A model generated the notes under the pieces. It ran no database searches and was not told the origin of the DNA. It saw only the letters and a list, made by a program, of their open reading frames with translations. This document shows, piece after piece, positions 1-64,000 of a stretch of DNA of 64,000 nucleotides. How positions within the stretch are numbered: position 1 is the stretch's first letter; each line of letters opens with the position of its first letter. The position numbers and the translations under genes are program-made. The DNA lies in assembly GCF_001194135.2 (NCBI RefSeq), contig NC_068982.1, positions 48,809,694 to 48,873,693 on the forward strand, given 5' to 3'. The stretch comes from Octopus bimaculoides. Its lineage: Eukaryota.

Positions 1-29
1 ATCGTTTGTTGTTGATGATACTAGACACT

Positions 30-125
30 AGTCTCAGTAGTAGTAGTAGTAGTAGTTTTGGTGGTGGTAGTGGTGGTGGTACTCGTAATTTGTACTAGTA
101 GTAGTAGTCGTAGTAGTGGTGATTA
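30..125. repeat. (TAG)/(TGG) trinucleotide microsatellite (another at about 650-715)
   Basis: Direct inspection. Confidence 0.9.
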
Positions 126-405
126 TAATCGCCACGGTCTGTGTTGCTTGCAGTATTTAGTAACCTTAGTCGTACTAGTGAACACTGCTTTGAAGTGTGT
201 TTGTATCAAATGTGTAAGACTTATTTCCTGATGCACACACATATATATACATCTACCTATTTACATATGTAGATTATACACAAAAATTATATATATATAT
301 ACACAAAAATTATATATATATATACACATATACGTACGTACCTACGTATAGATAGTATAGTCCTTGTGTTTAGGTATACGTGTGCATGTGTCAGTAATAT
401 ACGTT

Positions 406-436
<31 letters not shown>

Positions 437-1869
437 TAGTTGTATGTATAGTAAAGTCCTTGTGTTTATATATGTGTGTGTATGTCAGTGAATAATACGT
501 ATATGTACGTGTGTGTGTGAGTATGTTACTTGCGAAACTGAAACGAACGTAACAAGAGTCAGGGAAGAGAACACGAAAACTAGTTTTGCATCGAAGCTAT
601 TATTATTTGTATAGTTTTATAGTAAATTGAGAATCATCCGTTGCATGTGTAGTACTACAAGTAGTAGTAGTAGTAGTAGTTATTGTAGTGATAGTGGTGA
701 TAATGGTGGCGGAGGCTGTGATGCTGCTGATGTGACGGGCGAAATAAAATCGTTACCGGGATTTTGTAATGATAGTAACGATGATGATGAAGGTTATTAA
801 TTTAGTGGTGGTGCTAGTCCGGCTAAAAGACAGGCACCTAAGCTAAGTAATGTGTCATCCGCGAGGCAATCAGCGCCAACGTATAAGGAATTCCCTTCCT
901 CATCATAAAGCAGCGTAACAGGTAAAAACGAACGTTACTTCCCCCACGAAATGACACACGACCAGCTTGCTTGTGTAATGTGTGCATGCGAGTGTGTGTG
1001 TATTTATTAAATACTTATATCTCTGACTTCATGTGCTCAACTGTATTCACGTTTGTTTACGTACTTGTGTGTGCGTGTGTGTATGTGAAAAAGAGAAAGA
1101 GACTGGGAGAGAGAGAGAAAGAAAGAATCTTTACTGTTAGTGAGGATGGATAAAAGCAACTGGGATGTTTATATCGTGAGGCTACGGAACTCATTTCACA
1201 CACACGTCACTAGTTTCATTTTCTATATCTGTATCCATCCATTCATCCATCAACGCATCTATCTATCTATCTATCTATCTATCTACATAGATAGAGATCG
1301 TAATATTCATACACATACACACATATGTGCGCGTGTGTATATCATAATTTAAGAAGTAGGAGATGAGGTGAGAGAGAGAGAGTAAGAAAGAAACAGAATT
1401 GAAGGATTACGATAGACGTTTTCTGATACGTCGGCGTGCGCACGTGCCACAATCAAGAGCTTAGAATTGTCAACACAGAGCAGTGTTTGACAATTGCTGT
1501 TGATATTGTTTAACCCTAGGTCACTCAACCGCAATCCCACTTCCCCATGCCTGTCATGTTACGCTTATCTTATTTTGCCTTATTATTTATCATTTTGATA
1601 ATAATTATTTGTAGTTAGTTTTGATCCCTTGTGTAGCTTAGCACTACTTTATTATTCAATGTGTCCTTTCCTTTATAAGACGGCAGAGTGTTTGTGGCTG
1701 CTATTTTTAGCAGAACGAACCGCCACATACAGGCTCATTCGTTGGCAATTATAATTTGTTAATGTCGTTCGTTCATTGCTCATTATAGCAATTGTCACAA
1801 AACAGAAAACAAGGAAAGAAAGAGAAAATAAAACTGTAGAACGATATACTTGAGCGGGTTTATTATTTA

Positions 1870-2315
1870 TCGTTGGCCGTCTTTACTCGTTCCGAGTTCA
1901 ACTACCGTCGAGGTGGACGTCGCCTTTCGTCCTTTCGGAGTCGATGAACGAAGTACCAGTTGTACACTGAGGTCGATATAATCGATTTACTCCCCTCCCT
2001 CCCTCAAAATTTCAGGCTGAGTGCGTATAGTAGAAAAGATTGCTGGTAGAATCGTAAGCTCGTCAGGCAAAATGCTTAGCGGTATTTCGTCCGTCTTTGT
2101 GTTCCGAGTTCAACGCCCGCCGGGATTGACTCTGCCTTTTTGGGATCGATAAAATAAGTACCAATTGATCACTGGGACCGACGTAATTGACTAGCCCCCT
2201 CCCACAAAATTTCAGGGCTTGTGTCTATAGCAGAAATGATTTGTATTACTAAGGCGACGAGTAGACAGAATCGTTCTTTACCAACACCAAATTTCAAGCC
2301 TTGTGCCTATTTATA
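1870..2315 (+). mobile_element. Three head-to-tail SINE A copies (short tail), diverged; third copy internally deleted
   Basis: Repeated GAGTTCAA B-box, GTCGAT..AAGTACCA central block and AAATTTCA.G..TTGTG.CTATAG tail. Confidence 0.7.
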
Positions 2316-2369
2316 GAAAGGACACATACATTATATATATATATATTATCCTTTATCTTTTACTTGTTT

Positions 2370-2970
2370 CAGGCATTAGACTGCGGCCATGCTGGGGCAC
2401 CGCTTTGAAGAAGTTTTAGTCGTCTGAATCAACCTCAGTACTATTTTTTTTTAAAGCTTGGTACTTATTCTATCGAATTCTTTTGCTGAACCACCAAGTC
2501 AGAGTGACGGTTGTCAAGCGGTGGTAGGGTACAAACACAGACACAAAGACACATACATACACACACACATATATATACGATGCGCTTCTTTCAGTTTTCG
2601 TCTATCAAATCCACTCACAAGGCTTTGGCCGGCCCAAGGCTATAGTAGAAGATACTTGCTCAAATTGCCATGCAGTAAGACTGAACTCGTAACCATGTGG
2701 CTGGGAAGCAAGCTTCTTATTTCTTTATTGCCCACAGGGGGCTAAACATAGAGGGGACAAACAAGGACACCAGAGGGATTAAGTCGATTACATGGACCCC
2801 AGTGCGTAAGTGGTACTTAATTTATCGACCCCGAAATGATGAAAGGCAAAGTCGACCTCGGCGGAATTTGAACTCAGAAAGTAACGGCAGACGAAATACC
2901 GCTAAGTATTTCGCCCGGCGTGCTAACGATTCTGCCAGCTCGTCACCTTCTTACCACACACCCACGCTTG
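2370..2970 (-). mobile_element. SINE B (tRNA head, CORE-like block, internal microsatellite, tail), split by SINE A
   Basis: Tail at 2370-2550, CA/TA tract, CORE-like and head at 2590-2719, head remainder at 2950-2970. Confidence 0.75.
2720..2949 (-). mobile_element. SINE A, long (Tx1-like) tail, inserted in a SINE B head
   Basis: Full head-to-tail copy. Host AAGCTTCTTA|CCACAC is split, with CTTCTTA on both sides. Confidence 0.85.
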
Positions 2971-3230
2971 TATATACGCGCGCGCACGTATTCTTTTGTT
3001 AGTTTGAGCAGTGGAATTGCGGCTAGTCTGGAGCACAGCCGTCAAGAGTTATAGTCTATGATATACATACTTAAATTATCGATCCGTTAAGTTAGGAATT
3101 TTGACAGATAAATAGTCTTACGCACGTGCGCTCATACGCGTACATACATGTATGCGTGTTCCTGTACAATAGAGTCGGAAATAGTGTCAAAATCCGATGT
3201 TTGTTCTAAGCATCGGTAATCATGATTCTT

Positions 3231-3436
3231 ATTTCTTTACTGCCCACAAGGGGCTACACACAGAGGGGACAAACAAGGACAGACAAACGGATTAAATCGA
3301 TTATATCGACTCCAGTGCGTAACTGGTACTTATTTAATCGACCCCGAAAGGATGAAAGGCAAAGTCGACCTCGGCGGAATTTGAACTTAGAACGTAACTG
3401 CAGACAAAATACCGCTAAGCATTTCGCCCGGCGTGC
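3231..3436 (-). mobile_element. SINE A, long tail, slightly 5'-truncated
   Basis: Same consensus as 2720-2949. Flanks AATCATGATTCT and AATCACGATTCT are TSD-like. Confidence 0.85.
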
Positions 3437-4009
3437 GAAATCACGATTCTCTTACAGGAAAAGAAAAACATTCTCAGAAGGAATTTCTACACAATTTCTG
3501 CAACTTTTCAGTTTTGACTTTCTTTTGAAAATTCTTTCAAATTAATGTTTTAAACATCTGAGATTAAGATTCTTGAAAAATATTTTCGAAAAAACGTCAA
3601 AACTGAAAAATTATGGAAAAGATCAGGGAGGAGGGATCCCGTCTCCCAATTTTCTGGTTTTATCCGTTGTTTTATTTATTTATTTTTTTTTTCAGAATCG
3701 TAATTTACGATACTTTACACATGAATATCCGAACAATTTAGAGTTTTGGCGTTCTAGATATTTTCCGACTCTATTCTATAAGAATGCGTGTATAACTCCT
3801 TCACACGCACACACATACGCGCGTGCACATGCATATCGATCTAAGGCGATATTAAAAGAAGCATGCCGAAGATGCGGCGTAATGAGATTAAATCCGGAAC
3901 CCTGTCGTTGAATAAATCCATGTAAGTATGCTTGAATGTGTGGATATATATATATATGCATGTATATATATGTATGACGGCGTGGAGGCACAAGAATGGT
4001 TGTGTGACT

Positions 4010-4241
4010 AAGGCGGCTAGCTGGTAGAATCGTTAGCACGCCGGGCGAAATGCTTAGCAGTATTTCGTCTGCCGTTACATTCTGAGTTCAAATTCCGCCG
4101 AGGTCGACTTTGCCTTTCATCCTTTCGGGGTCGATAAATTAAGTACCAGTTACGCACTGGGGTCCATGTAATCGACTTAATCCGTTCGTCTGTCCTTGTT
4201 TGTTCCCTCTATGTTTAGCCCCTTGTGGGCAATAAAGAAAT
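4010..4241 (+). mobile_element. SINE A, long tail, inserted in a SINE B head
   Basis: AAGGCGGC..TGGTAGAATCG (A-box-like), GAGTTCAAATTCC (B-box), tail GGGCAATAAAGAAAT. 15-bp TSD AAGAATGGTTGTGTG at 3992-4006 and 4242-4256. Confidence 0.9.
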
Positions 4242-5520
4242 AAGAATGGTTGTGTGGTTAAGAATTAAGCATTGCAACCACTTTATTCCTGGTTCGATCC
4301 CACTGCAAAGCGCCCTTAAGCAAGTACCTTATACTAAAGCCTCGAGTAAACCATATCTTGTGAGTGGAATTTTATAGACGGAAACTGTACGGAAACCTGC
4401 TGTGTATGTTACACCTGCCTAAAATTTGGTATTGTTTTGTTGAATTTTTACTATTTACCCCAGTCTCACTTTGAAAGTGAAACTAATGTTTTCCCTATGG
4501 TTTTTGGTATCCTTTGAAAGAATCTGGTCAAAAAAAAATGTTAGAAATTACTCGTTCAATATACCTTTCCCTGTAGAAGATAGCCAAAGGCGAGGAATGA
4601 ATCAAATTGCAAAAAAAGTCACAGGAAAAAAAAAATTGTGCTGATCGATGGAGAACTAAGACTGTAGAAGAGTTTCGGTAAATCCCAAGTTGACATTCGT
4701 AAAATCGAATTTGTTTTAGTTTCAGTTTCATTTCAACTAACTCGTGGACACCCTGCTACTCCTTGTTTTATTTTGAATCCCAACGAAATACTTACAGATC
4801 AGCAGATAATCAATGAAATGCATTCAGTTACGACACTGGCTCGATCTTTGTCAGATTCAGCGACTTGTATTGCTTAGTGTGTGTCCACCGTGGATTGTGG
4901 AAGACTGTTCACATGTGCCCAGAGTAAAAACTCTATTCAAAATAAGAATAACATTTTCCCTCACTATTCACTCGCTGTTCACTGTTTTATTGAAGCACTT
5001 CTTGGATGACTATGATTTTACGAACGTCAGATAGGAAATTACCAGAGTTTCTTCATGGCGTCGGTTGGAATATTCGTCTTTGTCATCAACATTAAAAATA
5101 CTGAATATATATGTAAAGGTACGATACTATGTTAAGGTGTTTTCAATCTGTAAATATCATATTCTGTCAATAAATGACTGGACTGAATTGTTTGTTTCGT
5201 TGCCTTCGCTTAAGAAATTGAATAAAAGGTTCTCTCCACTTTATTAATTTACCGTCAATTATTAAAAGATTAAAAGTATTCTTTTGTTTATTACATTAAA
5301 TTGTTTTAGTATTCAAATATTTTTTTTTTACGTAATTCTGGTTTAAGCACTTCATGTAACTCCTCACAGCTTTTTCTTTTTTGAAAATGTCAGAATAACT
5401 TTTGTGAAAATAATGATTAAAAAAAAAAATTATACGTCTTTCCCCATAAATCCGAAAAGTTCCACTGTTTTTCGAATTCAGCAATTATGGGACTATACAT
5501 ACATGCACATACATATATAC

Positions 5521-5555
<35 letters not shown>

Positions 5556-5606
5556 GATATAGATATATACATACACACATATGTATACATATACATATAT
5601 ACATGC

Positions 5607-5943
5607 TGAGACCCACTTCGGTCATGACTGACCATGGGATTGCACATAGAAAGTTACCCTGCCTGGCACAAGTCCGGGCAAGGTTGTTTATGGAAGACCA
5701 GCAGTCGCCCGTGCATACCGGCCTCTTCTCTCCATGCCACCAGTTTAATCCAAGGGAAAGGCAAAGGCCGACACAGCCTGGCACTTGTGACGTCGCAACT
5801 CATTTCTACAGCTGAGTGAACTGGAGCAACGTGAAATAAAGTGTCTTGCTGAAGAACACAACATGCAGTCCAGTCCGGGATTTGAAAATCACAATCCCAC
5901 GATCGTAAGTTCGACGCTCTAACCACTGAGCCATGCACCTTCA
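5607..5943 (-). mobile_element. SINE E (tRNA head, CORE-like block, RTE-like tail)
   Basis: A-box TGGCTCAGTGG, degenerate B-box, GTGTTCTTCAGCAAGACACTTT block, and a tail matching 29775-29965. Confidence 0.8.
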
Positions 5944-7278
5944 TATGTGCATGCGTGCGTGCGAGTAGATGTATATATGGAAAAAAAAAGTCAAGGTAGA
6001 AAATGCTAAAATACTTTTATAAACAACATTTCAGTACCGGTTTCGATCCTTGAGATCTTTTCAACTATAAATATGGATAACAAATTTTGGAAAAATTAAA
6101 TTTTGGCAAATTTAAATGGAAAGTCTTTTTAAAAACATATTTTCACAGTGTTCAAATAATACAAGGGGCTTTTTCCTTGTTTCTGTTTGTCTCTGTTTCT
6201 CTTGTTAACTCTTGTGGGTTCGAGGTCGTTGTGAATTCTTGGCGAAGAAGAAGAAGCAGCGGGAGTGCTATGATAGTAGCAGAGTGTTAATTGGTTAAGT
6301 GTCCTGAAAATGACCTGTTATTGACGAGAGTAGTGATTTGAATTCTTGAGAAACCCCTATATATAGATATACATANNNNNNNNNNNNNNNNNNNNNNNNN
6401 NNNNNNNNNNNNNNNNNNNNNNNNNNNNNNNNNNNNNNNNNNNNNNNNNNNNNNNNNNNNNNNNNNNNNNNNNNNNNNNNNNNNNNNNNNNNNNNNNNNN
6501 NNNNNNNNNNNNNNNNNNNNNNNNNNNNNNNNNNNNNNNNNNNNNNNNNNNNNNNNNNNNNNNNNNNNNNNNNNNNNNNNNNNNNNNNNNNNNNNNNNNN
6601 NNNNNNNNNNNNNNNNNNNNNNNNNNNNNNNNNNNNNNNNNNNNNNNNNNNNNNNNNNNNNNNNNNNNNNNNNNNNNNNNNNNNNNNNNNNNNNNNNNNN
6701 NNNNNNNNNNNNNNNNNNNNNNNNNNNNNNNNNNNNNNNNNNNNNNNNNNNNNNNNNNNNNNNNNNNNNNNNNNNNNNNNNNNNNNNNNNNNNNNNNNNN
6801 NNNNNNNNNNNNNNNNNNNNNNNNNNNNNNNNNNNNNNNNNNNNNNNNNNNNNNNNNNNNNNNNNNNNNNNNNNNNNNNNNNNNNNNNNNNNNNNNNNNN
6901 NNNNNNNNNNNNNNNNNNNNNNNNNNNNNNNNNNNNNNNNNNNNNNNNNNNNNNNNNNNNNNNNNNNNNNNNNNNNNNNNNNNNNNNNNNNNNNNNNNNN
7001 NNNNNNNNNNNNNNNNNNNNNNNNNNNNNNNNNNNNNNNNNNNNNNNNNNNNNNNNNNNNNNNNNNNNNNNNNNNNNNNNNNNNNNNNNNNNNNNNNNNN
7101 NNNNNNNNNNNNNNNNNNNNNNNNNNNNNNNNNNNNNNNNNNNNNNNNNNNNNNNNNNNNNNNNNNNNNNNNNNNNNNNNNNNNNNNNNNNNNNNNNNNN
7201 NNNNNNNNNNNNNNNNNNNNNNNNNNNNNNNNNNNNNNNNNNNNNNNNNNNNNNNNNNNNNNNNNNNNNNNNNNNNNN

Positions 7279-7656
7279 CTCCACTATTTAAGTATTACGT
7301 GTCAAAAGTGAAACAAAAACACTCATGTCAAATACTTTCACTTTAAAAATGAAACTATTCCACTAACTGAAACAATCACATTTCGATACTGTAGTGACAG
7401 ATACTTTCACACAGAGAGAAAGAGAGAAAGAGAGAGACAGAAAGAGAGAGAGAGAGATGTATATGTATACATATACATCTCTCTCTCTCTCTTTCTGTCT
7501 CTCTCTTTCTCTCTTTCTCTCTGTGTGAAAGTATCTGTCACTACAGTATCGAAATGTGATTGTTTCAGTTAGTGGAATAGTTTCATTTTTAAAGTGAAAG
7601 TATTTGACATGAGTGTTTTTGTTTCACTTTTGACACGTAATACTTAAATAGTGGAG
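7279..7656. repeat. Perfect 378-bp palindrome adjoining an assembly gap
   Basis: Arms 7279-7467 and 7468-7656 are exact reverse complements with no spacer. Confidence 0.9.
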
Positions 7657-7826
7657 GAGATATTATGTTGCCGTGTGCTCGAACTCTGCAAGAAGTTAAA
7701 AAATTTTTTTGACCAAAACCCCACTGGAACCCTAAGTAAGGCATGTGTAAAATTTGAATGAAATTGGTTGCGTAGTTCTCACAGACAGACAGACAGACAC
7801 ACATTCTCATTTTTATATATATAGAT
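7657..7826 (+). mobile_element. Helitron/Helentron-associated (HINE/DINE-like) short element
   Basis: CATGTGTAAAATTTGAATGAAATTGGTTG..(GACA)n..TTTTTATATATATAGAT architecture. A similar motif lies at about 30930-31075. Confidence 0.35.
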
Positions 7827-7998
7827 ATATATACACATATATATATACATGCATATACATATATACACACATATATATATACATATACACACATATATTA
7901 ATATATGCATATATATAAATATATACATATATATATATATATACAGACATACACACACACACATATATATATATATACATATATATACATATACACAT

Positions 7999-8051
<53 letters not shown>

Positions 8052-8241
8052 ATATAAATAATATATATTATCTATATTATTATATGATTGAACGCCACGC
8101 ATCCTCTTCCTAGTACATATATACATATAATCATATATATGTACATATATATATATATATATATATATTTTACACACACAATAACTCAGATAGATATATA
8201 TATAGATATATAGATAGATAGATAGATAGATATACACACGC

Positions 8242-8281
<40 letters not shown>

Positions 8282-8283
8282 GC

Positions 8284-8357
<74 letters not shown>
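7800..8357. repeat. (TA)/(CA)/(GATA) compound microsatellite
   Basis: Direct inspection. Similar tracts at 28800-29120, 38900-39260, 40480-40620, 41520-41600 and 62870-63000. Confidence 0.95.
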
Positions 8358-8359
<2 letters not shown>

Positions 8360-10019
8360 TGAATGAGCAGGAGAAATAGGTGTGAAATTGCTGAAATTCG
8401 GAATCTTCTGTTCTTCGTTTTATTGATTAAATTCACTAGCTATGATTTATTATTTTTTCAAATGCTGCTCCAGACTACTTCATGTCTTTTAATGAGTAAA
8501 TCACGGCTAAGTCCTTAAACCGTAATCATCTGCTATTAGTTAGTACACCATACACACACACACACACACTCACACACACACACACTCACTCAGCTCATTA
8601 ATGATTATTAACTTAGCACTTTGCAGCTTCACTGCATTGGCAAGGCCGTCGATTTACAGAATCAGTGGAGCTCCTGACAAATTACCTTGGGAGAGTCTCT
8701 TCTCTCTCAATGCGTTTTGAGTTCAGTTCTAGCTGATGATTTTGCTTTCCGTTCTTCCGCAATCGATAGAATTAAAGTACCAGTTAAGTACTAAAGCCAA
8801 TACAATCGAATGTTCCTTTTTCTCCTATCTAAATTTGTAGCCCTGTGCCAAAGTGAGTATTCATTTATTAAGCATACATCGATTATGCAGACATATTGAT
8901 CGAAATTATAAATATATAGTCATAACTTAGCATAAACCTGTTTGTTTGACTGACGGGTGTAGACAAACAGATGAATACCCATTCATAAACGCACACATAC
9001 AAATATATTTTTGGAAATGAAGAAGCCTGTATGTGGTCACGCAATTTGTTAGACAAAGCAGCCAATATTTCCGTCATCACACCCTTCCGATTTAAATAAG
9101 AAAAGGACATTAGATTATGTTGCCCCTGATATCTCTAAAATACATGATAGTCACAGTTAAAATGCTTTTAATCATACACTTGCTCTATCGAAGCTGATAT
9201 GTGGCTTAAACAACTATAATATTTATACAAATAAACATAAATGAAACACACTTGCAAATATCTATGTCTCTGTCTGTATAACATTTGGTGTATATGTATT
9301 CTCTCTCGTTCGCACACACACACACACACACACACAGCCACATACTCAACAAATGAACAAGACCTCTACGTAGTCGAAATATGTACTAGAAATAACTGCT
9401 AAATTTCCCAAATATCAGACCCTGTTGTCTCAAATATGTAAAGGACCCATTGTGTAAGGTAGTCCTAAAAAACATCGTTAAAAGCTCAGGTGGTCACATC
9501 TGGGATACCTTTGATTAAATAACTGCAGGAGGTAGGACGGGCGGGCGACCTAGGGCCAAACCGCAACAAATTCGATTTTTATATTAAAATATGAAGCCGT
9601 ACTATTCATACGTATCTCTTCTGTAGTCATAGATTCAGTAAATTTACCAATAAATTTACCTACTTTAACCACGGTATATTACTGGTATGTAATTTAACAA
9701 CTCTTGGGAGAAATATATTACGATGTCGATGTAAGTAATATGTCAATCATAAATTCTAATCAGTTATCGATACATATTGATTATCTTATGTTCACTTTTG
9801 TCTACACTCTAATATATACTCGCAAACTCTGTGTGTGTGCTTGTATTTGTTAACTGATTTAGTCGAACCTAGTACTTATTTTTAAAATCTGGCACTCATT
9901 CTATTGATCATTTTTCTCGAACCGCTACATTACAAGGGTGTAAACAAGCGTGCACCAACTGTGAAGCAACGATGGGGGATGAACACAAAGACACTAAACG
10001 ACGGGCTTGTACAAAGTTT

Positions 10020-10170
10020 TCGTTTACGAAATTCACTCACGAGGCATTTGGTCGGCTCGGCGCTGTAGCAGAAAGACACTCGTCCTAAATGCCGTGCAGT
10101 GGACTGAATCTGAAATCAAGTGGTCGCCAAGCGAGCTCCTTAACCACACAGCCATACCTACGCATACATG
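10020..10170 (-). mobile_element. SINE B 5' half, diverged (similar copies at about 4242-4410, 16335-16490 and 27765-27906)
   Basis: GTGCAGTGGACTGAATC..CTTAACCACACAGCCATACC. Confidence 0.65.
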
Positions 10171-10389
10171 GAGATACCCAAAAGTAACCGGAAACGTTCT
10201 CTGTGGCACAAGCTCATTATAGTTCAGGTTTCCACCACTAGAAGCCATTTGATGCAACCCTCAGGCATCAGTCTATCGAGCGGCGGCGTTTTGTGCAGTC
10301 ATAATGCCACGTGGTGCGTCTTGGTTTTGCAGAGTTTCTCCCCAGTTCGTCGACTTTTGCGATGATTGAAACGAAGGAACAACATGCTT

Positions 10390-10826
10390 CCTTGAAATTC
10401 TGTTTTCTGATGCAGAAAACGGCGGCCGAAATAATTGTCATGCTTCAAACAACTTACAAGGACGCTGCCATGAGCAAAATATAAGTTTACGAGTGGTTTC
10501 CACACTTCAGGAATGGTCACCTGTCGCTTGAAGACCAACCTCGTTCAGGACGACCGTCGACCTCCCGAACAAATAAAAAGATCATGAAAATTCATAAACT
10601 GATATTAGAGGACCGTCACCGAACAACTGACGAACTTGTTGATATGACTGGTGTGTCCTGGAGCTCCTACCAGTTTTGAATTTTGAGCGAGGAATTGCGA
10701 ATGAAAAAAGTTGCAGCGAAATTAGTTGCCTCCCTTACTCACGGAATATCAAAATCAGTTATTATTGAATGCATGTTGTGAACTGAAAGAACAGTTAGTT
10801 GATCCGAACTTTTTTCGAAGGTCATT
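10390..10826 (+). pseudogene. mariner transposase N-terminal fragment
   Basis: LKFCF..KTAAEIIVMLQTTY..VYEWF.HFRNGHLSLEDQPRSGRPS..ILSEELRMKKVAAKL: HTH region and linker, with stops and frameshifts. Confidence 0.85.
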
Positions 10827-11379
10827 GACTTGATTACTGTTTCGTCTCCGGGTCGTAGCTGTAGCATCAGCTTTCGTTACCAGTCATGTCGACAGTTATT
10901 AACACCGTTCAATGTAAATAGTCAACACCAAATATATTACGACCAGCAATAAATATCACAGTTAAATGTTCGTGAATCTGTTTCAGTTTTTATTCACGCA
11001 ACCAACAACGTACACTATAACAGTGATAATTAAGCCATCTACTTCCACAATGGTGACTCGGACGTTCGAAGTATATTGCCATTGATCAGCTCAACTCAAG
11101 CAAACCACGCGACATGACCAATGGAGGACGGTAGATTGTCAGAATTGCAGGAATTAAGAATATTGAATTAAATATTTTGCGATATTTGTTCCGGATCTAG
11201 GTGCTCTGAATTCAAATCCCACCACGGTCTACTTGGAATAGTGAATTTAATCCATCACAAGGTTCAACACCCTCACTCAGTATATTGGCTGCTTTTAACG
11301 GAGCCCACTTTGTTGCAAGCATTTTAACTCGGTCTCTAGTTTGAGAACATCTCTAACAGGTGATAAAAAAAAAAACGAA

Positions 11380-12270
11380 AAATGTACCCCAACTTTGACT
11401 TTGTTTCTTCATAATTTTCAGAAAAATGGATAATTTTCTGATGAAATTTTCTACAAATGCCCTTCAGATGGCGTAGATTCCAATTCACACGGATCAATTT
11501 TGTTGCTTCGTATCTTTCAGAAAAATGGATACTTTTTGATGAAATTTTCTATAAATACCTTTCAGATGGGGTAGATTAAGATTGTATTGGAATTTGTAGG
11601 GAAAATCCTTTACGGAGAGGAAGGAGAGGATAATTCACACGAACTGACTTTGTTTCCTTTTAACTTTAAGAAAATGTTTAAATTTTCAAATGAAATTTTC
11701 TACAAATATATTTCAGATGGTGTATATTCCAGTTACATCGGAATCAGTAGTAAAAAATATTTTCTGAGAATGGGGAGAGGATAATTAACACAGGTCGACT
11801 TCCTTTCCTCATAACTTACAAAAAAATTGATACTTTTCAATGAAATTTTCAGCAATAATATTTCAGATTGTGTAGATCACGATACTATGGGAATCTAACG
11901 TTAAAAATAGAATTGGTGCGCGCGCACTCAAACATAGTGACACACATCACATCTATTAAAATTTTGACAATAATATGTGATGGGTATCTGAATGTATGTA
12001 CGCGCATCCACTATTTATTTTTTAATATTAGAATTTAACTGTGATATAATCGTAATCTACACGATCTGTAAGGTATTTGTAGAAAATTTCATTAAGAAAT
12101 ATCCATTTTTCTGAAAGATATGAGGAAACAAATTGGGTTCGTGTAAATGATCAAAAAGTACACTCCTCGCCTCTGAAAAAAAATTTCACTACAAATTCCG
12201 ATACGTCTGAAAGGCATTTGTGGAAAAGTTCATAATATTCATTTTTCTGAAAGTTATAAGGGAACAAAGC
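11380..12270. repeat. Imperfect tandem units, four direct and two inverted
   Basis: GAAAAATG.ATA.TTT..ATGAAATTTTCTA.AAAT..TTCAGATGG.GTAGAT at about 11415, 11515, 11665 and 11815. Reverse complement at about 12055 and 12200. Confidence 0.7.
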
Positions 12271-12411
12271 CGGGACATGGCACACTTGTGTAGGTATGCC
12301 AAAAAGGTAAAAAGGGCGAGTAATAAACCGGTTTATATTCACCTGTTACAGAATCTTTTAACTTTCGAATGCTTCACATTACCCAGCCTAATAAAGAACA
12401 ACTGACTTCAT

Positions 12412-12532
12412 CACTAGCGTAGCTAGGGGCCAGTAGGGGCGGCACTTTTAAAGGGCGGTACTTTTGGGTCTACTGTAGGCAATATGTTTTTTGTAGCGTT
12501 TGGTGACGCCATACACTCTAGCTACACTAGTG
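12412..12532. mobile_element. Short MITE (hAT-like termini)
   Basis: TIRs CACTAG(C/T)GTAGCTAG(G/A)G. No clear TSD. Confidence 0.55.
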
Positions 12533-13429
12533 GACTGAAGAAAACAAAGGAGCATTGCGAATGCAACGGATGTTTTGCTAAGTTAGCTTACAATGCTACG
12601 TGGAGCTCCTTTTGGTGTTAATAGCAACCTCTAACTCCTGTTTATAGATACTGATGGCTGCAATACGAGTGCTCGACTCAAGCTCTCTGATAACAAAACA
12701 TATTCAGACACATACGCAAGTACACACACATACACACTTAAAGATTCGCACGCATAGACTCATATAGCTGCACCTTCAAATACACTCAGTGACATGCTTA
12801 CACATTAATACACTCATACACACATGCACATATCAACACTTATACAAACACACACAAGCATACGAAGAAAACATGCGCACTCATATAAGGCAAAGCATAC
12901 ATACACACAAAACGAGCCGCTGTGGGAACATTTACATGGTCATATTGGTATGCTAGAAATAGCAGCCAAAGTTAAACTAAATCTCGCCTAACTGCTTAAA
13001 ATGGAATAACACAGCATATGTATGTAAGAAAAGACAAGATGGTCGTTGCTAATTTACGCTAAATTACAACACAAAAACATATGTAACGATAAAGTTTTTA
13101 GTTGAAGTCGAGGGTCACCAATTAGTAACCAATAATATGAGATGTCGGAGTCAGCAGTTGTAACAATAAAAATTTGTTATTATAACGGCATGTTGTAGGA
13201 TGTGAAAGATAAACAACGCATGAAGTTTTAAAAAAGTATTTATTTATCGTTACATTACAATACCTTGCCTCGACGGGCAGGTGATGATATCGTAAAGCAT
13301 GTGTAAGACGACCGTGCGTACCAAAGGAGAAATGGGGACGAATGGAAAACAAGCTCCTTTTTAACCCGTCACACGGTCGACACAAAATATAAGATATGCT
13401 ATAATACTATAACTTAGAGAATTCGCATG

Positions 13430-14281
13430 TGAAATGCGAAGGAGTACCAGTAAGGAAAAAGATAGAAACGCAACCGATAAAGATGAATAACAGTAAGATT
13501 TATTGGAGCATTAAACTGTATGTCTGTGTGTGAGTGTGAATGCGACATATTAAAATACAATATAAGACAAGCCGTCATGTAAACAAAATAGTGTATGTGT
13601 ACAAATATATGTATGTGAATGCAAGAGATACAGATTATAGATAAGAGTCAGTAACACGGATAAGAATATACCAGTTCTGTTAAGGTACACAGTAGTTAGA
13701 TTGTCTGTATATAAGAGGTTAAGGTTTAGGCAGAACTAAGTCACTTGTCGTGCAGTTGAGGCTTCGATGCCGGGCCGGATTCTTGATACAGATGTTCTTC
13801 GCAGGTTGAGTTGTGGCTGTTAATTTCGTGGTGAGGCGATTCACACAAATAGGGTTGAGAAGAGAAGCTGCGGTTGCTGTTTGGTAGCTTGTGTACGTAG
13901 AGTCGTGTTGACGCTGGCGACGTTGGATTGTAGTAATCAGTTGAACGATGTTGATGTCGTCGCTGGAAACTGGCTGGCTGTGTTACGCGTGTGGTCAACG
14001 ACCAGATCTGTGAGGATCTGAGCCGCGACAAATTGGCGCGGATAATTTAGGCTATTTATAGGTACAAGAGAGGCTCCAGAGAGCATCAGAATAACACTCT
14101 CTCACGTGACCTTATTAGTGGCTACGGTTGGTCGGTTTGCGTCCTGTCGCGAACGGACTGGAGACAAATGCCGCGAAAATAAAAGTCAGTCAGTTGATGA
14201 CACAGCAAGGCGGGAAAGAGTTGTTTTCTGCTACGCTCGCATTTGTAAATATATAACCGTGAGAGAGGTGGTTTCACTACA
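13430..14281 (-). mobile_element. Probable solo LTR (Ty3/Gypsy-like)
   Basis: TG...CA ends, 4-bp TSD CATG (13426-13429 and 14282-14285), minus-strand TATAAATA at 14053-14060 and downstream AATAAA near 13500. Confidence 0.6.
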
Positions 14282-15241
14282 CATGCGACGTAAAGATAGA
14301 TGGTGTAGTTTGTGTTTGTGTTCTCTTCGTTGTTTAGTAGTAATTACAGAGAGAGATAGAATGATGTTGTATGAGAACAGAATTAGAGCTAGTGAGAGTG
14401 TGTGACGAAGGCTCGCATAGTCTCTGATAGTAAACTTCATTTCTCCCTCTGACCAAGGTTCTAGCGATCCGTTCACTAACTGATGTTAGCTCTCTCTCTC
14501 TCTCTTTCTTTCTCAACTCACGAGTCGTAACCAAGTGACTGACTGTCTTTTGCTTGCGGGTTCTTGTTTTCATAACTATTCAGAAGGATAGGCATATCAT
14601 TGAGAACAATGGGCTTCATTGTGATATTTCTATTCTAGCTTTCGGTGAAGTAGAAGAGGTTATAAGGGTCAAGTGGTGAAGACATTATTTCAGCCTAGCT
14701 AAAGACAATCTGGCAAATGTAAAACTGCTGTCAGAGAAAAACCATTGTTCCACCGTAGGAAAAGTTCTGTTGAAGTGTTAATTTAAATTTGGCTATAGTG
14801 GATCGAATCCACTTCATGCTTGCAAGATTCCCCACACATGCCAAGATGAAAAACATTATGTATGGTGGGGTTTAAACACATTTTGGTTCTCTTCCCATAA
14901 ATTTCTGATAGAGGCCAGAAATATACGAGAAAGAAACAGTCTATTATATCGACCCCGTTAGCTGACAGGTACTTATTTTATCGACCTCGGAAGGACAAAA
15001 GGGAAAAATCAACCTCAGTGGGATTCGAACCGTATTAATTTTTAATTGCTGAAAAAAAAAATCGTACAAAATCAAACCTACAAAATTATCTTTAGTATTT
15101 CAATTTTTCATACAGTAGCATAGCTAGGGGTGGTGTCGGCCGGGAGCATCCGCGTCGGGCAGCAATTGTGGACCAGCTTTTTAAGCTTAGATAGGACAGA
15201 GCAAAGCATGGATTTCCCCCATACGGCAGACATTCTAGGTT

Positions 15242-15595
15242 AGATGATTCTCAACCATTTTTTTTATTATCTGTACATCCCTTTGATTATTATTTTATTC
15301 TGGTGGACCCCGCCCCATAGCTATTCAATGTTTAAAAACTAGTTTCATAGAAACGTTTTTCAAAATTCATATTTTGTTGTTCATATATTAACTTGCGTAA
15401 GTTGAATTATGTAAAACGTTAGAGAAAGAAACCTAACTGATTCTTGCAAGAAATACATTTAAATCAAAACTTTACGTGGACACTTAAATTACTGCTGTAG
15501 ATCCTCAATTTACTATTTTGTTGCGTAACCACCCCCACTCCCCAAATCATATACAGATCGTCAAGGATCATATAGACCCCGATTGAAAACCACTG
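15242..15595. mobile_element. hAT (Charlie-like) MITE
   Basis: Termini GATGATTCTCAACC and GATTGAAAACCACTG. The same family end recurs inverted at about 19595-19675. Confidence 0.55.
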
Positions 15596-17436
15596 GTTTA
15601 GGTAAATGGGGTAGTGATAGATATATGCCTTTAGTGGTATTGTTCGCTGTTTTGTTTGATTGGGCTCAGCCTGGATCAAGAAGAACTATGGTCAAGGACG
15701 TGCCAACTGTGACCAACACGTCGTTTTGCATGTCTTGCATATCAAAAAGATTTGTTAAATCTATCCTTATTTATTTAATACTGTAGGTCGTGATCTGACA
15801 GCAATTTCCTTTCAGTTGTGCGCTTGTGCGCGCGCACACTTATTTTACAACTAGCGCACAAAAGTAGAAAATGCGCGCAAACAATGTAAGGTATTCAACA
15901 TGAAATCGGATATTTTTAATTGAAGAAATTTGAACGATGGCTAATTGCATGGATGCGCATTTACACTGACAAGAAAGAAAGACAAAATTTGCAAACAAGC
16001 ACATTTCAACAGTAAAATATTAAAATGAACACTGTTTGAGGGTTATTTGGTTCTTTCTAAATAGTCTGAAAGACCAAGTAACAATAACCCTCCATTTTCG
16101 TTAACTAGTATAATTAAGAGTTTAATTAATAAGTCTGTCAAGGCATTTTCGTATGGGTGTAAATTTCTACCTGAATCGGTAGAAATATGAGGAAGGCGTA
16201 AAATAAATAAACAAGAAAAAAGGTAAACACTGAAATATTATTCACACTAACAAAAATAATAGGCCATTTACAGCAGTGAGTGGAATGTGAGAGCCTGCAA
16301 AAAGAAAGAATGAGAACAGTCGAAAAATGTTGGTTTTTAGCGAAGATATCGCCGGGTGGTTAAGAAGTTCGCTTCATAACCAAGTAACCAAGTGGCTTCA
16401 GGTTCAGTCAACTGCGCGGTATATTGTCTTCTGCTATAGCTCTGAAATGACCAAAGCCTCTGGAGTGACCTGTGTTGAAGCTTGTCACACACACACACAC
16501 ACCCGCACACGAGTTTAATTTAAGTTCTTGGGAGAGTTCAAGACGGCTGCTAACAAAGCAACAAGATTTTTTGAATTAAGTGAGTTCCCGATATTTGTAA
16601 TTATGTGGTTGAGTTGGTGTTAAGGCTGCACAGTCGATGATAAACCTAAGTGTGTGCATATATTCACATGAAAATCTGACATGGACAATTTTTGGAATGT
16701 CTTTGAAAATCTTCACAGAGTCACTAACAGATTGGATTTGGTGAATCTGCATCAGTTTCTTTTTCTTTTTTTCCCGTGAAACCGAGTATTTCTAGTATTT
16801 TTGTGCAAATCTATTGGTACATAACCTAATGCACCTATGATGTTAGGTACAAATGAGATTTCATATGTATGTATGTATGTATGTATGTATGAGCGACGGA
16901 AACAGTATTAATACCCAATGGTAAGCTCTATATCCTACTTAGCGTAGATGTATTACCAGAACGCTGGTCACTGTGGTACTCGCCTTGAGAAGTCTTCTCC
17001 TCATAGACATACAGTGCTAACAGCACAGACATATTTCATAGCAAAAAAGAACTGTCTGGCATGGGTAGCTGGACTGCCAGGTTATGTGATTTCAATGTAC
17101 TGCGCTTCCTCGGTAACAGGAATCCGGTTGTTGCATACCATCCAAACCTCACAGCCAACTATATTCAGTCACTGATGTCGCAAATAACGGACAAGCTAAT
17201 TCAAAAAAAAAAAAAAAAAAAAAAGCGACGGTAGTAGTATTAGTACTCAATGGCAATCTTTGTATCATACTTAAAGTGGATATATTATTAGAAGGAGTTA
17301 AACTGCTGTATTCATCTCGAGAGCTTAGTGCCAGACGGTTCTCGTCTACTATGATTTATGTCTGTGCTCTTAGCATCTATACCAGAAGACCTCTCAAGGC
17401 GAACGCCACAGTATTCGACATCGTTCTAATAATACA

Positions 17437-18535
17437 TCTAATATAATAAATGCGAAAACTGATTTCTGTGTGTCAGTGTGTCACACTTTGACCCCCCTTT
17501 CTCACTATTTAGTGACACTCCTACTATTCCTCATGGTGGGTGAGAGTAGTAGTAGGCATAGAGACGGTGAGGGCGGTGGCGAAGACAAACAGAGAAAGAA
17601 AGAAAAAGAGGGAGAGAAAGGGAGACAAAAAATTTATGGAGAGTTGATGTTTTATTAAAAGTAGTAGTGTTGATGGTGCCAGTGGGAATAATAATAAGAG
17701 AAAGAGAAAGAGTGGGTATGTGAGAGAAAGAAGATGATGTACACTTTGTTTAACCATGACTCTTTGACAGAAATTCCTGTGGCCAACATACTAAACACTC
17801 AATTCTTTTACACACACATTTACAGGTGTGTAAACAACAGACAGATGTATTAGTTTATACACATACATATATAAAATACACTTTAATTGAAATAAAGTTT
17901 CCCCAAAATTAAACATCCAATATAATAAACGTGAATGTCAATATATCACACTTCTTCAACTTTAAATCTTTTCTACTGGAAGCACAAGGACTCAAATTTT
18001 GAGGGAAGGGACTACAGTCGATTACATCAACTCCAGTACGTAACTGGTACTAGTCGACCTTGGTGGAATTCGAACTCAGAACCTAACGGTAGACGAAATA
18101 CTGCTAAGCATTTTGCCCGGCGTGCTAACGATTCAGCCAGCTCGCCGCCTTGATTTAATATAATAATATAATATAATAAATGTGAATGTCAGTGAGTCAG
18201 ACTTGTCCAACTTTACTACTAGAGGCCGTAGCCCAACATATCATACCATTTTGGAATAGGGCTGATTCCGCGTGTAAATTAAAAACATTCCGGGCCGAAT
18301 CCGGACCCACAATCCTGAAATTTTGGATTCCCAAGTTTTCATTACTGTGACTGTTTTCGGCGATTTTTAAACATGATTTTTTTTAGACGAATGTGATGGT
18401 CATTAGGATATGACTCTTAAAAAAGCAACTACAACCGATTCTCCAAAATAAGACAGATCTTTCCACTCGGAGTCAGATGCTTAAAAGCTATATACTAGCT
18501 TATAAGCCGCCCCTGTCGGGCGGCTTTTAAGCTAG
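17437..18535 (+). mobile_element. Non-autonomous Helitron
   Basis: 5' A|TC termini at 17437 and 17916 (TC.AATATAATAAA.G). 3' hairpin AAGCCGCCC-CTGTC-GGGCGGCTT followed by CTAG|T at 18532-18536. Confidence 0.75.
17967..18151 (-). mobile_element. SINE A, short tail, central deletion, nested in the Helitron
   Basis: Head and tail match consensus; the central CCTTTCATCC block is missing. Confidence 0.8.
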
Positions 18536-18587
18536 TCGACGTTAAATAGTTTATAAAATTTGATATTCGATGTGTGTGTGTGTGAGA

Positions 18588-18800
18588 CGAGGTGCTGAAA
18601 AGTTCCTGGTTTTAAGGGTATCGTGAAAGGCCTGGTTGGAGTCCCAACCTTCCAAGTTCTTTCACAGGGCTTAGGAAAACTGATGGACCGCTTCTATAAG
18701 TGTATGAATTTGAGAGGGGTATATGTTGGATAAGATCATAATTAACTGATCCTCTTGTATTTTCTTTTACTCAGAGCTAGGAACTTTTCAGAACCTCTCG
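18588..18800. mobile_element. mariner-derived MITE
   Basis: Imperfect TIRs CGAGGTGCTGAAAAGTTCCT / AGGAACTTTTCAGAACCTCTCG. Partial second copy at about 53531-53640. Confidence 0.7.
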
Positions 18801-18859
18801 TGTGTGTGTGTGTGTGTGTGTGTGCATGTGTGCGTGTGTGCGCGCGTGTGTGTGTGTAT

Positions 18860-19160
18860 AGGCGCAGGTATAGCTGCGTGGAAAGAAGCTTGCTTCCCAA
18901 CCACATGGTTCCAGGTTCAGTCCACTGCGTGGCACGTTGGGCAAGTGCCTTTTACTGTAGCCTCAGGCCGACCAAAGCCTTGTGAGTGAATTTGGTAAGC
19001 GGAAACTGAAATAAGCCCGTGATATATATATATCTGTGTGTGTACGTATGTGTGTATTTGTCCCCCACCACTGACTGACAATCGGTAGTGGTGTTTTTAC
19101 GTCCCCGTAACTTAGCAGCTCGGCAAACGAAACCAATACAATAAATACTAGGCTTCAAAA
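18860..19160 (+). mobile_element. SINE B (CORE-SINE-like)
   Basis: TAGCTGCGTGG A-box-like, GGTTCAGTCC B-box-like, TTGGGCAAGTG CORE-like motif, (TA)/(TG) tract, then tail. Octopus OR1/OR2 are described CORE-SINEs; identity not verified. Confidence 0.8.
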
Positions 19161-19189
19161 AATACACAAGGGAACGGATGATAAACTGA

Positions 19190-19560
19190 TGTTTATTTCT
19201 TCAATAAATTAACAGTTACTAATATAATTCTATACAAAATATAAAAAGGGATATATTTTACAAATGGAAAAAAAATGGAGAGAAAAAAAACAGAAATAAC
19301 ATCAATGCAGCACCAAATGTTTCAATTGGTCGCTCACCAGAAAGTTCAACAGAACCTACTAGAGTAAGCCAGTACGCTCGCTGAATTACCACAGGCAATG
19401 GCAAGCATCCTCACGGGTATCCCCTGCCACCTCAGTAAGGCGAGCTGCAACGATGATAAGAACTTCACCATTAGTGGCCCAGTTCCCTCCAAACGTTTCA
19501 AACGCCACAGGCTGGAAGAGATAGTTCACTGGCAAAATAGGAATTTTGAAAGCGCCCTCT
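19190..19560 (-). mobile_element. CRE-like (restriction-like endonuclease) non-LTR retrotransposon C-terminus and 3' UTR
   Basis: YLFQPVAFETFGG..AARLTEVAGDTRE, then after a frameshift IACGNSASVL. Resembles the F.P.A.ET.G / GD.RE / QRGNAA.V C-terminal motifs. Followed by an AT-rich UTR with AATAAA. Confidence 0.6.
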
Positions 19561-19757
19561 ATAAAGCTATTTTTTCAACATTGAATGGATATTGCGGTCC
19601 ACCAGAATAAAATGGTAATCAAAGAGGTCCATAGATAAAAAAAAAAAAGAAAAGAAAAATCGTTGAGAACCTCTGTTTTAAATAGATTTTCCCATCGATT
19701 TCGAAAATGAATTTTCCAGTTGTTCGTAAAGTGGAACTACGTACTCATTGAATAAGC

Positions 19758-20198
19758 CTTTCTACTATAGGAATAAGGCCTGAAATTTTGGGGAAGGGGC
19801 CAAATCGATTACATTCGCCCCAGTACTCGACTGCTACTAATTTTATCGAATCCGAAAGGATGTAAAGTGAGGTTGAACTCAACGGAATTTGAACTCAGAG
19901 CATGTAGACGGACGAAACGCTAAGTATTTTATCCAACGTACTAACGATTCTGCCAGTTCACCGCCTTAAGAATGATATTAATAACCCTTTCTAGTAAAGG
20001 CACAAAACCTGAAATTTTGTGGGAGTGGACTAGTCGTTTACATCGACCTCAGTGTTTCACTAATACTAAATTTATCGACCCCGAAAGGATGAAAAGCAAA
20101 GCTGACCTCGGTGGAATTTGAACTCAGAGCGTGAGGACAGTCGAAATGCCGCTAAGCATTTTCCTGACGTGCTAACGATTCTGCTAGCTCGCCGCCTT
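19758..20198 (-). mobile_element. Two tandem SINE A copies, short tail
   Basis: Copies at 19758-19967 and 19986-20198, both full length. Confidence 0.85.
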
Positions 20199-20249
20199 CA
20201 ATAATAATAACAATAATAACAACAACAACAACAACAATGATGATGATGA

Positions 20250-20812
20250 TGATACAGTACTAGGCAATGGCTCTCATGGCTTCTGGACCGAACTGATTGA
20301 AAGTGTTATCATGTATATGTTTTGTCTTGGTATAAAAGGCGGGTTACAACAAATACTCTAGTCGATATCACAGAGCTGCTTGTCAGTTGCTTGACCGTGA
20401 CCAGTTGAGGATGTCCCCTTAGTGGCTGTTATGAGCATCTGTGATCACGACCAAGAGTAGCTTGGGAGCATCATAGTCATGTGTTCAGAGGAATTATTTG
20501 GGATTTGAATAATTCACCTCTGGAAACATAGGTGTTTCAATCATCATCATTAAACAAACCTTATTCAGGAACCTTTTGAGTGCTGATGGGCTACTCGACC
20601 TGAAGAAAATTCTAACTGGACTGCACCTTCGAGGTCATGCGCTGTTTGTCTTGGTATAGGATCACCATGTCACGCACACATCGTTGTGATGCATGTGCCT
20701 GGTGTACCATTATCAGACAGGTAGTCATGATGGGTATATTTGTACACCAGTGTCGCTTTGATGGCATGTATTGTTCTCTCAGTCAATAAAAATGACGATG
20801 ATGATGATGATT
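20250..20812 (+). repeat. Unclassified block ending AATAAAAAT(GAT)n, probable LINE 3' UTR
   Basis: Non-tandem, moderately GC-rich block terminating in a polyadenylation-like signal and a trinucleotide tail. Confidence 0.35.
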
Positions 20813-20814
20813 TC

Positions 20815-20990
20815 AAATTTTGGCACAAGACCAGCAATTTCGGAGGAGGGGCTCAGTCAATTACATGGATCCTGGTACTTATCGATCCCGAAAGGATTAA
20901 AGGCAAAGTCGACCTCGGCGGAATTTGAGCTCAGAACGTAAAGGCGGACGAAATACCATTGAGCATTTCGTCCAGTGTGTTAACAATTAT
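20815..20990 (-). mobile_element. SINE A, short tail, partial
   Basis: ATCGATCCCGAAAGGATTAAAGGCAAAGTCGACCTCGGCGGAATTTGAGCTCAG. Confidence 0.8.
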
Positions 20991-22071
20991 GTAATTGGTT
21001 TAGTATTCCAATGATACATACAGCATGAGACAGTTGGGGAAATGACTGACTTTTCTTCGAATTTCAGGTATAGTTTCATCTGATGGGTTTCTTTAAAGTT
21101 ATTTCCGTCTAAATTTAACTGACAAGCTTTGAGTCAACATGAGGCTTATAGTAAAAGAGATTTGCTCAGGATGCAAAATAAAAAGCAGAAGAATCGAACC
21201 CAAGATCACATATTTACACAAAGCGAACTATTTTATTAATCGGTCAGGATGCTATACACACCTATGTGTGCGTGCGTGCGTGCATGCGTGCCTGCATACA
21301 TAAATACATATTTCAGTTTTGGAGTTGATCGCAATAGTTTCAAACTACTGATATAGATATTGCTATATATCAGCGGTCATATATCAACCATGTGAAACCA
21401 ATGGCATGAAATTCATAAAATAATTGAATAAAGAAATACTTCCACCAATGTGGTGTTAATCGTAGTTGTGTGTGTGTGTGTGTGTGTGTAGATATAGATG
21501 TATCTAGAGTTGTGTACGGACATGCACATATGCACGTATCCATGTATATACGTCTGGGCACAGTCGGTGACGACGACCTGTCTCAGTTGATTCGATCAAC
21601 GGAACAGCAAGCTCGCGAAATTAAGTTTTTCAATTAAGTGTTTGTAAATATGTGGTTGGGTTGGTGCGTTGGTTGAGCTATTGATGCACATACTTCGGTG
21701 TGTACATCTATTCATCGAATATATCTCAGATGGAGATTCTTTGGAATGTCTTACAAATTTTCTCTGTGCCGATAATAGATTGGATTTGGAGAATGCACGC
21801 CAGTTTCTTTTGCACTTTTTTTTCGAAAAACCTAATATTGTTCAGAGAGATAATATTTAATTACTCTGTCTGAAGAATTTCTAATAACAAATTCCTTACA
21901 TGTCTATTTAACATGTAAAACTCTGCAATTCCTATTAGCAAATGAAACATGCGTAATGGTGAATAAATAATGCCAATAAATTTTCCAGAAACTGCATATT
22001 GGATTGTAATAATGGAATAATCAGATGTTCTTCAAGCACAAACGGTAGGGATTTCGCCTACCTAAATTATA

Positions 22072-22700
22072 CAGGGTGTGTTGAATAAACTAACGTCTAA
22101 ATTACGCAAAAATGAAAATAATACTGACATCTCATTTTAACAGATACATTTGTAAAATTTCATAAAAATATCTTGAAATACCAAAGAGTAGATTTATTCA
22201 ATAGAATCGTCATTGGCTTCAACTACAGACGCCAAACGACTTCGGAATCTCCTGTAACTCTTCAGGACGGTCTCCTTAAGTTGGTGAATGCTGCCATAAT
22301 CTCTGCCTTCAGTTAATCTTTGGTGTTACAAGGAGTTTTGTTGGTCTCTCGCTTAACTGTGCCCCCCGCTACACACACACACAATAATCAAGGGGGTTGC
22401 AGTCTGGGGAGTGCGGTAGCCAGATGTTAGGAGTGATGTGGTCGCAGATCTTGTCTGACAGCCATGACTTGGTTCCCCTGCTTGTGTTTCATGGTGTGGA
22501 GTCCTGTTGCCAGACACAGGGTCTCTCAACAGCCACTCTCTTGACCCAGTGCAGCACTACCTCCTCCATGCACTTGATGTAGGCCTCCATGTTGAGGCTA
22601 AGACTGTGTGGTAAGATGAATGGAGGCATAACTTCGCCATCACTAGTGATCACTCCAAACAGTATGAGCTGACTGGATGTGTGCTTTTATCATTCTTAGT
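22072..22700 (-). pseudogene. Tc1/mariner DD37D (maT-type) transposase C-terminal half with 3' TIR
   Basis: FGVITSDGEVMPPF, WQQDSTP..SPDCNPLDY with 37 residues counted between the last two Asp. Terminal TA-CAGGGTG at 22070. Confidence 0.8.
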
Positions 22701-22879
22701 ACATGTCCTCAGATTCTTTTCTGCTGTAGACACAAGGCCAGAAATTTTTGGAGATGGTCAGTTGATTAGATCGACCCCAGTACGCAAATAGTACTTAATT
22801 TATCGACCCCGAAAGGATGAAAGGCAAAGTCGACCTCGGCGGTATTTGAACTCAGAACATAAAGACAGACGAAATACCG

Positions 22880-24503
22880 ATTTCTTTATTACCCATAAAG
22901 GGCTATACAAAGAATTTTTAAGACATCACAAAACATAAAGACAGTACAAAACGCCAACATAAAATCGGGGTAATTAAAATAAAATGATAATATGCAAGAA
23001 TGAAAAAAGAATGAGGCGCAATGTCCACTCGATCCCCAAAGTCGGGTGGTTACATTTATCCAGTTTTTCACTTTTACGTTCAACGTCATGTAAACATTTT
23101 AACGGTTTTGTAACTCAAAAAATGCAAACTCTCGCGTTACCTTTCTTCCATTAATCAGTTACTTCCGTCTTTATCAACTGCAAATAATCAGTTCTCGGGG
23201 GTGGTGTCTCCACCAACCATACTCGTTTCGTTATTATATTTTCACCAAGTTCTTTTATGTACTCCCAGTAGTTTTCCTCATGTAGCAAAATGCATTTCTC
23301 AGCGCATTTCTCAGGCATTTTCACTCTTATTATTTCTTCTAACCTCTCGACTTTTCTCTCTATTTGCTCGCAATTCTCGTACTTTATCAAAAACCCCTTG
23401 TATTTCACATCTTTCTCCGTTCTCTCCTCCTCTTCTTGTTTATTATTAGTTTCTGGCTTTTTTAAATTTCTTTTTTGTTTTCCGTTGACCGTTTCATGTG
23501 ACTTATTTTTCCTTCGCCTTTTAGGGTTAGTAGCTCCATTTTCGTTCTTCTCCTTTGTTTTCTGTTTCACACATCTGTCTCTTTTATTTCCTCAGTGTGG
23601 TCTACAATTTTTTCTTCTTCTGCTTGTGTTTCTCTTGCTATGGCTGTGTGAACTCATATAGGGGGCATTTGGTCTTCATATGACCTCTCTCCCCGCATAT
23701 ATAACAATTTGGTTTTCTTCCCTCGACTGCAACATTTAACGTTCTCTCATCCTCCACTTCTATCTGGTAGGGAATTTTTCTATGTCCTCGAATGTGGCAA
23801 AAAGCCACATTTCGAGTCCAAATCCCCACCATTTGCACACTTTTGATTTCGCCACTGGTCTCAATTCCGGCTCCTCCTTGGTTGCAGCCAGCACTGTTGC
23901 AATCAACCACTCTGGTTTAATTTCTGGTGTAACTCTGGGAATACGTATTTTCACACTTCTTCTTCCTCTATAACTTGGTAGCAATGCTATTTTTTCACTT
24001 CTTACAATGTTGGTCGCATGCTTGGTTGCCTCTTCTATAGTGGCGAACCTCACCTCAACCGTACCGAACTTTCTTCCTCTGTTGATGTACGTGACTTCAT
24101 TGACAATTTCACTCAAGCACTCTTCGATTTCCTCTTCCGTCACCATTTCAATTTTACAGGGTTCAACAGCCTGTGTACGATACACAACTGTCCTCAGAAT
24201 TTTGTTTTCTTTAGTCTCTTTTGGGGGACACAATTTGTATGAGTCTCCCTCAACTTCTATCAAATTCCTGCTTCTGGTCACCTCCTCCATATCCAACTTG
24301 GTTTCCAGCGGCACTGGCTTCCTCACCGCTGTGGCCCTGGCGTAGCTCTCCATACTGGAGACACTACCACTTGCCATAGCTGGGAAAAAATGCAGCAGCT
24401 CACGTGAAACGTAACCGTAATAATTCCACAAAATCACAATTATTTACCGAGACACTTTTCACAAAGTAACACAACAGTATTCACAATAATTCACAGAGCC
24501 GTT
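22880..24503 (-). mobile_element. ORF1-only (half-L1/HAL1-like) non-LTR retroelement, copy 1
   Basis: About 125-nt 5' leader, degenerate ORF1, about 220-nt 3' UTR ending AGCCCTTTATGGGTAATAAAGAAAT. Junctions are ATACCG and ATACCA (6-bp TSD-like, one mismatch) inside a SINE A head. No ORF2 sequence. Second copy at 60647-62143. Confidence 0.85.
23099..24377 (-). pseudogene. L1/Tx1-type ORF1 protein (RRM-like regions, CCHC zinc knuckle, charged linker, C-terminal domain), frameshifted
   Basis: Pieces in ORFs 23760-24437, 23638-23910 and 23151-23570. N-terminal MAS..SYARA, RRM-like TYINRGRKFGTVEVRFATIEEA, knuckle CYICGERGHMKTKCP. Several frameshifts and a stop. Confidence 0.8.
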
Positions 24504-24829
24504 ATACCACGAAGCAATTCGACCGGCATACTAACGTTTCTGCCAGCTCGCCGCCTTACATGTCCACAGACTGACACCCTAATTCACTGAAATGTTCGTA
24601 TTGGAGCTTCCAACGCGAATACCAAGCAGTACAGCATGTCATTTCCAAACTTCTGGCAGAGTGAATTGCGTCATGGTGCTGATTTTCTCACAGACGGTGC
24701 CCAACTAAAACTTCTATACTGTATAGTAGACAAAATCAAAAGCAAACAATGCGCAAAATTAAAATATAAAATGGCGACAATTTACCCATCGCACCCTGTG
24801 TGTGTATGTGTGTGTGTATATATATATAT

Positions 24830-25150
24830 AATTTGCTTTGAAGGATCTTCGGTCGAATGTATCAACCTCACTACTTATTTTTAAAAGTCTGATACTTATT
24901 CTATCGGTTTCTTTTGCCGATACGGGGACATAAACATACTGGATGTCAAGCAGTGGTGAAGGGACAAACACAGATTCGAAAACACACTGACATATATAGA
25001 TGTATAGATACAAATACACGACGGGTTTCTTTCATTTCCAGTCGGCCCGATGCTTAAATAGAAAACCCTTGCACAAGGTACCATGGAGTGGGACTGAATC
25101 CCAAACCTTGTGGTTGGAAAGCAAACTTCTTGCCACACAGCCACGCTTGC
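24830..25150 (-). mobile_element. SINE B
   Basis: Tail, microsatellite and head ending CTTGCCACACAGCCACGC. Confidence 0.75.
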
Positions 25151-27962
25151 GTGTACACACACACACACACGCAAATATGCTACAAATTTGCATATATTCT
25201 TTGTTTACACCAGCTTCAAAGATTAACAATGTGCACATCCGCCTTCAATAGCTTCTCTTCTTTTTATCTAACAGTTACTCTCTAACACTAGAAGGACTGG
25301 ACTTTTCGCCAACATTTAAGGACCAGAATGTGTCAATTGACGCAAAGATGTTTTTCAATTTGAAAGGGAAAAAAGGAATGGAGTGGTAGAAAATCTTAAT
25401 TAAATGTATAAATCTATTGAATTTTATGATTTCATGACGATATTAATCGCAATAGTTTGATATTTTGGAAGAAATTTATCCTAAAAAAATAAGAAATTTA
25501 TTGAAATTCATCGCAATACTTTAGCGCACATTTGCCACACAGAGGTTTTTTACTGACCCCATACATTCCTGTGCTTTTATTTCGGCATTTTGTGCTGTGT
25601 CTTTTCCGACTTTATGTCTTTTTTTAATTTTAAAGAAATTAACAAAAAAAAAAAAAAGTTCAACTTCAGTCTATCCGATTTTACGTCAGTCTCAGTGAAT
25701 ATTTAAAAGCATTTAAAAAAAAAACACACCTAGAAGCCAACACTGAAGTGGGGGGGAAAAATCAAATAAAATATATTTAGAGGTAGATGTTTCCTCAATT
25801 GGGCGTTTGAGAGTACATGAACAACCGTGAGGTGAATCACCACAAAGTTCTTCAGTAACTTTTTGAATATATTCCCGTCAATTAATGGCCGAGTTGCACA
25901 CACTTTTGTATATTACCCAGCTGTTTATAAGAGCAACATCCGAAATATTATAATAAAACGTGAACTGGCCATCGTCTACTGCTTGCTTTGACTGAATAAA
26001 GCCTTGCCATTTGGTCAAGCACATCTACATTTACCTTACATTTATTATAAAAAAAACTATGGTGTCAGAAGTAACTTCTACATGTTGAGGTAAGGTACTC
26101 AGAACAATAAAAGACTGATTTCTTTGCACTGGTAAGAAGTAAGTGTGACAGTAGGCTTCTCTGAGGATTTAAAAACCACAGTTCCGTGTACTGGTTTCAT
26201 TGTTTTACTGATTCTGGTACTTCTCTTCAGTTCTGACGAATTGTTCCGACTAAACTGCAGTTTTGCTTTGCGGGCTGTAAAAGCTATGCAATTACTGAAT
26301 ATCTGAAACGTTGTCACATATAAGATACAGAAATAAATTTATTTCTCAAACGTTTGATAATGCTATAAATAGCGTGATCAGGATAAATTATCCATATAAT
26401 GCAGAAAAATACGTTGCCGGCCAGCCATGAGACTCGAACTCACATCTATTTATAATCAAAAGCAGGTGCAAGTTTCAAAAGTTGCCAAGTCAGTTGACAC
26501 GTGTGGTCCTTATAGGTAGTGTGTGGTTTATTTTCTTTTAGAGTTGGTGCAAACATCCTATAATATATAGTGTGTATAACTATCATAAAACTATGAAAAG
26601 TACCATGATGGTAAAATCTACATTAGTTTTTGAATTGTGTGCGATTAAGATTTCATAGTGCGTCAGTTGGCACACTCGGTCCTTCTAGTGTTAAATGTGT
26701 AGGGGTGAAGTGTGTAGACCTATATTTGCTGAGTGTCCGCATGCTTCACAAATGAAATATTACTACGTCATTTGAAGTTAAATTGCTCATCATTCATAAA
26801 ACCTAACATGTCCTTGCTCACTCATTCATTTCAGAGTGTGGCTGCTAGAGATTTCCATAACCGATTTTTTAATCTTAACATTATATAAAAACGATAATTT
26901 ATCAAAAATGATCTAACATAAACAATCGTCTTACAAATATGGCCTGTGTGTACGCGCGTTTGTGTTTAAGTATGTATGAGTATAAGTTCACATGAGCTAA
27001 ATGGTTCAGTTACCTTTAGAGATGAGACAAATACACTCATTCTTCAAACTTGGTAGTTTCGTGTTCTGTCTTTTCCGACTATGTGGTTTTTATTTTTAAG
27101 AAATTAATAGTAAAATTAAGTTCAACTTCAGTCTGTCTGACTTTACGTCAGTTTCTGAATATTTAAAAGTATTTAAAAATTTTTTTAAAAACACCTAAAA
27201 ACCAACACTGAAGGGGAAAAAATAAAATACGTTTGAAATACATTTAAATTATCTATTCAAACAGATATAAGCTAATAAATTTGAAACGTTTTTTTACGTC
27301 ATTTTTCGAGTTAAATCGCGTCTTGGAACCAATTACTGACGTAAGTTGAGGTGTGTCTCTATTTTGGTGTGTAATACGTATGTGGGGGAAAGATACTGGA
27401 ACTAGTAGTTTACATGGTCCAAAACAGTTGAAAATTTTCAATGAAGATCAGTGCTTGATTGTACATCGGAAAAGTCTTGGCGGTTTTTTTTTATATCCTT
27501 GCTGTGTCTGATACATTACGTCTTCGGTCGTGCTGTCCGAGTTGTTATTTCAAAGTAACTGAGAACTGGATAGAGAACAAGCATAACAAAAACAGCTCCT
27601 CAGCTCATTGAAGAAAGCAAGACTACAACCGTCTTCCAAGTTACTTATCTAGACTACACCATCTTCTAATGGTCATCTGCAACAGAACACATGGTCGCAC
27701 AAGTTTGATCCGGGACGGCAGAGCATAGGTAGATAAACAGACAGACAGATTAGCAGACAGATAGGAAGGCCTTTATGAATTCTCATCGATCAACTCCACT
27801 CAAAAGACTTTGGTTGGCCTGGAATTATAGAAGAAACACTTTTCCACAGTGCCATGCAGTGTTGGAACCGCATGGCTGGGAAGCAAACTTCTCACCACAC
27901 AGCCACAAGGTTATCAAAAATCTTTGTGTATGCACGTACATGTAGACACATACAAATAGATA

Positions 27963-28785
27963 CTAGGTTGAGTCAAAAGTTTTCTTCAGATTTTCACTGA
28001 TGATTTTTGGCAACTTGATAGGCGGAATATTCCAATATCATATCATTAATTTGATACAATATGTTGTTCAATCGTTATTGAAGTGTTTATTCTTTATTTT
28101 ATAGCTTTGATAATGAGTGGTGACAAAATTACTATTAGAACCATTTTACACTACCCGTTGAAAGAAAATACTGAGTGTAAGGGTAGCAGTAAAAGAAATG
28201 AATGATGTAGAAGGCCCAGGAACATGTGGGACAAAACTAGTTTAGACGTTTCAAGGAAGATGACACCAGCTCTGAAGACAAACCAAGGTCAGGGAGACCT
28301 TCTGCTGTGGGAGATAAGGCCCTGTTTGATATGGATGAACAACAGCCAAGTACAAACACTTGTACATTATTGGCAGAACTTGGTCCTTCACAATGCACCA
28401 TTAATTGACACCTTCATAAGCTCAATTGTGTGAAAATAGGCAGTCAAGAAGTTCCTCATGAACTCATCAGGCTCAACGGCATGTAGACATTAGCAAACAG
28501 CCAGAGGCAAACCCTAGAGATGTCTGTTTTTGACATCGAATTGTAACTGAGAATAATAACTGGATCTATTTTTGTAATACGAATGAGAGAAATCAGTGGC
28601 TTCATTCTAGTCACGTTTCAGAACCTGTTGTCAAACAAGGGTGGTTTCAACAGAAAGTCATGTTGTGTGTTTGGTATAATTTCAAGAGGGCGTTGCACTT
28701 TGAGTTTGCCCCAGACGGTCATAATGTGAATGTGAACTTTTATGCACAATAACTGCAGCAAGTATATGATGATCTGAAAGCCTGC
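27963..28785 (+). pseudogene. mariner transposon remnant
   Basis: RFKEDDTSSEDKPRSGRPS, EVPHEL, RIVTENNNWIYF (TGDEKW-like), QKVMLCVWYN..LHFEF. Multiple stops. Confidence 0.8.
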
Positions 28786-28818
28786 TAACTGGTACTGGTC
28801 AATATATATGTATACATA

Positions 28819-28864
<46 letters not shown>

Positions 28865-28882
28865 TACGTATATATATATATA

Positions 28883-28913
<31 letters not shown>

Positions 28914-28943
28914 CATATATATACATATATATATATACATATA

Positions 28944-28974
<31 letters not shown>

Positions 28975-29139
28975 TTATACATACATATATTTATACATAC
29001 ATATACATACATATATATATATATATATATATGCATACATATATATATAGATATGTGTGTATGTGTGTGAATTTGCGTGTTTGTGTATGTGTGTGTGAAT
29101 TTATATATATATATATATATAAGTTGGTTTGGTGGTATT

Positions 29140-29970
29140 TTTTGTCACTTTGTTCCAGGTGCCACCTGACCTCAGCAAGCTCTTTGCTCAGTGGTGTCTC
29201 CCATGAAGTAAATTCAAAGGAATCGGTGTTCAGTTTTGTTGACAGGAAGAACAGAAGCTATCCTATGATAGGTTTCGCCCTGATTTTTGAATGTTAGCAT
29301 ATAGAAGTCTTCATAAATGGGTTTGTGACCAAAACTTGTCATCTGCATGGCAGAGTTATGTGTGAATTTTCTGTATAAATTGCTGCTAATCAAGGTGTTG
29401 ACCAAGGAGTAAAGAGAGGAAAGGCTGAGGAGTGTTTTTTCAGGTCAGGCAAGTGAACCTTTCCGTTTGAGCAGCATAGGCTACTGGATTCTCCAGCCCA
29501 CTTGAGGGCCTTCAAAATAGACATGTTACAGACATATCCCCCATAACAGTGTTTCAATGAGTGACGTAATCCTTGGAATGATCATAGAATACCCATCGAC
29601 TTCTCGATGACTTCCAATAGCCATGGGTAAGAGCCTGTCAGTGAACATTACACGTAAGTCTCATCATCCGATGGTTATTGTCATCTGCCAACCTCGCGGC
29701 AGAAGTGGATGCAGCATTGCATGTCCGACAGATGGCACTCTTTTTGTGGGGTTTCTGCAACCCTTGCATCAGCAGTGACGTCACAGGTGTCAAACTGTAT
29801 CGGCCTTTGCCTTTCCTTTGGATAATACTGGTGGCATGGAGAGAGGAGGCCGGTATGCATGGGTGACTGCTGGCCTTCCATAAACAACCTTGCCTGGACT
29901 TGTGCCTCGGAGGGGAACTTTCAAGGTGGAAAGCCATAGTCATTCATGACTGATGTGGGTCTCAGCGTCA
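29140..29970 (+). mobile_element. RTE-clade LINE 3' fragment, degenerate
   Basis: Frameshifted traces HEVNSK, LHG (LLYG-like), GHVIRM-like and DHRIP at RTE-like spacing. The 3' about 190 nt matches the SINE E tail. Confidence 0.55.
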
Positions 29971-31143
29971 GCAGTATGCACTCAAGAGGTTTCACGCTGC
30001 TCTGGATTAGTTGCAGCTCTAGCAGCGGCATCTCTGTTCAACAGTCTACAGGACCTCTGGTCCTCAGTTTCCGTAGCCTGCCAGGCTGCTGCCTTGCCAC
30101 TGCAGAAGACTTTCTGCCAATGCGTGCTCTCTTTTTAAGAGGCATACTTGTATTATCTGGAAAAGGAAAATGGGTTTTAGTGTACCAAGTGATTATCGAT
30201 TCTATTATCAGGTAGCAAAAGCCCCTTTATTCTGTCTTCCCACATAGCTTGCACATAAAGTAACAGCGAATGCCGCATAGAGAGAAATTGGTATGGAGCT
30301 TTCTGAAAGAAACGTATATCTTTCGCTAGTCGTAGCAAAACTCTTATTTAAAGGTTGATTCTTTGGGACGAATCATATGTGATTGTTTAAAAAAGGCTAG
30401 AACCTCAATGCTAAAACGTATTTGAAACAATGGACAACAGTCGAAATATCATAATGGATAGGTAAATAAGCTTCCTTAAAGTGAAACAACGCATTGGTAG
30501 GTCAACAAAAGTATTAACAAATAGAAGCGAGGAAATGGAACATTCCCTTTCAGGTAATTCAGAATAGGTAAAAGTAAGCTTGCCAAAGATTGATGCAGCT
30601 TAAATATGGAGATTAAGATTAAGACCCTACTTACAAAAAAACTATGTACATACAAAGAATTTGGAAAATCTTAAATTAGCAAACATTTATTTACATGAAA
30701 GAAAATTACCAGAGACATAACGTGTTGTGCTAAAAATAACAGCTAAATAAGATATTTTTTAATAAATTTTTTTAAATTAACGAACATTTATTTACATGAA
30801 AACAACATGACAGCCTCCAAATCCTGTTTCCTAACTGGATCACTGCACAGGTGGACAATCGAAGTAAATGAATGGATAAAATCTTTTCACTTTTATAAAA
30901 AGATTAAAAAAGTATGGAAGACTCTACATACAAAATATTATGTCCATTTACGCAGGAGTTCTGGGCAAAATGTTATAGTGAATGACTATCTTTGGGACAT
31001 AACTAATGTGTGTGTAAAGTTTGGAGAAAATCGGCTGAGGATTGTGGAAATGTATGTGTTAGTCACTATGCACACACATACTGCAATTTATATATACAAT
31101 ATATATATATATANNNNNNNNNNNNNNNNNNNNNNNNNNNNNN

Positions 31144-31180
<37 letters not shown>

Positions 31181-32340
31181 GAGAGAGAGACACACACACA
31201 CATGTATATATGCATACACATCCATATGCATATACATACACATATATTCACATCTTTCACAAACATGCACACACACTAAGGATCCACACACCTAATGAAT
31301 AGCTGAATTACAAGGTAAACATCTTTTACAACATTGCAATTCCACCATTATTGCTATTTAATGATTGGACATTACTTTCTGAGTTAGATCTGGCTGTAAC
31401 CTGCTTGGACTGATTGTAGCAATTAGGCTCTTTATTTATGACACAAGGATCGGTGGTGCCAGTGAGGACAGTAGCTCACGCTTCAATAATCCTGTGCAAT
31501 TTACTTCTTCTATATAATTTTCTAATAAACAGTTTTTTTTTTCTTACATTCTTACGGTAGCTTGCCCTTTCCAATTTCTTTCCAATTTGCTGTTTACTTA
31601 TGTAGTCTTCTGTGTTGTGAAATTAAGAAAGTCATCAGAAATGATTAAATCTGCCCCATACTCAGACACACATTTCCTTTAAATTTTGATCAACACATTC
31701 ACTAGATATGTAAATGCACTGCTATGCAGACATGACACACATTCGCAACTGTGTGTCTATAAGCACATACATACATAACTGCTTAAATACCAATCCTGAG
31801 AAATTAGGCATCGCAAAACCAGAAAGGAGAGAGCTGATTTGAAGACTACAAATCCAATCAATCACTGGAATTGTAAAAGTCTGTAAAACTTTCCAGTATA
31901 TATGAGTATGTCTAGATATGTAGGTATATGCATGAGAAGACATACATAAAACAAAGCACATCTGCATACATACATTACATAGACAGATACATTACATACA
32001 TACATACATACCCTGTTCATGTTGAAATTCCAGTGAAGGAGCCTTGGAACTAGGTTAGAAACCAGCTCTTTCTCTATTGGATTAAATCTTGAAATAAAAC
32101 TGAATAATGACATCCATGCATACATATGTCTTATGTATATGGCTTTATTGATTTTTTTTATGTGTTGTCTCTCAAAAGAAAGAAACAAGATCAAGGATTT
32201 GAATATATTAGAGGGGCCAAGATACAGAGGCAAGCATATTTTTTGTTATACAAGAGAATCTGTAGCTTAAGCCATATAAATTATATTGATGATTGTTTGT
32301 GTATAATGTATACATGTATGTATATATATATATATACATG

Positions 32341-32387
<47 letters not shown>

Positions 32388-32779
32388 TTAAATTTAAATA
32401 AGAGCCATAATGCAATCCATAGTAAAAATTCTTTAATAACTTATGCACATTTCAATGCAATATCCCAACTTGCTCTTGTCTGAGTTAAGAAAATGGGGTC
32501 TTACATCTCTTCAGGGTCAAGTTTCATTAATTCATAGCAGACAGCAGACAACAGAAAACATTAATAGTTGTCCTTAAATTACATGTGTATAAACAGGTTG
32601 TAACAACATGAAACATATTGAAACTAAGTTTTTACTATGGATTGCGTTATGGCTCTTATTTAAATTGATATGCACACAAAATTGTCTTAAAAACAACTTT
32701 TCCTATGAGAATTTTGCTACGTTGATAACAGGTACAATATTTTTACCAAATATTTGGTAGAGATCTAAATATACAAGTA

Positions 32780-33185
32780 TCATCATCATCATCATCATCG
32801 TTTAACGTCCGCTTTCCATGCTAGCATGGGTTGGACGATTTGATTGAGGACTGGTGAAACCGGATGGCAACACCAGGCTCCAGTCTGATTTGGCAGAGTT
32901 TCTACAGCTGGATGCCCTTCCTAACGCCAACCACTCAGAGAGTGTAGTGGGTGCTTTTACGTGTCACCCGCACGAAAACGGCCACGCTCGAAATGGTGTC
33001 TTTTATGTGCCACCCGCACAAGCCAGTCCAGGGGCACTGGCAACGATCTCGCTCGAAAATCCTACGGGAGCCAGTCAGGCGGTACTGGCAACGGCCACGC
33101 TCAAAATGGTGCATCTCATGTGCCACCCGCACAAGAACCAGTCCAGGGGCACTGGCAACGATCTTACTTGGCTTGCCGGGTCTTC
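32780..33185 (-). mobile_element. RTE-type 3' tail element ending in (GAT)n, with internal tandem duplication
   Basis: Minus strand GGCGTTAGGAAGGGCATCCAGCTGTAGAAAC..GGACGTTAAAC(GAT)n. Two GGCCACGCTC..GGCACTGGCAACGATCT units. Diverged relative at about 40615-40730. Confidence 0.65.
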
Positions 33186-33200
33186 TCATATATATATATA

Positions 33201-33255
<55 letters not shown>

Positions 33256-33609
33256 GCGTGTGCGCGTGCGTGTGTGTGTGAATATGGATATTTATTTTTT
33301 TGCACGTGCATGTGGCGGGGTTAAAATCCAAGCTAGTTCCCATGGAGCACATCTGCTCATTTCAGTATTCCATTTCTGTATGTAGTTGTTATATTTATGT
33401 AAGGTATGCACTAGATTAAAATCCTGGGAATATTGTTTGCAGATTATTTAAAAATTAAAACAGGTGGTTGGGATTTTTTCTTTTTTTGGTATTATTTATT
33501 CACCATTACACCTGTTTTATTTGCTAACAGGAATTACAAAATTACACATGTCAGATAATCTTACATTATTGACATTTGACGGATGTTTGTCCTCGTCTTG
33601 TTTGTTGTT

Positions 33610-33656
33610 AACACAACGTTTCGGCTGATAAACCCTCCAGCCTTCATCAGGTTGTC
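33610..33656 (-). ncRNA. Minimal hammerhead ribozyme motif
   Basis: GACAAC-CTGATGA-A-GGCTG-(10-nt loop)-CAGCC-GAAA-CGTT-GTGTT. Conserved core, 5-bp helix II, palindromic AACGTT in place of helix III, helix I with a bulge. Confidence 0.7.
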
Positions 33657-33918
33657 TTGGGGAAGTTTCGAACCTGCGTTCTCATTCCTAAGGTATTTTT
33701 CAATGTTATTATTATTATCATTATTCAGGTCACTGCCTGGCAGTGACCTGAATAATGATAATAATAATAATAATAATAGCAACAACAACAACAATAATAA
33801 TAACAATAACAATAATAACAATAATAATAATAACAACAATAATAATAATAATAATAATGATAATAATAATATTGAAAAATACCTTAGGAATAAGAACCCA
33901 GGTTCGAAATTTCCCCAA

Positions 33919-33962
33919 GACAACCTGATGAAGGCTGGAGGGTATATCAGCCGAAACGTATT
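33919..33962 (+). ncRNA. Hammerhead ribozyme motif, 3' helix I strand partly deleted
   Basis: CTGATGA (33925-33931)-A-GGCTG-loop-CAGCC-GAAA-CGTA. Mirror copy of 33610-33656. Confidence 0.5.
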
Positions 33963-34404
33963 AACAACAAACAAATATCTGTCAAATGTAAATAATGTAC
34001 ATAATTCCTCATCTCTTCAATATAGAACTAACTGTAAGATAAACTTGTAAGAAATTTCACATATGTACTCTTTTCATTGCTTTAAGAAATGATGGAAAAA
34101 CAAAAAAATTATGTGAGGGTTGAATACTATTTTGAAAGATTCATAGCAGGGAATTTTCACCATGCACTTCAAAGGGCTGGCAAAATAGATGCCATAGTAG
34201 ATGATGTTAGAACCATATTATGTGACACAGAGAGTGAACCAGGATACCATGCGTTAACTGAACAGTAGTTGAAGTTATTGTTGGTGACAGTGGAGATAGT
34301 TATAGTTGAGAAAATGTATGAGAGACTTAAACATTAGAGAGACCTTGATAACATTTTGTACTTTGACTCATTAACAGAAATCAAAACCTCAACAATAATG
34401 GTTT

Positions 34405-34560
34405 CAAATTTTTGACTCAAAGCCATCAATTTTTGGAGAGTGGGTAAGTTGATTATATCAGCTTCAATGATTAATTGGTAATTATTTTATCAGCCCTGAA
34501 AGGATGAAAGGCAAAGTTGAACTTGGATGGATTTGAGCTCAGATTTCAAAGAGCTGGAAA
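34405..34560 (-). mobile_element. SINE A, old and diverged
   Basis: GAAAGGATGAAAGGCAAAGTTGAAC..GGATTTGAGCTCAG. Confidence 0.6.
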
Positions 34561-35822
34561 TTAAAATTTTAGAGCTTTAACCTTTAGTGTTCAGATTATT
34601 CTATCAAATGTAAAGCTTATTTATTCACATGGTTTTGAATTAGATGTGCTTGTTTACTTTTAAAATGACATTGTAGCATAGGTGTGAGAGGCCAGATCTG
34701 ATGAGTCTGAACAAGTAACTAAGTAAAATATTTGGGGCTGGATATGGCTGGTTTAAATGCTAAAGGGTTAAATGAACTCATTATTCAAAAGCAGTATAAG
34801 CAAAGCAAGCATTTTCTAAGCCATTTCATCCCAAACCTGCTGCAGATGTAAAGACTACTGACAATACCAAGGACTCACAACCTCTCCAGTCATTTTAATC
34901 CTCAATGAATGAAAGGCAGAGGAGTAAGGGAGTAGCATGGCTTTAAAAACTTAGAATGAAAAGTTATAAGCTCTCCCTCTCATCTCACTACATCAAGCTT
35001 AAGTCTGGTCAAAAAAGGTATTTTAAATTTAATATTTACAGTATTAGCTTATAATAATATTTTATATACTCTAACACTGTATAATTTTAGAACTATATAT
35101 GTATGTTTCATAAAGTTATATTATGTATATAGTATTTTTCACGTTCAGTATATAGTGTATTCATTTCCAATATACAAAAGTATACAATATTCATACATTT
35201 CATACAAGGTTAACCTGTTTCCACAACACAGCAGGAACATTGTTTGAAGTGAGATAACTGTAAACAAAAGTCTTTTTTTTTTTTTTTCTGTGAAAAGAAA
35301 AAAAAAAAGATGAACCTGACTGTTTTCATCTCTCATTTGATTCTCATCAGAGAGAGAATACCAACTGATCTGTCCACAGAGAGAAATGTAGCTACCAGCT
35401 GACCAAAGCCTTTCAAGTTGATTTGGTAGACAGAAACTGAAAGACCATCGTATATGTGTGTGTGTATGTGTGTGTACATGTGTTTTACTGTTTCATTGCT
35501 TAGACATCATGTGAGAGATAAACAATGCCTTAGGAAGAATATAGTTTATATAAGCTGTTGTCAGAGGTAAAAAAATTTACTATTACATCGGTTGTTGCAC
35601 AGCAAACTTTGAATCTCGATTTTATAACCACATCTCTTCATTTTGATAAAGGAATAAGAAAAGCTCAACCTCATTAAATTAATTTGGGAACTAAAAGAGA
35701 ACAAAACAAAACATAATATTAAATAGTCAATATAGAGCAGTGCACCATCTTACAGCATAGGCAAGGCTAGATGAGAACTTTGCCTAGAAGAGTCAATGTT
35801 AATTCTTACATCAGAGTATAAA

Positions 35823-36132
35823 TACCTACTTTGGTCATGAATGACCATGGAATTGCACCTAGAAAGTTACCCTCTAAAGCACAAGTCCAGGAAGGTTGTT
35901 TATGGAAGACCAGTAGTCACCTATGCATACCACCAATTCTATCCAAGGGAAAGGCAAAAGCTGATACAGCTTGGCACTAGTGATGCCACCACTCATTTCT
36001 ACAGCTGAATGAACTGGAGCAACGTGAAATAAAGTGTCATGCTCAAGAACACAACACACAGTCTGGGCCAGGAACTGAACACACTACCTCATGATTGTGA
36101 GCCCAATGCTCTAACCACTGAGTCATGCGCCA
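35823..36132 (-). mobile_element. SINE E, second copy (head-only remnant also at about 44860-45010)
   Basis: Colinear with 5607-5943, with a short tail deletion. Confidence 0.8.
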
Positions 36133-37179
36133 TCAGCATATAATATCGTGAATAAAAGGCATGAACTGGTTGTAAGATGAACACACTTTTATTTAGCAAA
36201 ACCTTTAAATCATTCTCTTTATAAATAATCAGTTTGAATAACCTGGATATGGTAACTCCTGAATACCTTCCTGGTCCAATAATTTAGAGCTAACTGCATA
36301 TTTAAATTATGTCGTCAAATAATTTGATAATTTGAATTAATGAAGGTTTCTCTTCCTTTTACCTTTACTCTATTTATTATGATGACAAGAGAAGGTATCT
36401 GTTTTAGTTTAAATTTTCTTTTTTCCTATCTCTCTCTCTTTTCATTTCTGTTTTAATGTTTCTTTGTCTTTTTCTATTTTCATCTTCTTTTAGTACTTGT
36501 GTTATTTCCTCTATCACCGTCTATGGGAATTATATTTTAGTCTTGTTATTGTTGCTTTACCAATTAAATCTTAGTCTTGTACTCTAAGGTTATATTTTTA
36601 GTCATAGTCTTATTATTGTTACTTTACTAGTTATAGTTTATTTATGATTCCTGATTACTAGTTTTTAACTTTTACAGTCAATTGTTAACCCTTTAGGATT
36701 TAAGCTGGCCATGAACTATATGGTTGGGAAGCAAGCTTCTTACATACATACATACACACACATACATACGCACACACATATATACATACATACGATCACT
36801 GTACATAGTAAGTTTGATCAACCAATCAGTTCAGTTTTCATCAATAATGTTTCATGAGTGCTTTATTGAAATTCACAAATAATCTATAAATATATTACAA
36901 AATAGAAGCTGTGCAGTGCATTATAAATAATTTATTATAAACCTAAACAACATTCATTTTCTAATATATCTGTTGTCTGATGCAAGGTAAACTTTTTCCA
37001 GTACAATATTTTCGTGACTTATGTTTGCATGTATGTGGGCTCTCTGAGTGTGTGTAACATATAAATAGATAGACACATAGACAGTGGTGAATCACAGTAC
37101 TTCAGCCAGAGTGTGCAATGTTATGAATCAATGTGTATAATTGAAGTAAGATAGATGCAGCATGTGTGTACCCTTTTTC

Positions 37180-37989
37180 TTGAGCATTGATTGTTGCATT
37201 AGGTGGTAACAATTCAAAGTGAATTACTCCTTTGCAATCCCACCAGATAGAGAGAAGAATCTTTTTTCCCATGAAGTCCCCTTCTTGGTTGTGGTTGAGC
37301 GTTATCCCTTTTACCAAGTCACTGCTTACGACGTTTAACATTTCGACAGAAGATCCATTTTTGTCACCAGTCTATCCAAAAAGGGTGAAATGAGTTCACG
37401 AGAATGGAGAGAAGAGCAGATGTCACCTTGGGATTTGTGGTTACTCTCAGGCAATTCATGAGGCACCCATTTTCCAAGTTTAGGAACCTTTCCAAGTTGT
37501 TGAAGATGACGATGCACAGTTGTGTAGTTTGAACTAAGCTTTATTGCCAATTCTTCAACTGATAATGCAGGATTTTCTTCAAGTAATGCCTCAAGGAGAT
37601 TATCAACAAACTCAACTGGACGTCCTGTTCGATCTTCATCTTCAAGGCATAAATCTCCACTTCAGAATTTTGCAAGCCATCTTCTGCAAGTTCTTTCATT
37701 CAAGCATTCTTTCCCATAAACTGAGTGCATGTTTCGAGTCGATTCGGCTGCAGTGTTTCCGTTTTTGTACTCATAAAGCATTATGTGCCTCAAATGCTCT
37801 TTGGATACTTCAATGATAGAAAGGGTTTTAATGAAAGATATTTTAATTTTATTATTCTGTAAAATAATATTTAAATGTACACAAATGCATAAAAATAATT
37901 TTAAATTCCATTAGACATTCTAAAATACTATTAAATTTCATTCAATTTTAAAAAAGATAAAATTGGACAGAACTTATGGGATAACCTGA
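37180..37989 (-). pseudogene. mariner transposon remnant with 5' end
   Basis: HIMLYEYKNGNTAA..EDEDRTGRPV..LGKWVPHEL..KILLSIWWDCKGVIHFELLP. Putative 5' TIR beside TA near 37989. Confidence 0.88.
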
Positions 37990-38463
37990 TACATATATAC
38001 ATACACATACATACATACATACATACACATACATACATACATACACATACGTACGTACATACACATACGTACGTACATACACATACATACATACATACAC
38101 ATACATACATACATATACATACGTACATATATATACATACGTACATACACATACATATGTGCATACACATACATATGTACATACACATGTACATACACAT
38201 ACATATGTACAGACACATACATATGTACATACCTATGTACATACACATACCTATGNNNNNNNNNNNNNNNNNNNNNNNNNNNNNNNNNNNNNNNNNNNNN
38301 NNNNNNNNNNNNNNNNNNNNNNNNNNNNNNNNNNNNNNNNNNNNNNNNNNNNNNNNNNNNNNNNNNNNNNNNNNNNNNNNNNNNNNNNNNNNNNNNNNNN
38401 NNNNNNNNNNNNNNNNNNNNNNNNNNNNNNNNNNNNNNNNNNNNNNNNNNNNNNNNNNNNNNN

Positions 38464-38520
<57 letters not shown>
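37990..38520. repeat. (TACA)/(TA) compound microsatellite with a gap
   Basis: Direct inspection. Confidence 0.95.
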
Positions 38521-38521
<1 letters not shown>

Positions 38522-39077
38522 TTTATTTATGAATGTGTGTATATATACACACCTAGAAAGTTAGATAAATAGAAAGAGAGATATATAGATAGAAGTGTAG
38601 CAATATATCAAACTACATAGGTAGATAAATATAAACACAGCATACAGGTAGATTAATCATTACACAATTTAGTTTTACCCATTCACTGTTAAGTCTCAGT
38701 TGGGATCTTTTCTGACTAGGAATCCTAATGAGAGAAATTCCCTTTATATTGTTTAACAGATGAAATACTCCGTCTTTGCGCCTCATTAAGTACTTATCTC
38801 TTTAGGCGCTCCTACAGTCAACCAATCACTCTGTTTCTGCGGATGCATGCACACACAGAAAGACACACAGCTTTATATGTGCATGAATGTTTCACATTTA
38901 TTTTCTATCAATCAATATGTATGTGTGTGTGTGTGTGTGTGTACTCACACATACACACACACATATACATACACTCGCACATACGTGCATATATACATAT
39001 ACACACACACACACATATATATATACAAAGACACATGCGTGCAAATACACATGCATATATATAAATACATATTTATA

Positions 39078-39137
<60 letters not shown>

Positions 39138-39228
39138 ATTGTATATATATATATATATATATATACTTGTGTATATAAAAGAGACCACTAAAGTGGACTG
39201 TTAATGTGCTAGAAATATATATACAATC

Positions 39229-39263
<35 letters not shown>

Positions 39264-39814
39264 TGGGTTTATGTATGTATATTACGTATGTATGTGTGTT
39301 GATCTAACTTATTTATATTTCTTTCAGTTTTACTCTTCTCTTTTCCCCTCTCCTCTTTTTCCCTCTCCTCTTTTTCCCTCTCCTCTTTCTACATTGTATC
39401 TTCCTTACTTACTGTTAAAGGATGCAAATTTTTCTTCTTCTTCTTAATCCTTTTCATCCACCCTTTCTCTCCCCACTTCTCCTTCACCTCTATCTCTCAT
39501 ACCGATTTGTTTTCAATGGGAATTTTTTTTATATTGGTTTTACTCACAATTCATTGTACTTATAGATTCTCTGCAAGCCAACAAGGCACACACTATGTGA
39601 TCAGTCAACATACAAGCTGTAGCACCGAAATCACAAACCAGACACTAAAATGACTACATTCTTCATTTGCATACAAATATGACTTGGTAGCGTATGGCAT
39701 GCTTTCGCAAGTTGTTTTAAGTGGCTATGTAATCTCCTGCGGATAGACACTCTTAGACGTCTCACCTTTCACATAGCTGAATACTGAGGACAAGACAGCA
39801 GGCATGAGAGAGGG

Positions 39815-39985
39815 CTACACTCGGTGTGGGTGTGTGGTAAGAAGCTCGCTTCCCAGTCACGTGGTTCAGGTTCAGTCCCACTGTGTGGTGCCTTAGGCAT
39901 GCATCTTGTACTATAGCCACGGGCTGACCAAAACCTTGTGAGTTGATTTGGTAGAAGTAAACTGAAAGAACTCCTTCATATATAT
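39815..39985 (+). mobile_element. SINE B 5' half (tail fragment at about 40320-40470)
   Basis: GTGTGGTAAGAAGCTCGCTTCCC..GGTTCAGTCCCACTG..GTAAACTGAAAGAA. Confidence 0.75.
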
Positions 39986-40144
39986 ACATATATATATTTT
40001 ATCAATATTTAGCAGAAGTAACAGAGTGACTCTAGGTCCAAACGTTTTCATGTGTTGGCACTTATCAGACTAGCCACAGGCCTCACACAAAGCTCACACA
40101 CCTTGAATCACTGTTATTTCTGCTATGTATACATATATTATATA

Positions 40145-40280
40145 CAAGGTGTCCACAAAGTCTGGGTACATGAGGATTAACACATACTTTAAGAAATTAT
40201 TATTTAAGAAATTATTATTATTTAATTGTTTATGTTATGATTTTATTTACTCCATGTACCCAGACCTTGTGGACACCCTG
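40145..40280. mobile_element. Tc1/mariner-type MITE
   Basis: About 28-bp TIRs CA(A/G)GGTGTCCACAA(A/G)GTCTGGGTACATG, TA on both sides. Confidence 0.85.
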
Positions 40281-40497
40281 TATATACATACATTATATGT
40301 GTGAGTGAGTGTGTGTGTGTGTTTGTTTTGGGTCTGGTTTGTCATCCACCATCACTTGACAACTGGTATTGGCTTGTTTATATCTCCATAACTTAGCAGT
40401 TTGACAAAAAGTGACCAATAGAATAAGTACCAGGCTTTAAAGAGAATAAGTCCTTGGGTTGATTAATTCAGCTAAAACCTCTTCACACATATATATA

Positions 40498-40565
<68 letters not shown>

Positions 40566-41537
40566 TATATATACATATATATATGTAAACACACACACAC
40601 ACACACATATATATATATCATCATTCTTGTTTTTAACATCAATTTTTCTATGGGTCAAATGGAATTTGGTGTGGTATACTTTCTACAGCTGGATGCCCTC
40701 CCTGTCACTAAACCCTCACCTGCTTCCAAGTAAAGTAGTAATGTTTTCCCTTGACCAGACATGATTCCACTGAAGATTGGAAACAAAGGACTCCACTTAC
40801 ATGGCGGCGACACTCATTTACAAGTATCACATGAAACGAAGGTAAGGAGATAGTGACACCCATGCTTATGATTATCATTGTTGTTATGCAAATTCCACTG
40901 ATGGAGTTTTATGTTTTAGAAACCTGTCCCATCTTTCTAGGAAGAAATCTAATGAGTGAAAAGGAGTAAAGTTGAGCATGCAGAAGATCCCCATAAAAAA
41001 CCTACACATGCTCAGGTTTTCCAAATAAAAGCAAAGAGCAAACTGATTTGTATTCTACATATGCAGGTGATTAGAGGTACAGTAAAAATTTCTAAGGTCT
41101 TCTAGAGATTCCTAGGGTGAAAACATGCATACGATTGCATACACAAATGGAATACATGTGCACATTCACACACAAACAGTAATGAAGCACACGCACTTGT
41201 GTATTAACATGACAGGCACAGAAACTACACAAATGGAAGTTTATTCACATGGACACACATACACATGTATGCATGTATCCATGCAAAGGCTCCCAAGTAC
41301 CTACCACAAATACACACACACACAGACATGCACAAGCAACACCACACATTCATTTACTCACACAGACATATACACATGCATTCAAGCATCTAATTACTTC
41401 CCACACTAACATAAAAATACATACATACATACATACATTTTTAGCGACAGAGGCAGTATTCTCTCATGGTAATTACCACAGTATAGTTTGTTCAAACAGA
41501 GCTATCCATGTTTAAGTGGGTATGAATTTATATGTAT

Positions 41538-41608
<71 letters not shown>

Positions 41609-42054
41609 TTATACACTTAGTTACACAAACATAGAAATCAATTTACATGGATTCATTCATTACATACATTCATGCACAATCTCACTCTAACACACACACA
41701 CACACAGTCACTCAAATACACAGGCACTAATACACTACACCCGGCAACGAGTTTATTACGTAAACAACTTGGTTGAAACCAATCAAACTGTTGTAAAGCT
41801 CCAAGTCAACCCTGATCAAGCAAACCTATAATCAAAGGCATTCTTGCTGTAAATATCTCATTTTATTGTAAATCTAGGATTATATTGTATAATACACGCA
41901 TTTTATTTCTTTTTATTATCAAGGCAGTTTTCCTAGCTGGTTGAAAGCATGCAAAGAACAGTAATTTCTGGAAAGTGTCCTGTGATATGTACCTACATGC
42001 GTTGCAAAAATATGAACAATTTATTTTTAAAAAACAATAAATAAACCATGGATA

Positions 42055-42440
42055 AGCGCAGACTTGGCTGTGAAGTAAGAAGCTTGTTTCTTAGCCACAT
42101 GGTTCCAAGTTCAGTTCCACTGAATTACACCTTGGGCAAGTGTCTTCAGCTATAGCCTCAGGCCAACCAAGCCTTGTGAGTGGATTTGATAGACGGAAAC
42201 TGAAAGAAGCCCATTGTATATATATATATTCACGTGTGTGTGTCTGCGTTTGTCCCCCTACCATCGCTTGACGACTGATGTTGGTATGTCAATGTCTCTG
42301 TAACTTAGCAGTTCAGTAAAAGAAAGTGATAGAATAGTAGCAGGGCTACAAAGAATAAGTCCTGAGGTTAATTTCTTCAACTAAAACTCTTCTAGGCAGT
42401 GTTCCGGCATAGCCACAGTCAAAGGACTGAAACGTAAAAG
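42055..42440 (+). mobile_element. SINE B, near full length
   Basis: GCGCAG..GGCTGTG..GTTCAGTTCCACTG..CCTTGGGCAAGTGTCTTC..GGAAACTGAAAGAAGCCC, (TA)/(TG) tract, tail ending CCACAGTCAAAGGACTGAAAC. Confidence 0.85.
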
Positions 42441-42579
42441 TATAGAAGAATATATATATCCATATATATAAGTGTGTGAATTAAACTATGCTTGACAACT
42501 AGCTTTGGTATGTTTATATCTTTGTGACTTGACCGTTTGGCAAAAGAGACTGATAGAATAGGCACTAGGCTTAAAAAAA

Positions 42580-43175
42580 CACTCCTACAGAATACTCTAT
42601 CTAAATACGATCTGGACGACCCAATGCGGTTGCTCCATGTCCACATTGGCACATTCGAGTGGTCCAGTCAGACAGTTGGAAACGTCTGAGCAGGTCTTTG
42701 AGGCATTTTCATCCCCTCCTATTACTATCTGTGCCCACGTAGTGGAGATGCTTGTCCGGGGTAGCGTCCCAATCCCCCACTAAATGTAAAAGTCGAGACG
42801 TTCCCAGGAAAACCTCTAGACGTCGAAAGAAATCTGGCCAACCTGTTAAGGACGGTGCATAAACTGCTATCAGTTTAGGCACTGCACACCCATTACTACC
42901 CACCCATTACTGCCATCGACATCTAAGACGACCAGCCTATCCTCCGGGTCTAGGAAAATTGCTCTTACTTTGAGGTCTGGACTCTTCCGAAGAAGCGCTG
43001 CAGCAGACACGGAGAAAAATAAATGTCGAAATGTCCGCCGAACATGTGCTGGAGGGCCCGCGAACTATGGAGTCTGGTCTCGCTGATGGCTATGATATGC
43101 AGATTTTGTGACTTGATGTCATTGTTTCCAAGGCGAGCCCAAGCCACGTACATTTATACTGCCTATTTTGAGCAT
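42580..43175 (-). pseudogene. Tx1/L1-clade LINE ORF2 N-terminal apurinic-like endonuclease (APE) fragment
   Basis: Across frames: MLKIGSINVRGLGSPWKQ, HIIAISETRL, LIAVYAP, LVGDWDA (GDFN-like), WTWSNRIGSSRSYLDRVF (SRID-like). These are APE motifs in the expected order. Confidence 0.85.
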
Positions 43176-43322
43176 GTTCCTATCTAAAGTTGGTTTTTAC
43201 ACACGAAAGGAAGAGAAAAAGAGAGAAAGAGAGAGAGTGAGAGAGAGAGAGGGAGTCACTGTCCGAAAGTTGTTTGTCCTTCACTTCACAGTCTTCTCCC
43301 AGAAGATTTTTGTATAGTTTTA

Positions 43323-43333
43323 GACAGATGGAC

Positions 43334-43364
<31 letters not shown>

Positions 43365-44242
43365 CAGAGAGAGAGAGATAGACAGAGAGAGAGAGAGATA
43401 GACAGAGAGAGAGAGATAGACAGAGAGAGAGAGATAGACAGAGAGAGAGAGATAGACAGAGAGACAGTGAGACAGAGAGAGAGAGATAGACAGACAGACA
43501 GTGAGACAGACAGACAGTGAGACAGACAGAGACAGTGAGACAGACAGACAGACAGTGAGACAGACAGACAGACAGTGAGACAGACAGACAGACAGTGAGA
43601 CAGACAGACAGACAGTGAGACAGACAGANNNNNNNNNNNNNNNNNNNNNNNNNNNNNNNNNNNNNNNNNNNNNNNNNNNNNNNNNNNNNNNNNNNNNNNN
43701 NNNNNNNNNNNNNNNNNNNNNNNNNNNNNNNNNNNNNNNNNNNNNNNNNNNNNNNNNNNNNNNNNNNNNNNNNNNNNNNNNNNNNNNNNNNNNNNNNNNN
43801 NNNNNNNNNNNNNNNNNNNNNNNNNNNNNNNNNNNNNNNNNNNNNNNNNNNNNNNNNNNNNNNNNNNNNNNNNNNNNNNNNNNNNNNNNNNNNNNNNNNN
43901 NNNNNNNNNNNNNNNNNNNNNNNNNNNNNNNNNNNNNNNNNNNNNNNNNNNNNNNNNNNNNNNNNNNNNNNNNNNNNNNNNNNNNNNNNNNNNNNNNNNN
44001 NNNNNNNNNNNNNNNNNNNNNNNNNNNNNNNNAGACAGACAGTGAGATAGACAGACAGTGAGATAGACAGACAGAGAGATAGACAGACAGAGAGATAGAC
44101 AGACAGAGAGATAGACAGACAGAGAGATAGACAGACAGAGAGATAGACAGACAGAGAGATAGACAGACAGAGAGATAGATTGACAGACAGACAGATAGAC
44201 AGAAATAGTTAGACAGAGAGATAGATAGACAGAGAGATAGAT
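43323..44242. repeat. Compound (GATA)/(GACA)/(GA) microsatellite with 16-18-mer higher-order units and a gap
   Basis: Direct inspection. Source of the spurious LSV/SLC ORFs. Confidence 0.95.
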
Positions 44243-44808
44243 AAGCTTTATTAGCCACACAGGGCCGAACGCAGAGGGACAAAATGCAATGTAGAGATTT
44301 TTTTTTTTCGTAAAAAAAAAAAAATTCTATCAAAAGCGATCGTGTAAACAAGCGATCAGAACTGATCGTGTATCAGAGAAAATATCATAAATGTAAAAAA
44401 CAGATTAGGTTTATGCGTGGAAAGAAAAGCCTACGGAAAAGAACACGGTAACCTCAGGCACGGAGGGAAAAACACGAGAGCAAAGTACTCTCTCTCTTTT
44501 CGATTTACAGGATCATGCTCAAAGTGATTTTGTCATTCACGCGTACCATCTTTGCTACATTCACCCACTTTTCATTGAAACTTTCACGAGACAAAACTTG
44601 CCTCTCTATTCTCACTTTCCTTTTTAAGTGGTACTTGAAAAAGTTGATTAGCGATTGGCCAGAGAGGAAAGTGTTTGTCTGTAAACCTTTTGTTCGAGTC
44701 CACCACCACACATTCTTTCACCATGGCTACTAGGCGGACTCATCCCACACGCAACAGCAGCCGCTCAGCATAAGCCCACGGGTCCGAAATGGTTGGACAC
44801 TGCACGAC
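44243..44808 (-). mobile_element. Tx1/L1-clade LINE 3' end (ORF2 C-terminus plus 3' UTR)
   Basis: VVQCPTISDPWAYAERLL and WWTRTKGLQTNTFLSGQSLINFFKYHLKRKVRIER..MIL* (stop at 44505). UTR ends GGCCCTGTGTGGCTAATAAAGCTT abutting a TATC/TGTC microsatellite. Confidence 0.75.
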
Positions 44809-47220
44809 TTTTTTACCCGGAAACATTTTTCCTAGCTAAAATTGGAGCATTTGCGTGTGCCATTTACTTCTGGACACTCATTTTCCTCAGTTAAGTAGAC
44901 TGGAAGAACAGGAAATGAAATGCTTCGCTCAAGGATACAGACACATCTGATTTGAGAACTGAATCTACAACCTTACAATCATACACCCTACACTCTAACC
45001 CATAAGTTGCCTTCACAGTATGAAGTGACTAAAAACAAAAATGACTTGCAAACAATTGATAAATAGGCTCACTCAATGGCTCAAATAGAGTTTGCAAGGT
45101 AGCGTACTGGCAAAATCATTTGTACAATGTTTTGTAAAGTGAGGTATGAAAATTCATTTTATGCAATACTGGAAATTCAAACTAACCCTCTGAATGTAAA
45201 AAGTGGATATATTGGCTCGAAATTTTATTGCTGCTAACTGCAGAAAGCATTTTTACACCAAGGCCTTGAAAAACATTTCCATATTCCAAGGAGCAGAGAA
45301 ATTCCTAATGACACTTAGTAGAGAGACCTAGAATTGAATCTTGCATTTTTCAGTTGCCAGATCCATGACACACGTAGATCATGTTCAAGTCATGTGGTCT
45401 GTCCTGATTATCAACAGCAATATCATGCAGCACCATACACAGCATTTACAATGTCCTTGAAATTCCCATGCCTTTTCCTGTTATTTAGGGGAAAAGACAA
45501 ACAAAAGACCAGAGACAGAGTGGATTTCATGGAAGTCATCTCCACTCTCACACCCGTGGAATGCCTAGCGGCCATAATGAAGCGATTAGTCATTTACAGC
45601 GTCCAGAATCCAACCAGAAATTAAATAAATTCTTCTTCATAATTTCGGACCAACTCTTTCCGACATTTTGTTGACCATTACTATGTTTGTTTGTTACACT
45701 GAAACTCAATTCTAATCTCCTACATCTCTACCAACGATCATTAGAAAATTACATAAATGTATACAATAAATATAATAAGAATATATCGTATTATGCTCAT
45801 GTTTGTCATGTACACCTAACATGCAGCTCAGCTTACATCAAACAATAACAGTATATCCATGAAACCCAAGTGATAACTTTTTACAAGAGACAATTTTTCA
45901 GATTTTCTTAACACACACACACACACACACACATACACACACACACGTATTTTTATTTCATCAAATATCTCTTTACAGAGCAAGAATCAAATACTTTTAG
46001 TGGTGGATATGAAAACCGTATGTACAAAAGATACTGGAAAAGTATTACAGAAGCAATAACTATCACTTGTATTTTTATATTATTTGGTGGATAATTAACA
46101 TAATCACAGTAATGACCATAAAGTTTAATTACACATTCAAATGATTAAACTTCACCTACCTTTGAATACAACTATGGAACAATTAATGAGGAATGCCAGT
46201 TGATGTGACTTGTCACGAAAGAGAATGTTGAACTAACTAAAGATTAGGCAAAACTGCGTCAGATCGTTAAACAAAATGTCCTGAGGTATTATTTCTCCGC
46301 TCTTTTTATTTGGAGTTCATATTTCATGACATATTTTTTACCCCTCATCTTCCAAGGTCCATAAGTATTGGGATCAATATAAGTGACTGAAAGCTCGTAA
46401 TGTACATTCCTTGAGAGTGGTGGCCTTACTATCTGTCCAGTAGTGTTTAAATTGCCAAATGACTTTCACTTACAGAGATCTACGTGCACTGCATCTAGAA
46501 GGAGGTGGGATCTTTTCTGTTTGGCTGCATCTGTGGAAATTTTGAAGTTTAGTGAAAGTTTTAAAATTTAGTGTATTGATGTAGTTTTCGATACTGAATC
46601 TCAGGAGTTTTTAGTGTGTGTGGTTAAAGCCAGCCTTAGGAGGTGTGAGGCCTTATTGGGAACAATTTTGGTCTGCCCAGTGAATATGCACCAAGGTCTT
46701 TAGTACCATAAAAATATAAAAATGTCTATTACGGACTTTATCTCTGTGGTAGAATGAAAAGCAATCAAAATGTGCACTTAAAAATTCCTGTCAGTTAATA
46801 GACTTGTAGCGGTGCTGTCAGGTTTGCCAACTAAAACCACTAGTTATGTGATCAAGTATTTCAGCAGCAAGCAGGAACCTGGTTTCAGCAGTCAAAAGTT
46901 GGAACGCAGTCTTGTGACCCTGGCTCACTGACAAGCTTGTGTTCCCCTCTACGTCTACGTCACTGTCTTATTACTAGCATTTCTGGCTGCAGAGACAGAA
47001 ACAACCAGGGACGTTGCCTCGACAACCAAGATAAGCCAGGGAGCAAGTGACACATCACTTCAACCACTGAACTGCTTGCTCATTATCGTGTTAACGGTAT
47101 ACAATTCCACGTGAGCTACGCTGTCTACCACGCATGTTATTCTCTCACTTCAGTCGTAGCTAGTGTGAGTCCTATCTTGTAAAAGTAACACAATAAATGA
47201 GTGATCAATTTGAATACGAG

Positions 47221-47552
47221 TATATTTGGATCTTTTTGATTTGGCGGACATTATTTGTTTTCTAACGAAACACTTTCAAACTTGGGATACTGGTAGAATG
47301 TGTCATATAAAACCACAAATTATTGTTGACAAAGAACAGCAGTAATTGATTCAGCTGAATAGACGTCAGTGATTGGTTGAAATTACCAAAATACAACAAT
47401 TTTTAACATGAAATAACTTCGAATATGACCATTTTTCTCTGTTCTATAAGACGAAATATACAAATATACGAAGTTTTAAAGTGTTTCGGTAGAAAACACT
47501 AAATAAAAACTAAATAAAAAATGGTGTCCGCCAAATCAGAAAGATCCGTGTA
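47221..47552. mobile_element. MITE nested in the hAT element
   Basis: Inverted termini GGATCTTT(T/C)TGATTTGGCGGACA around an AT-rich, non-coding interior. Confidence 0.7.
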
Positions 47553-47614
47553 TTTTCATCCATCACACCAGGCAATTACTAACATCAACACCACGATTTT
47601 AATATAAATTGCAT

Positions 47615-47807
47615 AAGGACGGTCGAGCCTGGAGAATCGTTAACATGTCAGCCGAAATGCTTTGTTGTATTTCGTTCGTCTTCACGTCCAGAGCTCAAAT
47701 TTTGCCGAGGTTGACTTTACCTTTCATCCTTTCGGGGTTCGATGAAATAAGTACCAGTTAAGTATTGGGGTCCATCCCAAATTTCAGGCCTTGTATCCAG
47801 ATAGAAA
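47615..47807 (+). mobile_element. SINE A, short tail, nested in the hAT element
   Basis: GAGCTCAAATTTTGCCGAGGTTGACTTTACCTTTCATCCTTTCGGGG. Confidence 0.8.
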
Positions 47808-48041
47808 GTAATATAAAATTGTAAGCCTACAAGTAAAAACAAAATTTGTATATCAACTCTGTAAAGGACACAGTCACATAACTACTTGTTTTAGTGACGA
47901 TGAAGAGATTTATTAAAAATATTTATTTTTGTGCAGGGAAAAAAAAAAAAAAAAGTCTAAATGCATCGTTTGAAACTATATTTTTAACTTCTAAAAATCA
48001 CCTAAAATTCGTAAACTATAAAAGAGTCATATTACTTTTTA

Positions 48042-48311
48042 TTATAAGATTACTTTTCTTGCTTTTCTCTCTGCAAAGTCTTTTAGAATTTTATCTATAT
48101 CCAAACTCCTGCTAATTTCACATTCAATGGACATAATTGCCGAACTGTTCAAACGTTCTTGTTGAATTGATGATTTCAAGTAAGTTTTGATCAGTTTCAG
48201 ATTGGAAAAAGTTCTTTCTCCAGATGCCACAGTCACTGGGATTGCCAAGAAAATCCGGAGAGCGTTTAATAAAAAAATTTGGAAATGCGGCAGACCTGCT
48301 GTTGCAAGCAA
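48042..48311 (-). pseudogene. hAT transposase C-terminal dimerisation domain
   Basis: ALRIFLAIPVTVASGERTFSNLKLIKTYLKSSIQQERLNSSAIMSIE matches the hATC motif (P.T.AS.ERSFS.LK.IK..LRS). Confidence 0.9.
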
Positions 48312-48535
48312 GGAATTGAAGCATTTTCTTGGGGATTTTAATCTTTCATGACGGAATTGGCTTTAGTGCCTCCATTTCCTCAAAACATGTATCCATCCAT
48401 ATCAAACAGTTTATCTAATGCACCTTTCTCCTTTTAAGATTCAGCCTTCTTTGCCTTGGCCACAGCCCTCTTCTTACTGTCACCTAAATATGTTCTGCCG
48501 ATATCTCTTAGTCTTTTACTCATGTCTACAAAAAC

Positions 48536-48569
<34 letters not shown>

Positions 48570-49909
48570 AAAGCTGACATTCATTGCAAAACTGATAAAA
48601 AACATTGTACACTGTACTTAATATCCATAACTTCCCTATTGATCGATAGAAAAATTTGGTATTATTATACTTTAACACCAAACTTGATTTCGGCAGGAAA
48701 TATTTTTTTTCCTTGATTTTTTCTTAATATTCCGAAAATGACTTTTTTTCTATAGAAAACGGAATGGGGGAGGCCACCTTCATGAAATGTGCGGGGCCCA
48801 CTTGGGCACGGTGCCCGGTTGGGAGCAATCGGTTCAATTGGCTTAAGGCCGGCCTTGTGTGTGGTCACTAATTTTGAAGTATGAAAAACGTTATGAATGT
48901 CAGAAGGCAGTTTAAACAAAACATTCTAACTTTATTAAAGTCAGAACGAGTGCTAACAAGAAGCAAGAGATGTAACGGGTATGTATGTGAATCAAGTAAA
49001 GTATTATAATTTACATTTGTATGAACAATTCTGTCGGAAGCCGTTGTAAGCTAATAAGAATGAAGCTAGCTTAAACGAAAATATACAGTTCATTATGAGG
49101 CAGAGTTGTGGCTGATGTTATCCAGACTTTCGAGGCGTGAGGTTAGTATAAACGAATTAGGTTGACAAATTTTTATTAAACAAAGCGACATGTAAATGTT
49201 TTAAAAAGTAACAAAATCCTCAATGAAATATTTTGCGAAACATTACAAAACAGACAGGGTTAGGTTGGTGTTTAGGGTCAGCCTGACAAGTAGATGACCT
49301 GGAGTTAATCAATTAGTAACACATTTTTAGTGAACATCTCTCTAAAATTTTTCTGGAACAAAATCATATTCAGTGTGAAAAATTACAACAATACACCAAA
49401 TTTGACAGCTGCTCTCTGTGCCGTTGAAACCTCATGTGTTCTCAAAGCCCGCACTGCTGATTTCCTCTGCAAAAATCAGGATAACAGTGGTCTCTCTGAG
49501 AAATGAGCCACTCAAAGTGGAGTGCCTGTTGCAGCGAGTGTTGCTGACTATTCTTTGCGGCAATACCTTTGCAGTTATGTTTGGGAGGCATGGCTGAGCA
49601 CCTCATTTGTACTGGGGAGTACAACCTGTTAGTCGTTCCTCGACCATCTTTGCAGTTTAACTCCATCCCTTTAATTTTTCTTTGTTTCCTTGTTGAAGTA
49701 ATTTTTTTTTTCTATTATCGATCATCTCGTCTATCATACTTTTAATGTTTTATACTTTCCTTTTCTTCCTGTAAAAATATACTGCTAAATAAAAAAAAAA
49801 TCTATATCGATTTACAAAAAAAAGTGTAATTAATTGAAGAAATATACTGTCAATGCCAACGGTTAATTGGCAGATTTGCACATGATGCCTTGCAATATTT
49901 GTTCCGACT

Positions 49910-50100
49910 TGGTTGAATCGTTACCGCACCGGAAAAATACCTAGTGGCATTCTATCGACTTTACGTTCTGAGTTCAAATGCCTCAGAGGTCGACTTTGCT
50001 TTCGATCCCTTTGGGACTCAAAATAAGTATCACTTATGCACTGGGGTTGATGTAATCGACTTAATCACTGCCACAAAATTACTGGCCTTGTGCCAAAATT
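49910..50100 (+). mobile_element. SINE A, short tail, diverged
   Basis: TTCTGAGTTCAAAT B-box, central block and tail GGCCTTGTGCC. Confidence 0.75.
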
Positions 50101-51304
50101 TCAAATGAATATTTGTTCGAATATTTTACGTTCTGAACCATTGTCCGGTTAAACTCAACCACGCAGTTCGTAGGTAATACGCAACTTTAGCGATTTTTAA
50201 TCATGTTCCAATATTACTAGCATAAAGCCTGTTCTCTGCTTTAATGATTGCTTATTCCCAAGGAGTGGGGGAGGGAGGTAGAATGGTGGCTGGTGGTCAT
50301 GGAGTAAGATTCAGAACAATATCCATTTAGTATTGTTTTAAATCATCTGGCTCTGTTGATGTCTGTTGTTCGTGTTTATAGTTTATTTCACCACTCTCCA
50401 GAGAAGTTTTGTACGTGTTCGCTTGACTCTTTAGTATTTTATTCCAAATTTACAGCAAGCCATAGATCTCAAACGTTAACAAACTAATGGAATGTTGCAC
50501 TATTACTCTTCGCTCGACATGCAATTAAATCTCCCCCCCCCCCCNNNNNNNNNNNNNNNNNNNNNNNNNNNNNNNNNNNNNNNNNNNNNNNNNNNNNAAA
50601 AAAAAACGTATGTTGAAGCAGTCAAGAACAAACTGCGACCTGCAGGACTTTCTGAATGGCACGCCTAACGAAAAATTAACTTGAAATTTATTAACTCTTT
50701 TTTTTTTTTTTAGTAATGCAGTCCGCCTGTTGAAGAGTAATGTCTCACGCAACACGTTTCTCGAAAAAGGTTGCCCATACCTACTCTAAACTCTTAAAAA
50801 TGAGGAGTGAGAGATAGTGGTATAATGTAGTCTGAGATTCACTACAGCCGAACGCATCTAATCACGTTTTTGCTGCATCATGTCGGACCTTGGGTTAAAC
50901 AACTGTTATCACAACTTGTTTCAGGAACCACGAAGGAGCATTCCATTTGGTTCCGTTCCTCGATTAGCTAGAATTAGCTGACCAATTTTCTCATAAACAA
51001 ACCTTTGTGTTAGATTCTCCGTCAGTCTCGAGCACGAAAGGTTGACATGTAAAGATGACTTCGGCGGAATTTGAACTCGGAGCGCTCCGAGGCTGAACGA
51101 AAGACATTAGGTATTCTATGTTGCCTTGCCTTCATTCCTCATTTCCTGATGAAATAGTAGAGACGAAGTTGCAGCATACGATGTAACTCGGGCATTTAAA
51201 CCTGGCTATGCTCAACCCTCTCCAGAACCTGAATACAATTGATTTCCTCCAGAAGCGGTTGCATGCCAGGACAAGTGGCCTTCTGCCATGCTCACTATCA
51301 CGTT

Positions 51305-51720
51305 CACAATGCTTAATGGCATTTTGTCCGTCTTTATGCTCCGAGTTCAAATTCCGCAGAGGTTAACTTTGATTTTTGACCTTTAGGGGTCGGTTAGATA
51401 ATTACCAGTCAAGTACTGGAGTCGATGTTATCAACTTTTCCCTTCTCCCGCAGAAACTGCTGGCCCTGTGACAGAATTTTGAAACTATATTTGATAGCAT
51501 AAGTTCACTGAAGGTAGCAAGCTGGCAAAATCGTTAGCTCGCCGGATAAAATGCTTATCGGTATTCCGTCCGTCTTTATGCTCTGAGTTCAAATTCTGTT
51601 GTCTTTGCCTTTCATCTTTTCGGGTTCAGTAGAATTAAGTTACAGTTGAGCACTGGGCTCGATGTAATCAACTAGCCCCTTTCCCACAAAATTTCTGGCC
51701 TTGTACTTATAGTAGAAATG
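51305..51720 (+). mobile_element. Two tandem SINE A copies, short tail
   Basis: Copies at about 51305-51480 and 51513-51720. Confidence 0.75.
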
Positions 51721-54194
51721 AAATGGGTCGGCCTGACTTCAATTCAGCAGACGTATGATCAAAGACGCTTTAGGGATAATCCCCCCGTCATTTATTCAGA
51801 CACATTGTTTTAAGGACAACATTCATTACTCAAGATGAAATTATTTTTAAGACGATGATTGAAGGGACATTTGACTGCTATTTCTAGCGGCCAAATCCCT
51901 TTCAAATATTACTATTGTTTACTTTATTTTGTTCTTATGAAAGAAGTAGTATGAGTCCATGATGGAGTCTTTACATTGTCGCTCGATCCTCTAGATAAAG
52001 CAACCATGTTACTCTCCTTATCGTGTATGAACCTTTCTTAAAAAAGCAAAAACAAAAAAAAACCGTAATTTTAATGTAGATCTAGAGACACATATACTGT
52101 ATCTGGTTAAAAGGCGGAACAAGATCGGCTGGAATGCTTTTGATCATGGGACTAAAAATGAACAAAAGTAACAGTACCAAAAATGTTGGAAATGTCAAAT
52201 GTTTGCGTGTTCGGAGGTGGTACTAAATTAATTAGAATGAGCTGTCTAAAAAAAGAAGCCAACTTCATCGCCCCAGTATTGATGAGGGAGATGCTTATAA
52301 ATTGAAGGCCAAAATCCAGAGCATGCATACACACGCACGAGATAAAGATGCCAATGGAGTGAGTCAATTGCTACATTCACTTACACACACCATACATGCA
52401 TACGTACACCTATGAACATATTAAAACAGTGAGACAACAGAGACAAAGAGAGGCGTGTGTGTGCGCGCGCGCGTATGTCCGTTCCCCCACCACCTCTTTT
52501 CCATGTTGTTCAGAAGCAAGCTTCTTAGCACGCCTGCGCTATATAAGGAAAATGTTCTCTATGTGGCCAGTGTGTTTTCTGTACTCTGGTTATTATTATT
52601 ATTTTTTGTCTACGTTTTGTTTGCAATGTCCTGTACCCAGATATGCACCTATATATACAGGTAGACGTAGGTATGCACATACCTGTACGTATATATGCAT
52701 ATACTCATTATTTGTTATAGATATATACATACGCAAACGTATATATACTTTCCTCTGTGAATAACACAACCGTTTAAAGTCGGAAGAAAGGAGACAAAAG
52801 AAATGAACGACGGTAGGAGAGAAAAATATCACATCCTCACGAATACTAATACATACACACACTGATGCAAGCCTGTATGCATATATATATACATATATAT
52901 GAAATTACATCATTAGTTATTATGACGTAACAATAGAATTTGAGTGTTTTCCAACTTCATTTGAAGTCTCCGATATTTACGCTGCAAAGAAAATCTATTT
53001 TCAATCAAGCACGCAAACCAGCACGCATACTTGCAGAAACGCACACAAACACAATCACATTCGCACACATTCACACAATTATGCACATAAATACACGCTA
53101 ACCAAAGGCTGAAATAACGACATTAAACGGAGTATACCATGCCAGAAAAGTTTTTAACTTTTTCATTTCTTAATTTCGTCTGCCCGTCATGGAAATTTTA
53201 CGCACATACACACACGTATTTCTGTCCCGCTAATTTATTCATTTGTATTTATTACCAATGTTACGTGTATCTGTATATAGACTATTCTTTATGTGTAACA
53301 CATAACCGTTTGAAGCTGTTGAAGTTGACTATCTTTATAGGATTTACTTTCTGAATCATTCGATAAGAACTCTAGATTATTCAACTCCAGCTGGAGTCGT
53401 TCTGTTTATATTTTGTATTCGAAAGTTCGTTCTGCCTTCTTCCTTGTCTCAAAATGCTCAGCTTACGCATGGATTCTGATGATCAAATGAATTTTCGTCC
53501 TTTGCTCATTGTTAAACTTAATCAATAAATACGAGGAGAAACTGAAAAATTCCTGACTTGAGGGGTGTCGCGAAAGGCCTGGCTGGAGAGCCAACCTTCC
53601 GAGTTCTTTTACAGGGCTTCAAAACAATTAAAATACCGCTACCTTAGATTCTTTTAATATATTTCCATGCATAATATTTCGTTTTGGGATTTGGTTTGCA
53701 AGATTTTTTATGTGATTTCGTGTGTTGAAGTATATTCTGTTGTGTCTGGGGAGAGTCAATTTTCTTTTCGTGCCTTAATAGATCTGTTGAATTAGGGTTC
53801 AGACAGACATAATACTGTGTCACGAGACTAAACTTCAACAACAAAAGTTCTCGAATCTCCGAGAGCCTTTACGAGCACTTTCAATCTGTAACTAGTGGAA
53901 AACAAATTTCTCCTCAGATTACACCAAACCAGTTTGAAAGAAAAAGATCTATTGGATAAAGTAGTCCTTGGTAAGCAATGCTTGACAGAAGAACAGGACA
54001 GTCATAGCTAAATTATTTTTGATTATAGATATTCTGGATCGCATTTGACCTGGGGTTAAAGAGCAAGACATTTTCTCTGTGTTCCAGCAACCTCTGGATT
54101 ACAGGAAGGAGATTTACAATCTTGTTTGCAATGCATTCTGGAATCTCAGGTAATTGATGCTAGTTAACATTATTAATCTACTACCTTTATACAA

Positions 54195-54390
54195 GGAGGG
54201 TAGTGGATTGTCAGAATCGTTATAGCGTTGGAAAAAATACCTTTGGTATCTGTTGCGGTTTTGCACTGAGTTCAAACACCGTCGAAGTCATGTTTGCCTT
54301 TCGTCCCTTTGAGGGTTAGTAAAATAAAGAACGTCAAGTACTGGATCAATGTAATCGACTAACCTTCACCCCTTCAACACTGCTAGGTTT
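54195..54390 (+). mobile_element. SINE A, diverged
   Basis: CAGAATCGTTA..CTGAGTTCAAAC..GCCTTTCGTCCC. Confidence 0.6.
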
Positions 54391-57300
54391 GCGCTTTTTA
54401 AAATTAATTTTTATAACTGGTTACTTATTTACATATAAAACCGAATATTCGTAAAATTTGAACACCAGATAATACGACTACATGTAGTTTTTCATTAACA
54501 GGAAAAAAAAGAAAAAATATTGCTGCCGCAATTTTCTTTCTTAGTGAACAGGTCACAGTTTCGAGCGACGAAAATTTCGACACCATATTGCAAATAAAAA
54601 CACATAAATCATTAAACTGTTATTCCTAAGAATATATAGAGTTAAGAATATATAAAAGTTAAGAATATATAAAGTTAGGAATATATAAAGTTAGTAACAT
54701 CCTTGTCTATGATTTGAAAGTCCACACTAGCGACACATATATTTATGCAGCTATGAAGCAACTTCACCTTAGAGCACTTTTTACGTGATAGTGGAATATA
54801 ATTTAACAAGAAATGATGTTTTGAAACTTGAGTCTGACAACATATCAAGAGTGGGCTATAGACCAAAAACAACAGTTCAATACTAATGTTCTTTCTATCA
54901 TTATTCTTCCGGATAACGAAAGTTTTACTTTTTAAATTATGAAAAATATTCATCTATCATGATCAAATTAACTGGATGAATAACACTGATTTCTTGTGTA
55001 AAAACAAAGAGTCAGATTTACGAGGAGAAGGAGCCGAAATTATTTGACATTTATGCCTTCAAGTGTACGTTTGTAATTGAAAGTCTTACACAGAAATGAA
55101 AACTAGGTCGCAGACTCTTCGGCGTTCTTTATAAATAAAGACGATTGCATTAGGCTAAGAAATATATATGAAACAACCCTCGAATAAGGAAAAATATAAT
55201 CAATACCTTCCAATCCATTTACAGTATTAACATTGATATCAACACTTCAGATAACGTTTGTGATTCGTCGCTTCATGAAATTTGTTTCAATGACAAAAGA
55301 AAAGTACTTTTAACATCCCTCCTCCTTTTGTATTCTCCTTAAATGTATGACCTTATGTCGACGTAAGAAATACATTTTCGCCTTATCAGTGACACGGAGA
55401 AATTGTGAAAAGGACAAAATGTAGAGAGAAAAAAATTCACGTCTTTTCAAAGGAACGATAACAAGGTTAACGGTTTTCTATTTACAAGCATGGCATCAAT
55501 GAATGACTACATGATTCTTTAGTTTGTTTCTTAAAGGCTGGAGGGATTATAACATGTTAAAATTAGTTTCAGGAATTAGACCTTTTCGACGAACAAATCT
55601 CAGAGCAGTTCCACGGAGAAATATTCTACACGACGAAAATGATATCCATGGGTAGTTATTTAAACTGTTTAGTTGAGCTATGATATTAACAAAGAGAAAG
55701 CTTATCGTCTATACATTTTTGCTATAAAAAGCTCTATTTAATATATATAACCATTGCTAGGGATAGATTTTTTAGAGTAACAATGCAACAAGCTGTATCT
55801 ATTATGCTACATTAATAATGAAAGAAATGGCATTATCAACATTGTACTCATTAATAACAGCCTAACGACATGATAGCATAGAGAGGTAGTTTAAAAGACA
55901 TTTATTTCATTTTGTGAACAACAGTTATTAGTCACAGGTTTTCTAACGGCAAGGATGAGAAAGAAGTGTCAATAACACAATACAGAAAAAAAATAAAGAA
56001 AATAAAAACCTACTTCAAGAGATTTCGTTTCCAAAGCACAGTTTTCTCGTTCTTTCGCCAATGTTTATATTCTTCGCTGGTGTCCATTGGACGGACACAC
56101 ACACGACACATTGCACTGATAGACACAAAAATTCGTCAACGAAACAAAAGACATCCACTTCAAAAATCCTATATTCTTTTTTTTTTATTTTTCTTCTCTG
56201 ATGAATATAATCTAAAAACGTTTCATCCATAGACAGTCAATGACAGGTTTCTCAGATCAGAAGGTTACAGGAAATTAATGCAATTATGTTGTTTAAAGAG
56301 CTTGTGGTTGGCGAACTGCAGAAACACGTAGAAGGAATAATGTTTGAGAACCGAGTGGTTCTGACAAGGACGGACTGCATGGAGAAAACTGCGGTACAAG
56401 TAGTTGAAGACATCTAAGCAAGTACATAGTGAACAAGTTCAAGTGGTTGTGTTGTTTTGAAGTGCTGAGTCGATTATGACAGTTGAAGAGGCGAAGAGAA
56501 GACACGACACGAGAATCTGAGTTCGAACATTTTAAAATAAATGAACGTTTATTAATGAAGTAGATAGGTTTATGATACCAGTGATGGCAGAAGATATTAG
56601 GCTGGTCAGTATCCAATAGTTGAATACACTGAAGTTTTTTAGAGTATCAAAATATATTCAGGTTCAAATCATTTACTTTTTAGAAAGTAAAAGACAAGTT
56701 TTTTTTTTATGCATGATATTTTCAAAAGGGTTATCCGATAGACAAGTTGGTCATCGACTGCATTCGTTTCTGTCCCCAATCATCTTGATATGGATTTGTC
56801 ACTGGATTGAAGATAGTCACGGAAGAGAGAGAAAGTAAAGTAGACGGTGCGCAACTCCTCTTCACTCTAAACAAAGTCATTGTGCAAATCGTCCTTAAGA
56901 TTAACTACATGGTCTTCGTCGCGAACATAGGTAAAGTAATAGAATAGTAGTCAATAATAGTCCAAGCATAGGACCTGTACTCTTTGTGATTTGCATTGTT
57001 GTGTTAGGACTTCTACTGTATGTGATTTACATTGTAATGTTAAAATCATCCCTCTCTTTCTCTCTCTCTCTCTCACTCACTCACTCTCTTTGAAAAACGT
57101 TCAAAGTGTTAAAATTCTTCATCACGGCATAAAACATTTTCCACTATTTCAACTAAAGCCTCCGCCCATTAGTTTTGGTCGATTACGTGCTTGTACTTGC
57201 TTCACAGTGCAGGCCTGATCAAGAGTTTTATGGAAAACTAGCCGTTGCTCATGACGCAAGCCTTATTTTTCCAAGCCACCAGTGTTTTCTAAGGGAAAAG

Positions 57301-57574
57301 CAAGGATGATAAAGATTGGCACCAGGGTTGTCGCAAGCGTTGTTGTCCAAATGCTGAGAGCGGAGAGGAGACTGGTGCAGTAAAACATCTAGTTTATTTC
57401 AACCAACCCACTGTCCAGGATTTGTAATATTGTTTTAATGCACTCGAAAGTTGTCCTTGACGTAATTTGAAATCAGAGCGGAGAGACCCGGAACAAATAC
57501 CAAAAGACGTCCCAGAGACTACCATTTTGCTGCCTCGCTTTTTGAAACCAAATATTCAAATCAGACATTGGTTT

Positions 57575-57790
57575 CAAATTTTGGCATAAGGCCAACAAAT
57601 TCGGGGGAGAGGGAGGGGTGCTAGACCGACCACATCGACCCTAGTGCTTAACTGGTACTTATTTTATCGACCCCGAAAGGATGAAAGATAAAGTAGACCC
57701 GGCGGAATTTGAACAGTGATGAACATAAATACGGATGAAATGTTACTAAACATTTTGTCCGGCGTACAAACGATTCTGTCAGCTAGCTTC
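57575..57790 (-). mobile_element. SINE A, short tail
   Basis: TATCGACCCCGAAAGGATGAAAG..GGCGGAATTTGAAC. Confidence 0.75.
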
Positions 57791-58306
57791 CTTATTTGGA
57801 TTAAATATTGTTTTAACTATTGGTCGAAAAGGATGGAACACATTTATAACCAACGCTATTCCAGCCTCAACCATCACGTCTTTTGTGAAATGCCTACGAC
57901 TAAATTATCTAACATCGTTTTGAAGCTGACGTAGTTGCTAGCAAGCTCAGTAACCAAATAGAGTCCTCCCACGTCGTCACGTAGTTAAAGTGTTTCATTT
58001 AAGTGTAAGTTCTTAAGGAGAAACAGACCGGTGGTGTAATTATTGATAGAAATATGTAACTTTGAGCATTCTAATATCATTGAAAGCTATCCAGTTGATC
58101 AGAGAATTCCAACTGGAAATTAGAAATAAGACCACATTCAATAAATTATTTAGATGATGATAGAATTTGGTGAATTGTGACATTTGCATAGATGTTGGAT
58201 ACTGAGTAATAAGTGTGGGGATGCAATAATTAATGACTGAATCATTCACGAGTGAGGAGATGAATATACATATATTCTTTTATATGCTTCAGGCTTGAGG
58301 CTGAGA

Positions 58307-58335
<29 letters not shown>

Positions 58336-58345
<10 letters not shown>

Positions 58346-58960
58346 NNNNNNNNNNGGGACAAGAAAGCAAAACATCCAGACAGTTAGGTGATACAAAAAT
58401 GGGACAAAAAACATCCAGATAGACGATACAATGGAAACAAGGACGGGTCATTCGAAGTTTTTTTTCCTCAGTCGAGTACCAGATTATCTTCGCAATTTCG
58501 GCTGATTATACTCGAGACTGCTCCAATCTGGCCACCCCCAAGGAAAAACTAAGCTAAGAGCATTAGATTCCTTTGAAGAAAGCAGCGAATGTATTCAAAA
58601 ACAAGGACGGAAAAAAACGGACAATTTTACACAAATACAATAATAATAACAGGACATAACAACAGGTGTCTTTCGACTAAGGATGAATCAAATTAAGCTG
58701 ACGTGTGTGGAAATAAAGCCTTACGACAGGGATACAAGAGTTCACAGGCACAGGGAGGAATATCGATGTTGCATGGACAACGGCCGGCCAAGAAAGAAAG
58801 AACACCGGTCACGTGGGAAGAGAAGAGAGAGAGAGGCAGAGGGACAAAAGAATTAAAGAGGAGCGAGAAAAATGATAGGAACACAGTGAAGTGGAAAGTG
58901 AGTACATGTTTACCATTTTTGTCCTTGTTCTTTTGCCACGTCATGTACCCAGTTATGTAT
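58336..58960. mobile_element. Interspersed repeat, possibly Penelope-like
   Basis: GC-richer, non-tandem block containing ATCAGCCGAAA on the minus strand (as in the 33.6-kb repeat). Separated only by (TA)n and a gap from the hammerhead-bearing block at 59663-59900. Confidence 0.3.
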
Positions 58961-59025
58961 CTATATGTACATGTGGATGAACGTATATACATACATGTAC
59001 ATATATATGCATATACTCATATATT

Positions 59026-59058
<33 letters not shown>

Positions 59059-59738
59059 NNNNNNNNNNNNNNNNNNNNNNNNNNNNNNNNNNNNNNNNNN
59101 NNNNNNNNNNNNNNNNNNNNNNNNNNNNNNNNNNNNNNNNNNNNNNNNNNNNNNNNNNNNNNNNNNNNNNNNNNNNNNNNNNNNNNNNNNNNNNNNNNNN
59201 NNNNNNNNNNNNNNNNNNNNNNNNNNNNNNNNNNNNNNNNNNNNNNNNNNNNNNNNNNNNNNNNNNNNNNNNNNNNNNNNNNNNNNNNNNNNNNNNNNNN
59301 NNNNNNNNNNNNNNNNNNNNNNNNNNNNNNNNNNNNNNNNNNNNNNNNNNNNNNNNNNNNNNNNNNNNNNNNNNNNNNNNNNNNNNNNNNNNNNNNNNNN
59401 NNNNNNNNNNNNNNNNNNNNNNNNNNNNNNNNNNNNNNNNNNNNNNNNNNNNNNNNNNNNNNNNNNNNNNNNNNNNNNNNNNNNNNNNNNNNNNNNNNNN
59501 NNNNNNNNNNNNNNNNNNNNNNNNNNNNNNNNNNNNNNNNNNNNNNNNNNNNNNNNNNNNNNNNNNNNNNNNNNNNNNNNNNNNNNNNNNNNNNNNNNNN
59601 NNNNNNNNNNNNNNNNNNNNNNNNNNNNNNNNNNNNNNNNNNNNNNNNNNNNNNNNNNNNNNTGTGAAATCGTGTGTTGAAACAGATGGCTGATAGTTAG
59701 TAAGGTGAGACACACATAAGAAAGAAGAAGGAAACAAA

Positions 59739-59783
59739 GGACCACTGATGAGGTCACAGAAGTGTGACGAAAGAACTCTGGCC
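59739..59783 (+). ncRNA. Minimal type I hammerhead ribozyme motif
   Basis: GGACCA-CTGATGA-G-GTCAC-AGAAGT-GTGAC-GAAA-G-AA-C-TC-TGGCC. Perfect 5-bp helix II, CUC cleavage triplet, helix I GGACCA/TGGCC with one bulge. Confidence 0.7.
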
Positions 59784-59903
59784 GAAATAAGATTAAGATT
59801 AGGATTAATGTAATATAAAGCTGAAAAAAAAAAAAAAATTAACACCAAATATACAGTGCGTGTGTTTTTATTGGCTAAACTGGCAACATGACCATCCCCA
59901 AGT

Positions 59904-59949
<46 letters not shown>

Positions 59950-60300
59950 GGCAAATAAGAAAGTGGAGAGGATGCAAAATGGACAGGCATCAGCCAGTAA
60001 GCATTCCTGTATGTCTATTTATTCCAATGTATTACAATGTATTAGATGAATACATACATATTTATTAGTAGTACAGCACATCCAATATAAAGAGTTGGTA
60101 ATTGCAAGAACAGTGGTGTGGAAACATAATCATATAGGAGCAGGTGATTGGATGAGTTGATGAACAAATGATCAGATTGTCAAACTAGCACCTACTGACA
60201 ATCTGCTCATTTGCTCATCTACTCATTCAATCACCTGTTCCTATATGATGTATAATCGAGAACGACTTAAATCGAAACGACTTAAGCCGAGGTAGGCCTC

Positions 60301-60331
<31 letters not shown>

Positions 60332-60646
60332 GTGTATACAAAATGTATGCATGTGTATATATCCATCCCCAAAGGATGAAAGTCAAAGTCAACCCCGACA
60401 AAATTTGAACTCACAATGTAATGAGGGGCGAAATGCCACTAAGCATTTTGCCCGGCATGCTAACGATTCTTTTTTTTCTTTTTTCCTACACTAGGCACAA
60501 GACCCAAAATTTTAGGGGAGGGGGCCAGTCGATTAGATCAACTCCAGTACGCAACTGGTACTTAATTTATCGATCCCGAAAGGATGAAAGGCAAAGTCGA
60601 CTTCGGCGGAATTTGAACTCAGAACGTAAAGACAGGCGAAATACCG

Positions 60647-62143
60647 ATTTCTTTATTACCCATAAAGGGCTATACAAAGAATTTTTAAGACATCACAAAA
60701 CATAAAGGCAGTACAAAACGCAAACATAAAATCGGGGTAATTAAAATAAAATGATAATATGCAAGAATGAAAAAAATGAGGCGAAACGTCCACTCGATCC
60801 CCGAAGTTGGGTGGTTACATTTATCCAGTTTTTCACTTTTACGTTCAACGTCATGTAAACATTTTAACGGTTTTGTAACTCAAAAAATTCAAATACTTGC
60901 GTTACCTTTCTTCCATTAATCATTGTTACATCCGTCCTTAACAACTGCAAATAATCAGTTCTCGGGGGTGGTGTCTCCACCAGCCATACCCGTTTCGTTA
61001 ATATATTTTCACCAAGTTCTTGTATGCGCTCCCAGCATCTTTCCTCACATATCAAAATGCATTTTTCAGCACATTTCTCTGGCATTTTCACTCTTATTAT
61101 TTCTCCCAACCTCTCGACTTTTCTCTCCATCTGCTCGCAATTCTTGTACTTTATCAAAAGCCCCTTGTATTTCACATCTTTATCCGTTCCGCCCTCCTCT
61201 TCTTGTACATTATTAGTTTCTGGCTTTTTTATCTCTTTTTTTGTTTTCTGTTGACCGTTCCTTTGACTTATTTTTCCTTCGCTTTTTAGGGTTAGTAGCT
61301 CCATTTTCGTTCTTCTCCTTTGTTTTCTCTGTTTCACACTTCTGTCTCTCTTTTATTTCCTCAGTGTGGTCTACAATTTTTTCTTCCTCTGTTTGTGCTT
61401 TCTCTTGCTGTGGCTGTGTGAACTCATATAGGGGGCATTTGGNNNNNNNNNNNNNNNNNNNNNNNNNNNNNNNNNNNNNNNNNNNNNNNNNNNNNNNNNN
61501 NNNNNNNNNNNNNNNNNNNNNNNNNNNNNNNNNNNNNNNNNNNNNNNNNNNNNNNNNNNNNNNNNNNNNNNNNNNNNNNNNNNNNNNNNNNNNCTTGGTA
61601 GTAATGCTATTTTTTCACTTCTTACAATGTTGGTTGCATGCTTGGTTGCCTCTTCTATAGTGGCGAACTTCACCTCAACCGTACCGAACTTTCTTCCTCT
61701 GTTGATGTACGTGGCTTCATTGACAATTTCACCCAGGCACTCCTCGATTTCCTCTTCCGTCACCATTTCAATTTTACAGGGTTCGACAGCCTGTGTACGA
61801 TACACAACTGTCCTCAGATTTTTTTCTTCTTTAGTCTCTTTTGGGAGACACAATTTGTATGAGTCTCCCTCAACTTCTATCAAATTCCTGCTTCTGGTCA
61901 CCTCCTCCATATCCAACTTGATTAACTTGGTTTCCAGCGGCACTGGCTTCCTCAGCGCAGTGGCCTTGGCGTAGCTCTCCATACTGGAGACACTCCTATT
62001 TGCCATAGCTGGGAAAAAATGCAGCAGCTCACGTGAAACGTGACAGTAATAATTCCACAAACTTCACAATTATTTACCGAGACAGTTGTCACAAAGTAAC
62101 ACAACCGTATTCACAATAATTCACAATAATTCACAGAGCCGTT
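60647..62143 (-). mobile_element. ORF1-only (half-L1/HAL1-like) non-LTR retroelement, copy 2
   Basis: Colinear with 22880-24503 (roughly 90% identical by eye), same ends, exact ATACCG duplication at 60641-60646 and 62144-62149. Internal N-gap at 61443-61594. Confidence 0.85.
60864..62006 (-). pseudogene. L1/Tx1-type ORF1 protein, copy 2 (gap covers most of the knuckle; at least one frameshift)
   Basis: ATG at 62006 (MANRSVSSMESYAKA). Near-identical translation to copy 1 with an in-frame 9-nt insertion. KCPLYEFTQPQQ visible after the gap. Stop at 60864-60866. Confidence 0.8.
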
Positions 62144-64000
62144 ATACCGCGAAGCAGTTCGACTGGCGTGCTAACGTTTATTTTTTCTTTATTGCCAACA
62201 AGGGGCTAAACATAGAGGGGACAAACATGAACAGACAAAGGGATTAAGTCGATTAGATCGACCCCAGTGTGTAACTGGTATTTATTTAATCGACCCCGAA
62301 AGTATGAAAGGCAAAGTCGACTTCGGTGGAATTTGAACTCAGAACGTAACGGCAGACGAAATAAGGCTATGCATTTTGCCCGGTGTGCTAACGTTTCTGC
62401 CAGCTCGCCGCCTTGACAGATGATGCTGACTATAATGCGATTGCACGCACGCGCATATACAATACATGTGGTAACTGACAGAATAAAGAGAAGAAATATG
62501 AAAAGTAAACGAAATTTAAAATCAAACCATTGAAGAAACAATGTTTTTATTCAGTTCGAGTGCCGGCAAGCAGTTTAATATTTGGAAGCTGCACTGAATT
62601 TTAATGTTAACTAAAAGCGTTGCCTTAAAAAATTCTTAGTAAATGAAAATGTAAATGCATTTGTTGTGAAAATGTAACCGCGAAACAAATTCCATAGTAA
62701 AGGTCTTCTCACGTTTTAGTATAAACGAACGTGTCAAATGAAATAGCACACATCTACATTTAACTCAACGCTGCTTAGATTGCCTCTAGTTAAATAAAAT
62801 TGCATACTGATGGTTAAATGATATTTTCATTATGTGTGTGTGTTTCTGTTCGCGCGTGCATAAAAATGAAAGATTGTGTACACACACATACATATGTATA
62901 TATATATATACACTTACATACATATATGTAATTATATATATAATTATATACACTTATATACATATATATATATATAATTATATATATATATATATATATA
63001 TNNNNNNNNNNNNNNNNNNNNNNNNNNNNNNNNNNNNNNNNNNNNNNNNNNNNNNNNNNNNNNNNNNNNNNNNNNNNNNNNNNNNNNNNNNNNNNNNNNN
63101 NNNNNNNNNNNNNNNNNNNNNNNNNNNNNNNNNNNNNNNNNNNNNNNNNNNNNNNNNNNNNNNNNNNNNNNNNNNNNNNNNNNNNNNNNNNNNNNNNNNN
63201 NNNNNNNNNNNNNNNNNNNNNNNNNNNNNNNNNNNNNNNNNNNNNNNNNNNNNNNNNNNNNNNNNNNNNNNNNNNNNNNNNNNNNNNNNNNNNNNNNNNN
63301 NNNNNNNNNNNNNNNNNNNNNNNNNNNNNNNNNNNNNNNNNNNNNNNNNNNNNNNNNNNNNNNNNNNNNNNNNNNNNNNNNNNNNNNNNNNNNNNNNNNN
63401 NNNNNNNNNNNNNNNNNNNNNNNNNNNNNNNNNNNNNNNNNNNNNNNNNNNNNNNNNNNNNNNNNNNNNNNNNNNNNNNNNNNNNNNNNNNNNNNNNNNN
63501 NNNTTTCTGTAAACAACTACGATCAATTACTGAAACACATATTTACGAAGTTCATAAATTTAAATATTCTGTACAAGATAGTTTTTAACGTGCTTTTATT
63601 TATACGATTTTTGGGCGTTCCATGTTCATCTCATTCATTCTTTGCATTGCTCTCTCTCTCTCATTCACACACTCCAGGTTTGATTTCGTTCCGAACTCGC
63701 ACACTTCGTTAATTTCCGTAAATAAATTTTCTATTATTTTTTTTTTTTTTTGGCACGCCGTGTTCAGCTCTATGTATTCGTAGTGAGTCACACACGCACA
63801 TGTGTGTGAGTGAAGGGGTGTGTTGTGCTGTCTACGTACATACATAAATACATATGCATACATCTTTTCTGTGTGTATATCTGCACGTGTGTGTGAGAGA
63901 GACAGACAGACAGAGAGATGTTTCAGTGACTCTCTCTCTCACACATACGTACAAGAAATGTATGACTATTTATGTATGTACGTATAATTGTCGACACACC

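What the first reader, a model, noticed from the sequence alone, without database searches (positions are those of the whole stretch)
22880..24503. ORF1-only retroelement present twice at the identical nucleotide inside a SINE head
Seen: a 1624-bp element and its homologue at 60647-62143 have the same two ends, encode only an RRM-like plus CCHC ORF1, and both split SINE A at GACGAAATACCG|, with ATACC(G/A) repeated at the other end. The outer flanks are unrelated, and the copies differ by scattered substitutions (about 10% by eye) while the N-terminal protein is nearly unchanged. Known: ORF1-only HAL1 elements exist, and Tx1-group L1-clade elements are often sequence-specific (Dewa, Keno, Kibi, Koshi). 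Inference: a HAL1-like family that either targets one SINE site or travels fused to it. I do not recall this being described in cephalopods, but could not check.
Basis: partly seen in the sequence, partly recalled or inferred. Interest (0 to 1): 0.88.

Follow-up and report, generated by a model that had tools for sequence, protein, structure and literature searches.

The report
Half-LINE lodged in an octopus SINE
Two copies of a 1.6-kb octopus retroelement that keeps only the first LINE gene (an RNA-binding ORF1) sit at exactly the same base inside a short repeat (SINE); further copies elsewhere suggest, though not conclusively, that this base is a preferred landing site.

Summary
Both copies lie on the minus strand at 22880-24503 and 60647-62143. 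They share both ends and split a roughly 250-bp SINE at the same base, with a 6-bp target duplication (CGGTAT). Homology stops at the SINE ends.

The element has a 126-nt 5'UTR, one ORF of about 427 codons, and a roughly 220-nt 3'UTR. The ORF encodes two RRM-like folds, a CCHC knuckle, a K/E-rich linker and a C-terminal domain. There is no ORF2. The organism is Octopus bimaculoides.

Related full-length LINEs in O. sinensis and O. vulgaris carry a homologous ORF1. Their ORF2 has APE, RT and zf-RVT domains and is closest to human L1 ORF2p. The element's last ~35 nt form a hairpin tail shared with those LINEs and with a second SINE type in the window. It is therefore a HAL1-like, trans-mobilised "half-LINE".

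A third copy, on another O. bimaculoides chromosome, has the same 3' junction. So does an ORF2-bearing relative in O. vulgaris, in a different SINE subtype. This favours a preferred insertion site over a fused unit, but the fused unit is not excluded. dN/dS of about 0.3 between lineages indicates a functional ORF1.

It is a new variant of known kinds (HAL1; target-preferring L1/Tx1-type LINEs).

The parts
22880..24503 (-). ORF1-only element, copy 1 (1624 bp). It is a pseudogene: a 1-nt deletion near 23776, an in-frame TAG at 23638-23640, further indels in the linker and near the C-terminus, and a 9-bp deletion (LIK) near 24300.
24378..24503 (-). 5'UTR of copy 1. It begins AACGGCTCTGTGAATTATTG and contains a T6 run (a potential pol III terminator) just before the ATG.
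23099..24377 (-). ORF1 of copy 1 (about 427 codons when intact). It encodes an N-terminal segment, two RRM-like beta-alpha-beta-beta-alpha-beta folds, a CCHC knuckle (CYICGERGHMKTKC), a K/E-rich linker and a C-terminal domain.
22880..23098 (-). 3'UTR of copy 1. It holds a conserved ~60-nt block with the hairpin CCAC(Y)CGA..TCGAGTGG. It also holds the terminal ~35-nt tail TCTTTGTATAGCCCTTTATGGGTAATAAAGAAAT, which has a 4-bp hairpin.
22874..22879 (-). Downstream copy of the 6-bp target-site duplication (CGGTAT on the minus strand).
24504..24509 (-). Upstream copy of the target-site duplication. It reads TGGTAT on the minus strand, a CpG to TpG change.
22714..22879 (-). Host SINE 1, 3' part (core plus A-type tail ..GGCCTTGTGTCTACAGCAGAAAAGAA).
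24504..24557 (-). Host SINE 1, 5' part (AAGGCGGCGAGCTGG..GGTAT). It carries the variants GTCGAATTGCTTCG, shared only with host SINE 2.
24558..24570 (-). 13-bp TSD of host SINE 1 (TCTGTGGACATGT). Its partner TCTGAGGACATGT lies at 22701-22713.
   Evidence: read directly from the sequence
60647..62143 (-). ORF1-only element, copy 2. It is interrupted by an assembly gap at 61443-61593. It has a 10-bp tandem duplication TGTGAATTAT in the 5'UTR. Outside the gap the ORF has one +1 A in an A-run.
60471..60646 (-). Host SINE 2, 3' part (core plus A-type tail). The TSD copy CGGTAT lies at 60641-60646.
62144..62179 (-). Host SINE 2, 5' part, starting at AAACGTTAGC ('site 1'). The TSD copy CGGTAT lies at 62144-62149.
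62180..62418 (-). SINE of the second type ('SINE-B'). Its 3' tail (..TAGCCCCTTGTTGGCAATAAAGAAA) matches the tail of the element. It abuts host SINE 2 at 'site 1'.

Best explanation
The feature is a non-autonomous 'half-LINE' of Octopus bimaculoides. It descends from an L1/Tx1-type LINE superfamily and has kept the 5'UTR, ORF1 and a 3'UTR, but has no ORF2.

Shown: ORF1 encodes two RRM-like domains, a CCHC knuckle, a charged linker and a C-terminal domain. The element's last ~35 nt fold into a small hairpin followed by AATAAAGAAAT. The same tail ends full-length relatives (ORF1 plus an APE-RT-zfRVT ORF2) and a co-resident SINE subfamily.

Inferred: its RNA is coated in cis by its own ORF1p. The ORF2 protein of an autonomous partner then copies it in trans, recognising the shared tail. 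This is the way HAL1 depends on L1 and the way stringent-type SINEs depend on their LINE.

Inferred: integration is by target-primed reverse transcription, in the SINE's orientation, at a preferred position in the SINE head. The first nick is opposite GCTTMG|CGGTAT and the second is 6 nt downstream. This gives the CGGTAT duplication.

On this reading the two copies in the window are two separate insertions into two copies of one SINE subfamily.
For: ORF1-only anatomy and domains.

One continuous ORF covering all domains is seen in a third copy. L001 (O. bimaculoides, CM046624.1) has residues 44-426 in one frame.

LINE ancestry. L002 (O. sinensis) has a homologous ORF1 (33% identity) followed by ORF2 fragments with APE and zf-RVT domains. 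L005 (O. vulgaris) has three tandem full-length copies with a 1132-aa ORF2 (Exo_endo_phos, RVT_1, zf-RVT). The best PDB relative of that ORF2 is human L1 ORF2p, E = 2e-71 over 866 residues.

Shared tail. The motif TAGCCCYTTRTGGGYAATAAAGAAA has 6 matches in the window against 0 expected. They are 2 element ends and 4 SINE-B ends. The same tail ends ORF2-bearing copies in L003.

The tail hairpin is kept through compensatory changes among three tail types. 89% of cells pair against 61% in shuffles, and no shuffle of 500 reaches the covariation score.

Purifying selection. dN/dS is 0.30 and 0.37 between the window lineage and L001.

Site preference.
- L001 has the same 3' junction, AAAGAAAT|CGGTATTTCG.
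- In O. vulgaris L003, a 5'-truncated ORF2-bearing LINE ends AAAGAAAT|TCGTATTTCG at the same SINE position. The host is a B-type SINE.
- Overall, 4 of 23 SINE copies in about 156 kb carry a tail-bearing element at this base, all in the SINE's orientation.
- Relatives also cluster at a second SINE-head position ('site 1', |CAGAAWCGTYAGCAC), with a 15-19-bp repeat of the site-1 sequence at each junction.
- The SINE flanks of the two window copies are about twice as diverged as the element: 12.2% against 5.8%, Fisher p = 0.002, and p = 0.0095 without CpG sites.
- A T6 run in the 5'UTR would stop pol III transcription of a fused unit.

Literature. Tx1-clade LINEs often insert into specific sequences, including other transposons (PMC4494074).
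Against: Both host SINEs share two or three variants in the 36 nt upstream of the insertion (GTCGAAYTGCTTCG against GGCGAAATGCTTAG). These variants are absent from the other SINE copies in the window. No empty SINE with those variants was seen. That is what a fused, co-propagating unit would give.

The excess flank divergence comes mostly from the fast-evolving SINE tail and the 36-nt 5' part. My own count from the alignment (not a tool output) is 9 of 38 tail positions and about 7.8% for the SINE core, which is close to the element's 5.8%. The core of host 1 and host 2 is 92% identical, against 88-90% to unrelated young SINEs.

SINE-B copies with the same tail sit at non-SINE sites, with 13-15-bp TSDs starting AAGAA. 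Another ORF1-only relative (L006) has a non-SINE target. The machinery is therefore not strictly site-specific.

The 5' junction is documented only for the two window copies. It is lost in a gap in L001 and was not found in L003.

No autonomous partner with a closely matching ORF1 was found. Only a handful of copies could be examined. The extra loci were fetched because they encode ORF1 homologues.
Confidence: 0.6

Rival explanations
1. Fused composite. One ancestral insertion into one SINE copy created a 1.9-kb SINE-element-SINE unit. That unit has since been retrotransposed as a whole through the SINE's own 3' tail, by the SINE's LINE partner. The identical junctions are then inherited, not re-created.
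For: Host-SINE variants are shared only by the two occupied copies, and no empty copy of that variant is seen. Each composite is bounded by SINE ends, and composite 1 has its own 13-bp TSD. L001 against copy 1 shows similar divergence in the element (84%) and the SINE part (83-85%). All three hosts have the A-type tail.
Against: An ORF2-bearing relative sits at the same base of a B-type SINE in another species. Relatives are repeatedly found at SINE heads. The flanks of copies 1 and 2 are about twice as diverged as the element, and the two SINE tails differ by about 24% (my count from the alignment) although the tail would be the part under selection. A T6 terminator lies about 120 nt into the element, and the 1.6-kb insert pushes apart the regions where the SINE's internal pol III promoter is presumed to lie. 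Both argue against pol III transcription of the unit.
Confidence: 0.25
2. Template-switch chimeras. During retrotransposition of a SINE RNA, the reverse transcriptase stops at a fixed position in the structured head. It jumps to the 3' tail of an element RNA, copies it, and jumps back. This would produce the same junctions repeatedly without any endonuclease specificity.
For: Tail-to-head chains of 5'-truncated elements occur in L003 (A|B|C|SINE). There is also a tandem array of full-length LINEs in L005. In L001 and L003 only the 3' junction is documented.
Against: The two window copies have a clean 6-bp duplication and the SINE 5' part in register. That would need two precise jumps with a 6-nt overlap. 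In L004, three copies of a 15-19-nt site-1 sequence fit staggered-nick TSDs, not jumps.
Confidence: 0.07
3. DNA-level duplication. The two copies are one insertion copied by segmental or tandem duplication within this 64-kb region.
For: The two copies lie 38 kb apart on the same strand and are 94% identical.
Against: Homology ends exactly at the SINE ends, with unrelated flanks. Host SINE 1 has its own TSD, while host SINE 2 starts at a different point and abuts other SINEs. A third copy with the same junction lies on another chromosome-scale record.
Confidence: 0.03
4. Host gene. The ORF is a domesticated RRM-CCHC gene or its processed pseudogenes, not a mobile element.
For: Gene predictors have called it as a protein in O. 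bimaculoides (P0001-P0007). dN/dS is below 1.
Against: There are multiple dispersed copies with defined ends, a TSD, frameshifts and stops. The 3' tail is shared with LINEs and SINEs. Homologous ORF1s lie directly upstream of APE-RT ORF2s.
Confidence: 0.02

Closest known systems
HAL1 (half-L1) of mammals
   Same: It is a non-autonomous LINE derivative that encodes only ORF1p and depends on an autonomous relative. It arose and persisted as its own lineage (PMC5753468). Here the ORF is under purifying selection, and the ORF1-only architecture is shared by several diverged families.
   Different: HAL1 derives from mammalian L1 with the type II (Transposase_22) ORF1p and ends in poly(A). This element has a type I (RRM+CCHC) ORF1p, no poly(A), and a specific hairpin tail. 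It sits at one position of a SINE.
Tx1-group, target-preferring L1-clade LINEs (Tx1L in Tx1D; Tx1-Mar in Mariner-N4_AMi; Keno, Kibi, Koshi)
   Same: Autonomous relatives have an APE-type ORF2 with an L1-like RT and a C-terminal zinc motif. ORF1 has RRM plus CCHC. Insertion recurs at one position of another repeated element, in one orientation (PMC4494074; PMC5203782).
   Different: The element itself has no ORF2. The target is the head of a SINE, which was not among the targets named in the papers read. Relatives with the same tail also insert elsewhere, so this is a preference rather than strict specificity. Clade membership by RT phylogeny was not tested.
Stringent-type LINE/SINE pairs that share a 3' tail (for example eel UnaL2/UnaSINE1; recalled from Kajikawa and Okada 2002, cited in PMC4494074)
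   Same: A short 3' hairpin followed by a fixed terminal sequence is shared by the LINE, the SINE and, here, the half-LINE. The hairpin stem is kept by compensatory changes.
   Different: The third partner here is protein-coding (ORF1-only). The SINE is both a fellow passenger of the LINE and the landing site.

Membership tests
HAL1-like (ORF1-only LINE derivative), functional sense | Encodes ORF1p and no ORF2p between defined element ends | tested here: met
   The 1624-bp element holds a 126-nt 5'UTR, an ORF of about 427 codons and a ~220-nt 3'UTR. There is no tblastn hit to ORF2 pieces inside it.
HAL1-like (ORF1-only LINE derivative), functional sense | ORF1 kept functional during amplification (purifying selection between lineages) | tested here: met
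   dN/dS is 0.30 (copy 1 against L001) and 0.37 (copy 2 against L001). L001 has residues 44-426 in one open frame. Only three copies were compared.
HAL1 proper (mammalian L1-derived) | ORF1p of the L1 type II kind (coiled coil, RRM, CTD; Pfam Transposase_22) and a poly(A) 3' end | tested here: not met
   Pfam finds only zf-CCHC and no Transposase_22. The 3' end is ..AATAAAGAAAT with no A-tail.
L1 clade / Tx1 group | Autonomous members encode an APE endonuclease and an L1-like RT | tested here: met
   This was tested in relatives only. The L005 ORF2 has Exo_endo_phos, RVT_1 and zf-RVT, and matches human L1 ORF2p at E = 2e-71 against R2 at 1e-24. L002 gives the same domains.
L1 clade / Tx1 group | RT sequence falls inside the Tx1 clade in a phylogeny with reference elements | not tested
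   No Repbase or Dfam reference set was available. An O. vulgaris annotation lists L1-Tx1 as an active group (PMC13282606), but that is not a test of these copies.
L1 clade / Tx1 group | Type I ORF1p: at least one RRM plus a CCHC knuckle | tested here: met
   zf-CCHC has E = 9e-5. The AlphaFold model has pLDDT 89.8 and shows two beta-alpha-beta-beta-alpha-beta units. The Foldseek top hits are tandem-RRM proteins (raver1, NONO, IMP3, hnRNP A1 UP1, HuC) with probability 0.98-1.0 but E-values of only 1e-3 to 1e-2.
Target-specific LINE | Independent insertions recur at one nucleotide of the target, in one orientation, with a constant TSD | tested here: inconclusive
   There are four junctions at the same SINE base. 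Three are from this family and one is an ORF2-bearing relative in another species and SINE subtype. All are in the SINE's orientation. Both junctions and the TSD were seen in only two. The independence of those two is not proven, because their host SINEs share variants.
Stringent LINE/SINE tail partnership | The same 3' terminal sequence and structure in the autonomous LINE and the dependent elements | tested here: met
   The tail motif is shared by the element, SINE-B and ORF2-bearing copies. The hairpin is supported by covariation. Recognition by the RT is inferred, not tested.

The most novel reading that the evidence does not exclude
Octopods may harbour an old, diversified and self-sustaining lineage of ORF1-only 'half-LINEs'. 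It would have its own conserved 3'UTR module, absent from the full-length LINEs sampled, and would be kept under purifying selection. At least one branch would have specialised in landing at one nucleotide of a SINE head. This would be a three-level parasitic hierarchy. The LINE supplies the enzyme, the half-LINE supplies its own RNA chaperone, and the SINE, itself a client of the same LINE superfamily, serves as a safe harbour.
Probability: 0.3. Interest if true: 0.7.

Novelty: new variant of a known kind. Interest (0 to 1): 0.55.

Why it matters
ORF1-only LINE derivatives are documented mainly as HAL1 in mammals. Here the same strategy appears in a mollusc, on a different ORF1 type (RRM+CCHC). 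In a small sample it occurs in several diverged families across two Octopus species. That suggests ORF1p supplied in cis gives a real advantage to a non-autonomous RNA.

If the recurrent landing position in a SINE head is confirmed, SINEs join the list of repeat targets used by L1/Tx1-type elements. The result would be a compact natural system for studying endonuclease and RNA-tail specificity.

It also matters for annotation. Octopus gene sets contain these ORFs as 'CCHC-type domain-containing' or 'uncharacterized' proteins. Nested SINE/half-LINE structures will also confound repeat-age and expression analyses in a genus where LINE activity in the brain is under discussion.

Tried and rejected
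- Exact-protein look-ups for P0003, P0001 and P0005 found no contig. Most O. bimaculoides family members therefore could not be placed in the genome.
- A junction-pattern scan of JGI metagenome contigs gave two chance AT-rich hits with no homology to the element.
- ARAGORN and Rfam found no tRNA or known RNA family in the window. The tRNA origin of the SINE head is therefore not verified here.
- The first AlphaFold run, on a 10-sequence alignment, was unusable (pLDDT 46.6). A PDB sequence search with the ORF gave only weak retroviral zinc-knuckle hits.
- Pfam found no family for the C-terminal domain.
- Two further word-indexed protein searches added no new family members.
- The Logan contigs L007 and L011 carry diverged relatives with no recognisable SINE head sequence in their 5' flanks. 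They say nothing about this family.
- Helitron and TIR-transposon readings were considered from the termini and rejected. There are no terminal inverted repeats, there is a TSD, and the tail is a LINE tail.
- I considered that the SINE arose from the composite by microhomology deletion. I rejected this because the element carries its own LINE tail immediately before the junction, and the SINE is continuous in at least 17 other copies.
Full report
**What is there**

BLASTN of copy 1 with 1 kb of flank against the window gives two collinear matches to copy 2. They are 22727-23672 <-> 60492-61442 (91.4%) and 23974-24539 <-> 61594-62179 (91.6%). A 151-N assembly gap in copy 2 separates them.

The homology includes the element and the SINE that hosts it, and stops at the SINE ends. 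A base-by-base alignment fixes the junctions on the minus strand. The 5' junction is ..GCTTCG(T/C)GGTAT|AACGGCTC.. and the 3' junction is ..GGGTAATAAAGAAAT|CGGTATTTCG... This is a 6-bp target-site duplication, CGGTAT. In copy 1 the upstream copy reads TGGTAT.

At least ten other SINE copies in the window have this sequence uninterrupted. Host SINE 1 has its own 13-bp duplication, TCTG(T/A)GGACATGT, at its outer ends. Host SINE 2 starts at an internal position and abuts other SINEs.

**The element**

It has a 126-nt 5'UTR, one long ORF and a roughly 220-nt 3'UTR, and there is no ORF2. Copy 1 is decayed, with several frameshifts, one in-frame stop and a 9-bp deletion. Outside its gap, copy 2 differs from an open frame by one extra A in an A-run.

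Protein searches identify the organism as Octopus bimaculoides. The closest proteins are seven or eight predicted 'CCHC-type' or uncharacterised proteins of that species, and none has RT or endonuclease domains.

One of these proteins could be placed on a chromosome-scale record (L001, CM046624.1). It is a third copy, 84% identical to copy 1. Residues 44-426 lie in a single open frame, so the RRM region, knuckle, linker and C-terminal domain belong to one ORF of about 427 codons.

Pfam recognises only the CCHC knuckle (E = 9e-5). With an 80-sequence alignment, AlphaFold gives a confident model of residues 1-205 (pLDDT 89.8). It contains two beta-alpha-beta-beta-alpha-beta units. Foldseek matches it mainly to tandem-RRM proteins with probability about 1, but with modest E-values (1e-3 to 1e-2) and low TM-scores. 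'RRM-like' is therefore supported at the fold level.

**Where it comes from**

A profile search of 1.84 billion representatives found 580 relatives. The 16 that were checked for a source name came from Octopus vulgaris, O. sinensis, O. bimaculoides or Argonauta hians, or from unnamed ENA, Logan or MetaClust records.

In O. sinensis (L002), a homologous ORF1 (33% identity) is followed by ORF2 fragments with an APE endonuclease and a zf-RVT motif. In O. vulgaris (L005), three full-length copies lie in tandem. One has a 1132-aa ORF2 with Exo_endo_phos, RVT_1 and zf-RVT. Its best solved relative is human L1 ORF2p (E = 2e-71 over 866 residues), far ahead of R2.

The parent superfamily is therefore L1-like. 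An RRM+CCHC ORF1 is the 'type I' kind that the literature ties to Tx1-like elements (PMC5203782). I did not run an RT phylogeny, so 'Tx1' remains a likely label, not a shown one.

**The 3' tail**

The motif has 6 matches in the window against 0 expected: two element ends and four SINE-B ends. The same tail ends ORF2-bearing LINE copies in O. vulgaris.

The tail contains a 4-bp stem with a 5-nt loop. Across three tail types (GCCC/GGGC, AGGC/GCCT, TGGC/GCCA), three of the four pairs change on both sides and stay paired. 89% of cells pair against 61% in shuffles, and slid controls collapse. The number of independent changes is small.

This is the anatomy of a stringent LINE/SINE partnership. Recognition of the tail by the partner's RT is my inference.

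**ORF1-only relatives**

O. vulgaris has at least four further ORF1-only elements: L003 B, L004 #1, L004 #2 and L006. Their ORF1 is 33-53% identical to this one.

Three of them (L003 B, L004 #1 and #2) share about 190 nt of 3'UTR with it, including a conserved hairpin block. I did not find that block in the full-length copies sampled. L006 has a variant tail resembling the A-type SINE tail.

Between the window lineage and L001, dN/dS is 0.30-0.37. Between the two window copies it is 0.57. The ORF was therefore under purifying selection while the family spread, as expected if ORF1p acts in cis on its own RNA.

**Targeted or fused?**

Evidence for a preferred site:
- L001 has the same 3' junction, AAAGAAAT|CGGTATTTCG, in an A-type SINE. 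Its 5' end is lost in a gap.
- In O. vulgaris L003, a 5'-truncated LINE with ORF2 ends AAAGAAAT|TCGTATTTCG at the same SINE position. The host is a B-type SINE.
- In about 156 kb surveyed, 4 of 23 SINE copies carry a tail-bearing element at this base, all in the SINE's orientation.
- Relatives cluster at a second position about 35 nt upstream ('site 1', |CAGAAWCGTYAGCAC). In L004, one SINE with a 12-bp outer TSD holds two different ORF1-only elements, with three copies of the 15-19-nt site-1 sequence. L008 shows the same arrangement.
- The SINE flanks of copies 1 and 2 are about twice as diverged as the element: 12.2% against 5.8%, p = 0.002, and p = 0.0095 without CpG sites.
- A T6 run early in the element would stop pol III transcription of a fused unit.

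Evidence for a fused unit:
- The two host SINEs share variants in the 36 nt upstream of the insertion that no other SINE copy in the window has. No empty copy of that variant was seen.
- The flank excess lies mostly in the fast-changing SINE tail. The cores are 92% identical, hardly more than their 88-90% identity to unrelated young SINEs.

The machinery is not strictly specific. SINE-B copies with the same tail have 13-15-bp TSDs starting AAGAA at non-SINE sites. The L006 element has a 10-bp TSD at a non-SINE site.

My reading is a strong site preference of this branch (about 0.6), with the fused unit as the main rival (about 0.25).

**Comparison with known systems**

The element works like HAL1, an ORF1-only dependent of a LINE (PMC5753468). 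It is not HAL1: the ORF1 type differs, there is no poly(A), and it has a specific tail.

It resembles Tx1-group elements that insert into other repeats, namely Tx1L in Tx1D, Tx1-Mar in a Mariner family, and others in LTR elements (PMC4494074). A SINE head was not among the targets named in the papers I read. The cephalopod papers searched describe RTE, Dong/R4, CR1 and L1-Tx1 groups, but no ORF1-only elements.

I rate it a new variant of known kinds.

**Limits**

Only three copies of the family itself and a few relatives could be examined. The extra loci were reached through ORF1 homologues, which biases what was seen. The tRNA origin of the SINE head was not confirmed. No close autonomous partner was identified, and no step of the mechanism was tested experimentally.

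Noticed in passing
window 62180-62418 (-) and 60340-60470 (-): Host SINE 2 is part of a chain. A B-type SINE ends ..AATAAAGAAAAAAT directly against host SINE 2 at AAACGTTAGC. The A-rich tail of host SINE 2 in turn abuts another SINE at GAATCGTTAGC. The same head position ('site 1') is a junction in L004 and L008. SINE heads therefore seem to be a general hot spot for nested insertions of this tail family.
   Followed up: partly
window 42584-42995 (-) and 44526-44808 (-): tblastn finds fragments of a LINE ORF2 from the same superfamily. One is an APE region (58-89% identity to the O. sinensis copy) and one is the RT C-terminus (about 59%). An N gap and low-complexity sequence separate them. Their order suggests two different copies.
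   Followed up: no
window SINE tails, e.g. 22718-22739 (-), 4218-4240 (+), 50084-50105 (+), 57572-57593 (-): Three SINE tail types coexist. They share a CTTGT loop, but their stems differ by compensatory changes (AGGC/GCCT, GCCC/GGGC, TGGC/GCCA). This suggests three sub-lineages of one LINE superfamily, each with its own SINE clients.
   Followed up: partly
window 22489-22653 (-): A 54-aa ORF (..ITSDGEVMPPFILPHSLSLNMEAYIKCMEEVVLHWVKRVAVERPCVWQQDS..) lies next to composite 1. From memory it looks like a fragment of a Tc1/mariner-type DDE transposase. This was not checked against any library.
   Followed up: no
L005 4600-19300 (O. vulgaris OX597840.1): Three full-length LINE copies (ORF1 plus ORF2) lie head to tail with a period of about 5.28 kb. 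This could be tail-directed insertion, template jumping or plain tandem duplication.
   Followed up: no
L003 3500-8540 (O. vulgaris OX597820.1): A chain of three elements, each starting exactly after the previous tail. It comprises a LINE 3' end, then a 5'-truncated ORF1-only element beginning at its ATG region, then a 5'-truncated LINE beginning inside APE, then a SINE.
   Followed up: partly
window 22880-23075 (-) and homologues in L001, L003, L004: A ~60-nt block in the 3'UTR of ORF1-only elements is conserved across families and species. It contains the hairpin CCAC(Y)CGA-loop-TCGAGTGG. It was not found in the full-length LINEs sampled, and its function is unknown.
   Followed up: partly
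window, many places (e.g. 6376-7278, 43629-44032, 59059-59662, 63002-63503): There are nine runs of N (2865 bases in all), often flanked by microsatellite-like sequence. This draft-quality assembly limits what can be said about element integrity.
   Followed up: no

What the first reader, a model, noticed from the sequence alone, without database searches (positions are those of the whole stretch)
44243..44290. One 3' stem-loop plus AATAAAG tail shared by a Tx1-like LINE, the ORF1-only element and long-tail SINE A
Seen: LINE end TTTGTCCCTCTGCGTTCGGCCCTGTGTGGCTAATAAAG; SINE A consensus end TTTGTCCCCTCTATGTTTAGCCCCTTGTGGGCAATAAAGAAAT; ORF1-element end TTTGTATAGCCCTTTATGGGTAATAAAGAAAT (27 of the last 32 nt identical to the SINE). 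All can form a 3-4-bp GCC(C)/GG(G)Y stem with a 5-6-nt loop just before AATAAA. Known: many SINEs borrow a partner LINE 3' end for recognition by its reverse transcriptase; tail sharing is less typical of mammalian L1. Inference: a three-tier system of an autonomous Tx1 LINE and two different non-autonomous passengers using one recognition signal.
Basis: partly seen in the sequence, partly recalled or inferred. Interest (0 to 1): 0.85.

Follow-up and report, generated by a model that had tools for sequence, protein, structure and literature searches.

The report
Shared hairpin tail of octopus retrotransposons
In this stretch of octopus genome, a long jumping gene of the L1/Tx1 type, a derivative of it that keeps only its first gene, and the very abundant short SINE repeats all end in the same small RNA hairpin and A-rich tip, which is the classic sign that short elements borrow the long element's copying enzyme; this kind of partnership is well known but has rarely been reported for this group of LINEs.

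Summary
The window is Octopus bimaculoides DNA. On the minus strand, 44246-44283 is the 3' end of a 5'-truncated LINE. Its ORF2 C-terminus (44508-44808) matches octopod LINEs that carry ORF1, an APE endonuclease, RT and zf-RVT. The closest solved structure is human L1 ORF2p. Placement in the L1/Tx1 group is well supported; "Tx1" specifically was not resolved.

The tail motif recurs at four SINE A ends and at both ORF1-only element ends, against zero expected by chance.

The core signal is a 4-bp G/C stem capped by a CUUGU loop, followed by an A-rich ...GAAAU terminus. The same hairpin closes two further SINE tail types (B and C), LINE tails in O. sinensis and Argonauta, and Argonauta SINEs. 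The stems differ through compensatory changes: 3 of 4 pairs covary, and 90% of cells are paired versus 26-52% in slid controls.

The best reading is a stringent-type LINE/SINE partnership. There is one caveat. All three ORF1-only copies examined sit inside a SINE with identical junctions and were copied as a composite. Their own tail is therefore an internal relic, not the current terminus.

This is a new member of a known kind, of moderate interest.

The parts
44246..44283 (-). 3'-terminal tail module of the LINE fragment: TTTGTCCCTCTGCGTTC GGCC CTGTGT GGCT AATAAAG
   Evidence: 77% identity over 39 nt to SINE A tails
44253..44266 (-). Hairpin of the LINE tail: stem GGCC/GGCU (G.U, G-C, C-G, C-G) with a 6-nt loop CUGUGU. 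This is the consensus CUUGU plus one inserted base.
   Evidence: MFE hairpin; compared with LINE tails of L003, L004 and L006
44246..44808 (-). 5'-truncated LINE copy of the L1/Tx1 group. ORF2 C-terminus is 44508-44808, stop codon 44505-44507, 3' UTR 44246-44504.
   Evidence: tblastn; DNA alignment to the O. sinensis LINE 3' end. No RT or EN domain further upstream.
4010..4241 (+). Full-length SINE A. Hairpin GCCC CTTGT GGGC at 4218-4230, terminus AATAAAGAAAT at 4231-4241. Flanked by a 15-bp target-site duplication AAGAATGGTTGTGTG (3992-4006 and 4242-4256).
2719..2949 (-). SINE A copy (hairpin GCCC CCTGT GGGC)
3231..3436 (-). 5'-truncated SINE A copy (tail ...GGGCAGTAAAGAAAT)
62183..62414 (-). 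SINE A copy (hairpin decayed to GCCC CTTGT TGGC). It abuts the 5'-truncated composite b.
22880..24495 (-). ORF1-only element, copy a. Frameshifted ORF1 of about 420 aa with a CCHC knuckle, a 3' UTR of about 270 nt, hairpin GCCC TTTAT GGGT at 22891-22903, and end AATAAAGAAAT at 22880-22890.
   Evidence: no ORF2 remnant
22713..24557 (-). Composite a = SINE head (about 60 nt) + ORF1-only element + rest of a B-type SINE, ending ...TGGC CTTGT GTCT ACAGCAGAAAAGAAT. Flanked by a 12-bp TSD CTG(T/A)GGACATGT (24558-24569 and 22701-22712).
60647..62125 (-). ORF1-only element, copy b (N gap 61443-61593). Hairpin at 60658-60670. It lies inside composite b (about 60466-62179), which is 5'-truncated in the SINE head.
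50083..50095 (+). Hairpin of a C-type SINE tail: TGGC CTTGT GCCA, followed by AAATTTCAAAT
42521..42995 (-). Separate fragment of a related LINE (APE endonuclease part of ORF2). It is not contiguous with the 44246 tail.
   Evidence: tblastn (58-89% identity to the L003 endonuclease region)

Best explanation
The motif is the 3'-terminal recognition module of an octopod LINE lineage of the L1/Tx1 group. The LINE has an ORF1 with a CCHC knuckle and an ORF2 with APE endonuclease, RT and a C-terminal zf-RVT.

The module is about 40-50 nt long. It consists of a U/G-rich stretch (UUUGUCCC...UCUNUGU), a 4-bp G/C stem capped by a conserved CUUGU loop, and an A-rich terminus ending in GAAAU (AAUAAAGAAAU in SINE A and the ORF1-only element).

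Shown here:
- The LINEs, the tRNA/CORE-type SINEs (tail types A, B and C) and the ORF1-only LINE derivative all carry this hairpin at their 3' ends.
- Stem sequences differ between families through compensatory changes, while the loop is kept.
- Copies end exactly at ...GAAAT next to target-site duplications, with no poly(A).

Inferred:
- The LINE ORF2 protein recognises the hairpin ('stringent' template recognition). It starts target-primed reverse transcription at the GAAAU end.
- SINE RNAs carrying the module are therefore copied in trans.
- AAUAAAG is mainly the 3' strand of a possible lower helix with UCUNUGU and part of the priming end, rather than a working poly(A) signal.

The ORF1-only element is an ORF2-less LINE derivative, comparable to HAL1. 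It once inserted into a SINE. It has since spread as a SINE-head / ORF1 / SINE-tail composite that uses the downstream SINE tail (which carries the same hairpin) as its real 3' end.
For: Recurrence at element ends:
- 6-7 copies in the window against 0-0.6 expected.
- The N4-CTTGT-N4' hairpin occurs nowhere else in the window.

LINE identity:
- Window 44508-44808 matches the ORF2 C-terminus (E 1e-23 to 1e-25).
- O. sinensis L003 shows ORF1, Exo_endo_phos, YADD RT and zf-RVT, then a 3' end ...AGCC CTTGT GGCC AATAAAAAGAAT.
- L004 ends GGCC CTTGT GGCC AATAAAAGAAATC.
- Argonauta L006 has two LINE 3' UTR copies with the hairpin.
- PDB best hits are L1 ORF2p at 174 bits, versus R2 at 88 bits.

SINE partnership:
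- SINE A versus LINE tail is 77% over 39 nt.
- Argonauta SINE tail TTCTGTGTTCGGCCCTTGTGGCTAATAGAGAAATC is nearly identical to Argonauta LINE tail TTCTGTGTCGGCCCTTGTGGCTAATAAAGAAATC.

Structure:
- Stems are GCCC/GGGC (A), AGGC/GCCU (B), UGGC/GCCA (C), GGCC/GGCY (LINEs) and GCCC/GGGU (ORF1 element).
- The test set was 32 SINE tails found through body homology and anchored without using complementarity, plus 3 LINE tails and the ORF1 element. In it, 89.6% of cells pair, versus 26-52% when slid. No shuffle of 500 reached the observed pairing or covariation score. 3 of 4 pairs carry double changes.
- RNAalifold independently predicts the 4-bp stem.
- Lower helix: it is predicted for SINE A, the ORF1 element and Argonauta tails (z -1.6 to -3.4). 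The number of U between C and A (1, 2, 3) tracks the number of A between AAU and G (3, 4, 5) in SINE A, L004 and L003 (read from the sequences).

Precise termini:
- 15-bp TSD directly after ...GAAAT at 4242.
- 12-bp TSD around composite a.

ORF1 element:
- 31% identity, E 4e-30, to the L003 LINE ORF1.
- A related ORF1 sits directly upstream of an EN/RT ORF2 on L002.
- No ORF2 remnant.
- Identical SINE junctions in three copies.
Against: - No experiment has been done. Recognition by ORF2p is inferred by analogy.
- A 4-bp hairpin is thermodynamically unremarkable. z-scores are about 0 for the window LINE, L003, L004 and SINE B and C tails.
- The lower helix is not predicted for several LINE tails. 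Its two strands are conserved as sequence, so covariation there is weak.
- No full-length O. bimaculoides LINE with the SINE A-type stem (GCCC/GGGC), or with the B or C stems, was found.
- Only about 170 kb of octopod DNA was examined. The tails of other LINE clades present in octopus (RTE, Dong-R4, CR1) were not compared.
- The covariation cells come from roughly 4-5 independent lineages, not 36 independent events.
- The window LINE copy lacks the final AAAT and has a 6-nt loop.
Confidence: 0.75

Rival explanations
1. The tails are related by descent or recombination, but the SINEs are actually mobilised by a different LINE clade known in octopus (RTE, Dong-R4 or CR1). On this view the L1/Tx1-type LINE merely shares, or itself acquired, the module.
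For: Other LINE clades are abundant and recently active in octopus (PMC13282606, PMC9115989). Their 3' ends were not examined here. SINE B and C tails share only the hairpin and the GAAAU-like end with the LINE tails found.
Against: The hairpin tail was found on L1/Tx1-type LINE 3' UTRs in three octopod assemblies and one metagenome contig. In Argonauta, LINE and SINE tails match over about 35 nt. SINE A matches the LINE over 39 nt, including the upstream TTTGTCCC block.
Confidence: 0.12
2. The motif is primarily a transcript 3'-end signal: AAUAAA as a polyadenylation hexamer, with an upstream hairpin as an auxiliary or terminator element. It would be kept in all three elements because each needs 3'-end formation, not because of reverse-transcriptase recognition.
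For: AATAAA is the canonical hexamer. L1-type LINEs normally use a poly(A) signal.
Against: Copies end 4-8 nt after the hexamer, with no poly(A) and with the TSD starting at once. SINE B and C tails, one Argonauta LINE tail (AAGAAAGAAAT) and Argonauta SINEs (AATAGAGAAAT) lack AATAAA yet keep the hairpin. The bare heptamer is not enriched. SINEs of this type are presumably pol III transcripts, which do not use AAUAAA (established knowledge).
Confidence: 0.06
3. Chance resemblance of short, compositionally biased sequences.
For: The stem is only 4 bp. The flanks are A/T-rich. Single-sequence folding z-scores are often near zero.
Against: Zero matches in shuffles for the 34-nt consensus. The motif always lies at element 3' ends. 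It recurs in O. sinensis and Argonauta. Covariation is far above the slid and shuffled controls.
Confidence: 0.01

Closest known systems
Stringent-type SINE/LINE pairs with a common 3' tail (Ohshima and Okada; for example eel UnaSINE1/UnaL2 and tortoise SINE/CR1; reviewed in PMC3747384)
   Same: Similarity is confined to the last 40-50 nt. There is a short stem-loop with a conserved loop and a variable, compensated stem. Termini are precise and lack poly(A). The SINE is a tRNA-type element.
   Different: The partner here belongs to the L1/Tx1 group rather than L2, CR1 or RTE. No functional test exists. At least three SINE tail types share the hairpin but differ in the flanking sequence.
L1-clade stringent pairs: maize ZmSINE2/3 with LINE1-1_ZM, and Chlamydomonas SINEX-3_CR with L1-1_CR (Ohshima 2012, PMC3472496)
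   Same: An L1-group LINE has a conserved 3' hairpin that is shared with SINEs and supported by compensatory mutations. That survey found only 3 SINEs with L1 tails among 58 pairs.
   Different: Those cases are in plants and algae. This one is in an animal (a mollusc). The loop and flank sequences are unrelated, and the plant and algal elements often still end in poly(A).
Tx1-Mar LINEs and SINEU in crocodilians (Kojima 2015, PMC4494074)
   Same: A Tx1-clade LINE is proposed as the mobiliser of a SINE family.
   Different: That inference rests on shared target preference, and SINEU ends in poly(A). Here it rests on a shared 3' hairpin tail, and no common specific target was shown.
HAL1 'half-L1' and other ORF1-only or ORF2-deleted LINE derivatives (Bao and Jurka 2010, cited in PMC4494074)
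   Same: ORF1 is retained, ORF2 is absent, and the 3' end is LINE-type.
   Different: All three copies seen are embedded in a SINE at identical junctions. They spread as a composite whose real 3' end is a SINE tail.
Composite retroposons such as SVA, or SINE2-1_ACar (a tRNA fused to the 5' and 3' parts of Vingi; cited in PMC4494074)
   Same: A chimera of SINE-derived and LINE-derived parts that is mobilised in trans.
   Different: Here the LINE part carries a complete ORF1 and lies inside the SINE, splitting its presumed A and B boxes.
[quoted passage not shown]
   Same: The SINE bodies in the window are of the abundant octopus tRNA/CORE type. This rests on the literature and on my reading of the sequence.
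   Different: In the papers held here I found no description of their partner LINE or of the CUUGU hairpin tail.

Membership tests
SINE/LINE pair with a common 3' tail (stringent recognition type) | Sequence similarity between SINE and LINE restricted to the 3'-terminal tens of nucleotides | tested here: met
   Only the last 34-39 nt match between the LINE fragment, SINE A and the ORF1 element. Argonauta LINE_b and Argonauta SINE tails match over about 35 nt.
SINE/LINE pair with a common 3' tail (stringent recognition type) | The partner is a LINE encoding endonuclease and reverse transcriptase | tested here: met
   Relatives L003, L002 and P0158 have Exo_endo_phos, RVT_1 or YADD, and zf-RVT. 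The window copy keeps only the ORF2 C-terminus.
SINE/LINE pair with a common 3' tail (stringent recognition type) | Conserved 3' stem-loop supported by compensatory changes | tested here: met
   3 of 4 stem pairs carry double changes. 89.6% of cells pair versus 26-52% slid, and 0/500 shuffles reach the observed values.
SINE/LINE pair with a common 3' tail (stringent recognition type) | Copies end precisely at the tail, flanked by target-site duplications, without poly(A) | tested here: met
   SINE A 4010-4241 has a 15-bp TSD starting right after GAAAT. Composite a has a 12-bp TSD.
SINE/LINE pair with a common 3' tail (stringent recognition type) | Retrotransposition depends on the tail or hairpin (functional test) | not testable with these tools
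   Needs a retrotransposition assay.
Tx1 clade of non-LTR retrotransposons | RT-domain phylogeny groups the element with Xenopus Tx1L, Keno, Kibi and similar references rather than with L1 proper | not testable with these tools
   No named reference RT sequences were available. Database hits carry no clade names. The only support is indirect: the literature lists 'L1-Tx1' as the L1-group LINE type in octopus (PMC13282606, PMC8967140).
Tx1 clade of non-LTR retrotransposons | L1-superfamily architecture: ORF1, then an ORF2 with APE endonuclease, RT and a C-terminal Cys-rich domain | tested here: met
   L003 and L002. The best solved-structure match is human L1 ORF2p at 174 bits, versus R2 at 88 bits.
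Tx1 clade of non-LTR retrotransposons | Target-sequence-specific insertion (common in the clade) | tested here: inconclusive
   The L003 LINE lies in an (ATT)n tract on both sides, and the L004 LINE is followed by (ATT)n. The window copy is followed by a (GATA/GAGA)n tract, and the Argonauta copies by other A/T-rich DNA.
ORF1-only LINE derivative (HAL1-like) | ORF1 homologous to the ORF1 of an autonomous LINE | tested here: met
   tblastn of L003 ORF1 against the window gives E 4e-30 at 31-48% identity, and L002 ORF1 gives E 4e-11. There are 415 homologues, none fused to RT.
ORF1-only LINE derivative (HAL1-like) | No ORF2, but a LINE-type 3' end | tested here: met
   No ORF2 match in 22880-24495 or 60647-62125. 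The tail has the hairpin and AATAAAGAAAT.
ORF1-only LINE derivative (HAL1-like) | Copies amplified with the element's own 5' and 3' termini | tested here: not met
   All three copies have the same SINE head upstream and the same junction AATAAAGAAAT|CGGTATTTCG downstream. The TSD flanks the composite, not the ORF1 element.
tRNA-derived CORE-SINE | Recognisable tRNA-derived head | tested here: inconclusive
   ARAGORN and Rfam find no tRNA in the window or in the SINE A head. A- and B-box-like motifs are seen by eye only.

The most novel reading that the evidence does not exclude
An animal LINE lineage of the L1/Tx1 group, conserved from Octopus to Argonauta, uses stringent recognition of a CUUGU-loop hairpin. 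It is the engine behind the octopod-specific explosion of CORE-type SINEs. Different SINE tail types (A, B, C) would track LINE subfamilies whose stems have co-evolved with them. An ORF1-only derivative survives by riding inside a SINE.
Probability: 0.5. Interest if true: 0.65.

Novelty: new member of a known kind. Interest (0 to 1): 0.5.

Why it matters
SINEs make up a very large share of octopus repeats (about 40% of TE content in PMC8967140; 11.6% of the O. vulgaris genome in PMC13282606). Their expansion is a hallmark of octopus genomes, yet I found no described partner LINE in the papers held here.

Tail sharing with an L1-group LINE is rare. Ohshima's survey found 3 such SINEs among 58 pairs, none in animals (PMC3472496). 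It bears on whether the ancestor of L1-type elements recognised its template stringently.

The hairpin gives a concrete, mutable target: the loop CUUGU and a 4-bp stem with natural compensatory variants. This can be used for retrotransposition assays and for classifying octopus SINE subfamilies by partner.

Tried and rejected
1. I first concluded there was no LINE at 44252. Pfam found nothing in three frames over 3.3 kb upstream, and RT-motif regexes found nothing in the window. This was wrong for the last 565 bp. The ORF2 C-terminus has no Pfam model, and it was recognised only after fetching an O. sinensis LINE.
2. Looking for a parent LINE through the ORF1-element proteins failed. The word-indexed search gave only 5 octopus ORF1-only proteins. 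The C-terminal 95 aa gave 1 hit. Several exact look-ups returned nothing.
3. The metagenome scan with the degenerate 17-mer GSCCCTTGTGGSYAATA returned 120 stretches. None had the tail context, so all were chance hits.
4. PDB sequence search with ORF1 gave only a weak retroviral zinc-knuckle similarity.
5. Rfam and ARAGORN found no tRNA or other known RNA family in the window or the SINE head.
6. Single-sequence folding significance was not convincing for a 4-bp hairpin. I rely on covariation instead.
7. MAFFT and RNAalifold did not recover the lower helix, because of indels between the LINE tails. It remains a hypothesis.
8. L007 ends before the tail. The L008 tail is decayed. The L002 3' region (unknown marine eukaryote) shows only a loose resemblance.

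Full report
**What the window is.** The window is AT-rich eukaryotic DNA (37% GC) with several N gaps. Every close homologue of its ORF1-like protein comes from Octopus bimaculoides. A related locus was fetched from the O. bimaculoides chromosome assembly (L001).

**Checking the observation.** The three quoted sequences are all present.
- The "LINE end" is the reverse complement of 44246-44283.
- SINE A ends lie at 4241(+), 2719(-), 3231(-) and 62183(-).
- ORF1-element ends lie at 22880(-) and 60647(-).
- A 34-nt consensus (TCTNTGTNTAGCCCNTTNTGGGNAATAAAGAAAT, up to 3 mismatches) hits six times, against 0.00 expected.
- A looser hairpin-plus-AATAAAG pattern hits seven times against 0.64 expected, including the LINE copy.
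- The bare heptamer is not enriched.
BLAST gives 29/34 for ORF1 element versus SINE A, and 77% over 39 nt for LINE versus SINE A.

**Is 44252 really a LINE end?** I first thought not. There is no ORF of 90 aa or more, no Pfam domain in 3.3 kb upstream, and no RT motif anywhere in the window. The answer came from outside the window.
- An exhaustive HMMER search with ORF1 found 415 relatives.
- One of them led to an O. sinensis locus (L003). It holds a nearly complete LINE: ORF1 (615 aa), then an ORF2 with Exo_endo_phos, a YADD RT and zf-RVT.
- Its ORF2 C-terminus matches window 44526-44808(-) at 59% identity, E 1e-23. P0158 matches 44508-44717 at 66%. The DNA aligns up to the stop codon.
- The window therefore holds the last 565 bp or so of a LINE: ORF2 C-terminus, stop at 44505-44507, and a 259-nt 3' UTR.
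- A second, separate endonuclease fragment lies at 42521-42995(-).
- Among solved structures, the ORF2 is closest to human L1 ORF2p (174 bits) and far less close to R2 (88 bits).
- Published octopus repeat annotations list RTE, Dong-R4, CR1, L1-Tx1, Hero and R2 (PMC13282606). By architecture, this element fits only L1-Tx1.
- I could not run a clade phylogeny, so "Tx1" remains probable but not shown.

**LINE tails elsewhere.**
- L003 ends ...TTTGTCCCTTTATGTTT[16-nt insert]C AGCC CTTGT GGCC AATAAAAAGAAT.
- A metagenome contig carrying a 77%-identical ORF2 ends GGCC CTTGT GGCC AATAAAAGAAATC.
- Argonauta hians L006 has a LINE ending AGCC AGGT GGCT AAGAAAGAAAT. About 360 bp downstream is a 5'-truncated copy of the same 3' UTR, ending GGCC CTTGT GGCT AATAAAGAAATC.
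- The tail is therefore an old, conserved property of this LINE lineage.

**The SINEs.**
- SINE A (4010-4241) carries a 15-bp target-site duplication that begins immediately after ...AATAAAGAAAT. That sequence is therefore its true 3' end.
- I sampled SINEs by homology to the SINE body only (39 copies in the window, L001, L003 and L006). This shows three tail types in Octopus:
  - A: ...GCCC CTTGT GGGC AATAAAGAAAT
  - B, the commonest: ...AAAATTTC AGGC CTTGT GCCT ATAGTAGAAAAGAAT
  - C: ...TGGC CTTGT GCCA AAATTTGAAAC
- Argonauta SINEs end GGCC CTTGT GGCT AATAGAGAAATC. This is almost the same as the Argonauta LINE tail.

**The hairpin.**
- All tails share a 4-bp stem and the loop CUUGU. The stems differ in a complementary way.
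- The test alignment was anchored without using complementarity: 32 SINE tails, 3 LINE tails and the ORF1 element (A8).
- In it, 89.6% of cells pair, versus 26-52% when the 3' side is slid. No shuffle of 500 reaches the observed pairing or covariation score. Three of four pairs carry changes on both sides.
- Smaller sets agree, and RNAalifold predicts the same stem.
- These cells represent roughly four or five lineages, not independent events.
- Thermodynamically, a 4-bp hairpin is not special; z-scores range from near 0 to -3.4.
- A lower helix pairing UCUNUGU(U) with AAUAAAGA is predicted for SINE A, the ORF1 element and Argonauta tails. It fits a correlated length change: one, two or three U opposite three, four or five A in SINE A, L004 and L003.
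- It is not predicted for several LINE tails, so I treat it as a hypothesis.

**The ORF1-only element.**
- It encodes a protein of about 420 aa whose only Pfam hit is a CCHC knuckle. This protein is homologous to LINE ORF1s that sit directly upstream of EN/RT ORF2s.
- It has no ORF2 remnant.
- All three copies (window a and b, and L001 9599-10936) are preceded by the first 60 nt or so of a SINE. All are followed, at the identical junction AATAAAGAAAT|CGGTATTTCG, by the rest of a SINE. There is a likely duplicated target, GGTAT..CG..TCTG.
- Copy a is flanked as a whole by a 12-bp TSD.
- The element therefore inserted once into a SINE, and the composite then spread. It ends in a B-type tail in the window and in an A-type tail in L001.
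- Its own tail documents its LINE ancestry. It is not the present terminus.

**Mechanism.**
- Shown: the common module, its position at exact termini next to TSDs, loop conservation with stem covariation, and the coding capacity of the LINE relatives.
- Inferred: the LINE ORF2 protein recognises the hairpin and primes at the GAAAU end, so SINE RNAs are copied in trans. This is inferred by analogy with stringent-type LINEs (PMC3747384, PMC3472496).
- The poly(A)-signal reading is unlikely. Copies have no poly(A). The TSD starts 4 nt after the hexamer. Several family members lack AAUAAA.

**Comparison and novelty.**
- This is the classic SINE/LINE "common tail" relationship.
- What is unusual is the partner clade. 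Ohshima's survey found only three SINEs with L1-clade tails among 58 pairs, in maize and Chlamydomonas (PMC3472496). The Tx1-SINEU link in crocodilians rests on shared targets, not tails (PMC4494074).
- I found no paper in the held library describing the partner LINE of the octopus SINEs. Repbase could not be consulted.
- I rate it a new member of a known kind, with interest of about 0.5.

**Limits.**
- Only about 170 kb of octopod DNA was examined.
- The tails of other LINE clades were not compared.
- No LINE with the exact SINE A, B or C stems was found.
- No age profiles or experiments are available.

Noticed in passing
window 22713-24557(-), about 60466-62179(-); L001 9540-11112: The ORF1-only element is always nested in a SINE at identical junctions and spread as a composite of SINE head, ORF1 element and SINE tail. 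Copy a has a 12-bp TSD. The L001 copy ends in an A-type tail and the window copies in a B-type tail.
   Followed up: yes
window 62179-62183 and 60466-60470; L001 about 11113 and about 36124: SINE tails are repeatedly followed directly by a 5'-truncated SINE. These start at the same head position (..ACGTTAGCAC / CGTTAGCA), with AGAA microhomology to the tail end, and form head-to-tail chains. This suggests insertion next to existing tails (an AAGAA-like target), microhomology-mediated 5' joining, or template switching.
   Followed up: partly
window 42521-42995(-): A separate fragment of a related LINE: the APE endonuclease part of ORF2, 58-89% identical to the O. sinensis LINE. No RT follows it.
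   Followed up: partly
L003 about 9720-9790 and 15347-15385; L004 2020-2105: The O. sinensis LINE lies in an (ATT)n microsatellite on both sides, and the L004 LINE is followed by (ATT)n. This may indicate microsatellite-specific insertion, as in some Tx1-clade or Dong elements. The window copy does not show it.
   Followed up: no
window 44296-44322(-): The LINE 3' UTR contains a T13-ACG-A11 inverted repeat about 30 nt upstream of the tail module. The homologous region of the O. sinensis LINE has only short T and A runs.
   Followed up: no
window 43321-44241, with N gap 43629-44032: A long (GATA/GACA/GAGA)n microsatellite begins immediately after the LINE 3' end and spans an assembly gap.
   Followed up: no
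window 48045-48362(-): An ORF fragment with a hAT-family C-terminal dimerisation domain (Pfam Dimer_Tnp_hAT, E 7e-9). It is a DNA-transposon remnant.
   Followed up: partly
window 37338-37661(-): An ORF fragment with a helix-turn-helix region (weak generic HTH Pfam hits). By eye it resembles the N-terminus of a mariner-type transposase.
   Followed up: partly
protein P0161: A protein deposited as 'MAG: zinc-binding domain-containing protein [Herbaspirillum sp.]' is 67% identical to the octopus LINE ORF2 C-terminal region. Several JGI and ENA metagenome contigs (L004, L005, L008) also carry this LINE. Cephalopod DNA contamination of metagenome bins is the likely cause.
   Followed up: no
L002 (Tara Oceans contig, 6159 bp): Two LINE copies in tandem from an unknown marine eukaryote. 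An ORF2 end with zf-RVT is followed by an 861-aa ORF1 related to the octopus ORF1, then an EN/RT ORF2. The inter-copy region has a GGCCTTGAGCC hairpin and AAATAAAAG, which resembles the octopod tail only loosely.
   Followed up: partly
L006 5100-5400(-), 13900-14260(-): Argonauta has a second SINE family with a different head and body but the same tail module (..TTATCTGCCCTTGTTTG...TGTGTC GGCC CTTGT GGCM RATRGAGAAATC). The module is therefore shared across unrelated SINE bodies.
   Followed up: partly
window 33564-34050: Long complementary ORFs made of an (AAT/AAC)n-type trinucleotide repeat (poly-Asn on one strand, poly-Leu on the other), flanked by an inverted duplication. This is a simple-repeat artefact, not a gene.
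   Followed up: no
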